Shown here: piece after piece, positions 1 to 64,000 of the stretch
Layout: the number at the start of each line of letters is the position of its first letter
Position numbering within the stretch: the stretch's first letter is position 1
Sequence record: MH992122.1
Reading direction: 5' to 3' (one strand)
DNA: 64,000 nt
Source: Escherichia phage OLB35
Translations under genes and position numbers: made by a program
The notes under the pieces: generated by a model
What the model saw: the letters and a program-made list of their open reading frames with translations, nothing else
Told to the model about the DNA's origin: nothing
The model's database searches: none

Positions 1-2214
1 TTATTTGGCTGCTTCCACAGCCTTCATGAATTTAACGATTTGAGCGACTTGTTCTTTAGAAAGAGTACCACGTCGTCCCATGTAGTCTGACACAATATGA
101 TAATTGGTTTCGAATTCAATAACCATTTTATCATCATTATCGTAAGCATTATCTTTAAGCTTATCGAAAATTTTAGCACACAATTCTAACTTTTTATTCA
201 GTTCTCTGTTAGTAGCACCTGAGAATCGATTCCATCCCCAACGATTATTTACTGTTGAGAGTTTTGCAAAATCTTTACTGATTTCTTTGTTTTTAGAGCT
301 AAAATACTTACTAAGGAAGTTAAGCTCTTCATTACGAGTAATATGATTCAAATAAGGCTGTGCTCTACGACTTGGTGATACATACTCATCATAATCCACT
401 TTATCGATTAGCGTAATATAGTCATTAATTGATTTTTCGAACAAACATTCTACTTCACCAAGTTTACGAACTTTCTTAGCAATCTGTGGACGAACTACAG
501 TGAACTCTTTAATACCTGACAAATCAGCAATACGGGTCAAGAAATTGGAGTCATAGTTCAACCAACCTTTATCTGCGTCAAGACATTCAGCATTAGAACG
601 ATTACGAACTATAGCATAACCTTGGATTTCATCTGCTTCACTTGCCGGAATAAAGAGGTCTTCTGATACCCAAACATCGTTTTCATTCTTAAAGAATCGA
701 TGAGCACTTGGCGATTTAGGACGAGGCTCATTAGTCCGTTTCCTGACTTCAATCCATGGCTTAACGATTTGTAAAAGCTCTGAAGTCTTGTACATGTTAA
801 TGTTGTCGCCATCAAAGATAACTTTAAGGCGTTCCAGAAGTTTCATTGCATCTTCGTCTGTAGGGTCAACGAATAGTACACTTTTACCAAAACCGCGTGG
901 AACTTTACCAGTTAATTTAACCTCGTCTTTAGACATTTCAATTGAATTAAGAGCTCGCATTAATGGAACGCGTCCCTTAACATCGTCAATAACAATTTCA
1001 ACATTTTTAATATTAATGCCAATCAGACTGTTAATTGAAATAGTTGCCGATGAGCTACCACTTTCACGAATACGACGAAGACGAGGGGATTCAACTATAT
1101 CGTATACGACGCCGAGATTACACCACTCAGGCCCCATTTTAAAACGTTTGTACAACTCAGAATAAGTTAGTTGTTCTTTAGAGTATTTCAGTGATTCAAT
1201 ATTAGACCCAGCCTTTTCCATGTATTTACGAGCGGTATAGCCAAGAGAATCAATTTCACGGAACACATGACGTGGGTATTTACAATCAATCCATTTCTTA
1301 GAATCTTCAGCGAACAATTTAGCATCGATTTCTGCAACACGTTTATGGATATTTGCTACCGTACGTTTATCAAATGACAATGCTTCACGAGACGGGGCTA
1401 CATCTAGTTCACCCATAGGGAATTTAATATAAGCTGTAGTGCATCGCGTCATCATCCATGTTTGTTCTTTAATAACACTTCCGATTGGATATACAATACC
1501 GCCGTAAACAGCCATGATATTACCACGTTCACCCCATGGAGCTTCCTTGGCCAAATATACATCGTCAAATTCAGGGAAGTATTTAATATCTTTAACACCA
1601 CGAACTTCTGCAATATCGCCGAGAGGACGCATAACATAAGCAATTTCGGATGCAAACTTTTCAAAATCTTCCGGGTTAACCGGTACAACTACTTCTACAC
1701 CCGTACGGTCATCAGGACCCATCTTATCTACAAAGGTCGGCTTAATCTGTGGACCTGTGTCATCTTGGTAGATTACGTAACCACGAACTTCACCATTATG
1801 ATAAGACGTAAGGTTAAACGTATCAGTATATGCTAATGGAGCTTTAGAGCCGAGTCCGAATCCACCAATGAAATCGTTACTCGATGTTTTAGTTGAAGCA
1901 AAATATGAGTTATAAATTCCTGGCTCTTCGTCATTACCACGAATAGTGAAATCGCTCATACCAGGACCAAAGTCTCGAACTACAAAACGTGGGTCTAAAC
2001 GACCTGGAGCCTGAACAATAAACTTATCAGTGCAACCATTAAGAATTTGCCCATCGATACAGTTTGTAATTAATTCACGTACACAAGCCAATTCTTTGTT
2101 TGTATAAAGGTCATTAGACAAAATCTTATAAACTTTGCTATTGCCTTGAATAGTGAATGCTGTGCTCTTACCGCCTGAACCAATAATCGTTTCTTTAGCC
2201 GTTTCAATAATCAT
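1..2214 (-). CDS. rIIA: rIIA membrane-associated protein
   Basis: 737-aa ORF; N-terminus MIIETAKETIIGSGGKS... closely matches T4 rIIA; ATG at 2212-2214, stop at 1-3. Confidence 0.93.
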   Translation of the reverse strand: MIIETAKETIIGSGGKSTAFTIQGNSKVYKILSNDLYTNKELACVRELITNCIDGQILNGCTDKFIVQAPGRLDPRFVVRDFGPGMSDFTIRGNDEEPGIYNSYFASTKTSSNDFIGGFGLGSKAPLAYTDTFNLTSYHNGEVRGYVIYQDDTGPQIKPTFVDKMGPDDRTGVEVVVPVNPEDFEKFASEIAYVMRPLGDIAEVRGVKDIKYFPEFDDVYLAKEAPWGERGNIMAVYGGIVYPIGSVIKEQTWMMTRCTTAYIKFPMGELDVAPSREALSFDKRTVANIHKRVAEIDAKLFAEDSKKWIDCKYPRHVFREIDSLGYTARKYMEKAGSNIESLKYSKEQLTYSELYKRFKMGPEWCNLGVVYDIVESPRLRRIRESGSSSATISINSLIGINIKNVEIVIDDVKGRVPLMRALNSIEMSKDEVKLTGKVPRGFGKSVLFVDPTDEDAMKLLERLKVIFDGDNINMYKTSELLQIVKPWIEVRKRTNEPRPKSPSAHRFFKNENDVWVSEDLFIPASEADEIQGYAIVRNRSNAECLDADKGWLNYDSNFLTRIADLSGIKEFTVVRPQIAKKVRKLGEVECLFEKSINDYITLIDKVDYDEYVSPSRRAQPYLNHITRNEELNFLSKYFSSKNKEISKDFAKLSTVNNRWGWNRFSGATNRELNKKLELCAKIFDKLKDNAYDNDDKMVIEFETNYHIVSDYMGRRGTLSKEQVAQIVKFMKAVEAAK

Positions 2215-2226
2215 ATTTTTCTCTCA

Positions 2227-2427
2227 TCACAAGTTACGTTTAAAAATTTCTGCTACTTCAAGAAGTTCTTCTTTAGTAGCTGTATCGGTTTGTATTTTAT
2301 ATCGAATTTCTTTAAAGCGTTCTTTAAAGGACTCTGCTGACTCGATATCAAAAAATCTTTGGATAAGCCGGAATTCCCGGAGCACTGCTTTATCAAAAAG
2401 TTCCAAGTCCACGTTATATGTTCTCAT
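2227..2427 (-). CDS. small protein in rIIA.1 position
   Basis: 66-aa ORF with ATG, immediately upstream of rIIA, T4 synteny. Confidence 0.5.
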   Translation of the reverse strand: MRTYNVDLELFDKAVLREFRLIQRFFDIESAESFKERFKEIRYKIQTDTATKEELLEVAEIFKRNL

Positions 2428-2519
2428 AATATTCTCTTCAGTAGATTCCTAGGGCACTATTACTAAAGACCATATAATCTATCATCTTATGTGTAATAGT
2501 GCCTCAGGCTATTCAGGAT

Positions 2520-3620
2520 TTACGCTGTGAAGATTTTATCCCACATCGCAACAACTGCATCTCGGTTATACTTCTTCCATACTGCTTCAGCACGTTTAAC
2601 TCGAGCTTCGTATGTGTCAGTGAATTCTAATACAGCTTTTGTGTAAAGCGCAACTACTTCTTTCTTAGGAGTAGAGGAATCAATTTCTACACGCACAGTA
2701 TCTGGGTCGTATTCGAATGTCGCATGAGGATAATCCTTAAAAACTAACTGAATTACAGGGACACCTTTAGAGATGGCTTCAATAGAACTATTCTCTACCG
2801 TACCCGTGTCAGGACACGTATTGATAAGTGCTTTAGCTGTTTTAAGACGTTCCATGATTTCACTGTGTGGAGCATCAATAATAACAGGATACTTAGCCGG
2901 TGGTGCCCATTTACTAGGACAATAACCAATACCATTTTCGCCTAGTGCTTTAATCGCTTCAAGAGCAACATCAGTACGACGCATTTTAGTGTCATAACGT
3001 TGTGCACTAATAATCAGATCAGTCGCCGGAAGAATTTCAGGTTTCTCATTCAAACAAATAACCGGATAATCTTCAGCTTCAAACAACGGATTTGCTCGCC
3101 AATAATCATAATCAATTTTGTCAGTCAGACCTGAAGTCATATAACAATATTTGCGTTCAAATTCACGGAAGGCTTTAGTAGGAGCATAACTCTTACCACC
3201 GTTCTTATGAATTTGAATAGTCTGGTCCCAAATTTGAACAATGCCACGAGATACAGGTTCAAATGGTGTTGCCATAAAATTCTTATGAACTTTAGAAAGA
3301 CCTGCGTCTTTAATTGCCTGAACGGTTAGTTTGGTCGGTTCCATTGTAACAACGAAATCGTACTCATTAATGCCGGCTAGTTCAACAATCTTACGAGCCA
3401 TAGTATAACTCATACCTAGACTGAATTTAGTCAGATGACCAACAGGATGATGATTAACCTTCCAATCACCAAATGTGTCATTATCAAAGCCGATATAATC
3501 AATATCAGCACCGATGGACACAAGATATTTCAACACATTTAAATGTACTGCTTCAAGACCACCTTGTACACGTTCTGGGTTAAATGGGACTGCGCGAGAT
3601 GGGATAAACATAACTTTCAT
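2520..3620 (-). CDS. glycosyltransferase (GT-B/GT1-like), candidate DNA hmC glycosyl(arabinosyl)transferase
   Basis: 366-aa ORF; C-terminal ...TGTVENSSIEAISKGVPVI... resembles GT1 nucleotide-sugar binding motif; lies between rIIA.1 and 39 where T4 has gene 60/mobA. Confidence 0.55.
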   Translation of the reverse strand: MKVMFIPSRAVPFNPERVQGGLEAVHLNVLKYLVSIGADIDYIGFDNDTFGDWKVNHHPVGHLTKFSLGMSYTMARKIVELAGINEYDFVVTMEPTKLTVQAIKDAGLSKVHKNFMATPFEPVSRGIVQIWDQTIQIHKNGGKSYAPTKAFREFERKYCYMTSGLTDKIDYDYWRANPLFEAEDYPVICLNEKPEILPATDLIISAQRYDTKMRRTDVALEAIKALGENGIGYCPSKWAPPAKYPVIIDAPHSEIMERLKTAKALINTCPDTGTVENSSIEAISKGVPVIQLVFKDYPHATFEYDPDTVRVEIDSSTPKKEVVALYTKAVLEFTDTYEARVKRAEAVWKKYNRDAVVAMWDKIFTA

Positions 3621-3629
3621 AATTAAGCC

Positions 3630-3664
3630 TTATTAAAATTAAAATGAAGCTCCCGAAGGAGCTT
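3630..3664 (-). terminator. intrinsic terminator after gene 39
   Basis: hairpin aagctcc-cgaa-ggagctt (3647-3664), followed on minus-strand RNA by cauuuuaauuuu. Confidence 0.5.
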
Positions 3665-3678
3665 AGGACATCTATCAA

Positions 3679-5499
3679 TTAACCAAGCATCCAATCTTTA
3701 CGGAGTTCAGGGTCGTTACCCATGAGCATTTCAAAGAGTTCTTTCCAATTTTCAGGAAGTTTAACTACGTCGTACACAGGGTTCTGAATCATTTCTTTAT
3801 ATTCATCCCGCTGAAGTGAGCCCAATCCCTTTATGTATCGAATACTATGCTTAGGCAGTGTATCTTTAACTTCTTCATACTCAGCTACAGTATAAAACCA
3901 TTTTTGAGTTTTACCAATTTGTGCAATAATTACAGGCGTTTTAACAAAGCGAATACGTCCTTGTTCAAACAATTCAGGCCAATTACTAAAGAAAGCAAGC
4001 AAAGCCGGATAGATACTTCCAAGGCCGTCATGATCGGCATCGGTCATAATTGCAATATTACGATAGTTCGTATTCTCTGCTTTTTCACCAAGAATAAGAC
4101 CCGTGATAGCACAGATATCAAAGAGCTCTTTGTTCTTCATCATATCAGCATATGACATACCCCAGCTATTCATCACCTTACCACGTAATGGGAATCCACC
4201 GTGTAGTTCACGGTCACGAACATCAATGAGATATCCAATTGCCGAATCACCTTCTGTTAAGAACAATGTCGTATCTGCATCTTTACCACATTGGTTAGCT
4301 TTAATATGCTTATGAACCTTAGCTTTAGTTGCCTTTTTAGCTGCTTTAGTTTCTGCAGCCTTTTCTGCTGCCAATTTACGAGCTAATGCTGCTTCAACAA
4401 TAGGCATAATCAAGGCTTCGTTTTTAAGAAGTGCCTGAGCAATTTTCTTAGCATCTAATTGGATATGATTACGAATATCACCATATGTTGACGTTAAACG
4501 TTCTTTAGTCTGAGAATCAAAACGCATGTTGCTCATGTCTCTAATAAACATCAACATTGTGAGACATTCTTTAACACGAGCTTTAGTGACTTCAATACCC
4601 TTATATTTCTTTTTAATACCCGGCAAAAGATGTTCGCAGATATCGTCCATTACACATTCAACATGATGTCCACCGTTTTTAGTATGGATGTTATTCACAT
4701 AAGTTAAATGACGGAAGCCATCTGGTGATGTTGTGAATGCTATAGAGACTTTATCATTTTCTTGAATGATGTTATCTTCACCAAATTGTTTAGCAAATCG
4801 TTTAAAATTGCCATCAACCTTTTTACCATTAAATGTGAACTTGATATCAGGATAAACGACTGCCAATGTTTGAAGTCGGTCTAAAGTAATATCTAAATAA
4901 ATTTGAGATAAATTATGCTCTTCAAATGAAGTGAAATCAGGAGTGAAGATTACTTTAGTGCCTTTACCTTTAGATTTCTTAGAAGACCATGATTTGTTTT
5001 CCATTCCGTTTGAACAGTTAACAGTGATTTCATTTTCGCCATCTGACGTGATGCCTGTAAACAACGTAGAGAAGATATTAGTTAAACTACTCCCGACGCC
5101 GTTCATACCACCAGTCTTGCGTTCAGAGTCATCGCCAAAGTTACCACCGGCCTTTGGAATAGTCCAGGCTGCTACAGGCCCAGGAATTTGTTCACCTGTT
5201 TGGTCGGTAACTAAACCTTGAGGAATACCACGTCCGTTATCTTCCACCGAAACTTGATTATTTTTAATTTGCACATCAATTTTATTTGCAAACTTAAACG
5301 ATGTACGAATAGCTTCATCAACCGAGTTGTCAATAATCTCATCGATTAATTTAACCAGACCAGGAACATATTCAACTTGTTGATATTTACCAAACAAAAA
5401 ACGCTCGTGGGCTTCTTTAGCAGAAGAACCAATATACATACCACTACGTTTCTTAATATGTTCTACATCTGACAATACCTTAATTTCATTTTTAATCAT
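3679..5499 (-). CDS. 39: DNA topoisomerase II large subunit, gp39 fused with gp60 region
   Basis: 606-aa ORF; MIKNEIKVLSDVEHIKKRSGMYIGSS... near-identical to T4 gp39; single continuous ORF of fused 39+60 length. Confidence 0.95.
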   Translation of the reverse strand: MIKNEIKVLSDVEHIKKRSGMYIGSSAKEAHERFLFGKYQQVEYVPGLVKLIDEIIDNSVDEAIRTSFKFANKIDVQIKNNQVSVEDNGRGIPQGLVTDQTGEQIPGPVAAWTIPKAGGNFGDDSERKTGGMNGVGSSLTNIFSTLFTGITSDGENEITVNCSNGMENKSWSSKKSKGKGTKVIFTPDFTSFEEHNLSQIYLDITLDRLQTLAVVYPDIKFTFNGKKVDGNFKRFAKQFGEDNIIQENDKVSIAFTTSPDGFRHLTYVNNIHTKNGGHHVECVMDDICEHLLPGIKKKYKGIEVTKARVKECLTMLMFIRDMSNMRFDSQTKERLTSTYGDIRNHIQLDAKKIAQALLKNEALIMPIVEAALARKLAAEKAAETKAAKKATKAKVHKHIKANQCGKDADTTLFLTEGDSAIGYLIDVRDRELHGGFPLRGKVMNSWGMSYADMMKNKELFDICAITGLILGEKAENTNYRNIAIMTDADHDGLGSIYPALLAFFSNWPELFEQGRIRFVKTPVIIAQIGKTQKWFYTVAEYEEVKDTLPKHSIRYIKGLGSLQRDEYKEMIQNPVYDVVKLPENWKELFEMLMGNDPELRKDWMLG

Positions 5500-5540
5500 G
5501 TTGTCTCCTCGTTATGAAGGTATTCTATCATCCGAAATCT

Positions 5541-5564
5541 AAAGCAAAAAGGGCCGAAGCCCTT
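5541..5564 (-). terminator. intrinsic terminator
   Basis: hairpin aagggc-cgaa-gccctt (5549-5564), then uuuuugcuuu on minus-strand RNA; overlaps stop codon of upstream ORF. Confidence 0.5.
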
Positions 5565-5988
5565 ATTTAAATTTAATTTTCTGAAGTGCATCAATTGCAG
5601 CCAAACGCCCTTGTTCACTTTTAACTGTAATGACCACATCGCCTGATACGATCACCGAACCATCAACAAATTCTATAGAGCCTTTTTTGAAATCGATAGC
5701 TGTATCTGGTTCCTGAACTTCTTCAAAGAATTTAAATTCTGCACCATAAAGCAGAATATCACCTTGCATACTATGAATAGTTCGGCCATAATCGCCTACG
5801 GCTTCTACAGCAATCATTGAAACACCGTAACCAATCATCTCTTCCACAATAAAATCTTTGGACAATAAAGTAGTATGCAGATTAGTATTAAGACGTTTAC
5901 CAGTCGTATTAAGAATTCTCAAGAAATTATCTTCTTGACCTTTGATAATACGATATTTCTTACCAACTTCAAAACCTTTAAAAGCCAT
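5563..5988 (-). CDS. hypothetical protein
   Basis: 141-aa ORF with ATG; operon position downstream of small zinc-ribbon ORF. Confidence 0.55.
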   Translation of the reverse strand: MAFKGFEVGKKYRIIKGQEDNFLRILNTTGKRLNTNLHTTLLSKDFIVEEMIGYGVSMIAVEAVGDYGRTIHSMQGDILLYGAEFKFFEEVQEPDTAIDFKKGSIEFVDGSVIVSGDVVITVKSEQGRLAAIDALQKIKFK

Positions 5989-5990
5989 AA

Positions 5991-6170
5991 TTAACCCTTT
6001 TTAAGTAAGTCGTAAAAACCACCGTTCACATGTTTAGGAGCAGAAACCCGACGAGTAGACAGACGATGACATTCAGGGCAAACATCGTTTTCTCGTTCAG
6101 AAATCCTTTTAATTTTTTCATATTCATGACCACAATCTTCAGATTGGCATTTATAGTCGTATAACGGCAT
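5991..6170 (-). CDS. small zinc-ribbon protein (CxxC...CxxC), below the ORF-track size cutoff
   Basis: hand translation MPLYDYKCQSEDCGHEYEKIKRISERENDVCPECHRL...; ATG at 6168-6170, stop at 5991-5993. Confidence 0.4.
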   Translation of the reverse strand: MPLYDYKCQSEDCGHEYEKIKRISERENDVCPECHRLSTRRVSAPKHVNGGFYDLLKKG

Positions 6171-6172
6171 TA

Positions 6173-6583
6173 TTATTCCTTAAAATGTGCTTTCAACATT
6201 TGATACAAAGACCATGCCTGGTCGTTATTTTTGATAGTAATCGTCATCACCGGAAATTCAGACAATTCATCAAGTTCTCCAGAGTCTTGCTCTTCAGACG
6301 CTTGATATGGATTTCCAACTTCGTCAAAGAACTCTGCTTCATTCGTGGAGAGCCAGATAAAGTTTTCATCAAGAGTATCACCACCTGTCGCGTATCCAAC
6401 CATGCCAGTAGATGTCACAATTTTAGTAGGACGACCAAGATGGTCAACATCTAATACTTTAAATGGTTTCATGCCAAGACGTCGTGCATAAATCCCATTA
6501 TCGGTGTGGTCCTTAATAAACTCTTCTTGGGCACGTTTATCTTTAAATTGGTACCACGAGTTAACGTGGAATTTATTAGCCAT
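6173..6583 (-). CDS. hypothetical protein
   Basis: ORF 6173-6601; internal ATG at 6581-6583 overlaps upstream stop (TAATG), consistent with coupling. Confidence 0.5.
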
Positions 6584-6810
6584 TAGTAAGTTTCCTTCCA
6601 ATAAGTTGTACCGTTTTCAGTGATTTCACGGAAGATACCGTAGATAGGCATTTCATCACCGAGTTTTTCGTAAACGTAAACCACTTCGGTGTAGCATAAA
6701 AATCCGGTCCAGCTTTTCTGTACAACAACTAAATCAGGATTAAACAGAACATCTTCAAACTCATCGATGTTTGAATCAGTAGTTACGTTTTTAATGATTT
6801 GACGTTTCAT
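6583..6810 (-). CDS. hypothetical protein
   Basis: ORF 6583-6855 trimmed to ATG at 6808-6810 preceded by AGAGGAG; the listed longer start would include the promoter. Confidence 0.45.
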
Positions 6811-6838
6811 AATATTCTCCTCTTGTTTTGATAGGTCT

Positions 6839-6868
6839 ATAGTATCATAGACCATAGTTGTTGTACAT
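6839..6868 (-). promoter_or_regulatory. T4-type early promoter (-35 TGTACA / -10 TACTAT)
   Basis: motif gataggtctatagtatca shared with other early promoters in the window. Confidence 0.4.
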
Positions 6869-7392
6869 CATTTTAGCAAAATAAAATCAACTTGTTCTGC
6901 CAATGAACGTCTAAACATTAATTGACAACTTCCGAGGATGAAATCAGGTGCTTCATAGACCGCGATGTAGTATCCTTTAGCTTTCAAGAGTTCAACATCC
7001 ACCTGGTCATCAAACCATGCATAAACCGCGTCAACGCTTTCAAATCCAAAATAGAACCCTTGAGCCCAATCTTCACTCAATTCAAATGTGTACTCAATTC
7101 TACGGTATCTTAAGATATTTTGTTCAAGAAGTTTGTCTTCATTTACTGTAGGACGATTAGGGACATTATAGTTGTCGCCGTGATGGTAGAAGTTACCTGA
7201 GATTATTCCATGTTTATCAAGGAACTCCCATGTTTCTTCAGAGTTGTCAGTGCCAGACCAACCGTAAGGTGAGCGTGGTTCTTTATTCCAAGAGGTTTCC
7301 CAAATTCTGACGGCTTTACCGTCTTCGATAGCAATTCCTGGTAATGATTCACGTTGAGTACAAAAACTACGTTCTACGCGGTAAACTAACAT
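6868..7392 (-). CDS. hypothetical protein
   Basis: 174-aa ORF; ATG at 7390-7392 with AGGAG RBS inside hairpin arm. Confidence 0.55.
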   Translation of the reverse strand: MLVYRVERSFCTQRESLPGIAIEDGKAVRIWETSWNKEPRSPYGWSGTDNSEETWEFLDKHGIISGNFYHHGDNYNVPNRPTVNEDKLLEQNILRYRRIEYTFELSEDWAQGFYFGFESVDAVYAWFDDQVDVELLKAKGYYIAVYEAPDFILGSCQLMFRRSLAEQVDFILLK

Positions 7393-7396
7393 ATTA

Positions 7397-7447
7397 TTCT
7401 CCTCTGGTTGATATGGTTATAATATCAAAACCAGAGGAGAAGTAAAC
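7397..7447 (-). promoter_or_regulatory. early promoter embedded in RBS-sequestering stem-loop (PeSL-like cassette)
   Basis: -35 GTTTAC (7442-7447), 17-bp spacer, -10 TATTAT (7419-7424); inverted repeat ttctcctctggtt (7397-7409)/aaccagaggagaa (7429-7441) contains the SD. Confidence 0.5.
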
Positions 7448-7451
7448 AACT

Positions 7452-7871
7452 TTATGCGAAAGCAGCCGGGCTATATTTTTTAATTTGGAATTCAGGAACT
7501 ACCATGAACTGTCCAGCGAAAACGATGTTATAAAGCTTAACACCATCTTCTACCCAACGGTCGCTAATAAAACCAGCAATTTGCTTAGTTTTCCATGGCG
7601 TTCCATCAGTTGCCGCAGCAATAGTGAATTCATGGTCTTTTTCAACAGAAACTGATCTGCATAGTCCCCATTTGAACGCTTTTTCTTCCGGTTCAATGAA
7701 TTGGCCTGAGACATAGCCAATGTTACCATCGGCGTCACGAACTTTAACTTCATTACGTCCAAAAACCGGATCGCTCACAGAAAGAACTTCAACCAACTTA
7801 CCAGCAACTTTAGAGCGAGAAGCATCTGATACGTGTACATAATCACCAATAGAGAGATTTGCAATATTCAT
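7452..7871 (-). CDS. hypothetical protein, paralog family member 1
   Basis: 139-aa ORF; C-terminal ...WVEDGVKLYNIVFAGQF.VVP shared with two neighbouring ORFs. Confidence 0.6.
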   Translation of the reverse strand: MNIANLSIGDYVHVSDASRSKVAGKLVEVLSVSDPVFGRNEVKVRDADGNIGYVSGQFIEPEEKAFKWGLCRSVSVEKDHEFTIAAATDGTPWKTKQIAGFISDRWVEDGVKLYNIVFAGQFMVVPEFQIKKYSPAAFA

Positions 7872-7880
7872 AATAATTCC

Positions 7881-8366
7881 TTAAGCTTTACGAGGAGACA
7901 CATAACGAGTGATTTCGGATTCTTTAACAACTCTGAAGTCACCTAAGAATACGATATTGTATAACTTTTCACCATCTTCAACCCATTGGTCACTAATGAA
8001 GCCGCACATAGTATCAGTTTTGCTTGGATAACCGTATTCATCGATGAAGTCAAATTCTTTATCAGTCTGGAATTCAACGCCTTTGCAAAGGGCCCATTTG
8101 AACTGTACATTATGCTCTGTGGATTCAACTTTTTCTCTTGAAGCAAAAGCACTACTCACAGGCGTTTCCAAGAACTTTGCACGAACATAAGCAAATTTGG
8201 TTTCCTGTGTCCCAAAACTAGGAATAATACGAACTTTTACCTCAGAATCTTCATCTTTAACGCCTTCTTTAAGTTGAATACTTACAACTTCGACCAATTT
8301 TCCTGCGGCTTTAGAACGAGATTTGTTAGATACGCGAACGATTTCACCAATAATACCAAGATTCAT
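7881..8366 (-). CDS. hypothetical protein, paralog family member 2
   Basis: ORF 7881-8429 trimmed to ATG at 8364-8366 (MNLGIIGEIVRV...); ...WVEDGEKLYNIVFLGDF.VV. Confidence 0.5.
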   Translation of the reverse strand: MNLGIIGEIVRVSNKSRSKAAGKLVEVVSIQLKEGVKDEDSEVKVRIIPSFGTQETKFAYVRAKFLETPVSSAFASREKVESTEHNVQFKWALCKGVEFQTDKEFDFIDEYGYPSKTDTMCGFISDQWVEDGEKLYNIVFLGDFRVVKESEITRYVSPRKA

Positions 8367-8428
8367 AATTTCTCTCTCTTTGTTTAAATTGAATTCATTA
8401 TACTCCATCCATCCTTGGATATACAACA

Positions 8429-8923
8429 TTAATTAAGGATATTAACCGCAGCACTACGTGGAACTACACTAAAATCACCTGCATGAACAACGTTCAGAAG
8501 TTCAACACCGTCTTCAATCCACTGGTCAGTTACCCATCCATTTACTGGACCTGCGAACGGACGTCGAATTGAAACATATTTACACAGCAAATCAGTAGGC
8601 TCAATAGGCTTAATCAGAGTACCGTACATACAAGCGATATCCATATCAATACAGATGTCTTTAACGGGTTCTACTTCTTCAATCAACAGTTCAAAGTCTG
8701 TGCTTGGAAGGGCGGTAGTAGAAATTGTACCATATGAATTTTTAATTTCTAAGAATAACCAAGGGCCTTCAGCTTGTTTGATGAAGTTAACAATAGTGAA
8801 ACTATTGCCTTGAGTGGCACCTAAAATTTCACAAAACTTTTCGTAAGCTCGCACTGAAGCACTGTACCAGTTGATTTGTTTTTCGTCTTTCAGGATGTAA
8901 GTAGCCGTAGTATTGATATTCAT
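8429..8923 (-). CDS. hypothetical protein, paralog family member 3
   Basis: 164-aa ORF; ...WIEDGVELLNVVHAGDFSVVP. Confidence 0.55.
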   Translation of the reverse strand: MNINTTATYILKDEKQINWYSASVRAYEKFCEILGATQGNSFTIVNFIKQAEGPWLFLEIKNSYGTISTTALPSTDFELLIEEVEPVKDICIDMDIACMYGTLIKPIEPTDLLCKYVSIRRPFAGPVNGWVTDQWIEDGVELLNVVHAGDFSVVPRSAAVNILN

Positions 8924-8954
8924 AATGTTTTTCCTGTTTGGTTAAGATAGAAAG

Positions 8955-8984
8955 ATTATACTCCAACCATCCTTGGTTGTAAAC
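8955..8984 (-). promoter_or_regulatory. T4-type early promoter
   Basis: -35 GTTTAC (8979-8984), spacer aaccaaggatggttggag, -10 TATAAT (8955-8960); same sequence recurs at 50869 and 51889. Confidence 0.5.
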
Positions 8985-8989
8985 TGATT

Positions 8990-9667
8990 TTATCGCTGTT
9001 TTACACTTAACGGGTCAGGATTCTCAGGGACATCTTCAAGGCCAAGCGCATAACGCTGAGCATATTTTAACATCAAAATATCTTTAGCACAATCATGAAT
9101 ACTATCATGGGCAACGAATCCTTTTAGCGTACCCATCGGTAATGGACACATACTTAATCCTCGTGTCAACGAGTAAGCTTCGATTGCCGTACGAATATCG
9201 CGTTGAGCCCAGAATTTAACCGGTTCTAATTTATCAGTATCAATCTCTGGTTCAAGAACACCTTCATCACGATAGAGATCACGAATCAAATCGACCAAGA
9301 TCGGGAAGTCAAAGCTCATACCACGGCACCACATCTGTGATTTCCATTGGTCAACTTTATTAGCTCGACAATAATCTAAAAAGATTTTAATGCCTTCAAG
9401 CGTAGTGACATCGTCTTCAGACGGAGCCAGGTTTTTACGTGCTTCTGCTGATTGTTCTTTCCACCATTTCATAGTGGATTTAGCGAAAACTCGCTTCCCT
9501 TTTTGAGAAGCTAAATTAAATTTAATTCGCTTACCTCGTTGAACAAGTTCTTCAAATGATTCAACAACTTCAGGGTCGGAATTATATGCAATAACCGCAA
9601 GGTCAATAACAGCCGCTTTTGATGTATTGCCGAATGTTTCAAAATCTATAATAACATCAGTGCTCAT
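8990..9667 (-). CDS. dexA: exonuclease A (DnaQ-like 3'-5' exonuclease)
   Basis: 225-aa ORF MSTDVIIDFETFGN...; matches T4 DexA; ATG at 9665-9667. Confidence 0.88.
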   Translation of the reverse strand: MSTDVIIDFETFGNTSKAAVIDLAVIAYNSDPEVVESFEELVQRGKRIKFNLASQKGKRVFAKSTMKWWKEQSAEARKNLAPSEDDVTTLEGIKIFLDYCRANKVDQWKSQMWCRGMSFDFPILVDLIRDLYRDEGVLEPEIDTDKLEPVKFWAQRDIRTAIEAYSLTRGLSMCPLPMGTLKGFVAHDSIHDCAKDILMLKYAQRYALGLEDVPENPDPLSVKQR

Positions 9668-9676
9668 AATTTTCTC

Positions 9677-10990
9677 TCAAATAAAATGGACGTCAAAACG
9701 ACCACGAGTTGTGCCGACATACAATAACTGTTTAGCTAATTCTGAATCAGCGTAATGGATGCACGGTGTATAAACAAAGGCCGTGTCAACAGACATACCC
9801 TGAGCCTTATGGAAGGTTGATACTGGTAGTGCCTTCACCTTAGTGAACATACGTTTAGCATCCCAGAATTCGCTCCATGGAGCTTTACCACCTTTATTCC
9901 AAAATTTGTATGTTTCTGCGGTCTTAGCCAAAAACAAATTGAATTTATAAAGCTCTTCTTCAGAAGAAATAACCTTTATATCTTCGCGGATGTATTCTTC
10001 ATCATCCCCATATGTTTCTACTGTAAGATTCCAGTATCGTATCATATACTCGCCAGAAACACCACGTGCTTTAACGAATGTAGACGTTTCTACAGCATCT
10101 CGAATACGAACGAATTGCCCGTTATTGAAAAGCATTTCGGTCATATTTTTACCATCTAGCTTATATGTCTTAGTAAATGGCTCTTGTAGAACAATGACTT
10201 CGTCTTTAATAAATGGCTTTTCTGTTTCAAGAAGTTTTCGGCGAATAATTGAATTTAACTTGTCCACCGACTTATTTGTGAATGCCATCATTCGATTTTC
10301 GAAAAGGTCTTCAGGAGTTTTAACGACGTTAAAATAGTTCATCATATACGATTTAAGGTCTGTATATCCGTGAACACCATGTCCATCAACTACTTTATCG
10401 TAAATCCATTTGCCATTACGAATATCAGTCGCAACATCAATAATTGGTGCATTGCTACGTTTAACTTCTGTAAGGTTGCATTGCACGAAGTCTTTGTGAG
10501 TGAAGAAAGGACTTAGATACGCAGTTGATTCGCCTGGGTCTACTGGTCGAATCTGACATCGGTCACCAATTCCAATTACTGTACACCATTTAGGGATACT
10601 AGCTAACATTATTTTAAACAGAGAACGGTCACACATTGATGCTTCATCAAATAATAGTACACGACACAAGGCTAAGTCGGGGACCTTTTTCTGTTCAAAT
10701 AATACGTTTTCTTCGTATGTAGTTGGGTTGATTTTAAGAATGCTATGAATGGTTGATGCTTCTTGACCCGCAAGTTTGCTTAGAACCTTTTTAGCAGCAT
10801 GTGTAGGGGCTGCTAAAATAATACCTGATTCTCCGGAAGAAATAAGGGCTTCAACGATGAATCTAGTAAGGGTTGTTTTACCTGTACCAGCAGGCCCATT
10901 AATAGTTACGTGATGTTTCTTTTCTTTAATAGCTTTCATAACAACGTTGAAGGCGTTTTTCTGGCCTTCGGTCAAATCATCAAATGTCAT
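9677..10990 (-). CDS. dda: Dda DNA helicase (SF1)
   Basis: 437-aa ORF MTFDDLTEGQKNAFNVVMKAIKEKKHHVTINGPAGTGKTT... near-identical to T4 Dda. Confidence 0.97.
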   Translation of the reverse strand: MTFDDLTEGQKNAFNVVMKAIKEKKHHVTINGPAGTGKTTLTRFIVEALISSGESGIILAAPTHAAKKVLSKLAGQEASTIHSILKINPTTYEENVLFEQKKVPDLALCRVLLFDEASMCDRSLFKIMLASIPKWCTVIGIGDRCQIRPVDPGESTAYLSPFFTHKDFVQCNLTEVKRSNAPIIDVATDIRNGKWIYDKVVDGHGVHGYTDLKSYMMNYFNVVKTPEDLFENRMMAFTNKSVDKLNSIIRRKLLETEKPFIKDEVIVLQEPFTKTYKLDGKNMTEMLFNNGQFVRIRDAVETSTFVKARGVSGEYMIRYWNLTVETYGDDEEYIREDIKVISSEEELYKFNLFLAKTAETYKFWNKGGKAPWSEFWDAKRMFTKVKALPVSTFHKAQGMSVDTAFVYTPCIHYADSELAKQLLYVGTTRGRFDVHFI

Positions 10991-11298
10991 CGTAAAGTCC
11001 CTGCAATTGGAATACTAACAATACGGCCTGTGTCCAGAATTCGTTGATACAATCTTTGCGTCTCCGCATCTAGTTTAATGTGTTTCATTTCAAGCTTATT
11101 AAACCAGAACTTACGCGGAGTTTCGACCATTCTTAGAACTCCCATTTTTAAATCTGTTTTATACTGTGTTTTCAAAGTATCGAAAACTTTATCTGCAATA
11201 TCCTTTCTAAAAAATACTGCAGGACGATGTTCATCAAGTGGAACTGGGACAGTAAATCCTTCCATATCTCGATAAACTATTGCATATACATAAACCAT
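10987..11298 (-). CDS. dda.1: Dda.1-like hypothetical protein
   Basis: 103-aa ORF overlapping dda start by 4 nt; T4 synteny. Confidence 0.55.
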   Translation of the reverse strand: MVYVYAIVYRDMEGFTVPVPLDEHRPAVFFRKDIADKVFDTLKTQYKTDLKMGVLRMVETPRKFWFNKLEMKHIKLDAETQRLYQRILDTGRIVSIPIAGTLR

Positions 11299-11443
11299 AA
11301 TTAACCTTTAATCAGTTGGAATAATGATGCGCTAAGTGGTAGGCCACGTTTCAATTTTAATTTACCAATGAAACCAATCTTTTCAAAACGTTGCAGACCT
11401 TGGATAACTTTATCATATGTATCGAAAAGCGATTCAGCGTCAG

Positions 11444-12049
11444 TTAATTTAGTTTTAGTTTTCCAGTCAGAGCCTTTAAAAGAAGAACGTTGAGTTTAGT
11501 AAGTTCATGTCCTTCCGCTTGATGTGAGCCGTTAATGCGTGCTTTCAAAGCAACAATTCTAAGTTTAGATTCGTTAGATAAAGGTTGATTTTTCATCATG
11601 TTCGCCATATGCTTAACACGATTTTCACGTTTTGCTCGGATTTTTAAAATAGTACCATAAACCTTTTTGATTTGGGCCCATTTCTTCTCGTCGAGATTAA
11701 GTTTCTCTACTTTACGGGCAGAAGGATTAGCGATACGTCTTGCAATGGCATCACGTTTCTCAATAAGTTCTTCTAATGTTAAATCAGAACGAGCCGTGTT
11801 ATATTTTTTCTTAACTGGGATAACATTACCTTTAATGTAGCCGATATTGTTATCAAAACGTTCTAAGGATAATTTCTCACCTTCAACAGAGTTATTGAAA
11901 GATTCACCTGAGTAAGCGCAGACCTTTTGATCAAGAATGTTTTTAAGGTAGTTAAAGTCTAAGTTAAAATCCTTAGAGCGTCTCTTCGCAGAAGCTCTGG
12001 TGTGGTCAAGACGACGATTTATTTTGTTAATTTTATTATTTGATAACAT
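11444..12049 (-). CDS. hypothetical protein in srd position
   Basis: 201-aa ORF between dda.1 and modA-like gene; own early promoter upstream; identity with T4 Srd not verified. Confidence 0.45.
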   Translation of the reverse strand: MLSNNKINKINRRLDHTRASAKRRSKDFNLDFNYLKNILDQKVCAYSGESFNNSVEGEKLSLERFDNNIGYIKGNVIPVKKKYNTARSDLTLEELIEKRDAIARRIANPSARKVEKLNLDEKKWAQIKKVYGTILKIRAKRENRVKHMANMMKNQPLSNESKLRIVALKARINGSHQAEGHELTKLNVLLLKALTGKLKLN

Positions 12050-12098
12050 AATATTTTCCTCTGTCTTACGGACGTTAGGTCATTTGGCTGATAGGTCT

Positions 12099-12127
12099 AT
12101 AATATCATGCCCTCAGGTAGTGTACAC
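12099..12127 (-). promoter_or_regulatory. T4-type early promoter
   Basis: -35 GTGTAC (12122-12127), 17-bp spacer, -10 TATTAT (12099-12104), motif gataggtctataat. Confidence 0.45.
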
Positions 12128-12201
12128 TCTTTTTTCATAAAATGCTTTAATTTTTTATGTGTTATAATGGTTCTGAGTTCCATCCGGTTATTCCAATCCA
12201 G

Positions 12202-12810
12202 TCAGTAACCGACAATAGACAGATTCCAGATTGTATAACGTCCATCTTGAATAATAGAATCTACACGCAGTGTAGTCCCTATAGGGAGCATAAATTCGCA
12301 TTCGTCAGATATAAGTCTAGCATTAGACCGTCTTGTAGCTTCAGGGAAAGCTCCATTGAACTCACAAGATGGCGCAGCCAGAATCATGTTAAGCATATGT
12401 TCACGGAAGTTGAAAGCAAATGGTGCATCTTTGATGCAGAACATATTAAATGTTCCATAAAAATTATATGAAGCGAAGTTACGTGCTACACCGAACACTG
12501 GACTAAAGCTCATTACTCTATCAAATTTAATAATACTACCAACATCTTTATCGTCGAGTGTGGCCATAGTTTTCTTAGAGATTCCACGATACATTGTCTC
12601 AGGAACAGAAGACGTCCAATTTCTACGAACAATTGCACTTAAATCTTGTTGGATGCTATCAGGCTTGTTTTCCATACACTGCCATAGTACACTTTGTTCA
12701 ATGTCGCTGAATTGCTCATCGATTTTGTACTGAAGCATATCTTGATAATCTGGGCATTGAGCACGACGAACCATTTCTTCAATTTCACACTCGTTATACG
12801 GCATAAACAT
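12202..12810 (-). CDS. modA: ADP-ribosyltransferase, ModA-like
   Basis: 202-aa ORF with R-S-E ART motifs (..YRG.., ..SFS.., ..ECEF..); T4 synteny after srd position. Confidence 0.65.
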   Translation of the reverse strand: MFMPYNECEIEEMVRRAQCPDYQDMLQYKIDEQFSDIEQSVLWQCMENKPDSIQQDLSAIVRRNWTSSVPETMYRGISKKTMATLDDKDVGSIIKFDRVMSFSPVFGVARNFASYNFYGTFNMFCIKDAPFAFNFREHMLNMILAAPSCEFNGAFPEATRRSNARLISDECEFMLPIGTTLRVDSIIQDGRYTIWNLSIVGY

Positions 12811-12867
12811 TTAGGTTTCTCCTGTGGTTGATAAAGGTATAGTATCATCATCGGAAGAGTTTGTACA

Positions 12868-13449
12868 CTAAAAATTCAACATTTTTAAATGAATGATTTT
12901 GTATAACCGAGATAAAGGGTCATATTCTAAGTCTTCAATTTCTACAATCTCAAATCTAGAGATACCTGAGACCATGTATTCTTGTTCAGATTCAATCATA
13001 TCTAGGACGTCAACACGTTTTTCTTCCATAACATGCTTAGGGTTCTTTCCGGCGAGTACAATGTTAACCATGTTTTGGTAGTAATCGAAAATGAACGGAG
13101 CATTCCTGAGACTAAGAATAGTGTACGTCTGATATTCCCAACTCCCAGAGAACTGTCTGGCCGTACCAAAGTCTGTTGTAAACGATGTTACTCGTCCAGG
13201 AGACCAATGGCATCCAACAGAAAGAAGGGAAAGACGTTCTACTTCTTCTGGAGTTACACCACGGTAGAGTTCTACTGGTACTGTAGAAGTCATATGCTTA
13301 CGAACAAGACGGTCTAATTCATAGTGGAAATCTGGGTCTTCCTTAGAATCAGTGCAAGCCCAGAGAATGTTTTGTTCTTGGCGGGTGAATTTGCTATCAA
13401 TCAGATTTGTTAGGTATTCGCGTTCTTGAAGTTCAGATTGACATGTCAT
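12868..13449 (-). CDS. modB: ADP-ribosyltransferase, ModB-like
   Basis: 193-aa ORF with ..YRG.., ..SFTT.., ..EQEY.. motifs; paralog of neighbouring gene. Confidence 0.65.
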   Translation of the reverse strand: MTCQSELQEREYLTNLIDSKFTRQEQNILWACTDSKEDPDFHYELDRLVRKHMTSTVPVELYRGVTPEEVERLSLLSVGCHWSPGRVTSFTTDFGTARQFSGSWEYQTYTILSLRNAPFIFDYYQNMVNIVLAGKNPKHVMEEKRVDVLDMIESEQEYMVSGISRFEIVEIEDLEYDPLSRLYKIIHLKMLNF

Positions 13450-13665
13450 GATAGACCTCCATTTAAAGATAAGCCTATCATAACACGAGAGGAGGGAATG
13501 TAAACTACTTTTTAAGCTTTCCTACTAAAGGACCATCTGGGCCAGGTTGTTCTAACATGAATAAGGACGCTTTAAAAAGCAATGTCAACCCTTTCACCAT
13601 TCGATACCATGTCTCAAAGTCTTTTTCCTTGATTTCTAGTAAGAATTTCTCTTTAAATTTCTCTT

Positions 13666-13854
13666 TCATTTCCAAGGACTCCATGGTGGAGGGTCGTCAT
13701 AATAAGAGGCAAGGTCTTTCAGGGCTTCAACAGGTAAACTAAAGCCGTGTCGTTGTATAATACTATCTAGTTCATCAACAAGTTCACTACGATGCACTTT
13801 AGGAGCCTTGACTTCAGGCTCATCAAACATACTCATAAGGTCCATATTATTCAC
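13666..13854 (-). CDS. hypothetical small acidic protein
   Basis: 62-aa ORF, operon context. Confidence 0.35.
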   Translation of the reverse strand: MNNMDLMSMFDEPEVKAPKVHRSELVDELDSIIQRHGFSLPVEALKDLASYYDDPPPWSPWK

Positions 13855-14311
13855 CTAAATAAAAACTAGCAGGTTCAGAGAATGTTTCTAGCGCTACACC
13901 TTTTGTCTTAAAAAATTTCCAAATAGCTCGTTGCAAATGGATTAAATCTGCTAATGATGTAATAAAGTATTTTTTGGCAAAATACGTATGGTCTCGCTTT
14001 TCAAACAGGTCTAAACGCTTTTCAGGATTCACATAAACCGCATTTTCTGTGGATTCATACCCTAAGTCCTTTATGCCTTCTTCAAGACTAAACGGAGAAT
14101 TTTTAGAATGAGTAATAGCTCCAACTCGCTCTACACGAATTTTGTAACCTTTAGGAATCTGCAATTTGCAGAATTCTTCTACGATATATTGCGGATTATT
14201 TAGACTTTTGTTAATGAGAATAGCTATTTCTAGTGGAGTCTTATCTTCTACTGGTATATGTTTAAATGACTTGGCTTCAAGCAAATACATTTTAAATAAC
14301 ATAGCATCCAT
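13847..14311 (-). CDS. hypothetical protein (mrh-region)
   Basis: 154-aa ORF; T4 synteny between modB and soc. Confidence 0.5.
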   Translation of the reverse strand: MDAMLFKMYLLEAKSFKHIPVEDKTPLEIAILINKSLNNPQYIVEEFCKLQIPKGYKIRVERVGAITHSKNSPFSLEEGIKDLGYESTENAVYVNPEKRLDLFEKRDHTYFAKKYFITSLADLIHLQRAIWKFFKTKGVALETFSEPASFYLGE

Positions 14312-14489
14312 TATAATTTCCTCGGTGGTTCACCCATATAAAGTTTTACAATACGTTCGCCTTCATCTTCGACGAGCTTTTCTTCATGTTTCTGGAATTC
14401 TTTAGCCATATTCTCTTCAAGAACATCTAACCAATCTTCTGGTCCGACTCCATCATTCCAGCTTTTAAACCATTTTACTATTCTGTTCA

Positions 14490-14678
14490 CTAATCACAAC
14501 TCCCAGAGTCCGAACTACAATCGTAATAACTTGAACCAGAATCTCCAGACCAGGATGATACGTAAGAATGATTATAACTTGAAGAGTTTGAAGCAGACTT
14601 AGGACGAATAACTTCTTCCATCATGCCGTCACCAATATATTCCCAACTTTTTTCATGTGTATCAGGAATAGGCATCAT
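14490..14678 (-). CDS. hypothetical protein with Ser/Asp-rich C-terminal tail
   Basis: ORF 14490-14801 trimmed to ATG at 14676-14678, just after the upstream stop. Confidence 0.3.
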   Translation of the reverse strand: MMPIPDTHEKSWEYIGDGMMEEVIRPKSASNSSSYNHSYVSSWSGDSGSSYYDCSSDSGSCD

Positions 14679-14691
14679 ACCTTCGCCTGGT

Positions 14692-14919
14692 TTAACAACA
14701 AATAACTTCTTCAGCATCGTAAGCATTAATTGTTCCTCGAACAAAACGAACACCACCATCATCCCAACGGATTTCGGCATTAAATTTGACGTCTTCACCA
14801 TCCATCATGAATGAGTGTACGACTACGTCATCATAATATCCAAGACCGTATTTCAGCGAAACTTCTTGTGCAATCAAAGCGCCTAATGTGTTATTAGGTT
14901 TAATCCAACGATTTAACAT
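14692..14919 (-). CDS. hypothetical protein
   Basis: 75-aa ORF; early promoter (GTTTAC at 14972-14977) and AAGAGGAG RBS upstream. Confidence 0.5.
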   Translation of the reverse strand: MLNRWIKPNNTLGALIAQEVSLKYGLGYYDDVVVHSFMMDGEDVKFNAEIRWDDGGVRFVRGTINAYDAEEVICC

Positions 14920-14980
14920 AGTGTTCTCCTCTTGAGTAAGTAAGAATATCTTAACATAGTTTTTAGTGGATGTAAACTCT

Positions 14981-15013
14981 AGAAACGAAAAAAGGAATCC
15001 CGAAGGATTCCTT
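14981..15013 (-). terminator. intrinsic terminator after soc
   Basis: hairpin aaggaatcc-cgaa-ggattcctt (14992-15013), then uuuucguuu on minus-strand RNA. Confidence 0.6.
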
Positions 15014-15020
15014 AAATTAT

Positions 15021-15257
15021 TTAACCACTTACTGGTGTAGGGGTAAACATTGCAGCGTTCTTAGTACGCCAATCTGCTGCGTCAGTCACCACAGTAGTGT
15101 AAGCAGCTTTTTCAGACGGGAAAGTCTGATAATGAGAATCTGCAATCCGATGTTCGTTTGAATAAATCTCAAACGGAACAGAAACTTCCATACCTTTAAC
15201 TTCTTTGCCTTCACCAGCAGGATGCGTAAAGGTTTTGATGTTTACATAACCACCCAT
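15021..15257 (-). CDS. soc: small outer capsid protein Soc
   Basis: 78-aa ORF MGGYVNIKTF...HYQTFPSEKAAYTTV... matches T4 Soc; late promoter TATAAATA upstream. Confidence 0.85.
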   Translation of the reverse strand: MGGYVNIKTFTHPAGEGKEVKGMEVSVPFEIYSNEHRIADSHYQTFPSEKAAYTTVVTDAADWRTKNAAMFTPTPVSG

Positions 15258-15380
15258 AATTAACTCCTTTGTTGTTTAATTACAGGTGTATTTATAACTT
15301 AATTAGTAACCATTATCCTGACGTTCAAAGTTGTGTTGGTTTTTCAAGTAGTAAAGTTTAAAGATTTCTTCAGCAGAAAG
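15238..15380. repeat. direct repeat copy A (gene 56 3' end + late promoter + first soc codons)
   Basis: about 143 bp, roughly 95% identical to 15579-15724. Confidence 0.85.
15289..15296 (-). promoter_or_regulatory. late promoter TATAAATA for soc
   Basis: plus-strand tatttata at 15289-15296, about 30 nt upstream of soc ATG. Confidence 0.6.
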
Positions 15381-15598
15381 AGGAGTATTAAATTTCCAGT
15401 GGAGTCTAGTATTATATCCATCAGAGCCGAATGCTTTATTAGCCGGTCTCCCGGCTTTTGCCATGCATAAAAATCAAGTTTCATTTGCAACCCAATCAAC
15501 CATATGTAGATGGTCTGATAATTGACTAACATGCTGAAGCTGATTAGACAGGAGTTTACAAATAAGCTCACTGTTATCATGTTTACATAACCACCCAA
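15344..15598 (-). other. chimeric ORF starting with duplicated soc start (MGGYVN) and reading into the inter-repeat insert
   Basis: 84-aa ORF driven by the duplicated late promoter/RBS; coding status uncertain. Confidence 0.3.
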
Positions 15599-15724
15599 AT
15601 AATCGTAACTCCTTGTTGTTTAATTACAGGTGTATTTATAACTTAATTAGTAACCATTATCCTGACGTTCAAAGTTGTGTTGGTTTTTCAAGTAGTAAAG
15701 TTTAAAGATTTCTTCAGCAGAAAG
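15579..15724. repeat. direct repeat copy B (contains the genuine gene 56 3' end)
   Basis: second copy; carries tatttata at 15633-15640 and an MGGYVN start at 15596-15598. Confidence 0.85.
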
Positions 15725-16168
15725 ACCAAGACCTTGGAACATATTTAGAACGAAATGCAGAATATCAATCATTTCAAATTTAATTTCAAGCTGGTCTTCA
15801 GGAGACAGTTCATCGATACGACGATTTCGATATTCAGCGTGTTGTGCTTTCCATGGCTTCCATACACTGCTAGCGGCTTTTTCACCATTGCTCATACCAC
15901 CAAGTGAAGTCAGCAGTTCACGGAATTCATCATCAATATAATCTTTCTGATTACGCAGCCAATCAACAACATCACCAGCAGTAGCCAATTCATCAGGATG
16001 TTTGTTATGTTCAGGCTTGTCATTTGCCAGACGAACCTGTAAAGATTTCTGCATATCAAGCATTACCTGCAGTGGGTCTTTATCTTCGTGAATCAGAGCA
16101 TTAAAATAAGCTTCTTCTGCTTTATCAACACCAGAAATAAGTTGTGAACATTCATTAAAGTGCGCCAT
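15647..16168 (-). CDS. 56: dCTP pyrophosphatase gp56
   Basis: ORF 15647-16183 trimmed to ATG at 16166-16168 (MAHFNEC...), matches T4 gp56 MazG-like dCTPase. Confidence 0.88.
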   Translation of the reverse strand: MAHFNECSQLISGVDKAEEAYFNALIHEDKDPLQVMLDMQKSLQVRLANDKPEHNKHPDELATAGDVVDWLRNQKDYIDDEFRELLTSLGGMSNGEKAASSVWKPWKAQHAEYRNRRIDELSPEDQLEIKFEMIDILHFVLNMFQGLGLSAEEIFKLYYLKNQHNFERQDNGY

Positions 16169-16256
16169 TATTTTTCCTTTCAATTCAGTATAAGAGAGTT
16201 AATTCTAACATTAATTTTATAAAGCGTAATAAATAATAGGTAACTAAGGAGATATT

Positions 16257-16454
16257 ATGTTTAAACTTCCATCGTTAATCAACGCTATTAAAGGCAATAA
16301 AAAGAAAACTGCTATCGCCGCAATAGTTGTAGGTGGCATTATTTCATGGAACTTCGGGATTGCACCATTGTTAGTTGCCCATGGTATTATAGTTCCTTCT
16401 GTTCCATTGGATACTGTAGTTGATTTGGCCTTTGCTATTATAGGACTTGTTTAA
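16257..16454 (+). CDS. small hydrophobic membrane protein (plus strand)
   Basis: 65-aa ORF; strong SD taAGGAGa 4 nt upstream of ATG 16257; AATAAATA late-promoter-like box at 16231-16238. Confidence 0.4.
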   Translation: MFKLPSLINAIKGNKKKTAIAAIVVGGIISWNFGIAPLLVAHGIIVPSVPLDTVVDLAFAIIGLV

Positions 16455-17473
16455 ATCTTCGAATAACGAGATAATCTCATTTTAGCATGCAACCCACTTG
16501 AAATATTCTGTTTCATATATTCTAAAATTTCTTGTGGTGTTGCATTTTCTTTCATTACCATATCATTCACATCCTTTGAACTCCATGGAGCTCGGTCCCA
16601 GAACATAACACGTTCGCCTGCATCTACTAATCGCTTCATACGAGCTATAGTATCCGGATGCCTAGGTTCATTATCCATCACCCATACCCGACGTTCTTTA
16701 AATGGTACCACATCTAAATCTATTGAGCCGCCTGTAATAGCGATTGCATTGGGTATGAATAAACTATCAATAGGGCCTTCCATTACCCAGACGTCTCCTT
16801 CCTTAACACGTTCAACACCATAAATTTTTGTTGCAGACTCAAACGCTTTAATAGTGATATATTTCTGAGGAGCATCTTTGCGAAGTGCACGTCCTTGAAA
16901 TGACTCAGCCTTCCCGTCTTTATTAAAAATAGGAATCACTAAACGCGGTTCTGGAATCTCTTTCTTATACGTGCCTGGTTGAATCTTGTTGACCAATTTA
17001 GGCCATTCTAATGTGAACCATAATCTGTTCCACGATTCTTTAGGAATACACCGAGACTTAACATATTTCACAATAGGATGCTCTTCAGGCAGTTTGTCTA
17101 TGCGAGAACAAGACGGCAAAGAATTTATAGTCTTTTTCTCCGGTTCTGGTTTATGTTCAGGAACCTTTTCAATCTTTGGTTCCATTCTAGCTTTTTCTTT
17201 ACGAACTTCCATTAGATATTCACGATAAAGCTCTTCGTCATACTCTTTTAAGTATCCGGAAATTGTATTATGATATTGACAGTTATAGCAATGCACATTA
17301 CCTGGAGTACCGCCATAATACCATCCGCGAGCTTTCATTGCATCTGTCTGAGAGTCGCCACAAACTGGACATCGAAATGTTAATTTAAATGTGCTTGAAT
17401 TATTGATTTGTCTAAAACGAGGTAGGTGAGAAAACGCACGATAAGCAAATTCATTATCTATCCATTCAGCCAT
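16451..17473 (-). CDS. 61: DNA primase gp61
   Basis: 340-aa ORF ...WIDNEFAYRAF...CPVCGDS... matches T4 gp61 zinc-ribbon/TOPRIM primase. Confidence 0.95.
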   Translation of the reverse strand: MAEWIDNEFAYRAFSHLPRFRQINNSSTFKLTFRCPVCGDSQTDAMKARGWYYGGTPGNVHCYNCQYHNTISGYLKEYDEELYREYLMEVRKEKARMEPKIEKVPEHKPEPEKKTINSLPSCSRIDKLPEEHPIVKYVKSRCIPKESWNRLWFTLEWPKLVNKIQPGTYKKEIPEPRLVIPIFNKDGKAESFQGRALRKDAPQKYITIKAFESATKIYGVERVKEGDVWVMEGPIDSLFIPNAIAITGGSIDLDVVPFKERRVWVMDNEPRHPDTIARMKRLVDAGERVMFWDRAPWSSKDVNDMVMKENATPQEILEYMKQNISSGLHAKMRLSRYSKI

Positions 17474-17512
17474 AGTATTCTCCAGAGGCCTTAAATTAAT
17501 AAGGCCATCATA

Positions 17513-18007
17513 TCACAACTTATTGATATTTACTTTAATTCGCTTTCTTTTCTTGGAAGGAATTTGTTCTGGACCTTTATTTACGACTGCACCTGTAGTT
17601 GTTCCTGATGCAATAGCTTGAGGGCTGCCACCTGAATCACCAGCCACCATATCCTCAAATAAAGGGAGTTCTTTAAATATTTCTTTCTGCTGTTCTTCTG
17701 TAATGTTATAGCGGGATGCTACAGCACTCCAGGCAGACATCATTGAGGCCATTCCATTAAGACCTGGAACAGTACTCATCATTCGCTTCATTGAACGAAC
17801 TGAAGCATGAAAAGGTGTATAAGCCGCTTTCTCTTCGGGAGTAGAAGGACGTTTAAGAACACTTCCACGTTCGTCGATGATTTTGGCTTCGTACGCTTTC
17901 CATTCGGTAAAAGGTTTTTGCATTAGTCGAATAAACTTATATGCGTAAACAGAATCTATTGCAGTGTTAATAATACCCATAGGTACCTCCTGAGTATATT
18001 TAATCAA
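17513..18007 (-). CDS. hypothetical protein
   Basis: 164-aa ORF in 61.x region. Confidence 0.5.
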   Translation of the reverse strand: MIKYTQEVPMGIINTAIDSVYAYKFIRLMQKPFTEWKAYEAKIIDERGSVLKRPSTPEEKAAYTPFHASVRSMKRMMSTVPGLNGMASMMSAWSAVASRYNITEEQQKEIFKELPLFEDMVAGDSGGSPQAIASGTTTGAVVNKGPEQIPSKKRKRIKVNINKL

Positions 18008-18197
18008 TTACAAAGATTGCTTTGTCACCGTTCGCATCTGTGACTTCATATGTAGTGTCTTCATAGTGTGGAATATTCCAAATTACACCATCATTAGCTT
18101 TTACGCTAATATGGCATTGGTGTTTTGAAACAACTTCATAATCTTCAAAACTTGTAAAAACACTAATTTTAGAACCAGTGCAAATTGCAGTAGTCAT
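18000..18197 (-). CDS. hypothetical small protein
   Basis: 65-aa ORF, coupled overlaps. Confidence 0.4.
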   Translation of the reverse strand: MTTAICTGSKISVFTSFEDYEVVSKHQCHISVKANDGVIWNIPHYEDTTYEVTDANGDKAIFVID

Positions 18198-18198
18198 T

Positions 18199-18858
18199 TT
18201 AACCTCGATTCATAAATGCATTAAATATTTGGTCATCAACAGAAATTTCTAATTCGACTTCAATTGTTTCAGCCTTTTCTTCAGGTGGTAATTCGTATCC
18301 ACACACTACAATTTTTTCATCGATATCAAAATATACAGAAGCAATACGATTAATGTTACTTTCAGTTAAGTCTAAATCAACATCAACATCTTTTTGACCT
18401 ACACTTAAAGGATAACTAATACGGGTTATTTTATTATCTTTAACAAAGAGTCCACCAACATACTCTGTACTACGTTTGAAGTTTACACGTTTCCGAATTG
18501 AAAGATATGATACATCTTTACCGTGAGCTCGGCTCATAGGACATAATGAATAGCTAGAATAAGAGATGTCAAATCCTACACCTTCAATATGAGCCAACGT
18601 GTCATGAGTAAACCAATTATAATCATATGCCAAATCCATTATATTGTAATATGTGAAAGGCACAGGATTAACGTCATATGTTGTACCTTTAAAATCTGCC
18701 CAGGCAACGATTTCGTTATCTTTAACAATTACAAAAATTACACCAATATGGTATCCATTATTATTTTCATTCGGCGTTATATTATAACATTGTGCATTAG
18801 GAAATTTACCATATTTAAATGGCGCGTTTTTGTGCATGTAATAAATCATATTATTCAC
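18199..18858 (-). CDS. hypothetical protein
   Basis: 219-aa ORF in 61.x region. Confidence 0.5.
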   Translation of the reverse strand: MNNMIYYMHKNAPFKYGKFPNAQCYNITPNENNNGYHIGVIFVIVKDNEIVAWADFKGTTYDVNPVPFTYYNIMDLAYDYNWFTHDTLAHIEGVGFDISYSSYSLCPMSRAHGKDVSYLSIRKRVNFKRSTEYVGGLFVKDNKITRISYPLSVGQKDVDVDLDLTESNINRIASVYFDIDEKIVVCGYELPPEEKAETIEVELEISVDDQIFNAFMNRG

Positions 18859-19144
18859 CTGTGATTTCGGTTACGATATCTTTGTTATCGAAATTAGGGT
18901 CACAATACAAAACATAGTTGTACTGCATGATACCGCCAGACTTAAGTTGTTCAACAACTTTATTAACCATATTAGGACGATCTCGTTTAGTGATGTTCAT
19001 GATATCAGAGAAGATTTGTTGTTCAACATCTTCTTGATTTGCAGTCATTGACCACTCACAGAGGTCTTTATCATAACCTGCCGTAACTGGAGCTGGTGCA
19101 CATGATACTGCAAGTAAGATTGCTGCCAATGATAACTTTTTCAT
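18851..19144 (-). CDS. sp: Spackle periplasmic protein (superinfection exclusion, lysozyme inhibitor)
   Basis: 97-aa ORF with signal peptide; ...AGYDKDLCEWSMTA...GGIMQYNYVLYCD... matches T4 Sp. Confidence 0.8.
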   Translation of the reverse strand: MKKLSLAAILLAVSCAPAPVTAGYDKDLCEWSMTANQEDVEQQIFSDIMNITKRDRPNMVNKVVEQLKSGGIMQYNYVLYCDPNFDNKDIVTEITGE

Positions 19145-19207
19145 TTTAACTCCTTAGTTGATTTGATAGGACTATTATACTATAGTCCATCTATAATGTA
19201 AACAAGT

Positions 19208-19456
19208 TTATTCTTTTTCGCGAATAATAATTACTTGTTGAGGCTGCTGAGCAGATTTCTTTTCGGCAACGATAGACCAAATTAAAGTTCCAATCCAACC
19301 AACCATCGTCCAGTTAAAGAGCAAAGATACAAAGAAGATCGCTGTTGTGCTTTTTGTGCCACGAATAAGTGCGATTACCCAAGGCAACATGTAAATGATG
19401 ATTGAACCAATACCTGCGATTAAAACTGCTACTGAACTGGCTACGAATAATTCCAT
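19208..19456 (-). CDS. superinfection-immunity (Imm)-family small membrane protein
   Basis: 82 aa, two TM segments; ...MLPWVIALIRG...WTMVGWIGTLIWSIV resembles the Imm_superinfect motif. Confidence 0.5.
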   Translation of the reverse strand: MELFVASSVAVLIAGIGSIIIYMLPWVIALIRGTKSTTAIFFVSLLFNWTMVGWIGTLIWSIVAEKKSAQQPQQVIIIREKE

Positions 19457-19517
19457 GGTAATTTCCTCTTGATTTGTTATGTTTATAGTATCTTATTTTA
19501 ACTTTTGTGTAAACCAA

Positions 19518-19886
19518 TTAATTAAATTTGTTTAAACGTTCAATACACTGGACGTAGTTATTCGCGATTTGTTTCTGGGTAGGCTCTTTACCCGTTGTTT
19601 CAACATAGCGAATGAATGCGATTTCAGTAGCCTGTAAGCAATGTTCTTTAACGCGTTGTTCTTTTGACAATGCTACAGTATCAGAATCACGATAACGTTG
19701 AGCATGAGCATCAGCTTGAATCATTCGATTACCTACAGTAACCGGGTCTTCCACTTCAACTTTAGGTTGGTTGTACTGTTTAACATTCGGGTTATAAATC
19801 AATTGGCCAACGTTATTAGGGATAAAGCCATGGGCACCACATCCGGTTAATCCAAATACCATTGCTAAAGCTATTAATTTTTTCAT
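19518..19886 (-). CDS. putative lipoprotein
   Basis: 122 aa; signal peptide with lipobox LTGC. Confidence 0.55.
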   Translation of the reverse strand: MKKLIALAMVFGLTGCGAHGFIPNNVGQLIYNPNVKQYNQPKVEVEDPVTVGNRMIQADAHAQRYRDSDTVALSKEQRVKEHCLQATEIAFIRYVETTGKEPTQKQIANNYVQCIERLNKFN

Positions 19887-19920
19887 TTCAATTTCCTCTG
19901 TAGTTGATAGAAAGATAGTA

Positions 19921-20034
19921 ACACAGTATGTGGGGCTTGTAAACAGTTATTTTAAAATTATCGAAAATCTGCTTCGAAAACTTTCTCGTCATTAACAAAT
20001 GCTTTAACTAATGCTTTGTTCACTTCAGCAAGAT
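19921..20034. repeat. direct repeat copy 1 (orphan dmd 3' end + early promoter)
   Basis: about 114 bp, near-identical to 20069-20185; contains GTTTAC early-promoter -35. Confidence 0.85.
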
Positions 20035-20068
20035 CGAAAACAGCTTCGTCTTCATAGACGCTACAACC

Positions 20069-20185
20069 ACACAGTAGTATGTGGGGCTTGTAAACAGTTA
20101 TTTTAAAATTATCGAAAATCTGCTTCGAAAACTTTCTCGTCATTAACAAATGCTTTAACTAATGCTTTGTTCACTTCAGCAAGAT
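20069..20185. repeat. direct repeat copy 2 (genuine dmd 3' end + early promoter)
   Basis: second copy, separated from copy 1 by a 34-bp unique spacer. Confidence 0.85.
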
Positions 20186-20303
20186 TGTACCGTAACCCAC
20201 TCGATTTCTTCGCGATCACCTGATAACATGATAACACTTCTTTAGTGAACATCTCCCCGCTTTTAAACCAGCCGATAAAAGTCACTTTAGTTATAATGCT
20301 CAT
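20109..20303 (-). CDS. dmd: Dmd antitoxin (inhibitor of host RnlA/LsoA toxins)
   Basis: ORF 20109-20351 trimmed to ATG at 20301-20303; ...VTFIGWFKSGEMFTKEV...AEVNKALVKAFVNDEKVFEADFR resembles T4 Dmd. Confidence 0.7.
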   Translation of the reverse strand: MSIITKVTFIGWFKSGEMFTKEVLSCYQVIAKKSSGLRYNLAEVNKALVKAFVNDEKVFEADFR

Positions 20304-20304
20304 T

Positions 20305-20622
20305 TTAGATTTCCTCGCAAAATGCCCATTCAGCGTGATAAACTGTAGCACCTTTAGTATTATTCATTTGAACTACATCTACCGGAGAAATTACTCGATA
20401 GAGACGTGGTTCACCTCCATAAGAGCGTGCTGCTCGTCCTGCATAAATCTTTGCTAAACCGATATCTTCAGTAAAGAATACACGATCCAAGTTTTTCTTA
20501 CGTCCAGTTTCAGACAGAACTCCTGTTTCTTCAGGAGGACAAAGCATGTTTTCGATGTTAGCTGAACTACTTGAACCGTGATAAAAAATCTTAAATTTTG
20601 CTTTACAATCGATGGTTTTCAT
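20305..20622 (-). CDS. hypothetical protein
   Basis: 105-aa ORF with ATG; early promoter and hairpin upstream. Confidence 0.5.
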   Translation of the reverse strand: MKTIDCKAKFKIFYHGSSSSANIENMLCPPEETGVLSETGRKKNLDRVFFTEDIGLAKIYAGRAARSYGGEPRLYRVISPVDVVQMNNTKGATVYHAEWAFCEEI

Positions 20623-20648
20623 TTTGTTCTCCAGTAGTTGATAGGTCT

Positions 20649-20677
20649 ATAATAACACAACTACTGGAGAAGTAAAC
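20649..20677 (-). promoter_or_regulatory. early promoter within RBS-sequestering hairpin (PeSL-like)
   Basis: -35 GTTTAC (20672-20677), 17-bp spacer, -10 TATTAT (20649-20654); inverted repeat tctccagtagttg (20628-20640)/caactactggaga (20659-20671). Confidence 0.5.
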
Positions 20678-21052
20678 TTAAAAATGTAATTTAGATACAT
20701 CTGCGTTGATTTCACTTTGGTTTGCGTCATATGCAATTAAACGAACCGCTTTAGATGGGTCATTCAATGCATAGAAATGATGGAACATTGCTCGAACGAT
20801 ATCACCATTTACGAGTTCTACCTGGATAGGAGAACCTTTTTCGAGTTGGAAATGTTCATAAGCTTTGATGGTTCGCAGATAATCAAGTTTTTGATTTCCG
20901 GCTCCAACGATTTGTACGATACGTTTGCCCATGTTTTCCATACGAGATACAATAGATTTAGGAGCAAGAATAACGTAGGTTGCCAGCGGAGAAACTACTT
21001 CAACAGTTGTGTTTTCGGTGATTGCAGTAAAAATTGCTTGAGACATATTCAT
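20678..21052 (-). CDS. hypothetical protein
   Basis: 124-aa ORF. Confidence 0.5.
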   Translation of the reverse strand: MNMSQAIFTAITENTTVEVVSPLATYVILAPKSIVSRMENMGKRIVQIVGAGNQKLDYLRTIKAYEHFQLEKGSPIQVELVNGDIVRAMFHHFYALNDPSKAVRLIAYDANQSEINADVSKLHF

Positions 21053-21116
21053 AATGTTTTCCTCTTGGTTGGTGTAAGTACATCATATCATGCCTAGAGG
21101 AAGATGTAAACCCCGA

Positions 21117-21136
21117 AAGGAGACCGAAGTCTCCTT
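21117..21136. terminator. UUCG-type stem-loop after gene 41 (possibly bidirectional)
   Basis: aaggagac-cgaa-gtctcctt; T-run follows on the plus strand, weaker U-tract on the minus strand. Confidence 0.4.
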
Positions 21137-21140
21137 TTTA

Positions 21141-22583
21141 TTAAAATTTTAACTCGTTGGCTAAGCTATCTAGGTCAGCACGTGTTGCTTTGGCTTTACC
21201 TACGCGTTCCGTACGATTCACCTCTGCCTGACGCATCTGAGCACCTGCGTTTTCATTTACTGTGTTAGGTGTGTTCATGCCTTCTTGCTCAATCTCAATC
21301 CATTTCTGGTTACCTTTACGTACACCCATCAGGAATTTATTCCACTTATTCTTATCACCATATCGTGATTTGATTTGTTTGATAAGTTGTTGTTCAGCTT
21401 GTGCAAGTTCTTCGGTTTCAATTACAGCCAAAATGAAATCTGCTGTTGCTGGTAAACCTGCTGATTCTGCAATATCACTCATGTTCATGTCTGAAGCATC
21501 CCATGCTGCACGTCCTACTTGAGCTGCAGTCCATAGAACTGTTTCAGATTCTACTGCTAATGCACGAAGTTCTTCTGCGATAGCTTTAACTAATGTATAG
21601 CTATTTTCAGTGTAAACTCTGATACGACAAGACCCACAAATACCTAAGTAATCAACCATGATTACAGATGGCACAAAGTTCTTCTTAAGTTTTAACTCAT
21701 TAAGCAATGCACGAAATGTATTAGCGTTAGCTCCACCAGTAGGATACTGTTTAACTACTAAACGTCCTAATGTTGTTTTTGAACGCCATTTTTCCATCTT
21801 GGCTTTATATTCAGCATAAGATACGTTACCATCATCGATATCATCGAGTGATACGTCAAGCATGTTTGCATCTATACGCTTAGCACAAACTTCTTCAGCC
21901 ATTTCCATGGAAATATAAAGAACATTATGTCCTGTTTGAAGATAATCTGCAGCAAGTGAACAAAGGCCTAAAGATTTACCAACGTTAACACCGGCCATTA
22001 AAACGTTCAGTGTACCTGTTTCTGCGCCACCTTTGGTGATTTTATTAAGAATGTTTAATTTGAACGGGACCTTACGTGCTTTATTTAGATAAGAAAGCCA
22101 GCGTGCTTCATAGTCTTCCATCCAGTCATGACCAACATAACTATCAAACGAAATTGAAAGTGCTTGACGCATAATATCAGGAATAGCTCCTACGTCAGGC
22201 ATTTTCTTGTTACGTTGTTCTGGAGGTAGTTCAGCATTAGACTGAATCTCAATGATTTTGGATGTAGCATTATACATCGCTTTTTGCTGGACATATTTCT
22301 CAGTTTCTTTAACCAACCATTCGTGGTCTTCAGGAGTATCAGCCAATTTTTCAATTAGGTCTGAAGTTCCTTTATATTCGGCTTCAGTTAAAGAACTGTT
22401 ATCTAAAGCCACCTTTAATGCATTGATAGATGGCATTGCATTATATTCGTTAACGTGGCTCTTTATAATTTTAAAGACATTTTTTGCCGGTCCACGCTCA
22501 AAATACTCAGAATCCATATAAGGCCAGACCTTAGAAAAATAAGCCTGGTCGTATACGAGATGAGACAAAATAATTTCTACCAC
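21141..22583 (-). CDS. 41: replicative DNA helicase gp41 (DnaB-like)
   Basis: 480-aa ORF MVEIILSHLVYDQAYFSKVWPYMDSEYFE... near-identical to T4 gp41. Confidence 0.97.
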   Translation of the reverse strand: MVEIILSHLVYDQAYFSKVWPYMDSEYFERGPAKNVFKIIKSHVNEYNAMPSINALKVALDNSSLTEAEYKGTSDLIEKLADTPEDHEWLVKETEKYVQQKAMYNATSKIIEIQSNAELPPEQRNKKMPDVGAIPDIMRQALSISFDSYVGHDWMEDYEARWLSYLNKARKVPFKLNILNKITKGGAETGTLNVLMAGVNVGKSLGLCSLAADYLQTGHNVLYISMEMAEEVCAKRIDANMLDVSLDDIDDGNVSYAEYKAKMEKWRSKTTLGRLVVKQYPTGGANANTFRALLNELKLKKNFVPSVIMVDYLGICGSCRIRVYTENSYTLVKAIAEELRALAVESETVLWTAAQVGRAAWDASDMNMSDIAESAGLPATADFILAVIETEELAQAEQQLIKQIKSRYGDKNKWNKFLMGVRKGNQKWIEIEQEGMNTPNTVNENAGAQMRQAEVNRTERVGKAKATRADLDSLANELKF

Positions 22584-22592
22584 GATAACTCC

Positions 22593-22955
22593 TTAAAAGA
22601 ATTTAAATTTTTTCTTGGTTCGTTCATTAAAAGCTTGTTGTACTTGCATTGTAACACATTTTTCAACATGTGGTGCAAGTTCTGCTTTTCTGTCCTGGTC
22701 AAGAACTGCAAAGTCCATTACGATTTTACCATCAACCCAGTCTAGTTTTGTAATATAGACTATATGATGGGAACCGTCTTCAAGTGTAATCAGAATCTCT
22801 TGAATGACATTTTCCATTGCTGAACGGATAATTTTAAGAGATTCATTAAACACTCGTTCTTTGCGAATGTCTTCCCCTTCCGAAGAAGGGGATTCATCAA
22901 CGATTTCTAGATTTAAATCATCGAGATTATTCATCGAAATCTTCCATTTCGTCAA
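22593..22955 (-). CDS. 40: gp40 head-assembly related protein
   Basis: 120-aa ORF between 41 and uvsX, T4 synteny. Confidence 0.55.
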   Translation of the reverse strand: MTKWKISMNNLDDLNLEIVDESPSSEGEDIRKERVFNESLKIIRSAMENVIQEILITLEDGSHHIVYITKLDWVDGKIVMDFAVLDQDRKAELAPHVEKCVTMQVQQAFNERTKKKFKFF

Positions 22956-24099
22956 GGTCGTTTTCTATATCTGCTGCAGACGGAGCATCAGAAGCTTTAA
23001 CAGGAACTTTAGTTGTTGCTTTGCAATTAATAAGGTCGTTAACAGCGTCATCAACTTCTTTAATAGAAGAGATAGCACCTAGTTTATATTTAGTTTCAAT
23101 TGCATCTCGGAAAGGTTTGTGTTTAAACAACGGTCCCCAGAATTCTACACAATCAGTAGCTTTAGCACGCCACGATTTCTCTTCACGAATCATTTCACCT
23201 GTTTCTTCGTCAAGGAATTCACGAGCATACCAACCGGCTTTAGGCTTAACAACAAATCCAATTTCAGTTGCCATTTCTAACAAGCCACTGAATGGGTCGA
23301 TACCGCCATCAAAATTAACCGTGATTGGGAAAGTAGATTTCTCTTTAACTGTACGAGATTTTTCTGCTTTCAACGTGAAGTCATAACCGGTCAATTCTGT
23401 ACCTTCTTTAACCTGACGTTTAGAGATAAAGAATACAGTGTTAGCAGAGTAAAGAATACCTGTACCACCACCCATAATCTCTTTAGGATATAGTCCGCCG
23501 ATTTCCATTGCTGTATGGTTGATTGCAACACACGGAATATCTTTAATAGTCAGATAAGGGGTCACAATACGGAACAGAGATTTAAGTGCCTTAGCACGGG
23601 ACATATCACCTACGACTTTCTCGTTCAATGCATCTTCGGTTTCTTTCTTAGATGCAGTATTACCGATTGAATCGATAAAGATAATAACTTTATCACCGCG
23701 TTCAATAGCGTCAAGCTGATTAGTCATATCAACTTTAAGTTGTTCGACAGATTGAATCGGAGTATGAACTACACGGTCTAAATCAACACCCATTGAACGA
23801 AAATAAGATTCTGAAGCACCGAATTCTGAGTCATAGAACAAACAGATTGCATCTTTATATTTCTTCATATACGCTGCAACCATAGTTAGTCCAAACAGCG
23901 TTTTAAAGTGTTTAGAAGGTGCAGCAAAAATAGTCAAGCCTGATTGCAATCCTGCATTCAGAGCACCACCTAGTGCAATATTCAACATCGGAATACGAGT
24001 AGGGACTTCATCACGATTATTAAACAGCTTAGACTTAGTCAAGTCTGCAGTCATTTTAGAAGTAGAAGCTTTAATCAGACGAGATTTTAAATCAGACAT
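22927..24099 (-). CDS. uvsX: UvsX recombinase (RecA-like)
   Basis: 390-aa ORF matches T4 UvsX in length and sequence. Confidence 0.95.
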   Translation of the reverse strand: MSDLKSRLIKASTSKMTADLTKSKLFNNRDEVPTRIPMLNIALGGALNAGLQSGLTIFAAPSKHFKTLFGLTMVAAYMKKYKDAICLFYDSEFGASESYFRSMGVDLDRVVHTPIQSVEQLKVDMTNQLDAIERGDKVIIFIDSIGNTASKKETEDALNEKVVGDMSRAKALKSLFRIVTPYLTIKDIPCVAINHTAMEIGGLYPKEIMGGGTGILYSANTVFFISKRQVKEGTELTGYDFTLKAEKSRTVKEKSTFPITVNFDGGIDPFSGLLEMATEIGFVVKPKAGWYAREFLDEETGEMIREEKSWRAKATDCVEFWGPLFKHKPFRDAIETKYKLGAISSIKEVDDAVNDLINCKATTKVPVKASDAPSAADIENDLDEMEDFDE

Positions 24100-24198
24100 T
24101 GTATTTTTCCATAGGCATCATTATATTTTACTCATGTTTAAAAGATAAAACGATTATATACTAAGGGTTATACAGCATTTAAAACTTTAAACAGGCTC

Positions 24199-24747
24199 TT
24201 AACGAGCCCATTTGATGATTTCTGTAATCAAACCATTACGTTCGCTTGCATTAAATCCTATAACTTTGTTAGCACCATCATGATTAAGTAATTGATATGT
24301 TTGGATTTTGTTATGAATTGCAAACTCTTCAAAATGTGAAATGACTGTATTAAAACCGAATGAAGACAAAGTAATAAGGTCGTCTTCAAAACTTTCAGTC
24401 ATTTCGTTACGTGTTAAAATAATTGTGAACACATCATGGTTTTGGCAAAGACGAACATAGTCCTGTTCATAAACGTCAAGAATCGAGTCCGCATCTTGTC
24501 GAATACGTCCATAAACCCAGTTACTAATATATCCACGGTCTAACAGATAAATCTTAGTAGGGTCTAAATAATTCAACATCGTTTCGAAACAACCAACTTC
24601 ATTTCGAGACTTAACATCGAAACGTCCATCAACTGTTCGTTTAGGGAAATCAATCTTTACATATCTTTCACTAATTTCCATTATGTCATTAATGAAAGTT
24701 GTTTTACCGGCATTATCCGGGCCATCTACTAAAATAATTTTAGCCAT
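24199..24747 (-). CDS. P-loop nucleotide kinase-like protein (thymidylate/dNMP kinase fold)
   Basis: 182 aa; Walker A GPDNAGKTT and LDRGY motif; abuts the next gene. Confidence 0.55.
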   Translation of the reverse strand: MAKIILVDGPDNAGKTTFINDIMEISERYVKIDFPKRTVDGRFDVKSRNEVGCFETMLNYLDPTKIYLLDRGYISNWVYGRIRQDADSILDVYEQDYVRLCQNHDVFTIILTRNEMTESFEDDLITLSSFGFNTVISHFEEFAIHNKIQTYQLLNHDGANKVIGFNASERNGLITEIIKWAR

Positions 24748-24748
24748 T

Positions 24749-25648
24749 TTATTCCTCGATTACGACATCTTCGTATTTAGGTATATTATACGGCGAAGAA
24801 ATTAAAGCGTTAAAGTAGATGAACTCACCAAGACCTGGATGGAATACTTCTTCAGGATTTTCGAAATATTGAATCTTCGGACGTCCTTTAAGAATTTGAT
24901 AGTACTCAGTTTTAGTTGGTTTAAAAATTCGAATCAGCGCTTCTTCAGGATACTTATTTCTGTCAAAGCTATTATTTGGATCAGTTATATAAAGCGGTTG
25001 ACCTAATTGAATTGCACATTCAACCACTTGTTCAAAATGATAACACGGATCACTAATTCGAAATGGATGAAAAATACCATCTACATGAATAGGAGCCAAA
25101 TCACCTACAAGACGCTGCATGATGGAAGGACGTATAACTTTCTGCGTTACGATAATCTTATTACCATCTGCACCGGCGTTAACCAGCACTTCTTTTTGAC
25201 GTTCATTCAACACAGTAGTTTGAAGTGAACGATTAACTGACAACATATCGGTTTTTAAGAATTCGTCAATATAAAAACGTGGTTTATTAGGGTCTGCCGT
25301 GATATTGAAATTGAATTCTACATCAAAAGCGCCGTCATATCCAGTGATATCTGTTATTAGAAAATCACAATCATAATAAGCAATTAATGAATCAACCACA
25401 AATTCATTTTCAGACCAGAAATATTTACGAGTGTTATACGCGTTATCTTTATACCATAATGGAACAAACTTAAATTCCGGGAAAAGACGTTCACATTCTT
25501 TAATATCAGATGCATTACGTGGATATGTAATCACATCACCTGGATTAGCACGGTGCAAATGAAGTTGGAAGTTGCCGTCCTTAAGGATAGCATACTGTCC
25601 AGTTTCATAAGACCGCATACTCAAGATTGGTACGCGGAAAATAGCCAT
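24749..25648 (-). CDS. hypothetical protein at the T4 beta-gt position (candidate DNA-modifying transferase)
   Basis: 299-aa ORF between uvsX and gene 42; overlaps gene 42 stop; no recognisable T4 Bgt similarity. Confidence 0.5.
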   Translation of the reverse strand: MAIFRVPILSMRSYETGQYAILKDGNFQLHLHRANPGDVITYPRNASDIKECERLFPEFKFVPLWYKDNAYNTRKYFWSENEFVVDSLIAYYDCDFLITDITGYDGAFDVEFNFNITADPNKPRFYIDEFLKTDMLSVNRSLQTTVLNERQKEVLVNAGADGNKIIVTQKVIRPSIMQRLVGDLAPIHVDGIFHPFRISDPCYHFEQVVECAIQLGQPLYITDPNNSFDRNKYPEEALIRIFKPTKTEYYQILKGRPKIQYFENPEEVFHPGLGEFIYFNALISSPYNIPKYEDVVIEE

Positions 25649-26364
25649 TAGTCAAGGAATCCTTTAACATAATCAAAATCACGTTCAAACACATGGGCAC
25701 TTACCATGGTATGAGTATAATCACCAACTTCTACACCGCATTCGTTAGCGATATAATGAAGTAATTTTCCTTGGAGATAAAAATCCAACTGCATAACAAC
25801 AGCACAGTTCTGAGAACGCATATGACAGTGGGTATAAAGCTTACCATCACGAATATAATAAGTTACTGAGTCAGTACATGGATATTCAAGTGTTTCGTCC
25901 GAATCAAGCAAAGCCTGATCAGAACTTTCTAGAATTTGGAACACAACTCTTCGAGAGTTAGGTTTTTCTTTAAGTTCTTTTAGAAGAGTTGGTAATTGGG
26001 CCGCAATGCGAGGACCATAGAAAGTGTTGAAGTTCGCCGGCAAAACATCTGATTTTGGTTTAGAAATAAATTTAGCGACATTAGGATATGCCTTAAACGC
26101 TTCTTCTGCGTTGGTACCACCAGAAATCATAAACTTCCAGAAGTCTTCGGCATATTCATAAGAGATGCGGTTAATACGTGGGTCGGTCATTTTGAATGAT
26201 GATGGAGTGTCAACAACTACTGTCATAGACCCAATTTCATTACAACGTCCAATACGAGAATCAGTTACGAATTCGGGGTTTTCTAAAATTTCACGATTGA
26301 CTGCTTTAAATGCGGTTTGAAAATCTGCGGCTTTGATATATTTCATTGTGTTATGTTTTCCCAT
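25648..26364 (-). CDS. 42: dCMP hydroxymethylase (gp42-like, divergent)
   Basis: 238 aa; ...PCTDSVTYYIRDGKLYTHCHMRSQN... aligns with T4 gp42 CTNTVQYLIRDKKINAVVNMRSND active-site region. Confidence 0.8.
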   Translation of the reverse strand: MGKHNTMKYIKAADFQTAFKAVNREILENPEFVTDSRIGRCNEIGSMTVVVDTPSSFKMTDPRINRISYEYAEDFWKFMISGGTNAEEAFKAYPNVAKFISKPKSDVLPANFNTFYGPRIAAQLPTLLKELKEKPNSRRVVFQILESSDQALLDSDETLEYPCTDSVTYYIRDGKLYTHCHMRSQNCAVVMQLDFYLQGKLLHYIANECGVEVGDYTHTMVSAHVFERDFDYVKGFLD

Positions 26365-26406
26365 GTTTACCTCAATACAATTTATTATATACTCAATTCA
26401 TAAAGC

Positions 26407-26646
26407 TTATTTGAATTTCTTGACAATGTTGATATAACGTAAAGCTTCAGAATCTATACTTCCAAGAACACTATGAAGGAATGCATCAGTGTAGTATTCC
26501 AATTGAACAGGTTCTTTAATCACTTTAGCCGCTTTGGTTTCAAACAGGCCCATAAGGGCCTTTTTAAGAATTTGTTCGTTAGTGTTCAGTTTCATAGTCA
26601 AAATCTCTTCGTTAAGTTTATAATTAAAACTTTTTCTAGAAATCAT
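26407..26646 (-). CDS. hypothetical protein
   Basis: 79-aa ORF; ATG overlaps upstream stop as ATGA (coupling). Confidence 0.45.
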   Translation of the reverse strand: MISRKSFNYKLNEEILTMKLNTNEQILKKALMGLFETKAAKVIKEPVQLEYYTDAFLHSVLGSIDSEALRYINIVKKFK

Positions 26647-26969
26647 TCCGGGTACCTCAAAGCGTCATCAGAGTTAGTTATATCAATAATAGATATGGAG
26701 TTTTCTGCTAACCCGTTTTTAGATAATTGACGTTTATAATACCTTTCACAATATGTACACGTTGACCCACAGATTTCATTAGCACAATCAAAATCTGGAT
26801 GTCTGAACCACCTTTTTTCTAAAAAGCCATCTAACAAAGAGGTTTCAATATTTACTGTATGTGAAAACTCAGTCTCATTTTCAAGAGTGAAAATAGTCTC
26901 TAAAGGCTTCCACAGTTCTAACAAATTACCTTCAAACTTTTCAGAAGCGTATGCTTCAAGAACTTTCAA
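26643..26969 (-). CDS. Cys-cluster segment (CANEICGSTCTYC), probable C-terminal extension of the upstream ORF
   Basis: 108 codons with no ATG at all (only a TTG start); in frame with 26994-27803 across a single TGA. Confidence 0.45.
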   Translation of the reverse strand: MKVLEAYASEKFEGNLLELWKPLETIFTLENETEFSHTVNIETSLLDGFLEKRWFRHPDFDCANEICGSTCTYCERYYKRQLSKNGLAENSISIIDITNSDDALRYPE

Positions 26970-26993
26970 AATGTAGTCTGTGCTACCTGTACG

Positions 26994-27803
26994 TCATGAA
27001 ACTTTGAATTGAGTGATACCAATATCATTATAAAGTTTCAAATCTTGAGGACGAACAAAACGAGTTCTCAGCCAGTTAAATGGGTCTGTATCACGAGCTT
27101 TAATACAGTGCTGCATTGGATATCCATTTAAGGATTTAGCATCATCAGCGGTAACATCAGTACTATGGAAAATATAGCAAGAGACACGATAGCTACAATG
27201 TGTTGTATACCCTTTACCAGCATTAGAACAGAACTCATTTACAAGAACTTCAAATATTATATTGTTCTTATTGCAAAACTCTGCTGCACGCTTCAGGAAA
27301 GAAACTGAACGGTTCTTATGAATTCCGCAACAGACTTTTTTGATGTTATATTGGTCATGCAAGTATTTGATTTGAGTTACAGCATCGACATGTAGAATTG
27401 TTGAAACTTCAATCTCAATATCTTTATTGACTTCACGAACAATTTCCATAACAACAGGGTTAGCGATAGTAATACGCCATACGCCTATTGACCAAAGATA
27501 CTGAACATAATCCTGAATAGCTTTCTTCTTCCACTCAACTAGTTCTCTTTTTGAACCAGGATTTATCGTGTTGAGTGTATAGTTAAAGCAAATACCTAAT
27601 TCGTTACAACGTTTAACGTAGTCTTCTAACATCTTTTTGTCAACGTCAGGAAGCCTAAAATCAGGTCTGGCTGCTACAAAAGCCATTTCTCTTGTAGAGC
27701 CATATACTTCGTTTATCAAGCTATTAGGATAGGTTTTATTGAGCTCTACGATTTTATCAAGAAGAGCTAAATCAAAATTCGTTCCGATTTTAAAAGTATT
27801 CAT
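26994..27803 (-). CDS. Cys-rich enzyme, possibly peptidase-U32-like TIM barrel (family uncertain)
   Basis: 269-aa ORF; ...EVLVNEFCSNAGKGYTTHCSYRVSC... weakly resembles the U32 signature; ends at in-frame TGA 26994-26996. Confidence 0.5.
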   Translation of the reverse strand: MNTFKIGTNFDLALLDKIVELNKTYPNSLINEVYGSTREMAFVAARPDFRLPDVDKKMLEDYVKRCNELGICFNYTLNTINPGSKRELVEWKKKAIQDYVQYLWSIGVWRITIANPVVMEIVREVNKDIEIEVSTILHVDAVTQIKYLHDQYNIKKVCCGIHKNRSVSFLKRAAEFCNKNNIIFEVLVNEFCSNAGKGYTTHCSYRVSCYIFHSTDVTADDAKSLNGYPMQHCIKARDTDPFNWLRTRFVRPQDLKLYNDIGITQFKVS

Positions 27804-27861
27804 TTTTTTGCATCTCGCGTTAATTGATGCGATGGTTTTTTTGCAGGTCTTACTTAAATTA

Positions 27862-28263
27862 TTATAGATTCGGTTTATACGATTTAAATGTTTCGAATTC
27901 GCCTTTATTCATAAGAGCTTTGAATTCGTCAGGACGCATAGCTTTGTCGTCGATAATCCAATCATATACTGGTTTATGTGTTAGCAAATTATGGTACTTC
28001 AAGCCAATGTTTGCCAAGTTCTGAATCAGACTTGGGAGAATGTCAATTGCTATACGACCAGGACCTACTGACTTCATACCGCGAGCAGTGTAAAGCGTTA
28101 TGGTATGCCCTGCATCATACAGGGCATTAATGGCGGTCACCATTTCGACGTCTGGTTTGAAGTTCACATAATCACGATTGTTATTCCACTCTGTTATACA
28201 ATCATCGACATCAAAACAAAGATTAAGCATGTTTTCTACACGGTGCATTAGATTCGTTCCCAT
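27862..28263 (-). CDS. HAD-superfamily phosphatase (sugar-phosphate phosphatase-like)
   Basis: motif I FDVDDCIT, motif II TLYTARG, Lys and WIIDDKA; alternative ATG at 28246-28248 overlaps upstream stop (TAATG). Confidence 0.65.
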   Translation of the reverse strand: MGTNLMHRVENMLNLCFDVDDCITEWNNNRDYVNFKPDVEMVTAINALYDAGHTITLYTARGMKSVGPGRIAIDILPSLIQNLANIGLKYHNLLTHKPVYDWIIDDKAMRPDEFKALMNKGEFETFKSYKPNL

Positions 28264-29933
28264 TGATGAGTGATATCGCCACCGATTGGACGATAGGAAA
28301 CACCAGTTTCTTTATCAGTTAGTACCCATTTACCAGGATTTTTTGTAATCAGAGTAGCCGTTACAGGTTCTGCTACGTCATAACTAATAGAGCCGTCTTG
28401 AAGTACACGGCCCATGTTACGTAATTGCTTAGTTAGAAGTTCCATACCTTTATAATATGCGGCTACCGCTTTAAGTGGATTATTCTTGAAATAACCACCT
28501 AATGCAATCCAGATAATTGCCACTGCCAAATGATGATACTCGTTAAACGAACTCATCTTTCCATATTTGTAAACTAATGGATTGATGTTAATAGTCACAT
28601 TACAAGTTGTTTCATCAATAGTAAACTGGCCCCAGGTCGGATTAGCGTTGAATTCATCATAACCTGAAACAGCATAAAGCACTTTAGCTTCATCATACAA
28701 TTTTGGCCCGTAAATCTTGGTTTCACCAAAATATCCACGAGGGTCGATAAACTTGACTTCGCCGTTATCAGTAATCATAGTATTACTGAAGTTTGGGTCA
28801 CCGTGAATAACAGAGTACTGTCCCTGAGAACGGTTATGATAACGAATAAGGTGTTCTAAAGCTTGTTTCAGCATTGGCTTCAGCCGTCCAATCTTAGTGT
28901 AGTTCACATGTGTGATTTTACCAAATGAATCAATCAATGGTTGAATGCTTTCACAACGATCAATAACTTTCGTATAGAATTCTTTAGTGAAATCACGACG
29001 AACAGTTTCAGGACTTACAAAATAAGTGTCTGTGCTGAATTTCAGTGCATCTAAAATTGCATCAACAATTTGTGGACGAGCAAGACTTGATTTGGATTTA
29101 ATATATTCAAATGCTGGCTTACCTTTAATGCGTTCCATTTCAAAGTTATTTTCATTAACAGAAACTAACTGAGGAACTGAATCTGATTTCACTTTAAGAT
29201 ACCACGAAATCTCATCTTTCTGAAGAGCTCGTCCCTGTTCGGTTAATGCGAATTTAGTTACAGTTTCTTCACCAATTTCAACTGCATTAAAACTACGATT
29301 AAGTTCACGAACTTCATGAGCTTTTTCGAGTTTAGGCATATCACCTAAATCAATTAGATTCATAAGCTCTGATTTATTGAATGCACTGCCGTAAAGGAAT
29401 TCTACGAAATCACGCCCTTTGCAGTATTCATGAATTTCCTCATCAGTAGAACCCATATAGAATTCCCAGTCTTTGAACTGATAAATTCCTACAACATTAC
29501 CGCCTGTTGAACCTACGTTAGTGATATTTTCACCATCGAAATTATATCGACATTCATCACCCTTAACATAGATTGCGTTAACATTCCAAGACCATGAACC
29601 AAAATCAGGAATAATATCACACCAGTTAACAATTACGTTATGGCCATCTAAATCTTTGTATAATTTAGCAAGAGCATAAGCAGAACCATACGCTTCATCA
29701 ACTGTACGAATAGTCACATTGAACCCTTCTTGCTCACAATAAGCTCGAACAGTTTCAACAAATTTTGAATGAACTACTACAATAATTTCATCTGCACCAA
29801 GGTCAGAATAAATTGTATACAAATTGCTCAGAATAGTGTCTTGTTTATAGTTAACAAGCACCTTAGGAATATGGTGCGTTATTGGATACAAACGAGTTGC
29901 CAGTCCAGCACCAAGAATAACAGCTTTTTTCAT
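28248..29933 (-). CDS. bifunctional sugar-1-phosphate nucleotidyltransferase / anomeric sugar kinase (APH-like)
   Basis: 561 aa; N-terminal MKKAVILGAGLATRLYPITHHIPKVLV (NTP-transferase G-x-G-x-R-L); C-terminal ...IHGDPNFSNTMITDNGEVKFIDPRGYFG (kinase catalytic loop). Confidence 0.8.
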   Translation of the reverse strand: MKKAVILGAGLATRLYPITHHIPKVLVNYKQDTILSNLYTIYSDLGADEIIVVVHSKFVETVRAYCEQEGFNVTIRTVDEAYGSAYALAKLYKDLDGHNVIVNWCDIIPDFGSWSWNVNAIYVKGDECRYNFDGENITNVGSTGGNVVGIYQFKDWEFYMGSTDEEIHEYCKGRDFVEFLYGSAFNKSELMNLIDLGDMPKLEKAHEVRELNRSFNAVEIGEETVTKFALTEQGRALQKDEISWYLKVKSDSVPQLVSVNENNFEMERIKGKPAFEYIKSKSSLARPQIVDAILDALKFSTDTYFVSPETVRRDFTKEFYTKVIDRCESIQPLIDSFGKITHVNYTKIGRLKPMLKQALEHLIRYHNRSQGQYSVIHGDPNFSNTMITDNGEVKFIDPRGYFGETKIYGPKLYDEAKVLYAVSGYDEFNANPTWGQFTIDETTCNVTININPLVYKYGKMSSFNEYHHLAVAIIWIALGGYFKNNPLKAVAAYYKGMELLTKQLRNMGRVLQDGSISYDVAEPVTATLITKNPGKWVLTDKETGVSYRPIGGDITHQWERI

Positions 29934-30194
29934 GTTGTGGTCCTCATTGGTAAGTAGGTGTATTGTACACTATTCTAGTTAAAGCATTCATACTTTGCTT
30001 GTAGTCCAATCATAATCCATCCGATTATAAGAGTCGGAATCATTACTGGAGCCGTTAAGCTCCAGTAGATAGTCATGACAAGCATCAATAGTAAAAGTCC
30101 TATTGTTATTGCTTTCATTGCTCGCCTCGTAACATGGCACCTAGTGCACCACCAGGGTGGAACTTAAGGAAGATCATTAGAGGTAAATCCACGT

Positions 30195-30753
30195 TCAGAT
30201 GAAAGGTTGATAGCGAACGTATCGATAAGCGCTAACAACAATGTAGTGGACATGGTCGGAGCTAAAGAGATTCTCGTCGACCTCTACCGCGATGCCTGTA
30301 CAGAAAGAGTAATCAAAAAGGGCTTCATTTTCTTGCGGAATGTCCGGGTTACAATGCAACAGAATCTGTTTAACCTGAGGACGAATCATACGAAGATGTT
30401 TAGCAACACCTATCATTTCTTCGGTCTTACCAGAACGACTAATATGAATCAACACATCATTAGGCGCAATGAATCCTGCATCACCATGAGAATAATGCCC
30501 GGTGTTCAAATACATGCTAGGAATACCCAATGAAGCAAAATGTCTCGGAAGCTTTAGTTGCGATATTAGCGTTCTTACCGACACCTGTAATAATTACACG
30601 ACTTTCATAATTGCTCAGTCCTGGGCGACGAAGAGTTTCAAGAATAGCATTATATCGGGCAGGGTTTTTACTAATTACTTTAGCCATAGTAGCCAAAGAA
30701 GAAGCTTGTTTTACGATTGCGTCAATAGCGATAGTGATTGGTGTAGTTTTCAT
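30195..30753 (-). CDS. SIS-domain sugar-phosphate isomerase (GmhA/KdsD-like), frame broken at a homopolymer
   Basis: ORFs 30517-30753 (...ITGVGKNANIATKASETF) and 30195-30584 (...ASLGIPS...HGDAGFIAPNDVLIHISRSGKTEE) join into one SIS domain if one T is removed from the run at 30537-30540. Confidence 0.65.
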
Positions 30754-30793
30754 ATTTCTCTCATTTAATTAGTTTACCGTCCATGGCATTATA

Positions 30794-33531
30794 TCAAAAA
30801 TCAAACATATCGAACAGAGATGCTTTCTTCTCGTAATCGAGTTTAGCTGCTGTTGTGAATCCTTCAAGTGGTTTAATAAATGTCTTCTCAAGGAGAACAG
30901 TATAGTCCATCCAATGAAGTACATCATCTTTGATTAAATCGGTGATTTCCGTACCAGAAGGCCATGCGATACATTTATCACCGAACGGGTTTCCATCACG
31001 TAAAGGCAGAACATATACTTTTTCACCTTCTACAACTTGTGGAGCATCAATATTACCTTTGATAGCTCGGTTATATGTCAGAATTCCACGAATATGGAAC
31101 GGACATTTAGGACCAGGGAATCCACCAACGTCATATTTAGCAATGTTATTCGCAGAAGATACCGCCGCGATGCTAATATAATTCAATTGACGGAATTCTT
31201 TTTCAAACTCTTTAAAATATTCTTGTAATGATTCTTCACCTTCTTGAAGCATACGACGAATACATTCTTTAAGAGCTTTCTGTACTGCTTTAGGGGTCGA
31301 AGATTTCTGAGTCTCTAGACCCATGATTTTGAGTTTAGGCTCAGCGTATCTGGTTCCTTCCATATCCCACACGTTTAATGCATAACGTTTCTTACCAGTC
31401 CAGAATCCACCAATACCTTTAGAACCGAGCGGAGGACCAGCGATAGCTTCTCGGTCCATGAACATTAAGTGTTGTTTATTGTTCATGTATTCGCACATTT
31501 CACGGAAACCTCTATCAATAGCCGGTTCCATACGTTCACGTGCAAACTTATCTAAGAAGTCTACCCAATGGTTGGTATCACGGAATTTAGATTCACCGAC
31601 CTTATCAATAATTTTATCAGCAGATACGTAAATAGAGTCTGTATCACCGTAAAGAACGAAAGCTTCACCTTCTGTACCACAAACTTCGTTCAGATATTCA
31701 TTAACTTTACGTTCAATCCACTGTAAAGCCATTTGCCCAAATGTTGTGATTGCAGTAGCATTACGCAAATCATAATAACGGAACCAAACGTTGCCAAGTG
31801 CACCATAAAGCGAGTTGATGAGCAATTTACGGTTAATTTGTGCAGTCATACCTGCAACTTCAGTACGTTGAGCTCTAAACAACATTTCATTAAGAGATTT
31901 AGCAGACAACTTTTTAATCTTTTCTTTAATCTCATCGCTGAAGTCGAAACGATAATCAACATCTAATGGTTCGTCAACAGAAAGATTAGGATTATGTAAG
32001 GCTTCTTTAATTATTTCACCATTACGTTGAGCTGCAAGCATGTAACCTTTATGTTCTTTACGTTGATTAAAGACCTTAGTGATTTCAGTTGGAACTACAC
32101 CATCACGGTCTTTATAATACATCATGCCGTTAGGAGAGCAACTGTACACATCTGAAGGACGTTCAGCGATTGCGTTAATATAATCATGCAATGGAGCTAC
32201 TTTAAACGTTCCTGCTATTGTTTCTGGGCTAATATTCACTTGGCGAATAATACTTGGATACAGAGATGTAAGGTCGAAACTCATTACATATTTGTATCGA
32301 TTTGGAATAGGTTCCTTAACAAAAGCGCCAGGATAAGGTTGAACCTGGTGAGAACGACCTTGTGGAATCACCTTGTTCTGCTCTTTAAGGCTATTAAAAA
32401 TAATAACATCCCATGTTTTAATTGGGCTAAACACAGATTGAATCTGTATCTTAGCATAATAACCCATGTCCAAACTCAAGTTTATGAACTGGCGTTTAGC
32501 ATCAATTTGCAATACACGATACACGTCGATAATGTTATAAGAAATATATCGTTGGTGATTACTTTCACGAAGTTTAGAAATAGGACCGTCATATTTCAGT
32601 TTACCGACATTCAATTCAAATTCTGAAATGTAATCCAGAGAATACGACGGTTGGTTTGTGAAAGAGAATTTTTTGTAAAGGTCGATATAATCAAGAACAG
32701 AGATACCGAACAATGTAATGATTTCACGAGAACCGTACATGTTTTCAATAACTTTAACACGAGTCTTGCGATACTGCAAAAACCTAGATCATTGTCGGGT
32801 GGTGATAAACGTTTCGCAGTAGATTCGCCAAAAATATTCTTGATTCGGTTATACACATATGGAATATCAAATGACTCAACGTTCCATCCAGTCAAAATGA
32901 CAGGAGTTTTCTGTTGCCAGAAGTTGAGATATTCCATCAACAATTCTTTTTCGTTATCAAACGGCATATAAATGATTTTATCAATAATTTCGGATGGAAC
33001 TTCATCACCACCTTGTTCTTGAAGCTTAGCAGCGATTTCAATAGACCATTCTTCTACATTACCATATGGAGAATTCAATAGATCAAATACGTAGAACCTG
33101 TCGTCAATTGAGTCATAATGGGTGATAGCATCAATCGGATGTTTTGCTTGTGACGGCTCAGGGAACCCATCCGGAGATGTTACTTCGATGTCGAAGTTAG
33201 CCACACGAATTTTTGTATGGTCGTATTTGATTTCATAGTTATAAGTGTCAGACAAATACGCCAATTTGAAATCGTCCATACCTAATGCTTCAAGACCAAT
33301 ATCTTCCATGCGTTTAATCCATTGGGAGGCATCACGCATATTAGCGAACAACTTACGAGTACACGGCTTACCGTAGATATCGAAATATTTAGTAGCCTGA
33401 CTTTCTGGACAATGAGCAAACAATGATGGTTTATATTCTACTTCACGAGTACGTTCACGGCCATTAGAATCGATGTAACGTTCAAAAATTGAATCACCAA
33501 TCTGTTCAACCGTTAAGTAAAATTCTTTCAT
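30794..33531 (-). CDS. 43: DNA polymerase gp43 (family B), two overlapping frames
   Basis: ORF 32611-33531 (MKEFYLTVEQIGDSIFERYIDSNGRERTREVEY..., RB69-type N-terminus) and ORF 30794-32779 (...NMYGSREIITLFGISVLDY...YGDTDS...); frame break near 32771-32799. Confidence 0.9.
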
Positions 33532-33612
33532 TTAATTTCCTTTAGACGAGTTATTGTCTTTTGTTTGTTGATGAACTTATTATACTCCAAATGGGACCGA
33601 AGTCCCATTGCT

Positions 33613-33981
33613 TTAATTACCAATTGTGTATTTTGCTTTCAAAGTCCAGTCATCTTTCTGTTTAAAAGAGATAACACGGAAGTTATTAGTCAGGCCAAAC
33701 AGATCTTCACGAGCAGAGTCTTCAATAACAATCAATCCCCAGTCTTCAAGCAGCTGAGCAATCGAATCACGTCGCTGATAGTCTTCACCATCAATATCAA
33801 CCTGACGTCCGTCCATACGCAGCATTTCTTTAAAGTGGACGATGTAATATTTACCTTGCTTTTGGAGGATATGACAGGACTGATAAAGGACTTTATCTTT
33901 GTTATTAGCGATGCCCATACGGGTTAGAGTCTCTTTGACTTTCAGAAAATCTTCAGGGTTCTTCAATTTAATTTCAATCAT
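33613..33981 (-). CDS. regA: translational repressor RegA
   Basis: ORF trimmed to ATG at 33979-33981 (MIEIKLKNPEDFLKVKETLTRMGIANNKDKVLYQSCHIL...), near-identical to T4 RegA. Confidence 0.85.
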   Translation of the reverse strand: MIEIKLKNPEDFLKVKETLTRMGIANNKDKVLYQSCHILQKQGKYYIVHFKEMLRMDGRQVDIDGEDYQRRDSIAQLLEDWGLIVIEDSAREDLFGLTNNFRVISFKQKDDWTLKAKYTIGN

Positions 33982-33983
33982 TT

Positions 33984-34547
33984 TTACCATTCCAATGCTA
34001 ATTTTTTAAATTGTTTTTGTTCTTTTACGTTTTTAGTAACTTCTTTGAGAAATTCATCAGTGACCATGGCCTTCAGTTCTTTAAGGACTATTGGCAACTT
34101 GTTATTTTTTTCAAGGAGCCGCTTATACTCGGTAGCATCATTCATGTTGATTGTGTAATGTTTCATCAACAGTTTGATAACTAGTAACTCTGAAGTGTCT
34201 TCGACTAGTTTAGCCCATTTAGAGAATCGACGACCACGTGGAATTGCCGCCATCATATAGTTGAAGTGCGCTTCATCACTTAATTCAGAACCGACTAAGT
34301 TCATCATGTAAACGGCTGGCATACATTCTGGAAACTGTGATAATGAGTTCTCAACCATAAATTTTGAGTAGTCGACCTGAGCAATTGACATAGATTTCTT
34401 TTCATTAATAGCATTAATGATTTTAAAGAATTCATTCTCAGGTTTTTCTTTAAACATATCAGCACATTTTTGAATCGCATCAGCGTCATTAGACTTCCAT
34501 GCAATTTGGTGCTCGTTAAGCTGGACGTCATCATCGAATAAGTTCAT
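33984..34547 (-). CDS. 62: clamp loader small subunit gp62
   Basis: 187-aa ORF, T4 gp62 length and synteny. Confidence 0.88.
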
Positions 34548-34548
34548 A

Positions 34549-35511
34549 TTATTTCCAAGTCAGTTCGCAGGTCAGTTGAAGAAGCATATACATAACATGT
34601 AATTCAATATTACTTGCTAGTCCATGAAACTTATTATTTTCGCCTGCAATTTCGTAAAGCGAAATAATACTTTTACCAGGTGCAACTTGATCATAACATT
34701 CTGAAACTAATTTATCGATGAACCATGAATAATCTGCAGCATATTTTGGAGCTAATGCACGAAGTTGTTTGATATCTTTGTTCTTCATTGCTTCGATAAC
34801 ATCGGAGACTGTGCCACGGTCATTAGTTACGATAGACAGAATACCTGCATCAAGAACACCTTTAGACGAGTACTGGTCTAATTGGCCAATTGTACGACGA
34901 AAGTCTGGGAAGTTCTTTTTAACCAGAGCTGCAACAACTTTCATATCAGCGATTTCGATATTTTCGTTCTTACAGATTTCAACCATACGATGAATCATTT
35001 TCTTCATCATCGAGATTTTATCTTCTTCAGTCGGACGACCGAATTCGATAACTCGACAACGACTACGTAATGGTTCAATAATTCCATCAATATTGTTAGC
35101 AGTGATAATAATAGAGCAGTTACTAGAGAATTCTTCCATAAACGTACGAAGGTGACGTTGTGATTCGGCAAGGCCACTACGGTCAAATTCGTCAATAACA
35201 ATAACTTTAGGCTTGCCTTCCATTGAGACTGAACGAGCGAATGCAGTTAACGGACCACGCACAAAATCAATCTTACAATCAGAACCGTTGACGAACATCA
35301 TTTCGGCATTGATATCATTACATAATGCTTTTGCTACGGTTGTTTTACCTGTACCAGGAGAAGGAGAGTGCAAAATAATATGAGGAAGTTTTCCTTTAGA
35401 TACTAAAGACTTGAATATTTCATGGTCATACGCAGGCAGAATACATTCGTCAATGGAAGAAGGACGATATTTCTGTTCTAGAATGTGTTCTTTGGAATTG
35501 ATAGTAATCAT
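34549..35511 (-). CDS. 44: clamp loader large subunit gp44 (AAA+)
   Basis: 320-aa [30 protein letters not shown]...[10 protein letters not shown]... matches T4 gp44. Confidence 0.95.
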
Positions 35512-35586
35512 GTAATTTTCCTCATTATCATTAATCTGGAGGATTTCTCCTCCATAATCGTACTACATTAAACGTAAAGCTTTGAC

Positions 35587-36273
35587 TTAGAAGTCGTGAG
35601 TAGAATCGGCTTCCATTGCAATAACATAACTTACTTGAGAGCTTTCAAACTTGGCTGCAACTTTATCACCAGCTCCCCACAACATTACTTTATAGTTACC
35701 TGGCTGGATTTTCATATTAGCCATGTTGATTACGAAGTTAAAGTTGTTAGAACCATCATAATCGGTAAGAGTCAAAGAATACTTAGGACGAGTCAAGCCA
35801 GAATCTTCAACTTTATTGTAACCATTGATAACAATTTTACCATCTTTATTTGTAATAGCAATTGTATCAATCTGGAGACCACGTGAAACTCGAAGCAATT
35901 GTTGAAGGTCTTCAGCTTTAATTTCAGTAATCACAGAAGCCACCGGGAATTGAATTGGCTTATTAGGAAAAACAATGGTGCTCTTGTCGGCGGCAGGCCA
36001 ATAAACTGTGGAACGCGTATCGGCAATTTTAATATTGCCGTCAGTGTGCATTGAAATTTCAGCATCGTCAGACACTAGACTCAAAATGCTTAAGAAGCTA
36101 TTCAAATCATAAAGTGCTACGTCAAAATCAATTTCATCAGAGATATTTGCTTCCGCATAAGTAGTGCCATTAACTGCACGCGTCATAATAAATTTACCTT
36201 GACTCAGCAGAATACCGGAGTTAATAGAGGCAAAGTTTTTCAGAATAGCGATAGTATCTTTAGACAGTTTCAT
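35587..36273 (-). CDS. 45: sliding clamp gp45
   Basis: ORF trimmed to ATG at 36271-36273 (MKLSKDTIAILKNF...), 228 aa as in T4; AGGAAA RBS. Confidence 0.95.
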   Translation of the reverse strand: MKLSKDTIAILKNFASINSGILLSQGKFIMTRAVNGTTYAEANISDEIDFDVALYDLNSFLSILSLVSDDAEISMHTDGNIKIADTRSTVYWPAADKSTIVFPNKPIQFPVASVITEIKAEDLQQLLRVSRGLQIDTIAITNKDGKIVINGYNKVEDSGLTRPKYSLTLTDYDGSNNFNFVINMANMKIQPGNYKVMLWGAGDKVAAKFESSQVSYVIAMEADSTHDF

Positions 36274-36315
36274 TTTATTTCCTTTCAAGACAATTCAAAG
36301 TTTATAACAAATTTA

Positions 36316-36732
36316 TTATGCAGCGACCATCTGCTTTTTAATAGCTTCAGGTAGTGATTCAATATATTCTGGAATTTTAGAAGCAACAATTTCGCCAGCT
36401 GCAATTAATTGTTCGTCGGCATCAACACAGTAGAAATCTTCCAGACGCTCAGAACCATCTTTATCAAGAACGATTTTTCCACCAGCTTCAATAGAATCTT
36501 TATAGTGCTTACGCATCAGATGAATCCACATATCAGATACATCGTTATCAATAAAACCATAAATCATAAAACGAGTTTCTTGTGGCAAAGATTGAAGCTT
36601 TTTAGCACTTGCGTCATCACAATGCAGGACCCATGCTTTACGAACACGATTATGGTTATGCGGGTTAGCGTCAGTACGGATAGAAGTAACTTTCAGATCA
36701 GCAGCGGTAAAACCTTTAGCAGTAGTAAACAT
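36316..36732 (-). CDS. rpbA: RNA polymerase-binding protein RpbA
   Basis: 138-aa ORF downstream of 45, T4 synteny. Confidence 0.6.
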   Translation of the reverse strand: MFTTAKGFTAADLKVTSIRTDANPHNHNRVRKAWVLHCDDASAKKLQSLPQETRFMIYGFIDNDVSDMWIHLMRKHYKDSIEAGGKIVLDKDGSERLEDFYCVDADEQLIAAGEIVASKIPEYIESLPEAIKKQMVAA

Positions 36733-36744
36733 ATTATTTCTCTC

Positions 36745-36945
36745 TTATTCGTAGAAGTCAGTAACTGTCCATGCGGAATTGCGATTAGACATTATTTTAT
36801 TATACTCATCTTTAAAAGCAGATTTGAGCATTTGTTCAGTAACAATATGTTCTTCACCTGAAAACGTATTGGTCAAAACATATTTTTTAATTTCAGGGAC
36901 AACAAGAAGATGTTGTCCGGTTGAATACTCCATGTTGTTCTCCAT
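36745..36945 (-). CDS. hypothetical small protein (45.2 position)
   Basis: 66-aa ORF. Confidence 0.45.
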   Translation of the reverse strand: MENNMEYSTGQHLLVVPEIKKYVLTNTFSGEEHIVTEQMLKSAFKDEYNKIMSNRNSAWTVTDFYE

Positions 36946-36987
36946 TTAATTTGATGTGGTCATTATAACCACATCGTGTTAAAGCGT

Positions 36988-38676
36988 TTATGAAACAGTC
37001 ATTACAGTAAATCGTCCAACTTTACTCATCTGAAGATGTTGTCCATAACGTTGAGGGTCATGGTCTCGATGAGAGATAATGAACACGTTAGTATTTTGTA
37101 AACTTCCAAGAATGGTATCTATAGCCTTAACAGCTTCAGAATCTACAGCGCCGTCAAAAACCTCATCAAGAATCAACGTGTTGATTTTAACACCAGAAAC
37201 CTTTTCAGCAATATCTCGCCATGTAAACAACAATGCGATATCGATACGTGCCTTTTCACCTTGACTAAATGAAGCATAACTAAAATCTTCACGACCACGT
37301 GATTTTATAGATTCATTGAATTCTTCATCAATAGAAAACACGTAATCAGCTTCCATGATTTTAAGGTAATGGTTAATCTGCTTGTTGAACAGAGGCACAT
37401 ATTTTTTAATGATAGCACCTTTAATACCAGAATCTTTTAACATATCTGTGATAATACCACGATGGTATTTTTCAAGAACGATATCCGATTTTGTTTTAAT
37501 GATTTTATCAAGTTCTTTTTGAAGCAAAGCTATCTCATCGGCATGGTCGATAAATTCTGCCGAGGCTTGCTCTATTGCAGCTTTAACTTTCTTAGCTTTA
37601 TCAATAGTGGCAATCATTGCTTGTTTCTTGGTACGAATATCAGATGCAAGGTCCTGTTTAGTCTTAACATTAGCTCTATATTCGTCCACTAGGACACTCA
37701 GATTATCTCTGTGACAGGTAAGTTGCTCGAATGAGTGATTACATTCATGAAGCTTATCGGTAATCTTAGAGACAATAGGATCACCCTGGTGCAACTGTGA
37801 TGCACAAGTAGGACATGTACCGCCATCGTGATACATCTTAATAACTTTGTTATACGAGTCAATTTTAGATTTAATCAAGAATGCTTCTTGTCCGATCTTG
37901 TTGAATGCCTCAGTAGGGTCTTCGTCAAGAACGATATTAAGTAGTCGCTCATTAGCTTCTTCGATTTCTGCTTTTAATGAACGAGCTTCTTTGGCTAGGT
38001 CGTCATACATATTCTGTAGACGCGCTACATTATCGCCAGATAATTTCTTTTGACGTTCGATATTCTCGTTATAAATCTTAATTTGTTGGATAATACCATC
38101 TTTCTTGGCATCGAGAACTTGTCCCTGGGAATTAAGTTCTCGAACTTGAGACTTATTGATTTTATCCATTTCAGCGAGTGTTCCAACTTCTAATAAGTCT
38201 TCAACAAGCTTTCTGCGAGCAGGGGTGTTAAGAGCCATGAAAGGGGTATACCCTGCCGTCCCAAGCACAACGATCTGTTTAAAAGACGCGTATGACATTC
38301 CGATGCTACGTTCAAATTCTTCTTGGAAGTCACGACTGCTGGCAGATTCATCAAGACGAACACCGTCAACGGAGATTTCGAAAATATTGGGCTTTTGGCC
38401 ACGTTTAATGAAGTATTTTTTATCATCAAATTCCATCCAAAGCTCAACTAAGAGCTCTTTCTTGTTCGTGCTATTAATGATTTGTCCTTTCTTAACATCA
38501 CGAAATGGTTTACCGAAAAGTCCGAAAGTAATGGCTTCTAACATCGTAGATTTACCACCGCCATTTTTACCAGTGATTAATGTCTTTTGGACTTTATCTA
38601 ATTGGATATCAATAGGATTCCCACCTACCGACATGATGTTTTGATAACGAACACGATTTAATTTAAATGATTTCAT
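36988..38676 (-). CDS. 46: recombination endonuclease subunit gp46 (Rad50/SbcC-like ATPase)
   Basis: 562 aa; Walker A GKNGGGKST; matches T4 gp46. Confidence 0.95.
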   Translation of the reverse strand: MKSFKLNRVRYQNIMSVGGNPIDIQLDKVQKTLITGKNGGGKSTMLEAITFGLFGKPFRDVKKGQIINSTNKKELLVELWMEFDDKKYFIKRGQKPNIFEISVDGVRLDESASSRDFQEEFERSIGMSYASFKQIVVLGTAGYTPFMALNTPARRKLVEDLLEVGTLAEMDKINKSQVRELNSQGQVLDAKKDGIIQQIKIYNENIERQKKLSGDNVARLQNMYDDLAKEARSLKAEIEEANERLLNIVLDEDPTEAFNKIGQEAFLIKSKIDSYNKVIKMYHDGGTCPTCASQLHQGDPIVSKITDKLHECNHSFEQLTCHRDNLSVLVDEYRANVKTKQDLASDIRTKKQAMIATIDKAKKVKAAIEQASAEFIDHADEIALLQKELDKIIKTKSDIVLEKYHRGIITDMLKDSGIKGAIIKKYVPLFNKQINHYLKIMEADYVFSIDEEFNESIKSRGREDFSYASFSQGEKARIDIALLFTWRDIAEKVSGVKINTLILDEVFDGAVDSEAVKAIDTILGSLQNTNVFIISHRDHDPQRYGQHLQMSKVGRFTVMTVS

Positions 38677-38927
38677 ATGTATTCTCTTCGAATGAAGTCC
38701 TCTACATATTTTAACATGTCATCCCTATCAGCAAAATATTCATCTAGTTCTGCATACATAACAACACCTGGTGCGTACTCACAGGTAACATACATTGTTC
38801 CAAAGAAACGAGGAGTTGATTCCTCGTAATTCTCAGTCCATTCAACTATACCAATATAACCGTCACCAATACTAAATTCATGACGATGGATTTCATAATC
38901 AGTCTTCGTCATTATACGCATCCTCAA
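38673..38927 (-). CDS. hypothetical protein (46.1 position)
   Basis: 84-aa ORF overlapping gene 46 start. Confidence 0.45.
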   Translation of the reverse strand: MRMRIMTKTDYEIHRHEFSIGDGYIGIVEWTENYEESTPRFFGTMYVTCEYAPGVVMYAELDEYFADRDDMLKYVEDFIRREYI

Positions 38928-39156
38928 TACACGCTTCAGCCATTTTAAGAATAGAGCCAGGAGTATCGTTGTCCATTATATTAAAGCTAAATTCAATAGC
39001 CCAGTCGGTACAGACATGAACGGCTTTAACTTCATTGCCTTCAACGCGTAATGGCTCAATCCAATACTTGATAGTGTTCTCGAATCCATCATCATCTTTA
39101 ACGTCTATTTCAACTTCAAGCCCAAGCCCAGCATTGTTAAATTCATCTAAAGTCAT
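38899..39156 (-). CDS. hypothetical protein (46.2 position)
   Basis: 85-aa acidic ORF. Confidence 0.45.
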   Translation of the reverse strand: MTLDEFNNAGLGLEVEIDVKDDDGFENTIKYWIEPLRVEGNEVKAVHVCTDWAIEFSFNIMDNDTPGSILKMAEACIEDAYNDED

Positions 39157-40172
39157 TGTGTTGCCTCAATATAAAGTTCGTTGGAATATTTGACCAGCGC
39201 TTCTCTGTCTTCGTCTGAGATATCCGGAATCGCGTCAATATATTCTTTAATGATATCTTGAAGTGATTTAATCTCGATTTCCTGGTCGTCATCAGATTCA
39301 ACACTGTTATCAACTTTAGAAACCATACGAAGAGAGTGAACTACTTTTTCAAGTTCAGATTCAAACTTAGTCAACTCTGAATCAATTTCTGATACTATAA
39401 CACGTACGGCTAGATTAGTATAATCAGAATAATTAATTTTGCCTTTAAACGGATAAGTGATTCGTCGATGCCATGTCGTTTCATTGGGAATAAATTCCAT
39501 ACGTTCAACAACAGTGTCAAATACCCAGAATCCTCGCGGATCGTTCTCATCACCTGCAGTAAGGGTCCATGGTGTCCCAATATATTTGACGTTAGCAGCT
39601 TCAGAGATTGTGTGGAAGTGGCCAGACCAGACTTGTTTATAGGTCTTTAAGAAATCAGGTTCAAGCCCATGAGACTTCATTCCTTTATAGAAATAAAAGC
39701 CGTTCAGTTCCCAGTGCCCAACACAGTACGCTGCGGAAGAAGTCTTGATGTGCTCTAAGATTTCACCTGTATTTTCTTCACACATCCACGGAACGATATC
39801 GATCAGACATCCGTCAAAATCTACAGTAGTTGGATGTTCGTAAATAGTAAAGTTTTCAAATTGAGTTAACAATTCAGAAACAGTGTTAGGTGTTATTGTA
39901 TTCTTAAACGCCATGTCATGGTTTCCTATCGTGACATGAACGTGAATGCCTGCCTTAGAAATCATATCAACTATTTCACGATTGAATTCCATCGTACGAT
40001 GTGTAATTGCTTTACGGACGTCAAACCAATCACCGTACTGAATCCAAGTTTTAATACCGTGTTTCTTAGAGTATTCAATTGCTTGACGAATACCATCACG
40101 TTGAATATCTTGAACCCATGGGTCGTCCTGTTTAACGCCGATATGGAAGTCACCTAAATGTAAAATTTTCAT
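39153..40172 (-). CDS. 47: recombination endonuclease subunit gp47 (Mre11/SbcD-like)
   Basis: ORF trimmed to ATG at 40170-40172 (MKILHLGDFHIG...), 339 aa as in T4. Confidence 0.95.
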   Translation of the reverse strand: MKILHLGDFHIGVKQDDPWVQDIQRDGIRQAIEYSKKHGIKTWIQYGDWFDVRKAITHRTMEFNREIVDMISKAGIHVHVTIGNHDMAFKNTITPNTVSELLTQFENFTIYEHPTTVDFDGCLIDIVPWMCEENTGEILEHIKTSSAAYCVGHWELNGFYFYKGMKSHGLEPDFLKTYKQVWSGHFHTISEAANVKYIGTPWTLTAGDENDPRGFWVFDTVVERMEFIPNETTWHRRITYPFKGKINYSDYTNLAVRVIVSEIDSELTKFESELEKVVHSLRMVSKVDNSVESDDDQEIEIKSLQDIIKEYIDAIPDISDEDREALVKYSNELYIEATQ

Positions 40173-40233
40173 AAGTCTAACGCCGTTATCGCGATGCAAA
40201 TTAAAACCACAGAAATAAATAAAAAAGGAAGCA

Positions 40234-40443
40234 CTAGGCTTCCTTTCCAATTAATACACCGTACAGAGGCTCATTTGAACTTTTAAATCGAATTGGCTTG
40301 TACGTAATAGTTCCTTCGGCTTTAGCTTTATCATAAGACTCTTTAAAACGTCTCATTCTTTCTGCTTTGCCTTTACGGATTTTATCGAAATTTTCAGAAG
40401 TCGGGATGTTCGTCATGCATAAGCACCTCTCAGAAAAAGCCAC
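40234..40443 (-). CDS. hypothetical small protein
   Basis: 69-aa ORF; occupies the region where T4 has alpha-gt. Confidence 0.4.
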   Translation of the reverse strand: MAFSERCLCMTNIPTSENFDKIRKGKAERMRRFKESYDKAKAEGTITYKPIRFKSSNEPLYGVLIGKEA

Positions 40444-40455
40444 CTGTCCACGTTA

Positions 40456-40677
40456 TCATCGTTTCCACCATTTCTTAACTTGAAATGAATCAACCCACAC
40501 GAGTTGTTTTGGGTCTGCCTTTACAATAGGCGGACAAATTTCTGTAATAGAACCGTCGTGATATTCCTTTTCAGAAATTTTAACACAAAGAGGACCTCCC
40601 AATTTAAGGGTGAACCCTGCGTTCAAATTCAGACGTTTAAACTTTGTTTGAAGTAGTGCCATTAATGATGTCCTCAA
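40456..40677 (-). CDS. hypothetical small protein
   Basis: 73-aa ORF. Confidence 0.4.
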   Translation of the reverse strand: MRTSLMALLQTKFKRLNLNAGFTLKLGGPLCVKISEKEYHDGSITEICPPIVKADPKQLVWVDSFQVKKWWKR

Positions 40678-40960
40678 TAGCCTGACGAGTAGTAACCCAT
40701 TGGATTTTAATTAACTTTTCATTATATGGTTGTCGTAGAATATCCCGAGATTTCTTAATAGCATATTCGTAAGCTTCGAAGTTGTTTTGAATTGCTGCTT
40801 CTTGAGCATGAGCATAAAGACGGTTTAGTTCAAAACGATTCTTTTTAAGAATCTTTTCGGATTTTTTACGTGCTTCAGCTTCATTTTTCTTTTGGATTTC
40901 TTGTAGCATTTTAGCTACTGCATCTTCTGCTTCTTTATTTTCAATAATCTCGGTAGTCAT
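40637..40960 (-). CDS. hypothetical protein
   Basis: 107-aa ORF. Confidence 0.45.
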   Translation of the reverse strand: MTTEIIENKEAEDAVAKMLQEIQKKNEAEARKKSEKILKKNRFELNRLYAHAQEAAIQNNFEAYEYAIKKSRDILRQPYNEKLIKIQWVTTRQAIEDIINGTTSNKV

Positions 40961-40961
40961 A

Positions 40962-41177
40962 TTATCTCATTAAATTAAAATAAAAACGTCCGTCCTCTTC
41001 AATACAGAACTCGTACTCAACTGGAGTCCCATTTATCGAAAATGACACGTCATGTGGGTTCAAAGGGTCGATGTCAAAATTAATTTTAAATTCTCGACCC
41101 AACAGTTTTACCAAATAAGGGATTGCTTCGTCAAAAGGTTCTTCTAAGTAGTTAGAGATATCAATTGTCATCCTCAT
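40962..41177 (-). CDS. hypothetical small protein
   Basis: ORF 40962-41255 trimmed to an ATG downstream of the gene 55 stop. Confidence 0.4.
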
Positions 41178-41718
41178 ATAAAAAATCCAAACTAGGCGAA
41201 TCGCTAACAACTTCCTTCTTTTCAGCCCCAGGAGCTTTATAAGCGGATTCTTCATAATGCGTCATTTTATCGTAGATGTCTTGAATAAACGTTTCATCTA
41301 CCAACGCTACCATATCATCGTCATGACTGTCGTAGACATTATGAACGAAGTAACTATATTTCTTTGCAACTTCCTTACGTTCTTTTTTGATACGTTGGAC
41401 AAAAGCATTAAAACAAGCTCGAGTTATGTATGCATGTGGGTTATTGTACTTAGTTTCGTCGAAATTATGAAGTCCCTTAATAGAGGCTTCAATCCCATCT
41501 GCAATCATCTCCTGCTTCCAAGACTGGGTATATCCTGAAAAGTTGAAACGTTTGGACAGGCCTTCGGCGATAAGCATAATTGCTAAACCGATGGTATCAT
41601 TCTGACGAATAATTTTGTTTGGGTCTTTATTATTTAAGAGCTCCTTTTTCCACTCGATTATAGCGGCGAGAAGCTCTTTATTATTCACATAGTTATTTTT
41701 AGGTTTTTGTTCAGTCAT
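41161..41718 (-). CDS. 55: late sigma factor gp55
   Basis: ORF trimmed to ATG at 41716-41718 ([17 protein letters not shown]...), 185 aa, near-identical to T4 gp55; AAGAGG RBS. Confidence 0.93.
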
Positions 41719-41790
41719 AAGTACCTCTTGGCTCAATTCATAGGTCTATTATATCATAATATTTAGAGACCTATCTTAAAGCACGAGATA

Positions 41791-42060
41791 CTATCGGAGC
41801 AAACAATACGCCTGGAATACTTTTTCCATTAAACGTTTGAACTCATGGATATCGATATAAAGCTCAGTAAGACCGGCATTATAAAGAAAATCTAAAAAGT
41901 TCTCATGTGTTTCGTTATAGTCGCCTTCGTTTAATTGAGATACATGAGTTTCCCAAAAACCAACACCTTTAACGAATGGAAAATACGTGACTTTCATGTA
42001 TTCGTCAACATAAAATTCGCCCAGCTTTTCTTCAGTTATACTGATTCGAGTTAATTTCAT
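41791..42060 (-). CDS. hypothetical protein (55.x region)
   Basis: 89-aa ORF. Confidence 0.45.
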   Translation of the reverse strand: MKLTRISITEEKLGEFYVDEYMKVTYFPFVKGVGFWETHVSQLNEGDYNETHENFLDFLYNAGLTELYIDIHEFKRLMEKVFQAYCLLR

Positions 42061-42284
42061 TCTAGTTCCTTTGCTGCTTCAAGAGCAGCATCCAGCGAAT
42101 CAAATTGGTCAACGAAATCAATATTCAACGCATCGTCAACCGTAGCATATAACCACCATTGTTTGAATTCGTATTCTAGAATAAATCCAGGACCTTCAAT
42201 CTGAGGAAGACCTAGGCTATTTGTACCAACTTCGTAACCAGCTAGACGCAGGTCATTAATCAAAGTTTCTGTTAATACGCTCAT
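42057..42284 (-). CDS. hypothetical protein
   Basis: 75-aa ORF, 4-nt overlap coupling. Confidence 0.45.
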   Translation of the reverse strand: MSVLTETLINDLRLAGYEVGTNSLGLPQIEGPGFILEYEFKQWWLYATVDDALNIDFVDQFDSLDAALEAAKELE

Positions 42285-42613
42285 TTTACCGCCTTAACAA
42301 TTTTCAGGTCAACGAATTTTTTCTTACGTTGATTTTTCATACGACGGATAGTCTTTTCAGAGATTTCATGTTTCTGATAAGCTTTAGATTCAACACCAAA
42401 TGCAGCAACGTCAAATTCAGAAAGAATATATTGTACTAGAATTTCACGAATAGAATTACGTCCAATTTTCTGGTCATGTTTTTGCATAATTTCGTAAAGA
42501 CGGAATTCCCACGCGTCAAGAACTTGAGGAGTAACAATATTGCCGGATTCCAGAAGAGCAACAACTTTATCGAAAGCGAAAGAATTAACTACGTTTTTGA
42601 TTTTAGTAGACAT
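42281..42613 (-). CDS. hypothetical protein
   Basis: ORF 42281-42661 trimmed to ATG at 42611-42613 with GAGGA RBS; the longer start remains possible. Confidence 0.45.
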   Translation of the reverse strand: MSTKIKNVVNSFAFDKVVALLESGNIVTPQVLDAWEFRLYEIMQKHDQKIGRNSIREILVQYILSEFDVAAFGVESKAYQKHEISEKTIRRMKNQRKKKFVDLKIVKAVK

Positions 42614-42679
42614 ATTATTTTCCTCGGTTATTTTATTATCCAACGAGAGAATTATACTCATCTCTCAAGAGTTTGTATA

Positions 42680-42919
42680 CTATTTTTTAAGCATGAAAAG
42701 CAAGTAATTTGTATCGCGTGGAGTAATATCAACACCCATATCAAAGATGCCTTTATAGATTGGGTATTTGTTTTCGGTTGTATCGAAGCTGAAACTATTT
42801 CCATCACAACTAACAGTAATAGCATCTGTTAAAATGTCATACTCAATCCTAACAATTGAATCTCCAATTTTAACGTCGAGGTGTTTTTTGAATTTGATAA
42901 AATCTAATTCTTGGGCCAT
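42680..42919 (-). CDS. hypothetical protein
   Basis: 79-aa ORF. Confidence 0.45.
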   Translation of the reverse strand: MAQELDFIKFKKHLDVKIGDSIVRIEYDILTDAITVSCDGNSFSFDTTENKYPIYKGIFDMGVDITPRDTNYLLFMLKK

Positions 42920-42982
42920 GATATTTTCCTCATTTTAAGACGATAGGAAGACATGTTATTATCTTCCTATCGTTGTACATTA

Positions 42983-43195
42983 TTAACCGAACTTTTTAGC
43001 GCCTTTCCAGCCTTCGTACATAACTGCACAAGTCAATAGTACAGCATGTTGGCATTCTTTGTATTTGTAAATCCAGAACCAGCGTAAGAAGTCTTCATCC
43101 TCAACGCCGTTGAGTTTCATATTGGCAAAGAATTCAGCACGTTCTTCACGAAGCTTTTGCGATAACATAGATTCAGGATTCATTTTGTGTTCCAC
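42983..43195 (-). CDS. hypothetical protein
   Basis: 70-aa ORF. Confidence 0.4.
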   Translation of the reverse strand: MEHKMNPESMLSQKLREERAEFFANMKLNGVEDEDFLRWFWIYKYKECQHAVLLTCAVMYEGWKGAKKFG

Positions 43196-43314
43196 ACCCC
43201 ATTTTCATCGATGAACTTAATCCAGTCATTTACAGACCATTTAGTTGTATCACCCTTTGGATTAACATTTAAAGTATATAATCCCTGCTTAAAAAGCATT
43301 CGTTTGATATTCAT
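43180..43314 (-). CDS. hypothetical small protein
   Basis: ORF 43180-43407 trimmed to ATG at 43312-43314 with GAGGAAATT RBS. Confidence 0.4.
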   Translation of the reverse strand: MNIKRMLFKQGLYTLNVNPKGDTTKWSVNDWIKFIDENGVWNTK

Positions 43315-43321
43315 AATTTCC

Positions 43322-43615
43322 TCAACTGTAACGATAACATTCGTTAGCTTTACGTTTGGCTTCAGTATGAGAAGTATTATAATCATACTCTTCTTTACTG
43401 TAAACATCTTTTTTCAACTTACGAACTTCTTTGCGGAGTTGTTGATTCATTTCATTCTTGACTTCAGAATCAACGCCTTTCATACGTTTCCATTTATCTG
43501 AGCGGAAAATGTTTTCAACCATGTCTTTGTGGCTAACACCGTCAGGAGCTTTACGTTTACCAAAATAGTCATAATCGCGAACTTTCAAATCTTTACGACG
43601 ATACGTTTTACCCAT
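43322..43615 (-). CDS. hypothetical basic protein
   Basis: 97-aa Lys/Arg-rich ORF. Confidence 0.45.
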   Translation of the reverse strand: MGKTYRRKDLKVRDYDYFGKRKAPDGVSHKDMVENIFRSDKWKRMKGVDSEVKNEMNQQLRKEVRKLKKDVYSKEEYDYNTSHTEAKRKANECYRYS

Positions 43616-43622
43616 AAGTACC

Positions 43623-43871
43623 TCAGAGGTTGATTGATACGATGCGTTTGATAAAATTCACTTCACTTACTGAAAGGTTTTTAAGACCGATTGATTCTAA
43701 ACGCTGAGTAAGCGTCAACATTGGGATATAGTCCCAATGAGTTTTATATGCTTGATAAGTACGAACGCCATTAGCAATTTCAACATGCAAATCAGAAATG
43801 GTAACGAATACCGGATGCTCGTCATTAACTCTAAGTGTTAGAACAACCTTCTTTGAATCTAAACTAATCAT
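43623..43871 (-). CDS. hypothetical protein
   Basis: 82-aa ORF. Confidence 0.45.
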   Translation of the reverse strand: MISLDSKKVVLTLRVNDEHPVFVTISDLHVEIANGVRTYQAYKTHWDYIPMLTLTQRLESIGLKNLSVSEVNFIKRIVSINL

Positions 43872-44170
43872 AGTTTAATTTCCTTCGCAATTGAACAGAA
43901 GATACTACGGTCACAAAGCATTTCACCAATTTCTGGATATTTGATTGAACGGTACCAAACATCCAGGCTTGAAACTCTGGTTATCTGTACGGCATTACCG
44001 TTGACAGAATAGTACTGGTCAACCTTAATTTCTTTATCTTCAATTGTCATTTTGTTTTCCTCTATAGCAGATGGTTTAATCTTAACATAACTATCGAGGA
44101 TGTAAACTGTTTTATGAAAATATTTTTGATTTGAGAGGGGCACAAGGAGATAGTGAAGTGAAGATTCCAA
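43868..44170 (-). CDS. hypothetical protein
   Basis: 100-aa ORF. Confidence 0.45.
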   Translation of the reverse strand: MESSLHYLLVPLSNQKYFHKTVYILDSYVKIKPSAIEENKMTIEDKEIKVDQYYSVNGNAVQITRVSSLDVWYRSIKYPEIGEMLCDRSIFCSIAKEIKL

Positions 44171-44215
44171 TGGATTATATTAGAAATAAGATAAAGAAGA
44201 CCAGGCGGCACCTGG

Positions 44216-44539
44216 TCAATCTTCTATGATATCAGAGTCGTATCCTAATGAAATCAAGGACTTTTTAAACTCTGCAATATTCTTTTGTTTCTTATCATTT
44301 AAAAATATGACAGGATAACGAATATTAAGTGAAGTGAATCCTGCACGTTTAGCAAGAGATACGATTAAAGAACGGTCGTATTCGATCTTACCATTATTAG
44401 TGAGGACTTTATAAAATGTATAAGGAACATTGAGCTCCTTTAAAAGTTTTATAACAGTATAACATCCTGGACAACGTCCTACTTCTTCAGGGATACCATA
44501 AATTTCAATCTTGTTCTTTAAGTTCGAGTTTTGTTCCAC
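44216..44539 (-). CDS. nrdH: glutaredoxin-like protein NrdH
   Basis: ORF 44216-44668 trimmed to GTG at 44537-44539; ...IEIYGIPEEVGRCPGCYTVIKLL... CPGC redox motif; upstream of nrdG. Confidence 0.5.
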   Translation of the reverse strand: MEQNSNLKNKIEIYGIPEEVGRCPGCYTVIKLLKELNVPYTFYKVLTNNGKIEYDRSLIVSLAKRAGFTSLNIRYPVIFLNDKKQKNIAEFKKSLISLGYDSDIIED

Positions 44540-44822
44540 GAGAAATAATTCCTTGGTAAGCCCAATAAGGAGGATTAACAGAATCCTCGCCAGAGTTTTC
44601 TTCAGGAAAATAAACCTGGATAACAAATCCAGATGCATCAAAGGTAAAATAAACCGTAGGCAGTTCACCTAACAATTCGGCACGAGCATTAATTTCTTCG
44701 AGATCTCGTTCACGTCCAGCCCAAAAACTAGGATTTAGATTACATTCGTAAAAATAATAGTCATTACCGAACATATCAAACCCCTTCCAACTCTCTACCA
44801 CGTACCGCTCAAAACTAATCAT
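44505..44822 (-). CDS. hypothetical protein
   Basis: 105-aa ORF. Confidence 0.45.
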   Translation of the reverse strand: MISFERYVVESWKGFDMFGNDYYFYECNLNPSFWAGRERDLEEINARAELLGELPTVYFTFDASGFVIQVYFPEENSGEDSVNPPYWAYQGIISRGTKLELKEQD

Positions 44823-44824
44823 AA

Positions 44825-45040
44825 TTAAGCCTTTTTATCAAGAACAGAATTCAGTTTGTTAGTAATTTTATCCAGACGCTCATTGAACTCATTAGAAGAT
44901 AAGCCCTTTTCTGGAGAAATTAAACTAATCACGAAAAATACACCAGTAAAAGGAATAAGAAAAATAGCTCCAACTGCCATAAACAAAAAGAACGTTACAG
45001 TTGTAAGAAAATCAGCTAAACCTTTACGAAATTTATACAT
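44825..45040 (-). CDS. hypothetical membrane protein
   Basis: 71-aa ORF with hydrophobic segment. Confidence 0.4.
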   Translation of the reverse strand: MYKFRKGLADFLTTVTFFLFMAVGAIFLIPFTGVFFVISLISPEKGLSSNEFNERLDKITNKLNSVLDKKA

Positions 45041-45154
45041 ATTTACCCTTAATTAATTAACCAAGCATTGATAAGCACTAAACCATATTGCGAATAAAAT
45101 TCTGGACCAAAATGAAAAATCATATCATTTATAGTATCCATAATGTAATTCAAT

Positions 45155-45625
45155 TTAATCATGTTTCCACACCCCATCGGTATTTGACCAAAGTCGCTGA
45201 TTATCTGATCCTCGCCACAGCTTTTTGGTCGGAAGATTTTTCTCATACTTCCCATCAATAATAACATCAACATATTTAAGCATTTCTAGCTGTTTAATAT
45301 CTTCAAACTTATATCCTGTCCACAACCAAATGCTTTTATTGGGATAAAAATTTTTTACTGTTTGAACAATGCAATGAATAACATCTCGATTGTCAGGATA
45401 GAGAGGGTCTCCTCCAGATATAGTTAATCCTTCTATATAATCATTATTCAAACATTCAATTAATTGTTCTAGTGTTTCACCAGTGAATGGAATACCATTT
45501 CTAGCATTCCATGTTGATTTATTATAACACCCTTCGCATTTATGCAAACACCCTGTAACGAAAAGAACAGTCCTGCAGCCCGGGCCATTCACAAAATCGC
45601 AAGGATAAAATCTATCATAATTCAT
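45155..45625 (-). CDS. nrdG: anaerobic ribonucleotide reductase activating protein NrdG (radical SAM)
   Basis: 156 aa; CxxxCxxC-type cluster ...GCLHKCEGCYN...; matches T4 NrdG. Confidence 0.9.
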   Translation of the reverse strand: MNYDRFYPCDFVNGPGCRTVLFVTGCLHKCEGCYNKSTWNARNGIPFTGETLEQLIECLNNDYIEGLTISGGDPLYPDNRDVIHCIVQTVKNFYPNKSIWLWTGYKFEDIKQLEMLKYVDVIIDGKYEKNLPTKKLWRGSDNQRLWSNTDGVWKHD

Positions 45626-47439
45626 TGGTGTTTAACCCTATGCATGATTTCTTTATTTTTACCGAGATTAAATCCGCGTTCGTTCGGATTTCCCAAATAA
45701 CCGCATGTCCTTCTTATAGTGTTCATCTTTTTAGGATCAGTTTCTCCACAAACTGAACAAACAAATCCGTTTTCAGTAGGAGTCATTTCATGAGTACTTC
45801 CGCATGTAAAACATTTATCCACTGGCATATTAACACCAAAATAATCTAAATGTTGTGCAGCATAATCCCAGACAGCCTCAAGACCCTTTAAATTGTTTTT
45901 CATATCTGGAAGTTCAACATAAGAAATGTGACCACCTGTCGCAATGAAATGATATGGGGCTTCGCGAGAAATCTTTTCAAACGGAGTGATATTTTCTTCT
46001 ACTGAAACATGGAAACTGTTAGTGTACCAGCCTTTATCAGTAACATCTTTTACACTTCCATATTTTTCAGTATCAAGTTTACAGAAGCGATAACAAAGGT
46101 TTTCAGCAGGAGTAGAATATAAGCTAAAAGCAAATCCAGTTCTTTCAGTCCACTGTTTAAGATGAGCATTCATTTTAGTTAAAATTTCTTGTCCAATATC
46201 ACGACCAACAAGAATATTCAATTCATGAATACCAATGTATCCTAAAGACACTGAACTTCTACCGTTTTTAAATAACTCAATTATATCGTCATCAGGTTTA
46301 AGACGAACCCCGAATGCACCTTCTTGGTAAAGAATAGGAGCAACAGTAGCTTTAACTCCTTTTAAGGAACCAATTCTACACATCAAGGCTTCAAAGCACA
46401 GATCCATTCGTTCATTGAATAATTCAACAAATTTCTGTTCATTGAACTGTGTTCCAATATAAGAATCTAATGCGATACGAGGAAGATTCAGTGTTACAAC
46501 ACCAAGATTATTGCGACCATCAAGAATTTCATTACCAGTCGAATCTTTCCATACGCTCAAGAAACTACGACAACCCATTGGAGAAACTGGAACTGAAGAA
46601 CCAGTAATAGCTTTATTATTCTTAACCGAAATAATGTCAGGATACATTCTTTTGCTTGCACATTCTAACGCAAGTTGTTTAATATCATAGTTTGGATCAT
46701 CTTTATAAAGATTAACACCTTCTTCAACAAACATAACAAGTTTAGGAAAAATAGGAGTTATTCCATCACGACCGAGACCTTTAATACGATTTTTCAGAAT
46801 TGCTTTCTGAATCATTCGTTCAGTCCAATCAGTTCCAGTACCAAATGTAATTGTTACAAAAGGCGTTTGTCCGTTTGAACTAAAGAGAGTATTTACTTCA
46901 TATTCATAAGCTTGGAATGCGTCATAGACATCTTTTTCTGTTTTGGATTGAGCATAATTCAGAATGTCCGGTATTTGCCATTTTTCTGCATCTTCAACAT
47001 GTTTAGCGTATGTACGTTTAACATAAGGAGAAAGTACTTTATCGACATTCGCAAATGTAGTTCCGCCATACTGATGTGAAGCAACTTGTGCAGTAATTTG
47101 TGCCATAATTGCAGTAGCAACACCAATCGATTTAGGCGTTTCAATTTGAGCATTGCCTAATTTAAATCCGTTCTCAAGCATTCCTTTTAAATCTACTAAA
47201 CAACAATTAGTAAATGGCAATGATATACTGTAATCTAAATCATGAAAATGAATTAACCCGGCATTATGAGCATTTACAATATGGCTTGGAAGAATACTAC
47301 AAGCGATATGTTTAGAAACAATACCGGCCATTAAATCTCTTTTTGTTGGAAAGACACGAGAATCTTTGTTGGCGTTTTCGGTATTTAATTCTTTATCTTT
47401 ATTTGAAATAAAATATAATAGTTTATATACTACATTCAT
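45622..47439 (-). CDS. nrdD: anaerobic ribonucleoside-triphosphate reductase NrdD (uninterrupted, no intron)
   Basis: 605-aa continuous ORF; C-terminal ...RRTCGYLGNPNERGFNLGK... glycyl-radical region as in T4 NrdD. Confidence 0.95.
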   Translation of the reverse strand: MNVVYKLLYFISNKDKELNTENANKDSRVFPTKRDLMAGIVSKHIACSILPSHIVNAHNAGLIHFHDLDYSISLPFTNCCLVDLKGMLENGFKLGNAQIETPKSIGVATAIMAQITAQVASHQYGGTTFANVDKVLSPYVKRTYAKHVEDAEKWQIPDILNYAQSKTEKDVYDAFQAYEYEVNTLFSSNGQTPFVTITFGTGTDWTERMIQKAILKNRIKGLGRDGITPIFPKLVMFVEEGVNLYKDDPNYDIKQLALECASKRMYPDIISVKNNKAITGSSVPVSPMGCRSFLSVWKDSTGNEILDGRNNLGVVTLNLPRIALDSYIGTQFNEQKFVELFNERMDLCFEALMCRIGSLKGVKATVAPILYQEGAFGVRLKPDDDIIELFKNGRSSVSLGYIGIHELNILVGRDIGQEILTKMNAHLKQWTERTGFAFSLYSTPAENLCYRFCKLDTEKYGSVKDVTDKGWYTNSFHVSVEENITPFEKISREAPYHFIATGGHISYVELPDMKNNLKGLEAVWDYAAQHLDYFGVNMPVDKCFTCGSTHEMTPTENGFVCSVCGETDPKKMNTIRRTCGYLGNPNERGFNLGKNKEIMHRVKHQ

Positions 47440-47909
47440 TTTAAACTCTTTCTAAGCTGCTTTTTGAATGAAGCTATTAATTGTGTTTTAGTATCAGATT
47501 CATTATATTCAAATCCTCTTTGAAGCATCTCAGTCATCATTTCCTCTTTACCTAGTCTTGAGAACTCTTTAGTTTTGTCTGGAACAAAATTAGGATGGAT
47601 ATTATTATCAGAATAATCTTGTTTCAAATAAACAAGAAGAGCTTCAAGCCATTCGAGGTAGTCGACATCACGACCTTTAAGACCAGAACGGTTGAACTTA
47701 TGCTTCATTTGACCTTCTGCTGCATTGCACAGGTTACATAGTAAACCACGAACCTTACCAGCTTTTGGCCCGTTTAATTCATGGTCGTGGTCAAGATGGT
47801 TACCTTGAACATCAGGGTCTAATTCACGGTGGCAAATAGGACACTTACCGTTCTGTGCATCATAAAATTTTTGTTTTTCTTCTTTATATTTTGCGCCTGA
47901 TAATAACAT
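47436..47909 (-). CDS. 49: endonuclease VII (Holliday junction resolvase) gp49
   Basis: 157-aa ORF MLLSGAKYKEEKQKFYDAQNGKCPIC... near-identical to T4 endo VII. Confidence 0.95.
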   Translation of the reverse strand: MLLSGAKYKEEKQKFYDAQNGKCPICHRELDPDVQGNHLDHDHELNGPKAGKVRGLLCNLCNAAEGQMKHKFNRSGLKGRDVDYLEWLEALLVYLKQDYSDNNIHPNFVPDKTKEFSRLGKEEMMTEMLQRGFEYNESDTKTQLIASFKKQLRKSLK

Positions 47910-47938
47910 GATAAACCCTTACCTTAAATAGATAAGGG

Positions 47939-47946
47939 TATTTATA
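47939..47946 (-). promoter_or_regulatory. late promoter TATAAATA upstream of gene 49, next to an RBS-sequestering hairpin
   Basis: plus tatttata at 47939-47946; hairpin ccctta (47916-47921)/taaggg (47933-47938) overlaps the SD of gene 49. Confidence 0.55.
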
Positions 47947-48247
47947 ATTTAGTAAATGTTATAAAAGTTACGATGAGAACGTTTAGCTTTGCGAAGCTGA
48001 CGTTTAGTAGGACGAACTGTAAATGGTTGTCCAGAGAAAAAATTCGGATCGGTTTTAATAAGCAAATACCAATCACGCTTGCCATTTTTTAATAAACGGT
48101 ACAATAATTTAACTTGCATAATAATCTCTTCCCATTTCCATATCGATTAATTCATTTATTGAAGGTTCATCATAACATGGTTCTTCGTCGTTGTAATCTG
48201 TTTCGACGTCTGGCTCGACAGTCTCCCATCGAGCAGAATACCACGGT

Positions 48248-48604
48248 TTAACCCCGGAGTTTATTGAGCTCTTCATAATCAATCCAGGATTCTAGCCCTG
48301 ACGGCAGGTCACATTCAATGTTCCACAGAAGCTCTTCAATGGCTTGCAGGCGATTATATTCTTCAACGGTAATGGTAACCATTGGTGCAACCGGTTCTGC
48401 CTTTTTAACCATCATGTCGTTCATCAGGACGTAAAGGTCATCACGAACGACAGTGTCGTTCCATCCCCATGATTTGGCTTCGTAAGCTAATGATGAAGGG
48501 AGCACATTTAAAACTTCAATAATAGTTGGAGCATCAGGACCAAGTTCATTGGCACAAACTTCGTATACATCCTGGAAATCTTTAAGATTTAATGAATATG
48601 TCAT
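48248..48604 (-). CDS. hypothetical acidic protein
   Basis: 118-aa ORF. Confidence 0.5.
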   Translation of the reverse strand: MTYSLNLKDFQDVYEVCANELGPDAPTIIEVLNVLPSSLAYEAKSWGWNDTVVRDDLYVLMNDMMVKKAEPVAPMVTITVEEYNRLQAIEELLWNIECDLPSGLESWIDYEELNKLRG

Positions 48605-48622
48605 TTAAAATTTTCTCGCAGG

Positions 48623-48919
48623 TTATTGTTCTACCCATGAACAAGAGACTTCAAAATCAGGACCACCGTATTCCCAGTGATATTCACCAACAGGAATCCA
48701 GTCACCGTGCTCGTTTTCTTCATAGTCCTCAGGCTCAAGGCCAACGAATCGCCATTGGACACCGATGATTCGATTACCCATCATTACTCGAAATTCGCCC
48801 CATGGATTATCGATAGCATACTGAATATCGTTCTTGGCACGAGAGCACATTTCTTGATATAATAAAGCTTCTAATTCACCCTGGTCATAAGGGCCAGGGA
48901 AAGTTAAATCAATACTCAT
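48623..48919 (-). CDS. hypothetical protein
   Basis: 98-aa ORF. Confidence 0.5.
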   Translation of the reverse strand: MSIDLTFPGPYDQGELEALLYQEMCSRAKNDIQYAIDNPWGEFRVMMGNRIIGVQWRFVGLEPEDYEENEHGDWIPVGEYHWEYGGPDFEVSCSWVEQ

Positions 48920-49179
48920 TTAAAATATTCTCGTAGTTGGTCAAATCCACCAATGTGACTTCCGTCAGGAGCAAACACTTGAGGCATAGTCAATCCAACT
49001 TGTGATTCACGTCCAAGCTTAACCAGAAGCTCAGCAATTTTCTCATCGTCGAACACACCTTTTTCCGGCATAACATTAATGAATTCGAATGGCTGTTTCT
49101 TAACAGTCAGCAATCGTTTCGCATTATCACAATAAATGCATTTATGAATAGTAGAGTCATACCCGTACACTTTAAACAT
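48916..49179 (-). CDS. nrdC: thioredoxin/glutaredoxin NrdC
   Basis: ORF trimmed to ATG at 49177-49179 (MFKVYGYDSTIHKCIYCDNAKRLL...), 87 aa as in T4. Confidence 0.9.
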   Translation of the reverse strand: MFKVYGYDSTIHKCIYCDNAKRLLTVKKQPFEFINVMPEKGVFDDEKIAELLVKLGRESQVGLTMPQVFAPDGSHIGGFDQLREYFK

Positions 49180-49585
49180 TATTTTTCCTTTCATCGATTA
49201 AATATGCAATGCCAAATACAATACATGTAATAAAACCTGTGATACAGATAGAAACCAACAACACTGTACCAAAGAACCAAATCAAGTTATCTTTAGTAGT
49301 TTGTTTGATATCCATCTCACGAATTTCTATAGCTATCGTATCACCTTTATTCAGAAGCGTATAAAACGATGGCGATACACACCTGTCAAAAACTCGTCCT
49401 TGCTCATCTTTATAGACTGCAATAAATTCTAATTTAGAATATTTTCCTGTAGATTGGCCTGAGATTAATTCCACTACCTCCACAGGAATTACTTTAGTTT
49501 CCATGTAAGTATTCTGACTGTTCCAAATGAATGGAATAATAGCAAAAACTAAAGCTGCGATAAAACAACGAAGGCTATATCTCAT
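49172..49585 (-). CDS. hypothetical membrane protein
   Basis: 137 aa with N- and C-terminal hydrophobic segments. Confidence 0.5.
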   Translation of the reverse strand: MRYSLRCFIAALVFAIIPFIWNSQNTYMETKVIPVEVVELISGQSTGKYSKLEFIAVYKDEQGRVFDRCVSPSFYTLLNKGDTIAIEIREMDIKQTTKDNLIWFFGTVLLVSICITGFITCIVFGIAYLIDERKNNV

Positions 49586-49890
49586 TATAATGTTCTCTCA
49601 AATTTGTGGAAGCATTTACGGCATTTCAATTTCAAGTTATCAGTGGTCCAGTTAACCAGTTGGACCTGGATAGTTCCACATTCCGGGCATGGATGTTTTG
49701 CTGCTGATTTGGCAGCATTTTCACGTCGTTCAACCATTTTCATTATTTCGTTCCATGCTGGAGGAACGAACTCTTCTTCACCGTGGATTTTATCTCGCTG
49801 AACAAATTCAATCTTTGAACTATCGTCAATAAACTTAGCCAAGCCATGATTAGTGCTCATATCAATATCCTCTAAAAGACGTAGTTTCAT
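49585..49890 (-). CDS. zinc-ribbon protein
   Basis: 101 aa; CPEC...CRKC. Confidence 0.5.
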   Translation of the reverse strand: MKLRLLEDIDMSTNHGLAKFIDDSSKIEFVQRDKIHGEEEFVPPAWNEIMKMVERRENAAKSAAKHPCPECGTIQVQLVNWTTDNLKLKCRKCFHKFERTL

Positions 49891-50840
49891 TATAACACCT
49901 CAATGGCATTTCGTAAACCGTCCGCTTTCGCATTCAGAGCTTTTAACGATTTAGTTTGTTCTTTAATCTGGGCTTCGACTTCTTTCAGACGAGATTTGAG
50001 GTACTCACGTTCTTCTCTCAAGTTGTCAACTTTTTCTACTTTAGGTTCTTTAATAGTCTTAAGTTTATACTCGTTAGGGTTCTTCAGCTTAATTCGGGTG
50101 CGAGAACTGTATAACATTGAACCGTTATCTTCGGATTCGTCGAACGTTTCAACAACATCCATAGTCTCTAACAATGTAATAAGTTTATAAGACAATGAAC
50201 GAACGGTTTTGTTATGCTTATTAATTTCTTCAGCTTTCATGGTACCGAGATTACGTGAGTAGTAATAAGGAACCTGGATATCAATTGATAATGATGCGTT
50301 ACCATTACCGGTCGGTTTGAATACTGCAGTAACCCAATCTTTAACATGAACTTTATTTGTACGACCATCACCGCCCGTGAATAATTTACGAGAATGTTTA
50401 AAAAGCATATTCACTTGGTTATTGAATTCACAAGCAAATTTATCAGCAAATTTAGTTTCAGGAATGGTAGATAACCAATCAGCCAAATGAGTCTTTTTAA
50501 CATCATTAACAATAGTGAATTCAACCAAATCGGTTTTAGATGTCACAGATTTAATAAAGCTCGGCTTCATAAAGTTTTTAATGTTATCGCGAGCTACAGT
50601 AGAAGATAATAAACGAGAACGTTTGAACCATTGAAGCAGTGTCCCTAATGAATGAGAATATGCATTCTGAGTATCTTTACAGATATGATTTTCTTGGCCT
50701 GTGTATGTACCAAAATCGCGAAGAATACCACTTACTACATCTCGGTGTGGAACATCAAATCCTAGTGCACCAGAAGCGCGCTGAGCATGAACGTTAGCGA
50801 TAAGACCGGCAAAGTATTCAATGTAATGTGAACGTGTCAT
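49890..50840 (-). CDS. hypothetical protein with C-terminal coiled coil
   Basis: 316-aa ORF; ATG at 50838-50840; own early promoter. Confidence 0.55.
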   Translation of the reverse strand: MTRSHYIEYFAGLIANVHAQRASGALGFDVPHRDVVSGILRDFGTYTGQENHICKDTQNAYSHSLGTLLQWFKRSRLLSSTVARDNIKNFMKPSFIKSVTSKTDLVEFTIVNDVKKTHLADWLSTIPETKFADKFACEFNNQVNMLFKHSRKLFTGGDGRTNKVHVKDWVTAVFKPTGNGNASLSIDIQVPYYYSRNLGTMKAEEINKHNKTVRSLSYKLITLLETMDVVETFDESEDNGSMLYSSRTRIKLKNPNEYKLKTIKEPKVEKVDNLREEREYLKSRLKEVEAQIKEQTKSLKALNAKADGLRNAIEVL

Positions 50841-50868
50841 AATATTTTCCTCTAGTTAAGATAGATTC

Positions 50869-50898
50869 ATTATACTCCAACCATCCTTGGTTGTAAAC
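50869..50898 (-). promoter_or_regulatory. T4-type early promoter
   Basis: -35 GTTTAC (50893-50898), spacer aaccaaggatggttggag, -10 TATAAT (50869-50874). Confidence 0.5.
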
Positions 50899-50902
50899 TA
50901 TT

Positions 50903-51862
50903 TTATGATTTTAATGCATTCATTGCGTTAAAAAGTTTAGAATACTGCAACTGGAGATTCGTTACAACACTTTGAGCATCACGAAGCTTAGCTTGTGCTT
51001 TGTCAAGTTCAACAGACAGTTGGTCCATAGTGGCCTTGATTTGATTGTAATGGTAATCTTCGACCGGAAGAAGGTCATTAGAAACATTTAGTTTTACTGC
51101 AGACAGTTTGCACACATTTGGCAAACCTTTAAACATTGATTTACCCGAAGTAGAATATGAACCTAGAACTTCAGCATTACCAATTGGGGTTGCAGTAATT
51201 GACGCTTCAAATGTTGCATTTTCCTTTTTAAGATTTTGATAGTATTCAGAGTCTTTGTGCCACCACGGCGCAGGAACCTTTTTACCAATAGATACACGAG
51301 CCTGGATAGCGATATGGCCCTTATTCTTGATAGGGTCGATAATATTAAGCTCACGAGAATAAATTGCTTTAATCTGGTGGATATTATCACCTAAAACTTC
51401 CAACGCTTGGTGGAATACACGAGCAACGTTATCATTCTTAGGTTTATACGTAAGAGTGAACTCGTTCTCACTGATAACCATGATTTCTAACTTATCGTAA
51501 GTATATTTCAAATGTTTCATGTTAATTGCTTGAGGACGAATACGAGAAGCAATGGCCATCAGATTGTTAAGGTTATTCCGGAACTGCTTAGCGAAATATT
51601 GACCTTCACCGCCAATACAAAAATTACGAAGTTTCTGTTTGGCCAATAAACGGCTGAACTCACCATTTTTAATGAACTCTTTAACGGGTGTGTTAGTAAC
51701 GCATTCAAATTGGGTAAACATACGAGAAGTAATCCCATAATATGAACAGATTTCCTCAATCTCTTCAGGAGTCTTTACAGGCATACGGATAGGATTAGGT
51801 CCTGGAGTATATGCGTTCGAGGTAAATTCTTTGATAAGTTCTCTACGTGTAATAAAAGCCAT
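50903..51862 (-). CDS. hypothetical protein with C-terminal coiled coil
   Basis: 319-aa ORF; ATG at 51860-51862. Confidence 0.55.
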   Translation of the reverse strand: MAFITRRELIKEFTSNAYTPGPNPIRMPVKTPEEIEEICSYYGITSRMFTQFECVTNTPVKEFIKNGEFSRLLAKQKLRNFCIGGEGQYFAKQFRNNLNNLMAIASRIRPQAINMKHLKYTYDKLEIMVISENEFTLTYKPKNDNVARVFHQALEVLGDNIHQIKAIYSRELNIIDPIKNKGHIAIQARVSIGKKVPAPWWHKDSEYYQNLKKENATFEASITATPIGNAEVLGSYSTSGKSMFKGLPNVCKLSAVKLNVSNDLLPVEDYHYNQIKATMDQLSVELDKAQAKLRDAQSVVTNLQLQYSKLFNAMNALKS

Positions 51863-51888
51863 TTTATATTCCTCATGTTGAAAAATTT

Positions 51889-51918
51889 ATTATACTCCAA
51901 CCATCCTTGGTTGTACAT
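51889..51918 (-). promoter_or_regulatory. T4-type early promoter
   Basis: -10 TATAAT (51889-51894), same spacer as at 50869, -35 ATGTAC (51913-51918). Confidence 0.45.
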
Positions 51919-52913
51919 CATTCCTTAAGAAGTTTTACTACTTGAATAAGATTAGCTCGTTCTGTTTTATTTTTACCGTTTAAGCCTGCTAATCGTGAGA
52001 TTTCATCGTCAGTCTGTTGAATAGTTACATTAAGTTCGTTAATCAAAGCTTCAAAGTATTTGATTTGCTCAGCATGTTTTGATTCAAATTTCTGAACAGG
52101 AATAACATCTTGGTTCAGTTCATCAATAAGGTCTTTAAGAGCATCTTCTTGGTTGATATCATATTCAACTTCTTTTATTTCTTCAACGAGCTCGTCTTTA
52201 TATCTAACGTCTTTTAGTCCTGGAGCTGGTCCTGAAATCTCTTCTTTAAGAGTACAAACATACCCAATACGGTATCCAATGCCGTCTCGCTTGATATCAA
52301 CTTCGTCGATAAATCCACAATGTTTAAGACCAGAGCCGATTATGTCAAAATATCCTTGACGTCGTCCTTCAAACGTTACACGAACTACTAAGACAGTTTT
52401 ACCACCAACCTTTTGAAGCTCACATTTATAAAAGTCTGTTGAACCTGAATAACGTGGATGAGTTTTAAAGTTCATCTGACGATCTAGGCCCATTTGTAAA
52501 CGTGCTGTTACGGCCATAAAACGTGTTTGGTTCTCGTTAAGATGAGCAACAATCCATTTCAAAGGCATTTTACACTGTTCACGACCGAACAAATCAGTAC
52601 GTCCTAGATTACGCAGGATATTGTTAGAGTTAATCATCGACAGAACGTTAAGTTTATTCAGCGCGCTGAAGATTCCATCAGCCATTGATTTTCCATAACC
52701 TTTACACGCTTTAATAAGTGCTCGCGGCAGATTAGTATAGATTTCAGACGGCATATGAAAATCAAATTTACTAGTCAGTAATTGATGAACTTGGATAGCA
52801 ATTTGCTCGTAATTAAGTGCTCTGCGATCATTATGGTCTTTAAACCACACTTTAATCTGTGAAGCACATAAACCGTTAATTTCATGTTTTACCGCATCAG
52901 ATGTAATACTCAT
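51918..52913 (-). CDS. hypothetical protein with C-terminal coiled coil
   Basis: 331-aa ORF. Confidence 0.55.
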   Translation of the reverse strand: MSITSDAVKHEINGLCASQIKVWFKDHNDRRALNYEQIAIQVHQLLTSKFDFHMPSEIYTNLPRALIKACKGYGKSMADGIFSALNKLNVLSMINSNNILRNLGRTDLFGREQCKMPLKWIVAHLNENQTRFMAVTARLQMGLDRQMNFKTHPRYSGSTDFYKCELQKVGGKTVLVVRVTFEGRRQGYFDIIGSGLKHCGFIDEVDIKRDGIGYRIGYVCTLKEEISGPAPGLKDVRYKDELVEEIKEVEYDINQEDALKDLIDELNQDVIPVQKFESKHAEQIKYFEALINELNVTIQQTDDEISRLAGLNGKNKTERANLIQVVKLLKE

Positions 52914-52975
52914 AACTATTTCCTCAGATTGAATTGGAACTCAAAACCATTATAACCCGTCCTTGGGTAAAGCGT

Positions 52976-53503
52976 TTATGCGTGAACCGTCTTTAAACGT
53001 TCTTCAAATTTCCGAAGAGTACTAATACGTTCTGCTTTCTGTTTTGTATAGTTTGCAATACGTTCTGAAGTGAGAGCGTATCGTTCGTTTACTGTTTCTT
53101 TCATGAAGTCAGGGATTTCACGAGAAGCTTTAATTTCATCAAACTTGTCGAGTACTGCCTGGTCTTCAGCGATTAAATTTTCGTACATCTCGATATCTTT
53201 CTTGATAAACTCGATATCTTCCTGGGTTACTTTGGATAAACGAGACGCTTTATCCTTTTTGTACTGCTCGTTAGTTTCACGAGACCAGAATAATGTACGT
53301 TTTTTGTTAGTGTTTTTGTAGACTTCCACAATTCCAACTGAATCGATGATAACAATCCAATTCCAGCGAGATTTGAAAATCTGACCTCCGTCCACGGTAA
53401 TCTCGTTATCATAAGCAACGTCATTAAAGAACTTGCTTTGTGCTTCAGATTTAAATTTACCGTCGTTATAATTTACCAGGTTGAAAATATCTTTAGCGTT
53501 CAT
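52976..53503 (-). CDS. hypothetical protein
   Basis: 175-aa ORF. Confidence 0.5.
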   Translation of the reverse strand: MNAKDIFNLVNYNDGKFKSEAQSKFFNDVAYDNEITVDGGQIFKSRWNWIVIIDSVGIVEVYKNTNKKRTLFWSRETNEQYKKDKASRLSKVTQEDIEFIKKDIEMYENLIAEDQAVLDKFDEIKASREIPDFMKETVNERYALTSERIANYTKQKAERISTLRKFEERLKTVHA

Positions 53504-53530
53504 GTTTTACCTCCAGTAGTTGATAGGTCT

Positions 53531-53559
53531 ATAATAACATAACCATAGACCTTGTAAAC
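53531..53559 (-). promoter_or_regulatory. T4-type early promoter
   Basis: -35 GTTTAC (53554-53559), 17-bp spacer, -10 TATTAT (53531-53536), motif gataggtctataataac. Confidence 0.5.
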
Positions 53560-53561
53560 AA

Positions 53562-53849
53562 CTAAAAGAAACTTTTTTCAGTATTTTTTCCACTGAACCA
53601 AACAGACTTCGGGATTTTTTGTAATTTTTCAGACTTAAGTTTCTCTTCCTGTTCTTTCTTATATACTCCCTTGTCGTACTGGAGCATCTCTAGGGCATTC
53701 TTTTGCAAACGATCTAAGGTAATTAAGGCTTTAGTTTTTCCTTTCAAGGAAGAGTCCTGGCGAACTTCCTCGCTATATTGCATCGTAGAACTAACCATAC
53801 GATGTGCATACAGTTCGACTGCGGCTTTGATTTTTTGCATAAAATCCAT
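53562..53849 (-). CDS. hypothetical protein
   Basis: 95-aa ORF. Confidence 0.45.
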   Translation of the reverse strand: MDFMQKIKAAVELYAHRMVSSTMQYSEEVRQDSSLKGKTKALITLDRLQKNALEMLQYDKGVYKKEQEEKLKSEKLQKIPKSVWFSGKNTEKSFF

Positions 53850-53987
53850 AACATATCCTCTTTGATTTGTACATCATTATTTTTAAATATTTCTATGCCC
53901 TCAGTAGGTTCCTGGTGTCCTTCTTTGAGGTAAGCCATATGGTTATTAATCTTTATGGCTTTTGTTACCTCAGGACTTCCTGTAAGC

Positions 53988-54968
53988 TTATTTCAGTAAA
54001 GTTACTTCAGAGATTTCCTCCCAACCATCTTTATCAGTTGAAATAAAATCTGCTACATAAAGAGCCGTACGTAATGATACATTGCGAAGACGAGATACGT
54101 TAGCCTTCATCCAGGACAATGCTTTGTACGTTTCAGCATCAGTCAAGCCACGTTTCTGCATCATGTCAGTAGATAATATTACATCTTCAACTCGAACCAT
54201 AATCTCTTCATTAGAGTGTACTCCAAGGTCCAAATACACTGAACGAGATACTAAAGCTTGAAGGTGTGGAGCAAGTTTCGAACCGCGTTCTAACTCTTTA
54301 TCAATATCAACGTTTGTAATGAAAACGATAGTACCTTCAAACTCAAATTCTTTATCGATACCCTTATCATCGAGATAAGATGACGCAGTGCTCCAGCAAA
54401 CTTTGCGTTTATCACCAGTATCTAATGCTGCTTTAAGAAGGTTCAAGATGTCCATATCCGAGAATACGTCAACGTCGTCGATTAAGAGAACGCTGTCTGC
54501 ATCACGGTTGAGCCAAAGTTGTTCGTAAAGGCCAATACCAGAGATTTTACCATTAATGCTTTTGTATTTGATGAAACCGTTATCATTAGCATTATTAAGT
54601 GCTTTATCCAGAGAATACGTCTTACCAATACCGGCTGCACCTGAAATAATGAGTGAACGAATTTTGCCATCGATAATACCATTCGTCATCATGTTCATTA
54701 CTTTAAAGCGTTTGTTGATACGAGTTTTCATATCTTCAGTGCTTTCAACAACTGCAACTGGTGATGTCTCAACTCCTTCCATTACGATGTCTGATTTGAA
54801 GACCCATACTCCACGTTCAGAACCATCAATCATAACGAAAATTTTACCGTCACCTAAGTGGGAACATTCAGGATTAAGCTTTGCCGGGAACCATGTCTTT
54901 GTGGCAACATAAGAACCAGAGATTTCGTTATTACGATAGATACCTTTTTTGATTTGAACGTTGAACAT
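53988..54968 (-). CDS. P-loop ATPase (AAA-like) with N-terminal extra domain
   Basis: ORF trimmed to ATG at 54966-54968 with GGAGAATAAA RBS; Walker A GAAGIGKTY, Walker B LLIDDVD. Confidence 0.6.
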   Translation of the reverse strand: MFNVQIKKGIYRNNEISGSYVATKTWFPAKLNPECSHLGDGKIFVMIDGSERGVWVFKSDIVMEGVETSPVAVVESTEDMKTRINKRFKVMNMMTNGIIDGKIRSLIISGAAGIGKTYSLDKALNNANDNGFIKYKSINGKISGIGLYEQLWLNRDADSVLLIDDVDVFSDMDILNLLKAALDTGDKRKVCWSTASSYLDDKGIDKEFEFEGTIVFITNVDIDKELERGSKLAPHLQALVSRSVYLDLGVHSNEEIMVRVEDVILSTDMMQKRGLTDAETYKALSWMKANVSRLRNVSLRTALYVADFISTDKDGWEEISEVTLLK

Positions 54969-55007
54969 TTTATTCTCCAAATTTACTCATTTCGTTTCGA
55001 TAGGTCT

Positions 55008-55036
55008 ATAATAACATGTTTAAAGCAAAAGTAAAC
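55008..55036 (-). promoter_or_regulatory. T4-type early promoter
   Basis: -35 GTTTAC (55031-55036), 17-bp spacer, -10 TATTAT (55008-55013). Confidence 0.5.
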
Positions 55037-55038
55037 AA

Positions 55039-55257
55039 TTATTTGCGACGAGATTTTTTGGTAAGAGGTTGAAAGAACACTGCTTTACCGGCAGGAGTCA
55101 AAGTGACTCGTAATGCATTACCGATTCCCAAGGATGCTTTAACCAGACCTTTAGATTTCAGTTCACCGAATGCTTGACGTTGGTCTGCATTACGAGTGTT
55201 AACCATAAGACCTTTATCACCAGCTTCACGAATCATTTCTAGCATTTTGGTTTTCAT
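55039..55257 (-). CDS. small basic protein, possible DNA-binding
   Basis: ORF trimmed to ATG at 55255-55257 (MKTKMLEMIREAG...) with GAGGAG RBS; the listed longer start would include the promoter. Confidence 0.5.
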   Translation of the reverse strand: MKTKMLEMIREAGDKGLMVNTRNADQRQAFGELKSKGLVKASLGIGNALRVTLTPAGKAVFFQPLTKKSRRK

Positions 55258-55288
55258 TTTGTTTTCTCCTCTTGTTTTGATAGGTCCT

Positions 55289-55317
55289 ATAATAACATAT
55301 CCTAAAAGCATGTACAC
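55289..55317 (-). promoter_or_regulatory. T4-type early promoter
   Basis: -35 GTGTAC (55312-55317), 17-bp spacer, -10 TATTAT (55289-55294). Confidence 0.45.
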
Positions 55318-55363
55318 TACTTTTTAAAAATATTTTGACCCCTAAAGGGCCCGAAGGCCCTTA

Positions 55364-56353
55364 TCATTTATAGTATGAATTATGATTTTCGAGATAGACT
55401 TGCTCAAGGAAATCATCCCAGAAACTCATATCTACCTTTTGTTGCATACCGTTCTTAGCGGCTTGTTCTGACGCGTGTTCAACTTGGTCAACGATATCTT
55501 CTAGGAATTCTTGTACAGTTTTAAACGTATGTTTACCAAGCTTAACATCGAGAATAAATGGAGCATCCTGAAGTGGGTAAACCAGGTCGCCGGTTTTGTA
55601 AATTTCCAATAATTGAAGTCCACCACGACACGCATGACTCAATGCTTTCCAGTCAATACCTTCATTGGCTTCTGCCTTACGAGCACGTTCACCATAGTTC
55701 TCTTCCAGTTTAACCAGGATGGCATTGAACTCTTTATTGGTTAACGTGTCTTGGAATTTACGGTCTAACAGATTATAGAATGTTTGCTTACCTGTTTTCT
55801 CGTTTTCGGTTTCAACCCACGAAGCAAATTCACCTATAGGCAGAACATTCTTCATATGTGATAAACGAATTACTGCACCGTTATCAAAGTATTGTCCCCA
55901 TTCATTAGAACGTTTAAGGGCTTGACGAAGAACAGCCAGTCGAGAACCCTTGACGCCATATTTAGAAGCTTGCTTACGGACATACCCTAAATAAGATTTC
56001 ATGTTAGTGGTATAGAAACGAGACCTGTTATCTTGAATATACTTCCATACATCAGGCAAATCAGATTTAACTACTAGACTTGGTGGAGTGTGAAGCATAT
56101 CTAATGCGACGGTTTCACCATCAGCAGCTAGTTTAAAGAAATATTTGAGACTATACAACTCATGGTCCACGTCGTCTTTTGTGTTCTTAGAAGATGTGTT
56201 ATTCGTGTTCTTGCTCATATGTTCTTTAACGTTACCGGTCAAGATATCACGAGCATGAGGGACATAAATTTCTTTAAAATCGACGTCAGATTCAGGAGTA
56301 GACGTTCCATAAAGGTGGCTACCAAAGTAGCCTTTCATAATTGTTTTCATCAT
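55364..56353 (-). CDS. Pol-beta-superfamily nucleotidyltransferase-fold protein
   Basis: 329 aa; N-terminal GSHLYGTSTPESDVD matches the GS-x(9-13)-D-h-D NTase motif; UUCG-type hairpin directly downstream (55345-55362). Confidence 0.55.
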   Translation of the reverse strand: MMKTIMKGYFGSHLYGTSTPESDVDFKEIYVPHARDILTGNVKEHMSKNTNNTSSKNTKDDVDHELYSLKYFFKLAADGETVALDMLHTPPSLVVKSDLPDVWKYIQDNRSRFYTTNMKSYLGYVRKQASKYGVKGSRLAVLRQALKRSNEWGQYFDNGAVIRLSHMKNVLPIGEFASWVETENEKTGKQTFYNLLDRKFQDTLTNKEFNAILVKLEENYGERARKAEANEGIDWKALSHACRGGLQLLEIYKTGDLVYPLQDAPFILDVKLGKHTFKTVQEFLEDIVDQVEHASEQAAKNGMQQKVDMSFWDDFLEQVYLENHNSYYK

Positions 56354-56823
56354 TTAGCCTTATATTCAAGAGTAGGACAGACTTTTTCTTTACGAGCTTT
56401 AAGGTATTCACCTATTAATGATTTCTTACGTTCAATAGGCTCAAGTCCATTTTTAATTCGTTCTTGGTTTTGTGCAATGAGCTCAACTTCTTTATAATAC
56501 TTCCGCTCTCTGTATAAGTCGATTAGCCACGGTATGCCTAATACTAAAACTATAGAAATACCAACACATAATGCAATGAATAAAACACCTACACCAATTG
56601 AGGCCGGAACCAATGTCCATAAACTACTAAAGACAAAGAATTTAGTTAAAATTTCCTGGCCAACGATTGTGGCCGCTGCTAAAATCGCAAATCCAATAAT
56701 CGAAACAAACAATACCGGGAGAAACGTTTTCCAAAAATAAGCACACAACGTTTTCGGACGATTCCATGTACTATTAAACGCGGCATAAATTTTAAAGTGC
56801 CAAGAGTTTTCATTGATAATCAT
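56350..56823 (-). CDS. hypothetical membrane protein
   Basis: 157 aa with about three TM segments. Confidence 0.5.
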   Translation of the reverse strand: MIINENSWHFKIYAAFNSTWNRPKTLCAYFWKTFLPVLFVSIIGFAILAAATIVGQEILTKFFVFSSLWTLVPASIGVGVLFIALCVGISIVLVLGIPWLIDLYRERKYYKEVELIAQNQERIKNGLEPIERKKSLIGEYLKARKEKVCPTLEYKAK

Positions 56824-56832
56824 AATAATTCC

Positions 56833-57363
56833 TTATTTCAAAGTTGGGATAATAGAATCGAGATAAGCTTTAAGAGCAACTGCTTCATCTTTGTCTAATG
56901 TAACGATATGTTGACGAAGGTCATCAATTTGACGAATAACTACAACATCGCCATCTTCATAAGAAGGATTAACGCCTAGGACCGTTGTATAGTCAGGGCG
57001 GTCCTGATTTGTAATAAAAGCATTACGGCATTTAGCCCATTGAAGTTTGGCCTTTTTGGCTGTTTCAGATTCCATTAATTCTTTCACCTTAGTGACGAAT
57101 GTTTTCCAATTATTAATAGAAAGGCATTCATCTTCTGTTTCGATATTAACCCCACTATAAAGACCGTGATAAAAACGAACTTGAAGGTCTTCATCGATGT
57201 TAATTACAGATGCATGGCCGGGCGGATTGAGTTTCAAAATCTTGTCCAGTTCCATAGGAAGAATAGTAACAGAATCATCTTCTTGTGTCAGAACATACAC
57301 ATAACCACGTTTTTCGATACATAAATCGCCAAACAACTCGGTTGTTTCAATTACAGTTTTCAT
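56833..57363 (-). CDS. hypothetical protein
   Basis: ORF 56833-57375 (TTG) trimmed to ATG at 57361-57363. Confidence 0.5.
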   Translation of the reverse strand: MKTVIETTELFGDLCIEKRGYVYVLTQEDDSVTILPMELDKILKLNPPGHASVINIDEDLQVRFYHGLYSGVNIETEDECLSINNWKTFVTKVKELMESETAKKAKLQWAKCRNAFITNQDRPDYTTVLGVNPSYEDGDVVVIRQIDDLRQHIVTLDKDEAVALKAYLDSIIPTLK

Positions 57364-57708
57364 ATTATTCACCAATTAAAGTTTCAACAAAATTCACCAA
57401 ATCATTCAGACAAGCATCAACCTGTTTTTCATAAAAGTCTTCGTTATCATTTACTGCATGATAAGCTACATCATTCAAATCTGAATCGGCTTCACGTAAG
57501 TTACGGATAAGTTCCATCAATTTATTAGCTTGTTCACGGGTCATTTTACCATACTCGTTTCAATAAGATTCACTATGCCGTTTACCATGTTATAAGTAAA
57601 CATCGGATAATTGTATTGTACTACAACATAAGCGATAAGCAAAAGTTTCATTTTGTTCTCCGTTCGTTTTGGTAGGACTACTATAACATAATCCTACCAA
57701 GATGTAAA

Positions 57709-57945
57709 CTACCGATTGTGTTTTAAATGTTGATAAAGTTCTTCAACTTGTTTAGGGTCCAAAACAATTAGGTCATTTTCTTGACGAAGATAAATCCATC
57801 CCTTATCACCAGGTCCATTTTTACAAAACATCACCGTCGTCATATCATCATCTTCAGCGCTTTCAGGTAAAAGTTCAAGTACACCGTCTTCAGATTTTCC
57901 AGTATAATCGTAAAGCATAATATCCTCACATAATCTCGTTAACAT
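57709..57945 (-). CDS. hypothetical protein
   Basis: 78-aa acidic ORF. Confidence 0.45.
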   Translation of the reverse strand: MLTRLCEDIMLYDYTGKSEDGVLELLPESAEDDDMTTVMFCKNGPGDKGWIYLRQENDLIVLDPKQVEELYQHLKHNR

Positions 57946-58174
57946 ACATTTGCAATTCGGTGTGGGCGTCGGCCATCTTTTTCATTGCCTTATTGATATC
58001 AATATCGCCATCTTCGCACCCATGAGCATTTTCCCAATCGGATACAGAATTAGCATACTCTTCAATCAAAAACATCAACTTAGAAATCTTTTCTTTACGT
58101 GTCATAACGTTCTCCTCTAGTAAGTAAGGACTACTATAACACAACCTGAGGAGAAGTAAACTGATAATATCCAA
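57926..58174 (-). CDS. hypothetical protein
   Basis: 82-aa ORF. Confidence 0.45.
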   Translation of the reverse strand: MDIISLLLLRLCYSSPYLLEENVMTRKEKISKLMFLIEEYANSVSDWENAHGCEDGDIDINKAMKKMADAHTELQMYVNEIM

Positions 58175-58206
58175 AAAGCCCCAACCATAAGGAAGGGGCT
58201 AGTAAA

Positions 58207-58509
58207 TTAGATAGATGTAGACTCTAATTTTATTTTCATGAACTCGGCAAATTGTTTGGCAGTTTTTATGCCTTGTTCATGACATTCAAATGCATCATCA
58301 CAGGGGCTATTTTTGTAATGCTTTGCCATATACTTATAGAATTTTTCAGAGTTCTCGACATTTTGAATTTCAAACAAAGTATATACGTTTTTAATCCCTG
58401 ATTCCATAAAGTTATCAAAGTATGGGTCAACATATGCAGTACCAACGATAGGAGTTGTTGCTGCAAAAAACCCAAGCATCGCCATGACAGCTATCGCTCT
58501 TAAGGCCAT
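58207..58509 (-). CDS. rI: lysis-inhibition protein RI (antiholin)
   Basis: 100 aa with signal-anchor; ...VDPYFDNFMESGIKNVYTLFE...KNSPCDDAFEC... matches T4 RI. Confidence 0.8.
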   Translation of the reverse strand: MALRAIAVMAMLGFFAATTPIVGTAYVDPYFDNFMESGIKNVYTLFEIQNVENSEKFYKYMAKHYKNSPCDDAFECHEQGIKTAKQFAEFMKIKLESTSI

Positions 58510-58521
58510 ATAGGCCTCCTG

Positions 58522-58734
58522 TTAATTTTGGCCAGTATTTATTTTTCGCCTTTGGACGGCCTTAACATCTGCGAGGTATTTTTCCAGCTTTCGCTTGCGT
58601 GTATAATCAGCTTTAGAACCAGTTTGACGGATATCCTCGTTTAAATGAGAAATAGAATGTCCTAATTCTCTTCGGATTTCGTCCAATTGGGTTACAGTAA
58701 GATTACGAAGTTGTCTTTCGTTTAATTGCTGCAT
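58522..58734 (-). CDS. hypothetical protein
   Basis: 70-aa ORF, ATG at 58732-58734 with AAGAGG RBS; late promoter upstream. Confidence 0.5.
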
Positions 58735-58758
58735 ATATACCTCTTGGTTAGATATTAG

Positions 58759-58766
58759 TATTTATA
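58759..58766 (-). promoter_or_regulatory. late promoter TATAAATA
   Basis: plus tatttata at 58759-58766, overlapping the tk stop codon, about 25 nt upstream of the 58734 ATG. Confidence 0.45.
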
Positions 58767-59343
58767 ACAACCCTGTCAAATCATTCCAATGCTTCCGGCA
58801 TAATGACACGTATCTATCGGTATCACCAATTTCAATTTGACTGCCATCTGTAATTGGAAGTCCGTCTTCCGTGACTCTAGCTACCATTGTGGCTTTTTTA
58901 CCGCAATGACAGACACCTTTAAGTTCAACAAGCTTATCGGCAATAGCCATTAATGCTTGAGAACCTTCAAATAGATTACCTTTAAAATCTGTTCGTAGTC
59001 CGTATGCCATTACCGGCACATTGTATACGTCAACAATACGACTAAGTTGATACACCTTTTCAGTAGTTAAGAACTGAGCTTCGTCAACAAATACACAGTG
59101 AATATCCTTTTGTGCTGCAGCCCATTTATAAAATTCAAAGATATCCATGTCTTTTGTAATTATATTGGCATCCTGACGAATACCAATACGGGAGACTATT
59201 TCACCTTTTGAATCGCGAGTATCAATAGCCGGTTTAAGAACTAATACACCCATGCCACGTTCTTTATAGTTATGTGCGGCAGTAAGTAATGAAGCAGACT
59301 TACCAGCGTTCATAGCGGCATAGGTAAAAATTAAACTAGCCAT
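58762..59343 (-). CDS. tk: thymidine kinase
   Basis: 193 aa; P-loop AAMNAGKSASLL and Zn-ribbon cysteines; matches T4 Tk. Confidence 0.92.
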   Translation of the reverse strand: MASLIFTYAAMNAGKSASLLTAAHNYKERGMGVLVLKPAIDTRDSKGEIVSRIGIRQDANIITKDMDIFEFYKWAAAQKDIHCVFVDEAQFLTTEKVYQLSRIVDVYNVPVMAYGLRTDFKGNLFEGSQALMAIADKLVELKGVCHCGKKATMVARVTEDGLPITDGSQIEIGDTDRYVSLCRKHWNDLTGLL

Positions 59344-59352
59344 AAGAGTCCC

Positions 59353-59535
59353 TTATAGTGAATTCACGTAGTCAATGAGTTCTTGTTCTTTCCTGTCAAA
59401 TGATTCCATCAATGCTTGATATTCTTCGTCTGTTAAAGGAGCATATTCATCGTACGCATTAGTGGCTGCTTGCTCATCCAATAGGTCATGGATAAGTTCG
59501 AACAGTTTAGTTTTCTCTTCTTTAGTTAATTTCAT
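59353..59535 (-). CDS. hypothetical small acidic protein
   Basis: 60-aa ORF. Confidence 0.4.
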   Translation of the reverse strand: MKLTKEEKTKLFELIHDLLDEQAATNAYDEYAPLTDEEYQALMESFDRKEQELIDYVNSL

Positions 59536-59753
59536 TTAGGTTCACCTTCTTTAATGAAATCCGGATAAGGATTAAATCCAGAATAAAATCCTTCACCTTT
59601 ATGATTGCTACAACCCTTGTTCGAGCAATAGCACCAATAATCAAAATCACAAGCCATTTCGTCATTGCATAGAGCAAATACTACAGGCCATTCACATTTT
59701 TCACATTTAGCACCTGTAAGAATTTTTGTTTGGCTCATAACAATGGTTCCCAA
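59532..59753 (-). CDS. Cys-rich small protein
   Basis: 73 aa with multiple Cys pairs. Confidence 0.45.
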   Translation of the reverse strand: MGTIVMSQTKILTGAKCEKCEWPVVFALCNDEMACDFDYWCYCSNKGCSNHKGEGFYSGFNPYPDFIKEGEPK

Positions 59754-60232
59754 TCAACAATCACAATTTCTAGTTTAGTGGAATACGTATCTAAAATCTC
59801 TTCGATGACATCCCAGTTTCCGCCACCGATACCTGCACCAATTCTTGGCATATAAATTACAGGCTTTGTTATCTTATTCTTTCCGAATTCATTTAATTCT
59901 ATTATACAATTCATTAAAGCAGGGTACTCAAAATTAGGTCCCGGCTCAAACTGTGTATAAAGATTAAAGCAATAAGCTTTATGGGTCTTAAAATATTTTT
60001 CATAAACCGAATAAGTCCCGAGTTTAGACTCGTCTCCGAATTCGGTTTGAAGTTTATCTGCTTCCAGAATTTTTGGATAAGCCTTTGCCAATTGACCTGC
60101 TACACCGGCACCCATTGTATGAAAACAATTGCACCCATGAGCAATATTATTACCTTTAGAAAACAGGGCGACAATATCGCCCTTGATATAGTTTTTAATC
60201 ACTTGCTGCAAGTCCTCTAGTATAAGAGTCAA
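59735..60232 (-). CDS. macro-domain protein (ADP-ribose binding/hydrolase-like)
   Basis: 165 aa; ...NIAHGCNCFHTMGAGVAGQLAKAYP... and ...GAGIGGGNW... resemble macrodomain motifs. Confidence 0.6.
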   Translation of the reverse strand: MTLILEDLQQVIKNYIKGDIVALFSKGNNIAHGCNCFHTMGAGVAGQLAKAYPKILEADKLQTEFGDESKLGTYSVYEKYFKTHKAYCFNLYTQFEPGPNFEYPALMNCIIELNEFGKNKITKPVIYMPRIGAGIGGGNWDVIEEILDTYSTKLEIVIVDWEPLL

Positions 60233-60542
60233 CTAGACGGTCCACCATAGAATTGCATGCTGCCTTATCTTTAGGTTCCGCCACCGAGCATTCTAATATT
60301 TGCCATTTTTTATGATATCGTTTAATTAAGGTAGACGCCTTGAACCTACTAGACGCCCCATCTTTTTCTCCGTCTTTATATGCGTATAACAATTTTTGTG
60401 AAAAATCTACTTTACACTCTTGACTTTTACCACAATAATCAGACGCCGTTCTGTTTGTATACTCCGTTACATCAGTATATGTAGTATTAGCAAGAGCGTT
60501 AAATGAAACCAAGCCAACTATTAAAGCCAACATTTTGGTCAT
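60195..60542 (-). CDS. secreted protein (signal peptide)
   Basis: 115 aa, N-terminal signal peptide, several Cys. Confidence 0.5.
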   Translation of the reverse strand: MTKMLALIVGLVSFNALANTTYTDVTEYTNRTASDYCGKSQECKVDFSQKLLYAYKDGEKDGASSRFKASTLIKRYHKKWQILECSVAEPKDKAACNSMVDRLVDSYTRGLAASD

Positions 60543-61081
60543 TCTTTTACTTCCAGTAGTTTATTTGATTTAAGGTAATTAGCCTTTTCTAGGACTTCAG
60601 AAGCATATTTACTGCCAGCACTTGTCTTCCATCCCGCATTATATGAGGATATAGCTTTTCTTATATCCCCGTTATGTATATTTAACCAATAAGAAAATTC
60701 GATATAAGCCCATCTTGTTGAATTAGACCGCTTAGATAGCATTTTCTTAATTTGGGCATCAGTCATATTATAACCAAGCTGGTTAATTCTTGCCCTCATT
60801 GTTGGTAGATAGTTTTGGAACATTCCATACGCATGGTGACCTTTCTTATCTTTAAGATTAATACCGGCAGATGATTCTTGCCATAGTATTGCGGCCATTA
60901 TGTATCCAAGTCCTTTCTTATGCATATTTTCATGCGTTTTAAATTTTCCGTCCTTAGAAAACTGTTCCCCAAACTGATAAGCATAATTCAAGTTATCGAG
61001 TTGGACATTACTAAAAGTATGCTCGGAGCTATGTGCTGATAACGAAAGAGCAAATAGACCAGCGAGTAGTGCTTTTCTCAT
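60539..61081 (-). CDS. periplasmic lytic transglycosylase-like protein
   Basis: 180 aa; signal peptide; ...AAILWQESSAG... SLT-type catalytic Glu motif. Confidence 0.55.
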   Translation of the reverse strand: MRKALLAGLFALSLSAHSSEHTFSNVQLDNLNYAYQFGEQFSKDGKFKTHENMHKKGLGYIMAAILWQESSAGINLKDKKGHHAYGMFQNYLPTMRARINQLGYNMTDAQIKKMLSKRSNSTRWAYIEFSYWLNIHNGDIRKAISSYNAGWKTSAGSKYASEVLEKANYLKSNKLLEVKE

Positions 61082-61089
61082 GTTTACCT

Positions 61090-61548
61090 CTAGATTTTAA
61101 TCACTGCTTTAGAAGCTTTTCCTGGTAGTCGTTTACTGTTAATAATAGCCATTCTACATTGAAGAGTCTTCATTTTGAATGCCGGATTTTCGCGACAAAC
61201 TGTAAGTCCTAACCAAAGATTTCCATCAGTTATTTCTAAACGGCCTGGGCGATATTCGACACCTTCGACAAAATCTTCATCAACATCTGGACGTGCCGGC
61301 ATTGATAAAAATTCTGCAACTTCTTTAACATGATTTTTTACTTTACGAAATAATTCAAAAACGTAATTCTCATCTATTTCTCTCTGGATGGCACGATCTA
61401 AGAGATGTTGAGAATACTTGATATGAAAGCCTGGTAGTCCAAGAGACTTTGCAGCATCTTTTATACCGGCATTGATTTGACGAAACTCCGTTTCAAAGAT
61501 TCGACGGAGTTTATTGCGACGGATAAAAACTTCCGAATTGATAGTCAT
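61090..61548 (-). CDS. regB: RegB site-specific endoribonuclease
   Basis: ORF trimmed to ATG at 61546-61548 (MTINSEVFIRRNKLRR...), matches T4 RegB. Confidence 0.88.
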   Translation of the reverse strand: MTINSEVFIRRNKLRRIFETEFRQINAGIKDAAKSLGLPGFHIKYSQHLLDRAIQREIDENYVFELFRKVKNHVKEVAEFLSMPARPDVDEDFVEGVEYRPGRLEITDGNLWLGLTVCRENPAFKMKTLQCRMAIINSKRLPGKASKAVIKI

Positions 61549-61556
61549 TTTTATTT

Positions 61557-61605
61557 CTCCTCTAGTTGACAGGTCTATAGTAACACAACTAGAGGAGAAG
61601 TAAAC
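61557..61605 (-). promoter_or_regulatory. early promoter within RBS-sequestering hairpin upstream of regB
   Basis: -35 GTTTAC (61600-61605), 17-bp spacer, -10 TACTAT (61577-61582); inverted repeat ctcctctagttg (61557-61568)/caactagaggag (61586-61597) contains the SD. Confidence 0.5.
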
Positions 61606-61628
61606 CACTTTTTGATAGGAATTAACTT

Positions 61629-61905
61629 TTAAACTGCTTTAGATACTTCGTCACGAACCTGGTGGAAGTTCTTGAGCTGTTCAAGGCGTTGTTCGTAATA
61701 CGCAATCTCATCTTCTTCAAGACAATCGTCAGCGTCTTCTTTCAGATATGCCTTGTACTCATTAAAGAGGGCCCATAGGCGGTTCTCAAAGTCATCAAGG
61801 CTTTGAATTTTCTTGTGCTTAGGAACAAGGCTAAAAGGATTGCTTTCAGTTATGCTTGTGACCTTTTCTTATGAGTTCCAAATACCCAGTAATAGTAGAA
61901 GCCAT
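61629..61905 (-). CDS. hypothetical protein, frame-broken at a homopolymer (absent from the ORF track)
   Basis: ATG 61903-61905 overlaps upstream stop (TAATG); after about 14 codons a T4 run (61864-61867) shifts the frame; the other frame reads ...[57 protein letters not shown] to TAA at 61629-61631. Confidence 0.35.
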
Positions 61906-62171
61906 TAGTATTTTTCCTCAGGTCGAAATACTGCACGACACGCCCACATGCTGGCTTCTTTTAGATGTTGCTTAGCGTACTTAAGAGCCTGCACTGCATC
62001 CATATCTTCTTTGGTTTGCTGCTCTGTTTCATTTTCTTTCAAGATATATGCTTCTTCAATAAGAGCATCAAACAGCAATCCAAGACGGACTTCTGCATCT
62101 TTAATAGCGTTCACTTTACCGATTTTATCATCGGTATGCGGCTTGTAGCCTTTGATGTCTTCAATCGACAT
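61905..62171 (-). CDS. hypothetical protein
   Basis: ORF 61905-62345 trimmed to ATG at 62169-62171 because the listed N-terminus overlaps the upstream gene in another frame. Confidence 0.4.
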   Translation of the reverse strand: MSIEDIKGYKPHTDDKIGKVNAIKDAEVRLGLLFDALIEEAYILKENETEQQTKEDMDAVQALKYAKQHLKEASMWACRAVFRPEEKY

Positions 62172-62385
62172 AAGGAATTTCCTCATCGGTGGCAAGGTCA
62201 TATTCGACCAATTGGATAGGCTCGTTAATACCATATCCACGTACAGTGATATCGGTTGTCGGATATTTTCCAGTAATATCACCCATTCTAAATGATTCAG
62301 TGAATGATTGCTCGCCTGAATTACTAAACCATTCTGCGAAAGCATTTAGCACATCTTTAGACCCTTCTATAATCAATTTAGCCAT
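62161..62385 (-). CDS. hypothetical protein
   Basis: 74-aa ORF, ATG overlaps the upstream stop. Confidence 0.45.
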   Translation of the reverse strand: MAKLIIEGSKDVLNAFAEWFSNSGEQSFTESFRMGDITGKYPTTDITVRGYGINEPIQLVEYDLATDEEIPYVD

Positions 62386-62747
62386 TATAGACTCTCAGTA
62401 AAGGTACGAGCGATAACGTCGCGCTGCTGTTCCGGAGTCAGAGAGTTAAAGCGAACTGCATAACCGGATACACGGATGGTCAGCTGCGGATATTTTTCCG
62501 GATGCTTAACTGCATCTTCCAGAGTTTCACGTCGCAGAACATTAACGTTCAGGTGTTGTCCACCTTCAATTTTAACTTTAGGTTGATGTTCAATTTCAAT
62601 TTCACGGGCATTCAAACCGTAGAAAATTTCCGGGTCTACAATAGCGTCTTCTTTAAAAGTCTTAGAGGCAATAATCCGGGCTTGAGTACCGTCTTCAAAA
62701 TAAATAGTGCCTTTATGTGCACCTTCAAGAATTTGATATGCTTTCAT
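62385..62747 (-). CDS. autonomous glycyl-radical cofactor (GrcA/YfiD-like, T4 Y06I-type)
   Basis: 120 aa; C-terminal ...[60 protein letters not shown] carries the RVSGY glycyl-radical motif and is essentially identical to E. coli GrcA. Confidence 0.85.
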
Positions 62748-62753
62748 ATAACC

Positions 62754-63062
62754 TCAATTAGAAAATAAATTTATCCAAGTTTTTTCTTTAATCAAAAATG
62801 GGTCGGAATTAAACGCCATTAAACTTTGAGTGATTAATCCCTTAAATGGACCATCAATAAATTCCATTTTGAAATGCGGAATAGTAGTCATCAACCGTGC
62901 ATTAGGAGCAGTACAAAGAACCTGCTGCCCTGCGAACGGACCTTTAGTCAAACGGTATCGTTTAGGTTTAAAATGGTAAATCTCATAATTTTCTACAAGG
63001 GCCCTTTTATTGCATACTGGGCTGTTATAACAATATTCAAAAACTTCAATAGTGGTCATCAT
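62754..63062 (-). CDS. hypothetical protein
   Basis: 102-aa ORF. Confidence 0.45.
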   Translation of the reverse strand: MMTTIEVFEYCYNSPVCNKRALVENYEIYHFKPKRYRLTKGPFAGQQVLCTAPNARLMTTIPHFKMEFIDGPFKGLITQSLMAFNSDPFLIKEKTWINLFSN

Positions 63063-63634
63063 TGCATTCCAATCACAAAAAATTGAGGACGAGCATTACC
63101 GCCGATGCAATATTTGCTTTTGCAGCAGTACTGTACTGTTTTAATATGGACATTGTAAATCTTATCCATATCAGGAGCTTTAATAGGCTCGTCAATTATA
63201 TACAGAATACGAGAAAGCGTTAATCCACGGAATTTAGAACCTTCATTGCCAATAAAACTACGGACAGAATCAGTAAATAAACGGAATCGAATATCATCGC
63301 TAGAATAACGAGAAAATTCTTTTTCAATGTTGCCAGCAGAAATTTTAGCATAAGCTGAAGTATTAGAAAGAACAATAACTGTTCCACCATCATACAGCCA
63401 ATTAGCAGCAAAATTAGTCACAGCAATTGATTTACCTGATTGTCTGCCGCCGTCTAAACGAAGTGTACAGTACTGCTTGAGTACGTCTTCAAATGGTGGG
63501 ATATAACCGTTCTTACAAATTTCTTCTACTCTAGCATCAGAATGGTGTGTAAAAGCATTCATCAGGGATAGATAAGGTCCAGTTAAAAATGTTCTCATAT
63601 TATTTCTCTTAAGGTTTGGGCCATTCCGTGGCAC
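63059..63634 (-). CDS. hypothetical protein
   Basis: 191-aa ORF. Confidence 0.5.
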   Translation of the reverse strand: MPRNGPNLKRNNMRTFLTGPYLSLMNAFTHHSDARVEEICKNGYIPPFEDVLKQYCTLRLDGGRQSGKSIAVTNFAANWLYDGGTVIVLSNTSAYAKISAGNIEKEFSRYSSDDIRFRLFTDSVRSFIGNEGSKFRGLTLSRILYIIDEPIKAPDMDKIYNVHIKTVQYCCKSKYCIGGNARPQFFVIGMQ

Positions 63635-63711
63635 ATGTTAGGTCCTTCGACTCGCTATGTAAACCCATTACCGCATTGCGCTCGACCACAATTCTAGGAG
63701 AAAGTAAACTG

Positions 63712-63978
63712 TTATTTACCTTTAATTACTTTAGCTGCTTCGATAGCCGCTTGCTGAAGGTCATCCATAGACATACCGAATTTAGAAGCAAAGTTATCAA
63801 TTTTCTTTTCGACAGCATTCAAAGGCTTGGCCTGTTTACCTTCATTAGCGCCAGGAAGAGCGAGAATACGCTCTTTGTCAATATAAAGGCTTACAAGTTT
63901 CTTACGGTCTTTATCGGACAAATCATGAAATGAATGGGCCTTTTTATTTATAGCGGCTTCTAATTTACCTGCACTCAC
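63712..63978 (-). CDS. hypothetical Lys-rich protein
   Basis: 88-aa ORF. Confidence 0.4.
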   Translation of the reverse strand: MSAGKLEAAINKKAHSFHDLSDKDRKKLVSLYIDKERILALPGANEGKQAKPLNAVEKKIDNFASKFGMSMDDLQQAAIEAAKVIKGK

Positions 63979-64000
63979 TCGCGCTTCAGTAATAAATTCT

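Follow-up and report, generated by a model that had tools for sequence, protein, structure and literature searches.

Does an uninterrupted nrdD gene in a T4-like phage mean that mobile DNA never reached the locus, or that it came and went? In phage T4, nrdD carries a group I intron. In the 64,000-nucleotide stretch of Escherichia phage OLB35 (MH992122.1) analyzed here, called the window below, an earlier note made from the sequence alone had described NrdD as one continuous 605-amino-acid ORF, had seen no intron-like insert in any gene, and had found this consistent with an intron-poor, RB69-like lineage. Our overall reading, in which we have high confidence, is that the window holds intact, intron-free nrdD and nrdG genes of an RB69-like Mosigvirus and that the 5′ end of nrdD is the scar of a deleted homing endonuclease gene (HEG), with the HEG-linked allele of nrdD retained beside it.

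The gene itself gives little reason for doubt. The continuous ORF is borne out by its coordinates (Table 1) and by a match to the full length of its family; residues 21 to 604 correspond to positions 1 to 562 of the Pfam NRDD profile (PF13597; 570 bits), and a C-terminal Gly_radical domain is recognized at 90 bits. The T4 NrdD structure (1H78) matches the protein at 1,329 bits. C79, C290 (in the motif PMGCRSF), and the zinc-site cysteines C543, C546, C561, and C564 are all kept, as is the glycyl-radical site, G580 in T4 numbering, which lies within RTCGYLG. Judged by its sequence, nrdD in the window encodes a full-length class III ribonucleotide reductase in which all the catalytic residues are present. 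The N-terminal 205 amino acids, used as a query for protein homology, returned only shorter NrdD entries (up to about 360 amino acids), most of them distant.

Table 1. Features of the nrdD locus, with positions in the window and the basis of each assignment
Feature	Position	Strand	Basis
nrdG, radical-SAM activase	45155..45625	-	Pfam Fer4_12 (163 bits) and Radical_SAM; 4-nt overlap with nrdD stop
nrdD, class III ribonucleoside-triphosphate reductase large subunit	45622..47439	-	Single uninterrupted 605-codon ORF (ORF list)
Empty T4-type nrdD group I intron insertion site (coding nt 538/539); predicted unoccupied I-TevII homing site	46902/46901	-	T4 boundaries mapped
Near-invariant block after the tract boundary, nrdD nt 223-270, PFTNCCLVDLKGMLEN; predicted SegG-like recognition/cleavage region	47170..47217	-	Nine-allele alignment
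HEG-linked nrdD allele (putative co-conversion tract), nrdD nt 22-222	47218..47418	-	Diagnostic positions in eight alleles
Apparent relic of a SegG-like GIY-YIG HEG start, now the nrdD start; nrdD nt 1-21, ATGAATGTAGTATATAAACTA, encoding MNVVYKL	47419..47439	-	Junction sequences
Gene 49, endonuclease VII	47436..47909	-	Pfam Endonuclease_7 and its dimerization domain; stop overlaps nrdD start by 4 nt (ATGA)

That T4 nrdD is split is confirmed by its record, a two-piece join of 2,851 nucleotides containing I-TevII, with mobC lying between nrdD and nrdG. Trying all split points placed the 1,033-nucleotide T4 intron after coding nucleotide 538. Alignment with the spliced T4 exons, which the earlier note had proposed as a check, ran without a gap and gave 568 identical amino acids out of 605. 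At the nucleotide 538 site, the alignment is gap free not only with spliced T4 but also with RB69, T2H, and T6. Around this site, the sequence of the window is indistinguishable from that of intron-free T2H between −19 and +45 and from those of T6 and RB69 between −2 and +45. At the downstream end of the gene, nucleotides 1741 to 1818 match RB69 without a mismatch, and the nrdD/nrdG junction of the window lacks the mobC/segH-type HEG that is present there in T4, T6, and fPS-2.

Two candidate features of the intron site were considered and rejected. Six synonymous differences separate the window from T4 at +8 to +20 downstream of the site, and a homing site altered specifically in Mosigvirus could be envisioned; the same bases are found in T6 and T2H, and on these alignments the differences separate intron-minus from intron-plus alleles rather than genera. 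The second candidate was a co-conversion footprint at the intron site, where blastn identity appears to jump from 79% to 94%, together with another footprint at the mobC site. A binned comparison showed that the jump is apparent only, because the T4 intron splits the blastn alignment; divergence in nrdD is limited to nucleotides 1 to 240, and RB69 is about 94% identical to T4 throughout. From its flanks, the site is a natural empty site, and a footprint of past occupancy is absent. The literature searched yielded no I-TevII cleavage coordinates. The sequence at the site is that of an unoccupied homing site, which we predict to be susceptible to I-TevII. T2 was reportedly the recipient of the nrdD intron in the T4 × T2 crosses of Quirk et al. 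in 1989. The intron is probably missing for lack of invasion and not through a changed target.

An unnoticed self-splicing element, which the earlier note had named as the finding that would undo its reading, was searched for with working positive controls, and none was detected. Rfam found no group I intron in the entire 64-kb window at gathering thresholds and no group I match there in permissive mode (E ≤ 10). The T4 nrdD intron served as one control (Intron_gpI, RF00028; 105 bits), and the variant intron of phage JK45, described below, as another. Because gathering mode overlooked the JK45 intron, which permissive mode recovered at 70.6 bits, positions 43500 to 49000, a stretch matched in shortness to the JK45 control, were scanned again permissively, and again no group I intron was found. 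Searches of the window by blastn and nhmmer with the T4 and JK45 introns gave only noise, as did tblastn with mobC, T4 SegG, the SegG-like HEG discussed below, and the HEG between nrdD and nrdG of fPS-2; tblastn with I-TevII of T4 and JK45 gave a single noise match (E = 0.7). The statement that no gene of the window contains an intron-like insert holds as far as introns go; it overlooked a 26-nucleotide insertion in gene 43, which is not intron-like and to which we return. The failure of the fast filters of Rfam on JK45 in gathering mode does mean that such negatives can be filter dependent, and a self-splicing or otherwise structured element in or near nrdD could in principle have slipped through. 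We consider this barely credible, given that the ORF is continuous and has, gap free, the length of spliced T4 and RB69 nrdD, that the very mode that recovers the JK45 intron is negative for the window, and that no insert longer than about 350 nucleotides relative to RB69 exists anywhere in the window.

How ordinary is an intron-free nrdD in this lineage? The RB69-like placement stood up well. At 95 to 98% identity, the window follows RB69 collinearly from position 1 to about 63.4 kb; none of the segments specific to the window exceeds about 350 nucleotides, and these contain small ORFan genes between conserved genes. The nearest relatives are Mosigvirus genomes, with CCU7 98.3 to 98.6% identical across most of the window. 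RB69 has been published as having neither introns nor HEGs (PMC1524935; PMC2993671, Table 5), and T4 is the outlier in this respect (PMC1524935, PMC2993671, PMC2988022). In the phage collection, the T4 nrdD intron is present over 80% or more of its length in 69 of about 917 records matching the nrdD region (about 7%), 25 of them at 99% identity or more and about 44 with a variant of 66% identity. An intronless nrdD is the majority, and already documented, state in T4-like phages and is normal for RB69-like ones.

The idea of an intron-poor lineage needs qualifying, since absence of the intron is not genus-wide. JK45 has a 1,045-nucleotide variant intron with an I-TevII-like ORF exactly at nrdD nucleotide 538, and its gene 49 and nrdG are 96% identical to those of the window, compared with 78 to 82% to those of T4, so that its flanks are of the Mosigvirus type. 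SHSML-52-1, which ICTV places in Mosigvirus, likewise has a split nrdD, in which a sequence 66% identical to the T4 intron covers 96% of its length. Because these two phages carry the variant intron, the locus is polymorphic.

A variant intron at this very site in relatives with Mosigvirus-type flanks also raises the idea that the lineage of the window once had the intron and lost it precisely, rather than never having been invaded; loss of a mobile element is, after all, evident elsewhere at this nrdD locus in the form of the HEG scar. Against this, each intron variant comes with its own exon 2 signature, one shared by the intron-bearing T4 and fPS-2 and another found in JK45. The window has neither; it has the intron-minus sequence, identical from −2 to +45 to that of T2H, T6, and RB69, and shows no footprint of earlier occupancy. 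We therefore regard precise intron loss as improbable and hold to a site that was never invaded.

The 5′ end of nrdD is a different matter. The closest relatives of the 3-kb stretch spanning gene 49 and nrdD match it in two pieces, and between the two genes they carry an 822-nucleotide gene for a 273-amino-acid "homing endonuclease." The gene 49/nrdD junction of the window is the position at which these relatives hold it. This gene is present in 62 related records, at the gene 49/nrdD junction in every record inspected. Residues 1 to 125 of its product match positions 1 to 123 of the PHROG 7504 profile (homing endonuclease; 1e-33); the protein also contains NUMOD3 motifs, and it shares 40% identity with the N-terminal domain of T4 SegG. 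In the window, tblastn found no full-length SegG-like HEG, and no ORF with GIY-YIG and NUMOD3 was found; codons 1 to 7 alone remain. Nucleotides 1 to 21 of the window nrdD are identical to the first 21 to 22 nucleotides of the HEG in phages 348Ecol098PP, JK42, and phage 55. From nucleotide 22 on, the sequence is that of nrdD in the HEG-bearing relatives, save for one base in codon 9, at which the window departs from all four HEG-bearing relatives compared; this mismatch leaves the junction less than fully accounted for.

We read the MNVVYKL-encoding start of nrdD, from these junction sequences, as the leftover of the start of a SegG-like HEG. The direction from HEG to nrdD follows because the MN-VYK start is conserved in members of the SegG family that are unlinked to nrdD and because the HEG-bearing relatives keep a native NrdD start. 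The N-terminal pattern MN-VYK...PYYYIGS is found in T4, where the gene lies beside gene 32, and in Proteus and Pseudomonas phages, where it lies inside uvsX. M1, V4, Y5, and F9 are invariant in the alignment of T4 SegG with the Proteus and Pseudomonas phage HEGs, and none of these genes is linked to nrdD. In the HEG-bearing relatives, NrdD begins MSLEKDVLNF, which is homologous to MKIEKEIEGL of RB69 and to the start of T4 NrdD. One could turn the argument around and suppose that MNVVYKL is the original NrdD start and was captured by an endonuclease gene inserting in the relatives, all the more as both arrangements have an ATG at the same position over the gene 49 stop. The conservation of the motif in T4, Proteus, and Pseudomonas phages away from nrdD speaks against such a capture, as do the native NrdD starts of the HEG-bearing relatives and the fact that the alignment of T4 NrdD with the window protein starts no earlier than residue 10. 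We consider this reversed order of events highly improbable.

With the start of nrdD taken as a relic of the HEG, one can envision an ancestor, or a recombination donor, with the gene order 49-HEG-nrdD. The simplest event would be an illegitimate deletion of 812 nucleotides, from HEG nucleotide 22 (codon 8) through nrdD nucleotide 21 (codon 7). Such a deletion would have joined the HEG start codon and the ribosome site coupled to gene 49 in frame to nrdD and left intact the ATGA shared with the stop of gene 49. The resulting NrdD would be of unchanged length, with MNVVYKL replacing a poorly conserved native N terminus, and initiation at the relic start would yield a protein with the N-terminal peptide (M)NVVYKLLYFISNK. 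Losses of free-standing HEGs are thought to be constrained, given that these genes overlap host genes and expression signals. In the window, one imprecise HEG deletion was apparently tolerated, because nrdD adopted the start of the endonuclease gene. In this respect the in-frame scar looks like a new, small instance of a known process, HEG loss.

The sequence just downstream of the relic bears on what the HEG brought with it. We compared four HEG-bearing alleles (348Ecol098PP, JK42, phage 55, and fPS-2) with four lacking the HEG (CCU7, RB69, T4, and T6) and found 67 fixed differences between the groups, all of them inside nrdD nucleotides 4 to 222. The window is in the HEG-bearing state at 62 of these 67 diagnostic positions; the five exceptions (nucleotides 4, 7, 18, 19, and 25) fall in the relic stub and at one adjoining base. 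All four HEG-bearing phages compared, which span two genera, have the allele at nucleotides 22 to 222, and all four without the HEG lack it. Beyond nucleotide 222, the window nrdD follows its own backbone, closest to CCU7. The tract recurs in phage fPS-2, a Tequatrovirus, where it ends at the same point and gives way to T4-like sequence; fPS-2 additionally carries the T4-type nrdD intron and, between nrdD and nrdG, a third HEG. Because a second genus has both tract and end point, the HEG moves between genera together with about 220 bp of nrdD. Intronless homing with co-conversion predicts just such joint movement of an HEG and its flank (PMC2988022).

The position at which the tract ends suggests where the enzyme may act. 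The block immediately beyond it, nrdD nucleotides 223 to 270, is our predicted recognition or cut region for the SegG-like enzyme, and the divergent flank may protect HEG-bearing genomes from cleavage. The window phage would then have shed the endonuclease and kept the linked, presumably cleavage-resistant, allele. Loss of the endonuclease with retention of the allele would match the loss stage of the homing endonuclease life cycle.

Whether the scar arose in nature is the least secure part of this account. No record of the phage collection contains the scar junction contiguously, no exact match to it was found in IMG/VR or the JGI metagenomes, and the exact NrdD protein of the window is not on record. 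Moreover, comparison with CCU7, CAU_ECP01, and RB69 revealed several private lesions elsewhere in the window. A frame-breaking 26-nucleotide insertion (32773 to 32798) follows codon 244 of the DNA polymerase gene, gene 43, and is shared by none of 167 related records. The arabinose-5-phosphate isomerase gene has three separate +1 insertions (30173, 30269, and 30541), srd has a +2 insertion at 11478, and a 151-nucleotide tandem duplication is found at dmd. None of the private lesions lies within a homopolymer run. For the gene 43 insert, we found neither a second copy nor IMG/VR matches in support of programmed bypass; RNA structure there was not significant (z = −0.7), and neither matched take-off and landing codons nor a slippery heptamer was found, that is, no recoding signal. 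Such lesions suggest either errors in the sequence or a genome that is defective, and in practice the frame-breaking ones call for caution over the quality of the source genome, or its viability.

Could the chimeric 5′ end of nrdD belong to the same set, as an artefact of assembly or consensus calling or as a laboratory deletion, spontaneous or engineered? Several of the private lesions, such as 26 nucleotides in an essential DNA polymerase gene, are hard to square with a viable phage, and the junction occurs in no other sequence searched. The structure of the scar argues otherwise. The deletion end points have no usable common k-mer (microhomology of at most 1 to 2 nucleotides), which makes a jump in graph assembly unlikely. 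The fusion is in frame, leaves the length of nrdD exactly as it was, and preserves translational coupling to gene 49, all of which selection explains better than error. Finally, the mosaic of an HEG-linked allele up to nucleotide 222 followed by CCU7-like backbone is typical of natural recombination. We consider an artificial origin unlikely, though it is the alternative that we take most seriously. We lean, with some reserve, toward an in-frame scar left in nature by the loss of a free-standing HEG; nrdD would then initiate on the HEG start and its first seven codons and a co-converted allele of about 200 bp would make the phage immune to re-invasion. We hold our confidence in this natural origin at that level because the private lesions elsewhere cast doubt on the quality of the sequence.

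If this reading is right, the window would let the "loss with resistance" stage of the homing endonuclease cycle be observed directly in a lytic phage, and nrdD nucleotides 223 to 270 would be indicated as the target of the endonuclease. The tract end point shared by two genera would give a testable prediction of where the SegG-like enzyme cuts. The intron-free nrdD is in itself ordinary; the scar is a detail of modest value for the study of selfish genetic elements.

Set beside known systems, the window is closest in layout to RB69 (NC_004928, RB69p085), whose nrdD is likewise an uninterrupted 1,818 nucleotides in the order 49-nrdD-nrdG with 4-nucleotide overlaps at both ends and is 95% identical over nucleotides 539 to 1818. 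Nucleotides 1 to 240, in contrast, are only about 60 to 65% identical, and RB69 has the native start and the HEG-minus allele in place of the HEG-derived start and HEG-linked allele of the window. T4 nrdD (sunY) encodes an orthologous enzyme of equal length after splicing, with the same catalytic residues; it differs in having both the intron with I-TevII after nucleotide 538 and mobC before nrdG. The Mosigviruses 348Ecol098PP, JK42, and phage 55, as well as fPS-2, share with the window the 3′ end of gene 49, the position of the ATG, and the allele at nucleotides 22 to 222 (0 to 5 mismatches per 60 nucleotides), but these phages have a complete 822-nucleotide HEG followed by an nrdD with its native MSLEKDVLNF start, whereas in the window HEG codons 1 to 7 are fused to nrdD codon 8. 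Perhaps the nearest precedent in kind is I-TevIII of the T4 nrdB intron, a degenerate form that arose naturally by deletion from the RB3 version (PMC1865063, PMC2988022). There, too, an HEG in a T-even nrd gene has been eroded by deletion while the host gene still functions. In T4 nrdB, however, the remnant is an inactive ORF within an intron that splices, whereas in the window a free-standing HEG is nearly gone and its start codon appears to have been taken over by the host gene.

Within gene 43, which encodes the DNA polymerase, there is a private 26-nt insertion (see the table), where private means relative to CCU7, CAU_ECP01, and RB69. It breaks the polymerase ORF after codon 244, leaving overlapping frames of 306 aa and 664 aa. 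The insertion was found in 0 of 167 related phage records, had no match in IMG/VR, and occurs only once in the window. We looked for a slippery site or matched hop codons at this position and found neither; no significant RNA structure was seen there. The insertion reflects either an error or a defective genome, or else it is unexplained.

Frame-disrupting changes, again private relative to the same three phages, were also seen in the arabinose-5-phosphate isomerase gene, part of the RB69-type DNA arabinosylation cluster. Three single-base insertions, none of them in a homopolymer, in combination cut this gene from 211 aa to a 106-aa ORF. Similarly, a 2-nt insertion shortens the srd ORF to 201 aa, compared to 248 aa in RB69. 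At dmd, a tandem duplication covers the 3′ portion of the gene, and one of two nearby 5-nt insertions (CTAAA on the coding strand) coincides precisely with the overlapping stop and start codons that precede dmd.

Positions in the window of indels, gene content differences, and regions compared to T4
Feature	Window position	Strand	Location or counterpart
2-nt insertion, private	11478		in srd
Perfect 110-nt direct repeat, 151-nt spacing (tandem duplication)	19925-20034 and 20076-20185		dmd
Two 5-nt insertions, private	20234, 20304		near dmd duplication
Single-base insertions A, G, T	30173, 30269, 30541		arabinose-5-phosphate isomerase gene (~30180-30820)
26-nt insertion, private, CCGACAATGATCTAGGTTTTTGCAGT	32773-32798	-	inside gene 43 (~30794-33531)
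55.8 homologue	44831-45040
nrdD nt 253-1818	45622-47187	-
Missing pin region	~48015		RB69 47836-48386
241-nt stretch specific to window versus RB69	61618-61858

Gene content differs as well. The region with pin, encoding a Lon protease inhibitor, is present in RB69, JK42, phage 55, and T4, whereas the window and CCU7 are without it. The window also has a 241-nt stretch not found in RB69; on the minus strand, this stretch lacks ORFs of 35 aa or longer, and nothing in it matched Rfam.

Mobile elements were encountered in several other phages. In Yersinia phage fPS-2, three of them flank or interrupt nrdD: a SegG-like homing endonuclease gene (HEG), the I-TevII intron, and, between nrdD and nrdG, a 245-aa HEG. 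The last 78 nt of fPS-2 nrdD (nt 1741-1818) have 30-31 differences from each of the four alleles compared (window, 348Ecol098PP, T4, and RB69); this makes it another divergent patch linked to a HEG, in addition to the one at the opposite end of the gene. Shigella phage JK45 is listed under Tequatrovirus, yet it is Mosigvirus-like at the nrdD locus and gene 43; its gene 49 and nrdG have 96% identity to the window, versus 78-82% to T4. Its nrdD intron variant scores 70.6 bits in Rfam permissive mode and is missed by the gathering-mode filters. In Proteus phage Pm5461 and Pseudomonas phage PspYZU05, SegG-family endonuclease genes lie between two annotated pieces of uvsX, a RecA-like gene.

At fourfold-degenerate sites, nrdD nt 253-1818 has an identity to T4 of 0.77, and the 55.8 homologue one of 0.96. 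Since these values exceed those of twelve other genes (only 0.41-0.59), they suggest that nrdD and 55.8 were exchanged relatively recently between the Tequatrovirus and Mosigvirus lineages. For RB69 nrdD, the corresponding identity to T4 is 0.84.

Follow-up and report, generated by a model that had tools for sequence, protein, structure and literature searches.

The repair of cleaved tRNA by Pnk and Rnl1 of phage T4 is a textbook example of phage counter-defence, and the pathway dates from the 1987 era. Excision of the wobble nucleotide by RloC has been proposed to defeat this repair (PMC2610378). RlaP proteins were named and predicted to act in RNA repair by Burroughs and Aravind (2016), as cited by later papers, and they constitute their own family inside Pfam clan CL0260 (PMC10400998). 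Among jumbo phages, RlaP is distributed in the same way as the RNA ligases, and it was predicted to put back the nucleotides lost to RloC-type excision (PMC7824862).

The chemistry has been demonstrated only for two Pseudomonas RlaPs, which belong to a subcluster other than that of T4 NrdC.11 (PMC12776372, a preprint of December 2025). These enzymes add one or two NMPs to RNA 3'-OH ends, label RNA only and not E. coli proteins or DNA, prefer Mn2+ as the metal and the 5' half of a cleaved-tRNA mimic as the substrate, and partly restore aminoacylation of tRNA missing one anticodon-loop nucleotide (PMC12776372). In the crystal structure of PfRlaP, an N-terminal nucleotidyltransferase (NTase) domain and a C-terminal helical domain form a cleft, and the terminal helix packs back onto the NTase domain (PMC12776372). 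Canonical RlaPs, e.g. those of P. fluorescens and P. aeruginosa, are encoded in rtcB-rlaP-rtcA operons and fall in cluster 1a of the sequence similarity network (SSN), whereas T4 NrdC.11 was put in SSN cluster 5 (PMC12776372).

Kanamycin nucleotidyltransferase ANT(4') and the uncharacterised NTase-like protein 3c18 are also among the closest known systems. The oligodeoxyadenylate-synthesising defence NTase HalB of Hailong (PDB 9dbh) aligns with the phage protein described here over 121 residues at 17% identity; HalB has 217 aa, lacks the long C-terminal domain, and differs in gene context and family. The cGAS/DncV-like CD-NTases and OAS share with it only the superfamily-wide signature GS ... 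[DE]x[DE] ... [DE].

The nrdC.11-type gene of OLB35 and its surroundings

The window, i.e. the whole stretch of 64,000 nucleotides analysed from Escherichia phage OLB35 (MH992122.1), belongs to a Mosigvirus, an RB69-like relative of T4. The gene under study (Table 1) is the Mosigvirus ortholog of T4 nrdC.11, so both gene and family were already known. T4 NrdC.11, recorded as a 'putative 38.9 kDa protein', is its ortholog by position as well as by sequence, and the two phages have a common early-region order, nrdC ... nrdC.10 - nrdC.11 - (mobD) ... rI - tk. The CDS shows 99.1% nucleotide identity to the 'putative nucleotidyltransferase' of Escherichia phage vB_EcoM_WFbE185, while the protein is approximately 79% identical to the orthologs of T4-type phages; unlike in T4, the allele is of the Mosigvirus (RB69-like) type. 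The ortholog is named nrdC.11 in the records of VR7, RB16 and Acj9. In many GenBank records, the NrdC.11-type protein is mislabelled 'thioredoxin'.

The open reading frame reported in the initial annotation was borne out when its codons were checked by hand, and it ends with the stop codon TGA (55364-55366). Two adjoining ATG codons are found at its start, and both overlap the stop of the upstream gene (ATGA for the first, TGATG for the second); the protein can consequently be read as 329 or 328 aa, and both lengths are in use among public records. Given the ATGA overlap, the upstream membrane-protein gene and the nrdC.11-type gene are probably co-transcribed and translationally coupled. A scan for sigma-70 promoters gave 18 sites compared to 18.6 in shuffled sequence, and no promoter was therefore assigned.

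The position between nrdC and rI and the presence of a hairpin of the gene's own were likewise confirmed. The hairpin, a UUCG stem-loop, starts one base past the stop codon and is annotated as a putative terminator in the closest record, MK373778.1. Related Tevenvirinae, T4-type phages among them, carry a UUCG-loop hairpin at the same position, with stems that are different but compensating. A clear U-run follows it in the T4-type relatives, whereas the run is degenerate in the OLB35 window, where termination may therefore be weak. We regard the hairpin as a putative terminator or mRNA-stabilising stem-loop.

The CDS is flanked by the membrane-protein gene and by a small ORF. Of 79 viral loci, 43 have a PHROG 944 gene no more than 6 kb away from the homologue. 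The NrdC.10-like P-loop, membrane and y05I-like proteins were considered as partners in a system and rejected; they do not accompany the homologue in cellular genomes, and since this synteny is confined to T4-like phages it was not counted as a system. In two distant phages, Vibrio V07 and Agrobacterium Atu_ph07, the surrounding genes are without annotation and gave no information.

Table 1. Features of the nrdC.11-type locus, with positions in the OLB35 window
Feature	Position	Strand	Basis
nrdC	48916-49179	-	thioredoxin-domain PHROG, 1.8e-17
Hairpin AAGGGCC-UUCG-GGCCCUU	55345-55362	-	terminator scan, fold -13.8 kcal/mol
CDS, long-form NrdC.11-type RlaP nucleotidyltransferase, 329 aa	55364-56353	-	ORF list, Pfam, PHROG
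C-terminal helical domain, aa 206-328	55370-55738	-	
Conserved helix start D234-W235-K236-x3-H240-A241-x-R243 in C-terminal domain	55625-55654	-	
Three-stranded beta insert, aa 177-201, between NTase and helical domains	55751-55825	-	AF2
N-terminal Pol-beta NTase domain and first helices, aa 1-155	55889-56353	-	Pfam, hhalign, AF2
D61-V62-D63	56165-56173	-	conservation, hhalign, AF2 strand
G11-S12-x9-S22-D23-V24-D25, NTP-binding GS turn and first two metal-binding carboxylates	56279-56323	-	sequence, 86-relative alignment
Upstream membrane-protein gene	56350-56823	-	ORF coordinates, PHROG 944 at 6.9e-52
rI	58207-58509	-	lysis-inhibition PHROG, 7e-31

Family, active site and predicted fold

Our analysis revealed that the protein is a long-form member of RlaP (PF10127), a branch within the Pol-beta superfamily of nucleotidyltransferases. 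The Pfam match (49 bits, E=8.4e-13; gathering score 23) spans aa 7-152 and corresponds to profile positions 23-148 of 249. A match to PHROG 388, nucleotidyltransferase, was also obtained (2.7e-126). Relatives were found in 1540 phage records. As a first search for homologues yielded no diversity (120 phage proteins, all nearly identical), 50% representatives were searched instead, and 3215 clusters built at 50% identity proved to contain relatives. PF10127 is the precomputed Pfam label of the cluster members, and 85 of the 86 relatives aligned match it as well. The gene is kept across Straboviridae and occurs in jumbo phages. The PDB sequences, searched with the single protein and with the 86-sequence profile, gave no match; the copy of the PDB apparently lacks the PfRlaP structure. 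The role had initially been described as unknown, which no longer holds with respect to the family, given the named RlaP family and the T4 nrdC.11 ortholog, but still applies to the chemistry insofar as the latter is known only for the Pseudomonas members.

The N-terminus reads MMKTIMKGYFGSHLYGTSTPESDVDF, in which G11-S12 is followed by nine residues and by S22-D23-V24-D25. S22 is encoded at 56288-56290 and D23-V24-D25 by GAC GTC GAT (56279-56287). In the 86-sequence alignment, whose relatives are 34-52% identical, G11, S12, G16, S22, D23 and D25 show no variation, and D61, D63 and D85 are kept in 90% of the sequences or more. The motif is not a product of chance, since its residues are invariant, the Pfam score exceeds the gathering threshold and the relatives are numerous. 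According to hhalign (94.4% probability, aa 3-91), D23, D25 and D63 together with the GS turn align with the GS and Asp triad of canonical RlaP, and D63, located at the start of a predicted strand (62-68), is probably the third catalytic carboxylate.

The AlphaFold2 (AF2) model (pLDDT 94.5, pTM 0.86) comprises an N-terminal NTase core with strands 3-10, 24-31, 45-49 and 62-68, a beta insert with strands 177-184, 188-195 and 198-201, which lies outside the RlaP profile match, and a C-terminal domain of five helices; the structural neighbours of the model share the NTase core. The GS-x9-SDVD motif, the Pol-beta/minimal-NTase fold and the intact acidic triad are hence as initially proposed, with both the core and the triad in place. 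The same motif had been noted as one also used by cGAS-, DncV- or OAS-type enzymes; it is a genuine Pol-beta motif, but it is superfamily-wide and does not single out signalling enzymes.

Compared with canonical RlaP, the phage protein has in common PF10127, the GS turn and the Asp triad, and it probably shares a layout of NTase followed by helical domain, which is known from the crystal structure in PfRlaP and predicted by AF2 in the phage protein. From the alignment and the secondary structure we infer the geometry of the triad and of the cleft. The phage long form is about 70 residues longer than the canonical RlaPs of approximately 250 aa that lie beside its homologues in bacterial loci, and it carries a Ser/Asn/Thr-rich loop (aa 48-60) and the beta insert, which canonical RlaP lacks. 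No significant alignment with canonical RlaPs was obtained by hhalign for the C-terminal half (175 residues, 0.2% probability). Because the RlaP profile is matched by aa 7-152 only and the C-terminus is unalignable, the substrate specificity could differ. A K...R helix in the C-terminal half is collinear with one in canonical RlaPs, a suggestive likeness that we do not claim as homology. Active HEPN nucleases carry an Rx4-6H motif, while the conserved motif of the C-terminal domain is K236-x3-H240-x2-R243, and a reading of this domain as a HEPN RNase was rejected.

RNA-repair neighbours, proposed role and alternatives

No RNA-ligase or Pnk genes were found in the 64-kb window, and such neighbours are rare on T4-like contigs, where just 2 of 79 viral loci have a ligase gene at a distance of up to 6 kb from the homologue. 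The genes for Rnl2, Pnk and RnlA (Rnl1) are present in the closest genome, MK373778.1, and in RB69. Cellular context was sampled on 70 contigs from bacterial and archaeal assemblies, mostly MAGs, and RNA-repair genes (RtcB, RtcA, Ro, Pnkp, or T4-type Pnk and Rnl1) adjoin the homologue in 13 of these loci: RtcB in six, the Pnkp ligase domain in three or four, Ro/TROVE in four and RtcA in two. On one 4-kb contig, the homologue is found with a T4-type Pnk (1e-51) and Rnl1 (3e-18). The long-form clade is associated with RNA-repair genes, though not locally in the phage window.

Based on the family, the NTase fold, the conserved triad, the RNA-repair neighbours of the clade and the partner genes in the closest genome, all of which are supported by this analysis, we consider it the best explanation, with moderate confidence, that the NrdC.11-type RlaP tails the 3'-OH of broken RNA and complements Pnk/Rnl repair by the phage. 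By likeness to the Pseudomonas RlaPs, the phage protein itself may be expected to catalyse the NTase reaction. D23, D25 and D63 would hold two divalent metals, probably Mn2+, and the NTP, and one or two NMPs would be transferred without a template onto the 3'-OH. The likeliest substrate would be the 5' half of an anticodon-loop-cleaved tRNA, and the RNA would sit in a cleft bounded by the NTase domain on one side and by a conserved basic face (K131, R138, K236 and R243) of the C-terminal helical domain on the other. The enzyme would complement the polynucleotide kinase/phosphatase (PseT) and the ligases Rnl1 and Rnl2, encoded elsewhere in the genome: nucleotides removed by host anticodon nucleases such as RloC would be put back, so that ligation restores a usable tRNA. 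In such a putative counter-defence role, a phage-encoded RlaP would be a counter-move to RloC-type nucleotide removal. The gene itself is a conserved and already classified T4-family gene and not a new kind.

Among the three options initially offered, i.e. that the protein makes or mimics a nucleotide signal, modifies RNA or modifies protein, it is the modification of RNA that is supported, given the RlaP family and the tailing of RNA 3'-OH ends by its Pseudomonas members. A signalling or signal-mimicking NTase would make a cyclic or linear oligonucleotide in the manner of cGAS/DncV, OAS or HalB, and a second messenger of host immunity would be triggered, sponged or imitated by this product; the protein could, for instance, make oligodeoxyadenylate and so hold a Hailong HalA channel shut. 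However, no Pfam match to CD-NTase, SMODS, OAS1_C or Mab21 was obtained at E<=0.1 and none in PADLOC v2.0 (2023, predating Hailong) at E<=1, similarity to cGAS, DncV or OAS was not found among the fold matches of the AF2 model, and the sequence family is RlaP, whose members in the cellular clade occur in RNA-repair and not in defence-signalling operons. The signal hypothesis is left without support; it appears very improbable and can be dropped. Nucleotidylylation of a protein or small molecule, by an AMPylating, MntA-like or aminoglycoside/lincosamide NTase-like enzyme, would give the phage a means of disabling toxins or defence proteins of its host. MntA antitoxins neutralise HEPN RNase toxins; no HEPN toxin partner was found beside the nrdC.11-type gene, and the match to the MntA model NF047752 scored 12.9 bits (cut-off 60) and covered the GS turn (aa 9-26) only. 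Since, in addition, the RlaP family and the RNA-repair gene context favour RNA, and the Pseudomonas RlaPs left E. coli proteins and DNA unlabelled (PMC12776372), we judge this improbable.

The same chemistry might also serve another substrate and purpose, namely 3'-end tailing or mending beyond anticodon-loop repair, such as topping up of damaged tRNA 3'-CCA ends or tailing of host or phage mRNA or small RNA with an effect on its stability. This could explain why long and short RlaPs stand side by side in bacteria, and it agrees with the gene and the ligase genes not being locally linked in T4-like phages; a division of labour is suggested by the distinct C-terminal half of the long form and its tandem arrangement with canonical RlaP (13 of 64 bacterial loci). 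The T4 tRNAs without an encoded CCA depend on the host cca enzyme for maturation, which argues against an efficient CCA adder in the phage, and a CCA-adding enzyme or poly(A) polymerase (PF01743, PolyA_pol) was found neither by Pfam at E<=0.1 nor among the fold matches. The Pseudomonas RlaPs label full-length tRNA- and rRNA-sized species besides fragments and show little NTP specificity, but on the annealed cleaved-tRNA mimic they favour the anticodon-loop end over the 3' terminus (PMC12776372). On balance, such tailing is rather unlikely to be the function. The T4 nrdC.11-mobD.3 deletion is viable on laboratory hosts (PMC9825161), and any role must therefore be conditional. This dispensability would also suit a catalytically inactive, vestigial accessory protein kept as a scaffold or binder only, but the catalytic residues vary little or not at all among hundreds of clusters with 34-52% identity to the phage protein, and the gene is retained across Straboviridae and jumbo phages, making an inactive protein exceedingly improbable. 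Should NrdC.11 be active in the tailing of broken RNA, as we favour, the 1987-era tRNA-repair pathway would be extended to three enzymes, and one deletion mutant would suffice to make the PrrC/RloC arms race testable.

Long and short RlaPs in bacterial loci

It is conceivable, although we find it doubtful, that the long form represents a functionally distinct second RlaP class and not just a phage copy of RlaP. If so, T4-like phages would have kept the long form only, as the missing third activity of the Pnk/Rnl1 pathway, and the phage could reverse RloC-type wobble-nucleotide excision. The active sites of kanamycin-NTase-type enzymes are formed jointly by the subunits of a dimer, and by analogy long and short RlaP could form a heteromer; another option is that they differ in the RNA ends or nucleotides on which they act. 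The bacterial long form often accompanies canonical RlaP and does not replace it. The tandem arrangement in 13 of the 64 loci suggests that the two are not redundant in bacteria; typically the long form lies directly upstream of the short one, with which it is translationally coupled, and the gap between them ranges from -20 to +44 nt in all pairs except one. The gene order is RtcR-Ro-RtcB-RtcA-long RlaP-short RlaP in one such locus, followed by an ORF that was assigned by eye only as putative Hen1, and Pnkp-long-short-Macro in another.

Gene, family membership and predicted fold

The initial annotation had described an ORF with a GS-x9-SDVD motif, placed between nrdC and rI and followed by a hairpin, and this observation was confirmed in all respects by the ORF list, a codon check on the raw sequence and the positions of the flanking features. 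The encoded protein begins with MMKTIMKGYFGSHLYGTSTPESDVDF, in which nine residues separate G11-S12 from S22-D23-V24-D25. The stop codon of the upstream gene overlaps the nrdC.11 start ATG as ATGA, and a second ATG adjoins the first; public records give 329 or 328 aa.

Features of the nrdC.11 region in OLB35, and gene order in bacterial/archaeal assembly contigs (L numbers) carrying an NrdC.11-type homologue (long RlaP)
Feature	Coordinates	Strand	Remarks
nrdC	48916-49179		flanks nrdC.11 region
NrdC.10-like protein	53988-54980	-	330 aa
Small ORF	55039-55317	-	downstream of hairpin
Hairpin AAGGGCC-UUCG-GGCCCUU	55345-55362		1 base past nrdC.11 TGA; fold -13.8 kcal/mol
nrdC.11-type RlaP ORF	55364-56353	-	329 aa
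Upstream gene	56350-56823
y05I-like gene	56833-57375	-	two genes upstream of nrdC.11
rI	58207-58509		flanks nrdC.11 region
Macro-domain protein	59735-60232	-	near tk
L009 (4-kb contig)	62-3803	same strand	long RlaP, x, T4-type Pnk (1e-51 to RB69 PseT), x, Rnl1-like ligase (3e-18)
L030 (Nitrosospira)			RtcR-like, Ro, RtcB, RtcA, long RlaP, short RlaP, Hen1-like ORF (RtcR and Hen1 by eye only)
L030, long + short RlaP	6004-7746		tandem
L055			Pnkp, long RlaP, short RlaP, Macro
L055, long + short RlaP	6001-7802		tandem
L055, Macro gene	7813-8277
L010, L025, L041, L059, L068, L075, L077, L083 and others			long + short RlaP tandem

A Pfam search assigned the 329-aa protein to RlaP (PF10127, "RNA repair pathway DNA polymerase beta family") over aa 7-152 (E=8.4e-13; 49 bits vs a gathering score of 23), with no other family better than E=0.05. 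PHROG 388 ("nucleotidyltransferase") matches it over the full length, the PADLOC defence models gave no match at E<=1, and NCBIfam returned only MntA, sub-threshold and touching the GS turn. When 1.84 billion representatives were searched exhaustively, homologue clusters numbered 3215 at E<=1e-3, of which 742 reached E<=1e-30; nearly all of the best 150 homologues listed are full-length (~300-390 aa). In an alignment of 86 sequences (relatives 34-52% identical), 85 of which match RlaP, residues G11, S12, G16, S22, D23, D25, Y132, K236, R243 and G273 are invariant, and D61, D63, D85, K131, R138, D234, W235 and H240 are at least 90% conserved.

The AlphaFold2 model derived from this alignment is confident (pLDDT 94.5, pTM 0.86) and starts with an N-terminal alpha/beta nucleotidyltransferase (NTase) core (strands 3-10, 24-31, 45-49 and 62-68). 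Connecting helices then lead to a beta insert of three strands (177-201), and the C-terminal domain (206-328) consists of five helices. In a profile-profile comparison with canonical 255-aa RlaPs, aa 3-91 aligned significantly (94.4%): D23, D25 and D63 coincide with the conserved Asp triad of those proteins, and D85 with a conserved Glu. The NTase core and the acidic triad, whose loss would have refuted the initial annotation by its own standard, are both present. The C-terminal half of the protein did not align to canonical RlaPs, and RlaP likeness is demonstrable for the N-terminal half only.

Foldseek found no PDB structure below E=1e-3, the best matches being kanamycin NTase, the NTase-like protein 3c18 and Hailong HalB. 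The structural matches listed include no cGAS, DncV, OAS or CCA-adding enzyme. Sequence and profile searches of the PDB copy used, which lacks the PfRlaP crystal structure, gave no match. Searched against predicted viral structures, the full-length model matched many phage "nucleotidyltransferases" as well as proteins of giant viruses and baculovirus HE65 proteins. The giant-virus matches in BFVD include Klosneuvirus, Terrestrivirus and Yasminevirus nucleotidyltransferases. In some of these giant-virus and baculovirus matches the fold is joined to a longer protein that carries an exonuclease or endonuclease V annotation.

Genes accompanying NrdC.11-type homologues

We collected 80 bacterial and archaeal assembly contigs, mostly MAGs and a few possibly viral, each with a full-length relative 33-52% identical. 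Neighbours were clustered after crude ORF calling, with Pfam used for recurrent clusters and phmmer for counts, and 70 of the 80 loci were usable. Canonical short RlaP, the ~250-aa form (PF10127, E=1e-77), was present in 15 of these, RtcB in six, the Pnkp ligase domain in three or four, Ro/TROVE in four and RtcA in two. A non-RlaP RNA-repair gene lay within 6 kb of the homologue in 13/70 loci, far above chance for genes found about once per genome. The clearest local linkage of the clade to T4-type repair enzymes is on L009, which is probably a phage fragment; it is binned as a Bathyarchaeota MAG.

Of the 64 loci with enough sequence past the homologue, 13 have short RlaP directly downstream in the same orientation, mostly at a gap of -20 to +44 nt, overlaps of 1-20 nt being common. 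The frequency of this tandem suggests that the long and short forms are not redundant. Such an arrangement in bacterial RNA-repair operons suggests that both RlaPs belong to one module, in which their functions are non-redundant or heteromeric.

In T4-like phages the link of nrdC.11 to repair genes is not local. A single RlaP gene occurs in the 64-kb window, where neither Pnk nor a ligase was found, a ligase lies within 6 kb of the homologue in only 2/79 viral loci, and Rnl2, Pnk and RnlA are all encoded 55-85 kb from nrdC.11 in the closest genome and in RB69. The phage macro-domain protein is homologous to the L055 Macro gene (phmmer 1.5e-12), the last of its bacterial operon, and in 39/79 viral loci the nrdC.11 homologue has a macro-domain gene no more than 6 kb away. 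These observations may hint at a connection with the clearing of ADP-ribose-phosphate by-products generated in RNA repair, or may reflect nothing more than T4 synteny.

Proposed role and alternatives

According to two papers that quote the 2016 original (PMC7824862, PMC6514570), RlaP owes its name to a linkage with RNA ligase genes, and the family was predicted to put back nucleotides that cleaved RNAs have lost, ahead of ligation. A bioRxiv preprint (Carruthers, Fatma and Huang, December 2025; PMC12776372) describes a PfRlaP crystal structure and characterizes two RlaPs from Pseudomonas whose genes sit between rtcB and rtcA. Among E. coli macromolecules the two enzymes labelled RNA alone, required a 3'-OH, preferred Mn2+ and attached one or two NMPs, showing little preference for the base and accepting dATP as well. 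When given an annealed mimic of cleaved tRNA they favoured its 5' half, and aminoacylation was partly restored for a tRNA missing one anticodon-loop nucleotide. In the same preprint T4 NrdC.11 is assigned to SSN cluster 5 within the family and described as "of unknown function". RloC, which is related to PrrC, cuts out the wobble nucleotide, and the resulting lesion was proposed to defeat T4 Pnk/Rnl1 repair (PMC2610378).

We lean towards the nrdC.11 product being an RlaP-family RNA 3'-end nucleotidyltransferase, accessory to phage Pnk/Rnl tRNA repair: nucleotides removed by host anticodon nucleases would be refilled before ligation. Observed here are the family assignment, the fold, conservation of the catalytic residues and the RNA-repair context of the clade; NMP-transfer chemistry would hold by analogy with a different RlaP subcluster, and tRNA as substrate and a counter-defence role are presumed. 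The same chemistry acting on other RNA ends is a possibility to which we give limited weight, and nucleotidylylation of a protein or small molecule appears unlikely. The initial annotation had also entertained a signalling or mimic NTase; the one support for this is the likeness to HalB, which is confined to the generic core, and we regard it as quite improbable. Least probable of all is an inactive scaffold.

The gene, its family and its proposed role already appear in the literature and some GenBank annotations; one record is labelled "RNA repair pathway DNA polymerase beta". The bacterial long/short tandem, which is not mentioned in the RlaP preprint (PMC12776372), hints at a distinct role of the long form. 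The nrdC.11-mobD.3 region was deleted in genome-reduced T4 mutant populations and thus appears dispensable on laboratory hosts (PMC9825161).

Phage relatives, neighbouring genes and the hairpin

The gene is 99.1% identical at the DNA level to that of Escherichia phage vB_EcoM_WFbE185 (Mosigvirus, RB69-like Tevenvirinae), annotated "putative nucleotidyltransferase". Using tblastn, relatives were found in 1540 phage records. Amino acid identity is ~79% for T4-type phages and, among matches listed, 64-69% for phages of Klebsiella, Salmonella, Enterobacter and Yersinia; it falls to ~50% for Aeromonas and Acinetobacter phages and to ~29% for a Vibrio Schizotequatrovirus and the jumbo Agrobacterium phage Atu_ph07. 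Phage records following T4 nomenclature use the name nrdC.11. The label "thioredoxin" stands on many entries for this protein in GenBank and UniRef, among them those of Shigella phages JK42 and JK36 and of Escherichia phage mobillu and several UniRef names; Pfam found no thioredoxin domain in the 329-aa protein, and the label is a propagated misannotation. Our guess is that the T4 locus name nrdC.11 was carried into product names, or a neighbouring annotation picked up.

The neighbours are the usual T4-like early genes: NrdC.10-like P-loop protein, PHROG 944 membrane protein, y05I-like, rI, tk and macro-domain protein. The NrdC.10-like protein (P-loop GAAGIGKT; PHROG 1250, function unknown; weak sub-threshold AAA/STAND matches) is syntenic with nrdC.11 in 35/79 viral loci and absent from bacterial RlaP neighbourhoods. 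The y05I-like putative transcription factor (Pfam T4_y05I_N, 8e-41; T4_y05I_C, 1.4e-19) belongs to the same tightly packed string as nrdC.11. The small ORF matches PHROG 6001 (function unknown) and is 72 aa in the closest record, starting at an internal MKTKML; the 92-aa GTG-start version is probably too long.

A stem-loop of -10 kcal/mol or below occurs within 45 nt past the stop in 30% of 70 related viral loci vs 9% of random windows. Closer Tevenvirinae relatives keep the UUCG loop, with stems varying by compensating changes. The U-run that follows in T4-type relatives, where the hairpin therefore resembles an intrinsic terminator, is degenerate in the OLB35 window. The vB_EcoM_WFbE185 record annotates a "terminator" after its nrdC.11 ortholog.

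What the first reader, a model, noticed from the sequence alone, without database searches (positions are those of the whole stretch)
59735..60232. Macro-domain protein in a genome that also encodes two ADP-ribosyltransferases
A 165-aa macrodomain-like protein downstream of tk coexists with ModA/ModB-like ADP-ribosyltransferases (12202-13449). It could reverse or read phage- or host-driven ADP-ribosylation, including DarT-type DNA ADP-ribosylation defences.
Basis: inference. Interest (0 to 1): 0.45.

Follow-up and report, generated by a model that had tools for sequence, protein, structure and literature searches.

The report
Phage macrodomain that counters DarT2 defence
This is the RB69-like phage's copy of the T4 gene tk.4 (adfM), a small macrodomain enzyme recently shown in T4 to protect the phage from the bacterial DarTG2 system that ADP-ribosylates DNA; it is a real gene, but an already described one.

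Summary
The ORF is real and is a macrodomain. The gene is probably 155 aa (GTG at 60202 to stop at 59735), not the 165-aa mechanical ORF. It is the orthologue of T4 tk.4: 83% identical over the full length, with the same regB-vs.1-vs-tk.4-tk.3-tk.2-tk order.

A 2025 preprint (HIDEN-SEQ) found tk.4 to be the only T4 gene needed on a DarTG2 host. It renamed the gene adfM.

The proposed link to ModA/ModB is not supported. Both ADP-ribosyltransferase genes are present, but Tk.4-like macrodomains occur in far more phage groups than ModA-like genes do.

What this work adds: the Tk.4 family carries an invariant Gln where DarG and TARG1 have the catalytic Lys. It also keeps the His/Asn/Gln/Gly set shown by mutagenesis to matter in Streptomyces SCO6735, a lysine-less enzyme that cleaves thymidine-linked ADP-ribose. 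PhiKZ 'AdfM' (gp104) is a different, Lys-type lineage. Hydrolysis by the Tk.4 type has not yet been shown biochemically.

Verdict: already known, low to moderate interest.

The parts
59735..60202 (-). tk.4 / adfM orthologue: stand-alone macrodomain protein, 155 aa, GTG start, TGA stop
60203..60232 (-). Upstream extension of the mechanical ORF (TTG start); probably not translated as part of this protein. It lies inside the vs coding region.
   Evidence: T4 has an in-frame stop at this place. Annotated starts in relatives are at the GTG.
60128..60139 (-). Codons for H22-G23-C24-N25 (HGCN motif). N25 corresponds to DarG N22, PhiKZ gp104 N23 and SCO6735 N27; H22 corresponds to SCO6735 H24.
   Evidence: Alignments. 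N25 is kept in 260 of 261 and H22 in 252 of 261 family members. Mutant data for SCO6735 N27S and PhiKZ N23A come from PMC9411070 and PMC13309987.
59951..59953 (-). Codon for Q84 (NLYTQ motif), at the position of the catalytic Lys of DarG (K80) and TARG1 (K84) and of Gln85 of SCO6735
   Evidence: hhalign to the DarG type and to BT1257. 8-sequence alignment A3. SCO6735 numbering. Q is kept in 261 of 261 family members and in 80 of 80 cellular loci.
59819..59848 (-). Codons for P119-R-I-G122-A-G124-I-G-G-G128, the glycine-rich phosphate-binding loop. G124 corresponds to SCO6735 G128.
   Evidence: Alignments. P119, G122 and G124 are invariant or nearly so. The SCO6735 G128E mutant has reduced activity (PMC9411070).
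60195..60542 (-). vs (valyl-tRNA synthetase modifier), the gene just upstream. Its stop overlaps the tk.4 start (GTGATTAA).
   Evidence: PHROG 1256; sequence read; synteny with T4 and RB69.
59532..59738 (-). tk.3 (small zinc-binding protein), the gene just downstream. Its ATG overlaps the tk.4 stop (ATGA).
   Evidence: Pfam PF23895 E 7.7e-29; sequence read; annotation of WFbE185.
12202..12810 (-). modA-like ADP-ribosyltransferase.
   Evidence: PHROG 832 E 1.2e-38; 97.5% identity to RB69 modA; R, S-x-S and E-x-E motifs visible in the sequence.
12868..13449 (-). Second modA/modB-like ADP-ribosyltransferase (context only)
   Evidence: PHROG 832 E 2.4e-37; R, S-x-T and E-x-E motifs visible in the sequence.

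Best explanation
The gene is the Mosigvirus (RB69-like) orthologue of T4 tk.4, recently renamed adfM (anti-DarT factor, macrodomain). It encodes a 155-aa single-domain macrodomain of the ALC1/TARG1-like class. It sits in a block of tightly packed same-strand genes (regB-vs.1-vs-tk.4-tk.3-tk.2-tk), and its start and stop overlap the neighbouring genes.

Proposed mechanism. When a host DarT2 toxin ADP-ribosylates thymidines (TNTC motifs) in the phage's single-stranded DNA, this protein binds the ADP-ribose and hydrolyses the ribose-thymine N-glycosidic bond. That restores replicable DNA, so the protein acts as an 'orphan antitoxin' without the DarT-binding domain of DarG.

Its active site is not that of DarG. 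It has an invariant Gln (Q84) where DarG and TARG1 have the catalytic Lys, together with H22, N25 and G124. This is the residue set of Streptomyces SCO6735. That enzyme cleaves thymidine-linked ADP-ribose by a proposed water-mediated mechanism in which the Gln positions the distal ribose.

What is shown and what is inferred:
- Shown here: orthology, fold and residue equivalences.
- Shown in the literature for the T4 orthologue: the genetic requirement on DarTG2.
- Inferred: the same role in this phage, and hydrolysis as the mode of action.
For: Orthology and synteny: 83% identity with no gaps to T4 Tk.4. Same gene order as T4 and RB69. About 97% nucleotide identity to many Mosigvirus genomes, where the gene is annotated 'macro domain protein' or 'phosphatase'.

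Relation to DarG: hhalign probability 98.6%, E 1e-15. The PADLOC DarG and NCBIfam DarG models hit the macro part only.

Active site: Q84 aligns with DarG K80, TARG1 K84 and SCO6735 Q85. N25 aligns with N22/N27, H22 with H24, and G124 with G128. Q84 is kept in 261 of 261 and N25 in 260 of 261 family members.

Literature:
- T4 tk.4 was the only significant HIDEN-SEQ hit on DarTG2, and the knockout was sensitised.
- T4 lacking adfA and adfN is still DarTG2-resistant.
- SCO6735 cleaves DarT-made dT-ADPr. Its Q85A mutant is dead and its N27S mutant nearly dead.
- Macrodomain gp104 of PhiKZ removes DarT2 ADP-ribose from DNA in vitro.
Against: - No biochemical assay exists for T4 Tk.4 or for this protein. 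The preprint only says that enzymatic removal 'seems likely'.
- The protein lacks the catalytic Lys of DarG and TARG1. It also lacks the 5-6-residue longer 'mobile loop' that the SCO6735 paper links to high activity on DNA.
- Catalytically dead SCO6735 also inhibits DarT by interaction, so protection need not be purely hydrolytic.
- The anti-DarTG2 phenotype was measured in T4, not in a Mosigvirus.
- The family is very large (18,193 cluster representatives at E<=1e-3). It also occurs in bacterial chromosomes with no DarT nearby, so DarT2 may not be its only or original target.
Confidence: 0.75

Rival explanations
1. The protein protects against DarT2 mainly by binding and inhibiting the toxin, or by shielding modified DNA, rather than by hydrolysing the modification.
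For: Catalytically inactive SCO6735 (Q85A), DarG (K80A) and TARG1 (K84A) all inhibit DarT activity in vitro. SCO6735 is the strongest of the three (PMC9411070). The T4 evidence is genetic only.
Against: The protein has no counterpart of the C-terminal DarT-binding domain of DarG: it is 155 aa against model lengths of 329 and 338. Invariant conservation of the catalytic-pocket residues N25, Q84 and G124 in 260-261 of 261 relatives fits an enzyme. These relatives include bacterial chromosomal copies with no DarT nearby. That does not fit an inhibitor that co-evolves with one toxin.
Confidence: 0.1
2. One reading: the macrodomain reads or reverses ADP-ribosylation made by the phage's own Alt/ModA/ModB enzymes on host proteins such as RNA polymerase.
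For: ModA/ModB-like genes are present in the same genome. Macrodomains are general ADP-ribose readers and erasers. An arginine-specific macrodomain (Legionella MavL) appears in the reference list of PMC13036486, so the chemistry is not impossible.
Against: Tk.4-like macrodomains occur in 2,799 phage records, including Pseudomonas (183), Vibrio (134), Acinetobacter (94) and Aeromonas (86) phages. ModA-like genes occur in 1,080 records, and every genus or row the output lists is an enteric-host phage. The closest structures are thymine/uracil- or ester-specific enzymes, or a phosphatase. In T4 the gene was reported only as a hit on the DarTG2 host.
Confidence: 0.04
3. It is a Poa1p-like ADP-ribose-1''-phosphate phosphatase or other small-molecule ADP-ribose-derivative hydrolase, as the database label 'phosphatase' implies. 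On this view it processes NAD-derived metabolites rather than modified DNA.
Against: Poa1p has Ser, not the invariant Gln, at position 84, and matches poorly over the C-terminal half. The label is an old homology transfer, not an assay. The T4 genetic phenotype is specific to DarTG2. A phosphatase would not explain that.
Confidence: 0.05
4. Its relevant substrate includes RNA: it removes ADP-ribose from uracil (or other bases) in RNA, in addition to or instead of DNA thymine.
For: TARG1, DarG and the Gln-type SCO6735 all hydrolyse uracil-linked ADP-ribose on ssRNA, and SCO6735 does so efficiently (PMC13036486).
Against: No bacterial anti-phage toxin that makes U-ADPr came up in the papers read here. 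CmdTAC, an mRNA ADP-ribosyltransferase system described as irreversible adenine modification, gives robust defence against T-even phages (abstract). These phages carry tk.4, so tk.4 does not counter it.
Confidence: 0.06

Closest known systems
T4 Tk.4 = AdfM (anti-DarT factor macrodomain), HIDEN-SEQ preprint, bioRxiv 10.1101/2025.11.20.689424
   Same: Orthologue: 83% identical over all 155 residues, with the same neighbours and gene order and the same motifs (HGCNCFHTMG, NLYTQ, PRIGAGIG).
   Different: 26 amino-acid substitutions. GTG instead of ATG start, and an 8-nt rather than 4-nt overlap with vs. The anti-DarTG2 phenotype was measured only for T4.
Streptomyces coelicolor SCO6735 (PDB 5E3B) and Bacteroides BT1257 (2FG1/2AFC): lysine-less ALC1-like macrodomains. 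SCO6735 cleaves thymidine-linked ADP-ribose.
   Different: Only 23-32% identity. The Tk.4 family lacks the 5-6-residue insertion ('mobile loop' with Lys89/Lys94) that defines the SCO6735/BT1257 subclass. It has its own invariant residues D49, N80 and Y82. It is phage-borne.
DarG, the antitoxin of DarTG2 (T. aquaticus 5M31, M. tuberculosis 5M3I)
   Different: Gln instead of the catalytic Lys80. No C-terminal DarT-binding domain: NCBIfam DarG scores 30 bits against a cut-off of 250. No adjacent darT gene.
PhiKZ gp104 'AdfM' (Cell Rep 2026, PMC13309987)
   Same: A phage-encoded stand-alone macrodomain that counters DarTG2. Activity on DNA was shown in vitro for gp104. The conserved Asn is N23 in gp104 and N25 here.
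   Different: A different lineage: 21% identity, BLASTP E 6e-4. gp104 is DarG-like (E 9e-25 to M. tuberculosis DarG) and keeps the catalytic Lys in the FPTK motif. It is imported into the phage nucleus. The same name is in use for two non-orthologous proteins.
Human TARG1 (C6orf130/OARD1)
   Different: TARG1 uses a Lys84/Asp125 dyad. Here those positions are Gln84 and Gly126.

Membership tests
Macro domain (Pfam PF01661) | Score above the Pfam gathering threshold, and a macro alpha/beta/alpha fold | tested here: met
T4 Tk.4 / AdfM orthologous group | Full-length high identity to T4 Tk.4 and a conserved position between vs and tk.3 | tested here: met
   83% identity over 155/155 aa with no gaps. 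regB-vs.1-vs-tk.4-tk.3-tk.2-tk order as in T4.
T4 Tk.4 / AdfM orthologous group | Loss of the gene sensitises the phage to DarTG2 | not testable with these tools
   Reported for T4 only. A deletion of 59735-60202 in this phage is needed.
ALC1/TARG1-like class of macrodomains | Closest structural neighbours are TARG1, DarG, SCO6735/BT1257, ALC1 and Poa1p rather than MacroD-, PARG- or macroH2A-type domains | tested here: met
DarG antitoxin (DarTG2) | Catalytic lysine (K80) in the FPTK motif | tested here: not met
   Gln84 occupies that column. Gln is kept in 261 of 261 family members.
DarG antitoxin (DarTG2) | Second, C-terminal DarT-interacting domain; full-length match to the DarG model | tested here: not met
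   The protein is 155 aa. NCBIfam NF048014 scores 30.4 bits against a cut-off of 250 and matches profile positions 4-146 of 338. PADLOC DarG matches positions 4-145 of 329.
DarG antitoxin (DarTG2) | Encoded next to a darT toxin gene | tested here: not met
   The neighbours are vs and tk.3. There is no DarT2-like sequence in the window (best tblastn E 0.56).
SCO6735/BT1257 subclass (lysine-less dT-ADPr hydrolases) | Gln at the Lys position, with conserved His24, Asn27 and Gly128 equivalents | tested here: met
   Q84, H22, N25 and G124 align to Q85, H24, N27 and G128.
SCO6735/BT1257 subclass (lysine-less dT-ADPr hydrolases) | 'Mobile loop' about 5 residues longer than in DarG and TARG1 | tested here: not met
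   hhalign and MAFFT both place a 5-6-residue gap in Tk.4 opposite the SCO6735/BT1257 loop. 207 of 261 family members have the short 7-residue spacing.
SCO6735/BT1257 subclass (lysine-less dT-ADPr hydrolases) | Hydrolysis of thymidine-linked ADP-ribose on ssDNA | not testable with these tools
   Requires an enzyme assay on a DarT-modified oligonucleotide.
Poa1p-like ADP-ribose-1''-phosphate phosphatase (source of the 'phosphatase' label) | Sequence and structure similarity across the whole domain, including the active-site loop | tested here: inconclusive

The most novel reading that the evidence does not exclude
The Tk.4-type AdfM is not a captured DarG antitoxin. It is a lysine-less, Gln-type hydrolase lineage that is also common as an orphan gene in bacterial chromosomes, and it works by the water-mediated mechanism proposed for SCO6735, but without that enzyme's extended DNA-binding loop.

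If so, phages recruited ALC1-like macrodomains against DarT2 at least twice independently, from different sources and with different catalytic chemistry: the Gln-type Tk.4 in T4-like and many other phages, and the Lys-type gp104 in PhiKZ-like phages. The family-specific invariant residues D49, N80 and Y82 would then supply the DNA or thymine recognition that the long loop provides in SCO6735. The enzyme might also act on uracil-linked ADP-ribose in RNA.
Probability: 0.45. Interest if true: 0.4.

Novelty: already known. Interest (0 to 1): 0.25.

Why it matters
DarTG systems block phage replication by ADP-ribosylating viral DNA, and phage counter-measures decide host range. This gene is very likely one of them, so its presence predicts that RB69-like phages resist DarTG2-carrying E. 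coli. That is useful when choosing therapeutic phages.

Because the T4 orthologue has already been identified genetically, the finding adds no new kind of system.

The residual scientific value is mechanistic. The T4-type enzyme has Gln where DarG has its essential Lys, so it offers a small, well-behaved model for lysine-independent removal of ADP-ribose from DNA bases. It also shows that the name AdfM now covers two unrelated lineages.

Tried and rejected
- Looked for a DarT toxin near bacterial homologues, to test a 'captured antitoxin' origin. tblastn with P. aeruginosa DarT2 found nothing significant in 80 cellular loci (best E 2.4). phmmer against greedy-selected ORFs of those loci also found nothing. 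Recurrent neighbours looked like housekeeping genes. Only one DarT2 query was used, so distant DarT relatives could have been missed.
- Looked for a DarT gene or a second macrodomain in the window. There was none.
- Promoter and terminator consensus scan of 58400-62400. There were fewer promoter-like sites than in shuffles, so nothing usable came out. T4 middle and early promoter types are not covered by that tool.
- Tried to read LeRoux et al. 2022 (PMC9250638) for RB69 behaviour on DarTG2. The paper is not held.
- Tried to find the Poa1p structure paper for its catalytic residues. It is not in the library.
- Checked whether the CmdTAC paper or the Thoeris type II preprint mention a phage macrodomain counter-defence. 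They do not.
- Considered the 165-aa TTG start and rejected it.
- The first HMMER pairwise alignment to BT1257 put Tyr on Tyr and misplaced the Gln. Profile alignment and MAFFT corrected this.

Full report
**What is there.** The window is a T4-like genome of the RB69 group (Mosigvirus). The 1.3 kb around the ORF is about 97% identical to many Escherichia and Shigella phages of that genus. The local gene order is regB, vs.1, vs, this ORF, tk.3, tk.2, tk, all on the minus strand, as in T4 and RB69.

The protein is 83% identical, without gaps, to T4 Tk.4, which is 155 aa. T4 starts at an ATG that has an in-frame stop directly upstream. The window and RB69 have GTG at the same codon, and annotated relatives start there. 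So the gene is most likely 59735-60202, 155 aa. The first ten codons of the mechanical ORF are the other-frame reading of the end of vs.

The GTG overlaps the vs stop (GTGATTAA). The TGA stop overlaps the ATG of tk.3 (ATGA). This suggests translational coupling within a packed operon-like block. Against T4, 48 codons differ synonymously and 26 non-synonymously.

**Is it a macrodomain?** Yes.
- Pfam Macro scores above its gathering threshold (26.7 against 22 bits).
- PHROG 335 matches at E 1.4e-66.
- An AlphaFold2 model built on 108 homologues has mean pLDDT 96 and pTM 0.91.

This places the protein in the ALC1/TARG1-like class.

**What is already known about it.** The literature tools show that the T4 orthologue has been assigned a function.
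- The HIDEN-SEQ preprint (bioRxiv 10.1101/2025.11.20.689424, November 2025) screened a T4 transposon library on a DarTG2 host and found one significant hit, tk.4. A clean knockout was sensitised. The authors renamed the gene adfM and stated that enzymatic removal of ADP-ribose from DNA 'seems likely', by analogy with DarG. No enzyme assay is reported there.
- Separately, a 2026 Cell Reports paper used the same name, AdfM, for PhiKZ gp104. That macrodomain removes DarT2-made ADP-ribose from an oligonucleotide in vitro, and an N23A mutant is impaired (PMC13309987).

**What kind of active site it has.** I compared the family with DarG-type proteins.
- A profile of 108 Tk.4-family sequences aligns to a DarG-type alignment (T. 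aquaticus DarG, M. tuberculosis DarG, T. africanus DarTG, PhiKZ gp104) with 98.6% probability. This alignment puts Tk.4 Q84 on the catalytic Lys of the FPTK motif and N25 on the conserved Asn.
- The same profile aligns to BT1257 with 98.7% probability. It puts NLYTQ on NMIGQ and opens a six-residue gap after it.
- BT1257 aligns with SCO6735 (PDB 5E3B) at E 1e-50. Subtracting the 20-residue tag reproduces the published numbering (His24, Val25, Asn27, Gln85, Gly87, Gly128).
- An eight-sequence MAFFT alignment shows the whole column directly: Q in this protein, T4 Tk.4, SCO6735 and BT1257; K in both DarGs, PhiKZ gp104 and TARG1.

The SCO6735 paper (PMC9411070) reports several points.
- SCO6735 efficiently cleaves DarT-made thymidine-linked ADP-ribose.
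- Q85A and Q85E are dead, N27S is almost dead, and G128E is reduced.
- Catalysis is proposed to run through an activated water, with Gln85 positioning the distal ribose.
- The SCO6735/BT1257 subclass is marked by a 'mobile loop' five residues longer than in DarG and TARG1.

The Tk.4 family therefore has the SCO6735-type residue set (H22, N25, Q84, G124) but the short DarG/TARG1-type loop. Within 261 family sequences, Q84, D49 and Y82 are invariant, N25 and N80 are kept in 260 of 261, and H22 in 252 of 261. All 80 bacterial chromosomal homologues examined also keep Q84.

PhiKZ gp104 is only 21% identical to this protein (E 6e-4). It is a close DarG relative that retains the Lys. So the two 'AdfM' proteins are different lineages.

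**Distribution and context.** The family is large: 18,193 representatives of 50%-identity clusters at E<=1e-3, and 1,197 at E<=1e-30. Among phage records, tblastn finds it in 2,799, including phages of Escherichia, Klebsiella, Salmonella, Pseudomonas, Vibrio, Acinetobacter and Aeromonas with very different genome sizes.

In bacterial genomes, 222 loci were confirmed; the 80 kept are from Rhodobacterales, Verrucomicrobia, Planctomycetes, Desulfobacteraceae and others. None of the 80 has a DarT2-like gene within 5 kb. Recurrent neighbours look like ordinary chromosomal genes conserved within lineages. So the cellular relatives are orphan macrodomains like SCO6735, not antitoxins of recognisable DarTG operons. 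This search used only one DarT2 query.

**The ModA/ModB link.** Both ORFs at 12202-13449 are genuine ModA/ModB-type ADP-ribosyltransferases. ModA-like genes are found in 1,080 phage records. The genera and rows the output lists are all enteric-host phages, and nearly all listed rows are T4-sized genomes. So the macrodomain is far more widely distributed than these transferases.

Alt, ModA and ModB modify arginine (general knowledge). The characterised members of this macrodomain class act on ester-linked or thymine/uracil-linked ADP-ribose, or on ADP-ribose-1''-phosphate. In T4 the gene was reported only as a hit on the DarTG2 host. I therefore regard the co-occurrence as incidental. An arginine-specific macrodomain is known elsewhere (MavL, cited), so the idea is not chemically excluded.

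**Most likely mechanism.**
- Shown here: orthology to T4 tk.4/adfM, an ALC1/TARG1-like macro fold, and an SCO6735-type catalytic residue set.
- Shown by others for relatives: tk.4 is required for T4 growth on DarTG2. SCO6735 (Gln-type) and gp104 (Lys-type) hydrolyse DarT-made dT-ADPr.
- Inferred: this protein hydrolyses the ribose-thymine bond on the phage's single-stranded DNA after DarT2 attack and so restores replication, with Q84 and N25 positioning the distal ribose and a water acting as nucleophile. I put this at about 0.75 overall.

The rivals are: toxin inhibition by binding, which is supported by the behaviour of dead SCO6735; a Poa1p-like phosphatase role, which is the origin of the 'phosphatase' label; reversal of the phage's own ADP-ribosylation; and RNA uracil de-ADP-ribosylation. 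The protein is not a DarG family member. It lacks the Lys, the second domain and a neighbouring toxin.

**Verdict.** The ModA/ModB framing is not supported. The feature is already known, both annotated and, for T4, functionally assigned. Interest is therefore low to moderate. The remaining open point is biochemical: how a lysine-less, short-loop macrodomain removes ADP-ribose from thymine.

Noticed in passing
window 59735-60202; literature: The name AdfM is in use for two non-orthologous phage macrodomains. T4 Tk.4 is Gln-type (HIDEN-SEQ preprint). PhiKZ gp104 is Lys-type and DarG-like (Cell Rep 2026). They share 21% identity.
   Followed up: yes
window 60165-60183 (minus strand): A terminator-like hairpin (8 pairs, 5 G-C) followed by a T-rich run lies about 20 nt inside the tk.4 coding region, just after the GTG start. 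It could be chance, or it could affect translation initiation or coupling with vs.
   Followed up: no
window 59532-59738 (minus strand): tk.3, a small zinc-binding protein (Pfam PF23895, E 7.7e-29), is present here and in T4 but absent from RB69, where tk.4 directly abuts tk.2. This is a gene-content difference within the RB69 group.
   Followed up: partly
window 60539-61081 (minus strand): vs.1 (180 aa) has a hydrophobic N-terminus. It has a weak match to the SLT lytic transglycosylase domain, below the Pfam threshold (E 7.8e-4, 19.4 against 21.3 bits). PHROG 600 gives its function as unknown.
   Followed up: no
window 60195-60542 (minus strand): The neighbouring gene vs (valyl-tRNA synthetase modifier) was the most strongly depleted T4 gene in minimal medium in the same HIDEN-SEQ preprint. 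Two adjacent small genes therefore both have newly assigned conditional phenotypes.
   Followed up: no
L025 5469-6668 and seven other loci of Rhodobacterales and related bacteria: In 8 bacterial loci the chromosomal Tk.4-like macrodomain gene lies close to (median 37 bp; 2 bp in L025) a roughly 400-aa ORF that looks by eye like an endonuclease/exonuclease/phosphatase-family protein. This is a possible conserved gene pair. It was not checked against Pfam.
   Followed up: partly
window 59735-60202, family-wide: D49, N80 and Y82 are invariant or almost invariant in 261 Tk.4-family proteins. D49 and Y82 are not conserved in DarG, TARG1 or SCO6735, whereas N80 is shared with DarG and SCO6735/BT1257. 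Their role is unknown; they may recognise DNA or thymine.
   Followed up: partly

Follow-up and report, generated by a model that had tools for sequence, protein, structure and literature searches.

The disrupted gene at positions 61629-61905 of the Escherichia phage OLB35 sequence is identified, by homology and position, as vs.3, which encodes the already characterised anti-Thoeris sponge TadIV-1. As written, the locus is not predicted to encode a functional TadIV-1. The sequence around the break indicates that it is not a simple homopolymer miscall, since it lies inside a mosaic patch and the A4 run in question has the length found in the short vs.3 allele. On balance we lean towards an assembly artefact as the cause, in preference to a genuine hybrid pseudogene. 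Neither the gene family nor its position or mechanism is new, all having been published in 2026.

Position and identity of the gene

The 64 kb stretch analysed (the window) is the left part of the genome of a Mosigvirus, an RB69-like T-even phage, with about 97% identity to CCU7 and Shf125875. On its minus strand the genes run vs.8, vs.7, vs.6 (GrcA), vs.5, vs.4, the flagged locus, regB, vs.1 and vs. This local gene order therefore places the flagged stretch in the vs.3 slot between vs.4 (Acb2) and regB, its position in Straboviridae, with its start coupled to the vs.4 stop (Table 1). The sequence-only reading had given the upstream gene as an ORF at 61905-62345. The real gene is vs.4, a name annotated in RB69 and JS09, which spans 61905-62171; the extension to 62345 is mechanical only. 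The neighbouring Vs.5 of the window (62161-62385, 74 aa) had no exact match in 153 billion recorded gene positions. In its N-terminal region, a +1 and a -1 indel at 62342-62345 offset each other when compared with Shf125875; this too may be a garbled patch. On the other side of the locus, the GTTTAC/TACTAT block before regB is, going by the T4 consensus, presumably a T4-type early promoter; a sigma-70 scan did not list it.

Table 1. Features of the vs.3 region and frame breaks elsewhere in the window.
Feature	Position	Strand	Basis or remark
vs.4, Acb2-type cyclic-nucleotide sponge, 88 aa	61905..62171	minus	Pfam PF24729 Acb2_Tad1_hairpin, E 4.4e-18; identical protein on many Mosigvirus contigs
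vs.3 start as written: ATG plus 18 codons, then TGA	61846..61905	minus	Translation; ATG at the vs.3 start position of relatives
5' patch of short-allele type	61859..61905	minus	87% to JS09 type: 5 mismatches and 1 extra base
TTTGGAACTCAT, 12 nt of the long allele (codons F-G-T-H)	61871..61882	minus	2 nt out of register with the ATG
A4 run (T4 on plus strand)	61864-61867	minus	Removal of one A joins the frames
vs.3 body, +1 frame, 79 codons plus TAA, start-less	61629..61868	minus	phrog_2037, PDB 9WIW
Premature TAA (AAA, Lys92, in relatives)	61629..61631	minus	Cuts invariant tail K93-L-I-x-F-K-E99
Remnant of last 7 codons and old stop (TAG to TGG)	61605..61628	minus	Alignment to relatives
Probable regB early promoter, GTTTAC-17 nt-TACTAT	61577..61605	minus	Block conserved in all alleles; overlaps vs.3 end
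regB endoribonuclease, downstream gene	61090..61548	minus	PF10715 REGB_T4 on identical proteins; annotation in relatives
srd (11304-12049), +2 nt (AA to AAAA on plus strand)	about 11478	minus	Breaks after codon 190
T6 run in mrh (T7 in Shf125875)	13970		Identical to Sanger-sequenced RB69
T6 run in 61.2 (T7 in Shf125875)	18312		Identical to Sanger-sequenced RB69
Arabinose-5-phosphate-isomerase-like gene (30118-30753), three +1 insertions	30172, 30269, about 30537-30541	minus	
gp43 DNA polymerase, clean 26-nt insertion CCGACAATGATCTAGGTTTTTGCAGT	32773-32798; T5 run 32778-32782	minus	Splits gene into two frames

A profile of the homologues matched one solved structure, PDB 9WIW, the TadIV-1 of phage UPEC07, with an E value of 6.7e-50. 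The window protein, once repaired by a one-base deletion, matched the same structure at 4.9e-27. Long, short and window versions of Vs.3 all fall into phrog_2037, listed in PHROGs as of unknown function (window E 6e-30), and Pfam holds no family for Vs.3. A first literature search for vs.3, vs.4 and regB returned nothing useful, and the relevant paper was reached through the PDB match. T4 Vs.3 is TadIV-1, which inhibits type IV Thoeris (TIR-Caspase) by sequestering N7-cADPR (PMC13243611). Long members of the family, of about 90-101 aa, are active against this defence, whereas the short group of about 70 aa was inactive against it in the assay (PMC13243611). The protein is a dimer of two-helix hairpins whose disordered N-terminal 32 residues form the binding pocket, with contributions to binding from R18, R19, S21, S23, K34 and E58 in U07TadIV-1; the Arg-Arg pair of this loop, R18/R19 in U07 numbering, corresponds to R17/R18 in T4 (PMC13243611). 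Removal of residues 2-18 left U07TadIV-1 active, but removal of residues 2-32 abolished activity (PMC13243611). In agreement with this work, an AF2 model of an intact 99-aa homologue (P0001), built on a 30-sequence alignment and with a mean pLDDT of 64, shows residues 1-29 as disordered and helices at 36-60 and 64-98.

The adjacent Vs.4 resembles TadIV-1 in being a small helical-hairpin sponge for immune signals, and the two genes are translationally coupled in one early anti-defence cluster. It differs in belonging to the PF24729 family and in its ligands and oligomeric state (PMC13243611), and it is intact in the window. In annotation, JK36 labels vs.3 as 'endoribonuclease RegB domain-containing protein' and the molecule of PDB 9WIW is listed as 'Endoribonuclease', a misnomer that has probably spread from the adjoining regB.

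Every relative examined carries one intact ORF at the vs.3 slot, coupled to vs.4 by TAATG or TAGTG and starting at the same coupled ATG, or at GTG in one allele. The long allele (99 aa, MAQILSGFGTHYEASRRITESNPF...KKLIPFKE) is found in G53, JK36, JQD51, Shf125875 and many metagenomic contigs. Short alleles have 71 aa in JS09 and others (MASTITGLLDFQEKV...), 73 aa in RB69 (ORF117c) and 69 aa in OP870146. All contigs with an identical Vs.4 or RegB likewise have an intact vs.3, of 69, 71 or 99 aa. Comparison with related genomes, proposed in the sequence-only reading as a check, thus turned up no relative without an ORF at this place, and the proposal of a real but unannotated gene at 61629-61905 was upheld by the intact, vs.4-coupled ORF of the relatives.

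ATK47 and ATK48, in which nothing is annotated at this slot, were considered as natural losses of vs.3. This was rejected, as ATK47, the one examined, contains an intact 99-aa vs.3/TadIV-1 ORF (KT184309.1; L026 247-546) that is absent from its GenBank annotation. Close to its 3' end, RB69 ORF117c (L021 4363-4584) has a base that JS09 lacks, which turns the conserved ...TPFYQ tail into ...TLILSIK and represents either a natural or a Sanger-era C-terminal frameshift.

Structure of the vs.3 copy in the window

Direct translation bore out the TAATG overlap of the minus-strand ATG at 61905-61903 with the upstream stop, TAA, and showed that this frame closes after 19 codons, at the TGA at 61848-61846. 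The +1 frame, after a TAA at 61871-61869, is open until the TAA at 61631-61629. The earlier description of this frame was right about its end and about the missing start; its length is 79 codons and not the 70 given. Neither ATG nor GTG nor TTG was found when sought in these 79 codons, in which the near-cognate codons ATA, ATT and CTG do occur. In shuffled sequence, about 0.5% of stop-to-stop stretches reach 70 codons. The open +1 frame is not a product of chance, because from 61855 on it matches the annotated 99-aa CDS of many relatives.

Deletion of one A from the run at 61864-61867 yielded a 91-aa ORF, as had been predicted, with 77 of the 79 open +1-frame codons used after the run. A single-base deletion restores the frame only inside 61849-61868, where A4 is the longest run. 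This repair, proposed in the sequence-only reading, is the most economical one, but it does not recover a normal protein. In an alignment of 30 homologues R16/R17, K93, L94, I95, F97, K98 and E99 are invariant, and both R16/R17 and K93-E99 are absent from the window protein even after the repair.

The copy as written has three defects: a mosaic 5' end without the Arg-Arg pair, a frame break inside the patch, and a nonsense codon that removes the tail. Short-type sequence makes up the first 47 nt, including ATG-GCT-TCT-ACT-ATT-ACT-GGG and AAGAAAAGGTCA, and the 5' patch is matched at 88% over 49-50 nt by 79 records. It takes the place of the first 17 codons of the long allele, the invariant Arg-Arg among them, which becomes Thr-Ser in the repaired protein. 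In this stretch the window differs from the short allele by four substitutions and one extra base, all of which coincide with TTTGGAACTCAT, whose last T begins the +1-frame TAA at 61871-61869. The net effect of the 5' patch is one additional nucleotide and a TAA in the downstream frame.

From GCATAACTG (61855) on, the window has the long-type allele. Over the 218 nt compared (61632-61849) there are 3 mismatches to the long allele, an identity of 98.6%, which is a closer match than in the flanking genes. Kept in the +1 frame of this body are ITESNPF, part of the ligand-binding loop, and the helical hairpin core. This two-helix core is encoded only to residue 91, with the invariant K93-E99 lost. 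The tail including the TAA carries 4 substitutions within 26 nt (61606-61631) that occur in none of 164 matching records, the best of which matches at 96.8%. The four unique tail substitutions were considered as derived from the short allele, and this was rejected as only 2 or 3 of the 4 agree with it, which is compatible with chance.

Set against the long TadIV-1 group (T4 Vs.3; U07TadIV-1, PDB 9WIW), the window's copy shares the slot, ITESNPF, counterparts of K34 and E58, the predicted two-helix core as far as residue 91 and its 98.6% DNA identity over the body with intact 99-aa Mosigvirus alleles. It departs from that group in having no single intact ORF of about 90-101 aa. Of the flexible N-terminal loop, which in this group has Arg-Arg and the Ser/Thr-x-Ser-Asn motif, it keeps ITESNPF but has lost the pair (R18/R19, U07 numbering), its first 17 codons being replaced. 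In addition, a nonsense codon costs it the last 8 residues, invariant in the 30 homologues. It resembles the short group (RB69 ORF117c, JS09_066; 69-73 aa) in its first 47 nt. Short alleles are intact and run straight into the helical core, whereas the window enters a long-type loop in the other frame.

Neither form of this hybrid allele, intact or broken, was found in 50,697 phage records, IMG/VR, the JGI metagenomes or a set of 5.8 billion proteins. Exact-pattern scans of IMG/VR and the JGI metagenomes for the window-specific vs.3 junctions gave no copies. The repaired N-terminus was found in no protein among the 5.8 billion, the closest of which to the hybrid is 84% identical and has a normal MAQ...RR N-terminus.

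Frame breaks elsewhere in the window

To survey frame breaks, 118 annotated CDSs of Shf125875 were translated and searched against the window. As a control with the same reference, 0 of 72 genes were split across frames in JS09 and 2 of 28 in RB69. In srd, the 2 extra bases are absent from RB69 and Shf125875, and their removal gives a 248-aa ORF. The isomerase-like gene falls into four segments, each with 93-100% amino-acid identity and each in a different frame, and its three insertions are present in none of 152 matching records. At two of the three insertion sites both alleles of a known SNP stand in tandem. One reads GGAAGATC (AAGATC) where relatives have GGAAGTC or GGAAATC (AAGTC or AAATC), and the other reads CAAAATG where they have CAAAAG or CAAATG. 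Such tandem SNP alleles are produced by the merging of two haplotypes in a consensus and not by mutation. The isomerase insertions thus suggest that two haplotypes were merged in the consensus, or that the phage sample was mixed.

None of the 146 to 307 matching phage records contains the 26-nt insertion in gp43, nor does IMG/VR, and CCGACAATGATCTAGGTTTTTGCAGT occurs once in the window. An exact-protein look-up of the window's gp43 fragment gave no match. Without these 26 nt the canonical 903-aa ORF is restored exactly; with one more T in the T5 run, the ORF has 912 aa, 9 of them inserted. Two ribosomal explanations, translational bypass and a -1 shift, were considered and rejected: the site has neither matching take-off and landing codons nor a proper slippery heptamer, and simple removal of the insertion brings back the canonical gene. 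The insertion looks like an assembly artefact. A viable phage cannot do without the gp43 DNA polymerase, and therefore at least this locus is wrong as written. The assembly is unreliable at the single-base level, as judged by these frame breaks that no relative shares, gp43 included.

The sequence-only reading had counted the vs.3 break as the third homopolymer-associated break in the window and proposed systematic homopolymer indel errors. The suspicion of a faulty assembly was justified by the further unshared breaks, but run-length errors are not their main cause. A miscalled run should differ in length within a conserved context. At vs.3, the 12-mer AAGAAAAGGTCA is identical, A4 run included, in every short-allele record fetched, where the region is read in frame as GAA-AAG-GTC, and the break sits in a mosaic patch of about 50 nt whose context is not conserved. 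Elsewhere, srd has a +2 duplication, gp43 its 26-nt insertion and the isomerase-like gene its three single-base insertions, and the breaks of the window lie in patches that depart from the sequence of relatives. True run-length differences numbered two, in mrh and 61.2. Both T6 runs are shared with the Sanger-sequenced RB69 and are therefore probably genuine alleles; in RB69, too, mrh is annotated as two ORFs. Separately, the gene for the topoisomerase II large subunit (3679-5499, minus strand) has compensating -1/-2 indels at 5396 and 5459-5460, 64 nt apart, which put about 21 codons near the N-terminus out of register and leave a 606-aa ORF open. At its 3' end (3673-3691) there is a 19-nt insertion relative to Shf125875.

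Origin of the disruption and its meaning

An assembly artefact is the explanation we consider somewhat better than even, because the vs.3 lesions lie at both ends of the stretch over which long and short alleles differ and because other breaks exist, two of them with a haplotype-merging signature. Mosigvirus populations carry two very different vs.3 alleles, and the window's vs.3 would have arisen as a consensus in which the two were garbled where the divergent block begins and ends. Such garbling would be expected from a mixed sample or from a reference-guided consensus at a dimorphic block, and the real phage would most likely have an intact vs.3. Less probable, though still a serious contender, is a real hybrid pseudogene. 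Recombination between a short and a long allele would have exchanged the first 50 nt of a long vs.3 through illegitimate or microhomology joints, or through patchy heteroduplex repair, shifting the frame; a nonsense mutation would then have removed the tail. T-even phages recombine readily. With its short-type 5' end, 12-nt long-type patch and long-type body, the mosaic fits such an event, and three independent lesions in one 300-nt gene are consistent with real decay. Two of the three, being substitutions or replacements, are not accounted for by indel errors, and the unique substitutions are concentrated in the tail, beyond the new stop. The A4 run has its native short-allele length, so that a single miscall is not indicated, and the fact that only 2 or 3 of the 4 tail substitutions go towards the short allele also argues against an artefact. 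Moreover, vs.3 is dispensable and its alleles vary widely, RB69 has natural breaks (the C-terminal frameshift of ORF117c; split motB.1, 61.1 and mrh), and experimental mating of T-even phages exchanges exactly the vs.3 region (PMC13243611). Against a pseudogene, the same assembly has defects that are impossible in a viable phage (gp43) or technical in signature (tandem SNP alleles), and none of the collections searched holds the allele. In addition, the identity of the body to intact alleles, above that of the flanks, means that decay would be very recent.

Within the artefact explanation, and already counted in its probability, is the special case of a single over-called base in the A4/T4 run (61864-61867) of an otherwise correct sequence, with a 91-aa hybrid Vs.3 as the product. 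Among the 20 nt in which a one-base repair can work, this is the only one that falls at a run, it gives 17 residues before ITESNPF, the same as in the long allele, and errors are clearly present in the assembly. It is nevertheless unlikely, as the 12-mer with the run has A4 in the short-allele records, the N-terminus has no homologue among the 5.8 billion proteins, and the window's other unique breaks are not run-length miscalls. Its product would also lack the invariant R16/R17 and K93-E99, and R18/R19 matter for N7-cADPR binding in U07TadIV-1. Programmed recoding, by a +1 shift near AGA-AAA-G or by reinitiation after the 19-codon leader, would instead give an N-terminally altered TadIV-1. 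The codons AGA and ATA are seldom used in E. coli, and a lysine tRNA could re-pair from AAA to AAG. A product starting near this putative shift site could in principle work, as U07TadIV-1 without residues 2-18 is still active (PMC13243611). The layout recalls prfB-type +1 frameshifting in its two overlapping frames and short 0-frame dead end, but the locus lacks a slippery codon with a stop, and no relative uses two frames, all having single intact ORFs. Neither a stimulatory stop nor a rare codon occupies the A site, the local RNA folds no better than shuffled sequence does (z = -0.21), the +1 frame offers no ATG, GTG or TTG, and the premature stop and missing Arg-Arg would persist. An Rfam search gave no hit, and promoter and terminator scans and RNA folding revealed nothing relevant. 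With neither a conserved two-frame layout, nor a shift-prone site, nor a stimulator found, we regard recoding as highly improbable. Just as improbable is that the sequence is correct and a working sponge is still made, with the anti-defence gene under frameshift control. A milder version has no working product and sees in the sequence a real hybrid of active and inactive alleles just after the inactivating recombination.

The finding has little meaning for biology as it stands, and its practical value lies in annotation. The slot should be labelled vs.3/TadIV-1, disrupted, and not as an unknown gene, and the OLB35 assembly, in which the DNA polymerase gene is also broken, should not be trusted at the single-base level. 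If the lesion is real, OLB35 would be a strain that has lost TadIV-1 function naturally, with sensitivity to type IV Thoeris as the prediction, and an example of exchange between long and short alleles destroying the ligand-binding loop.
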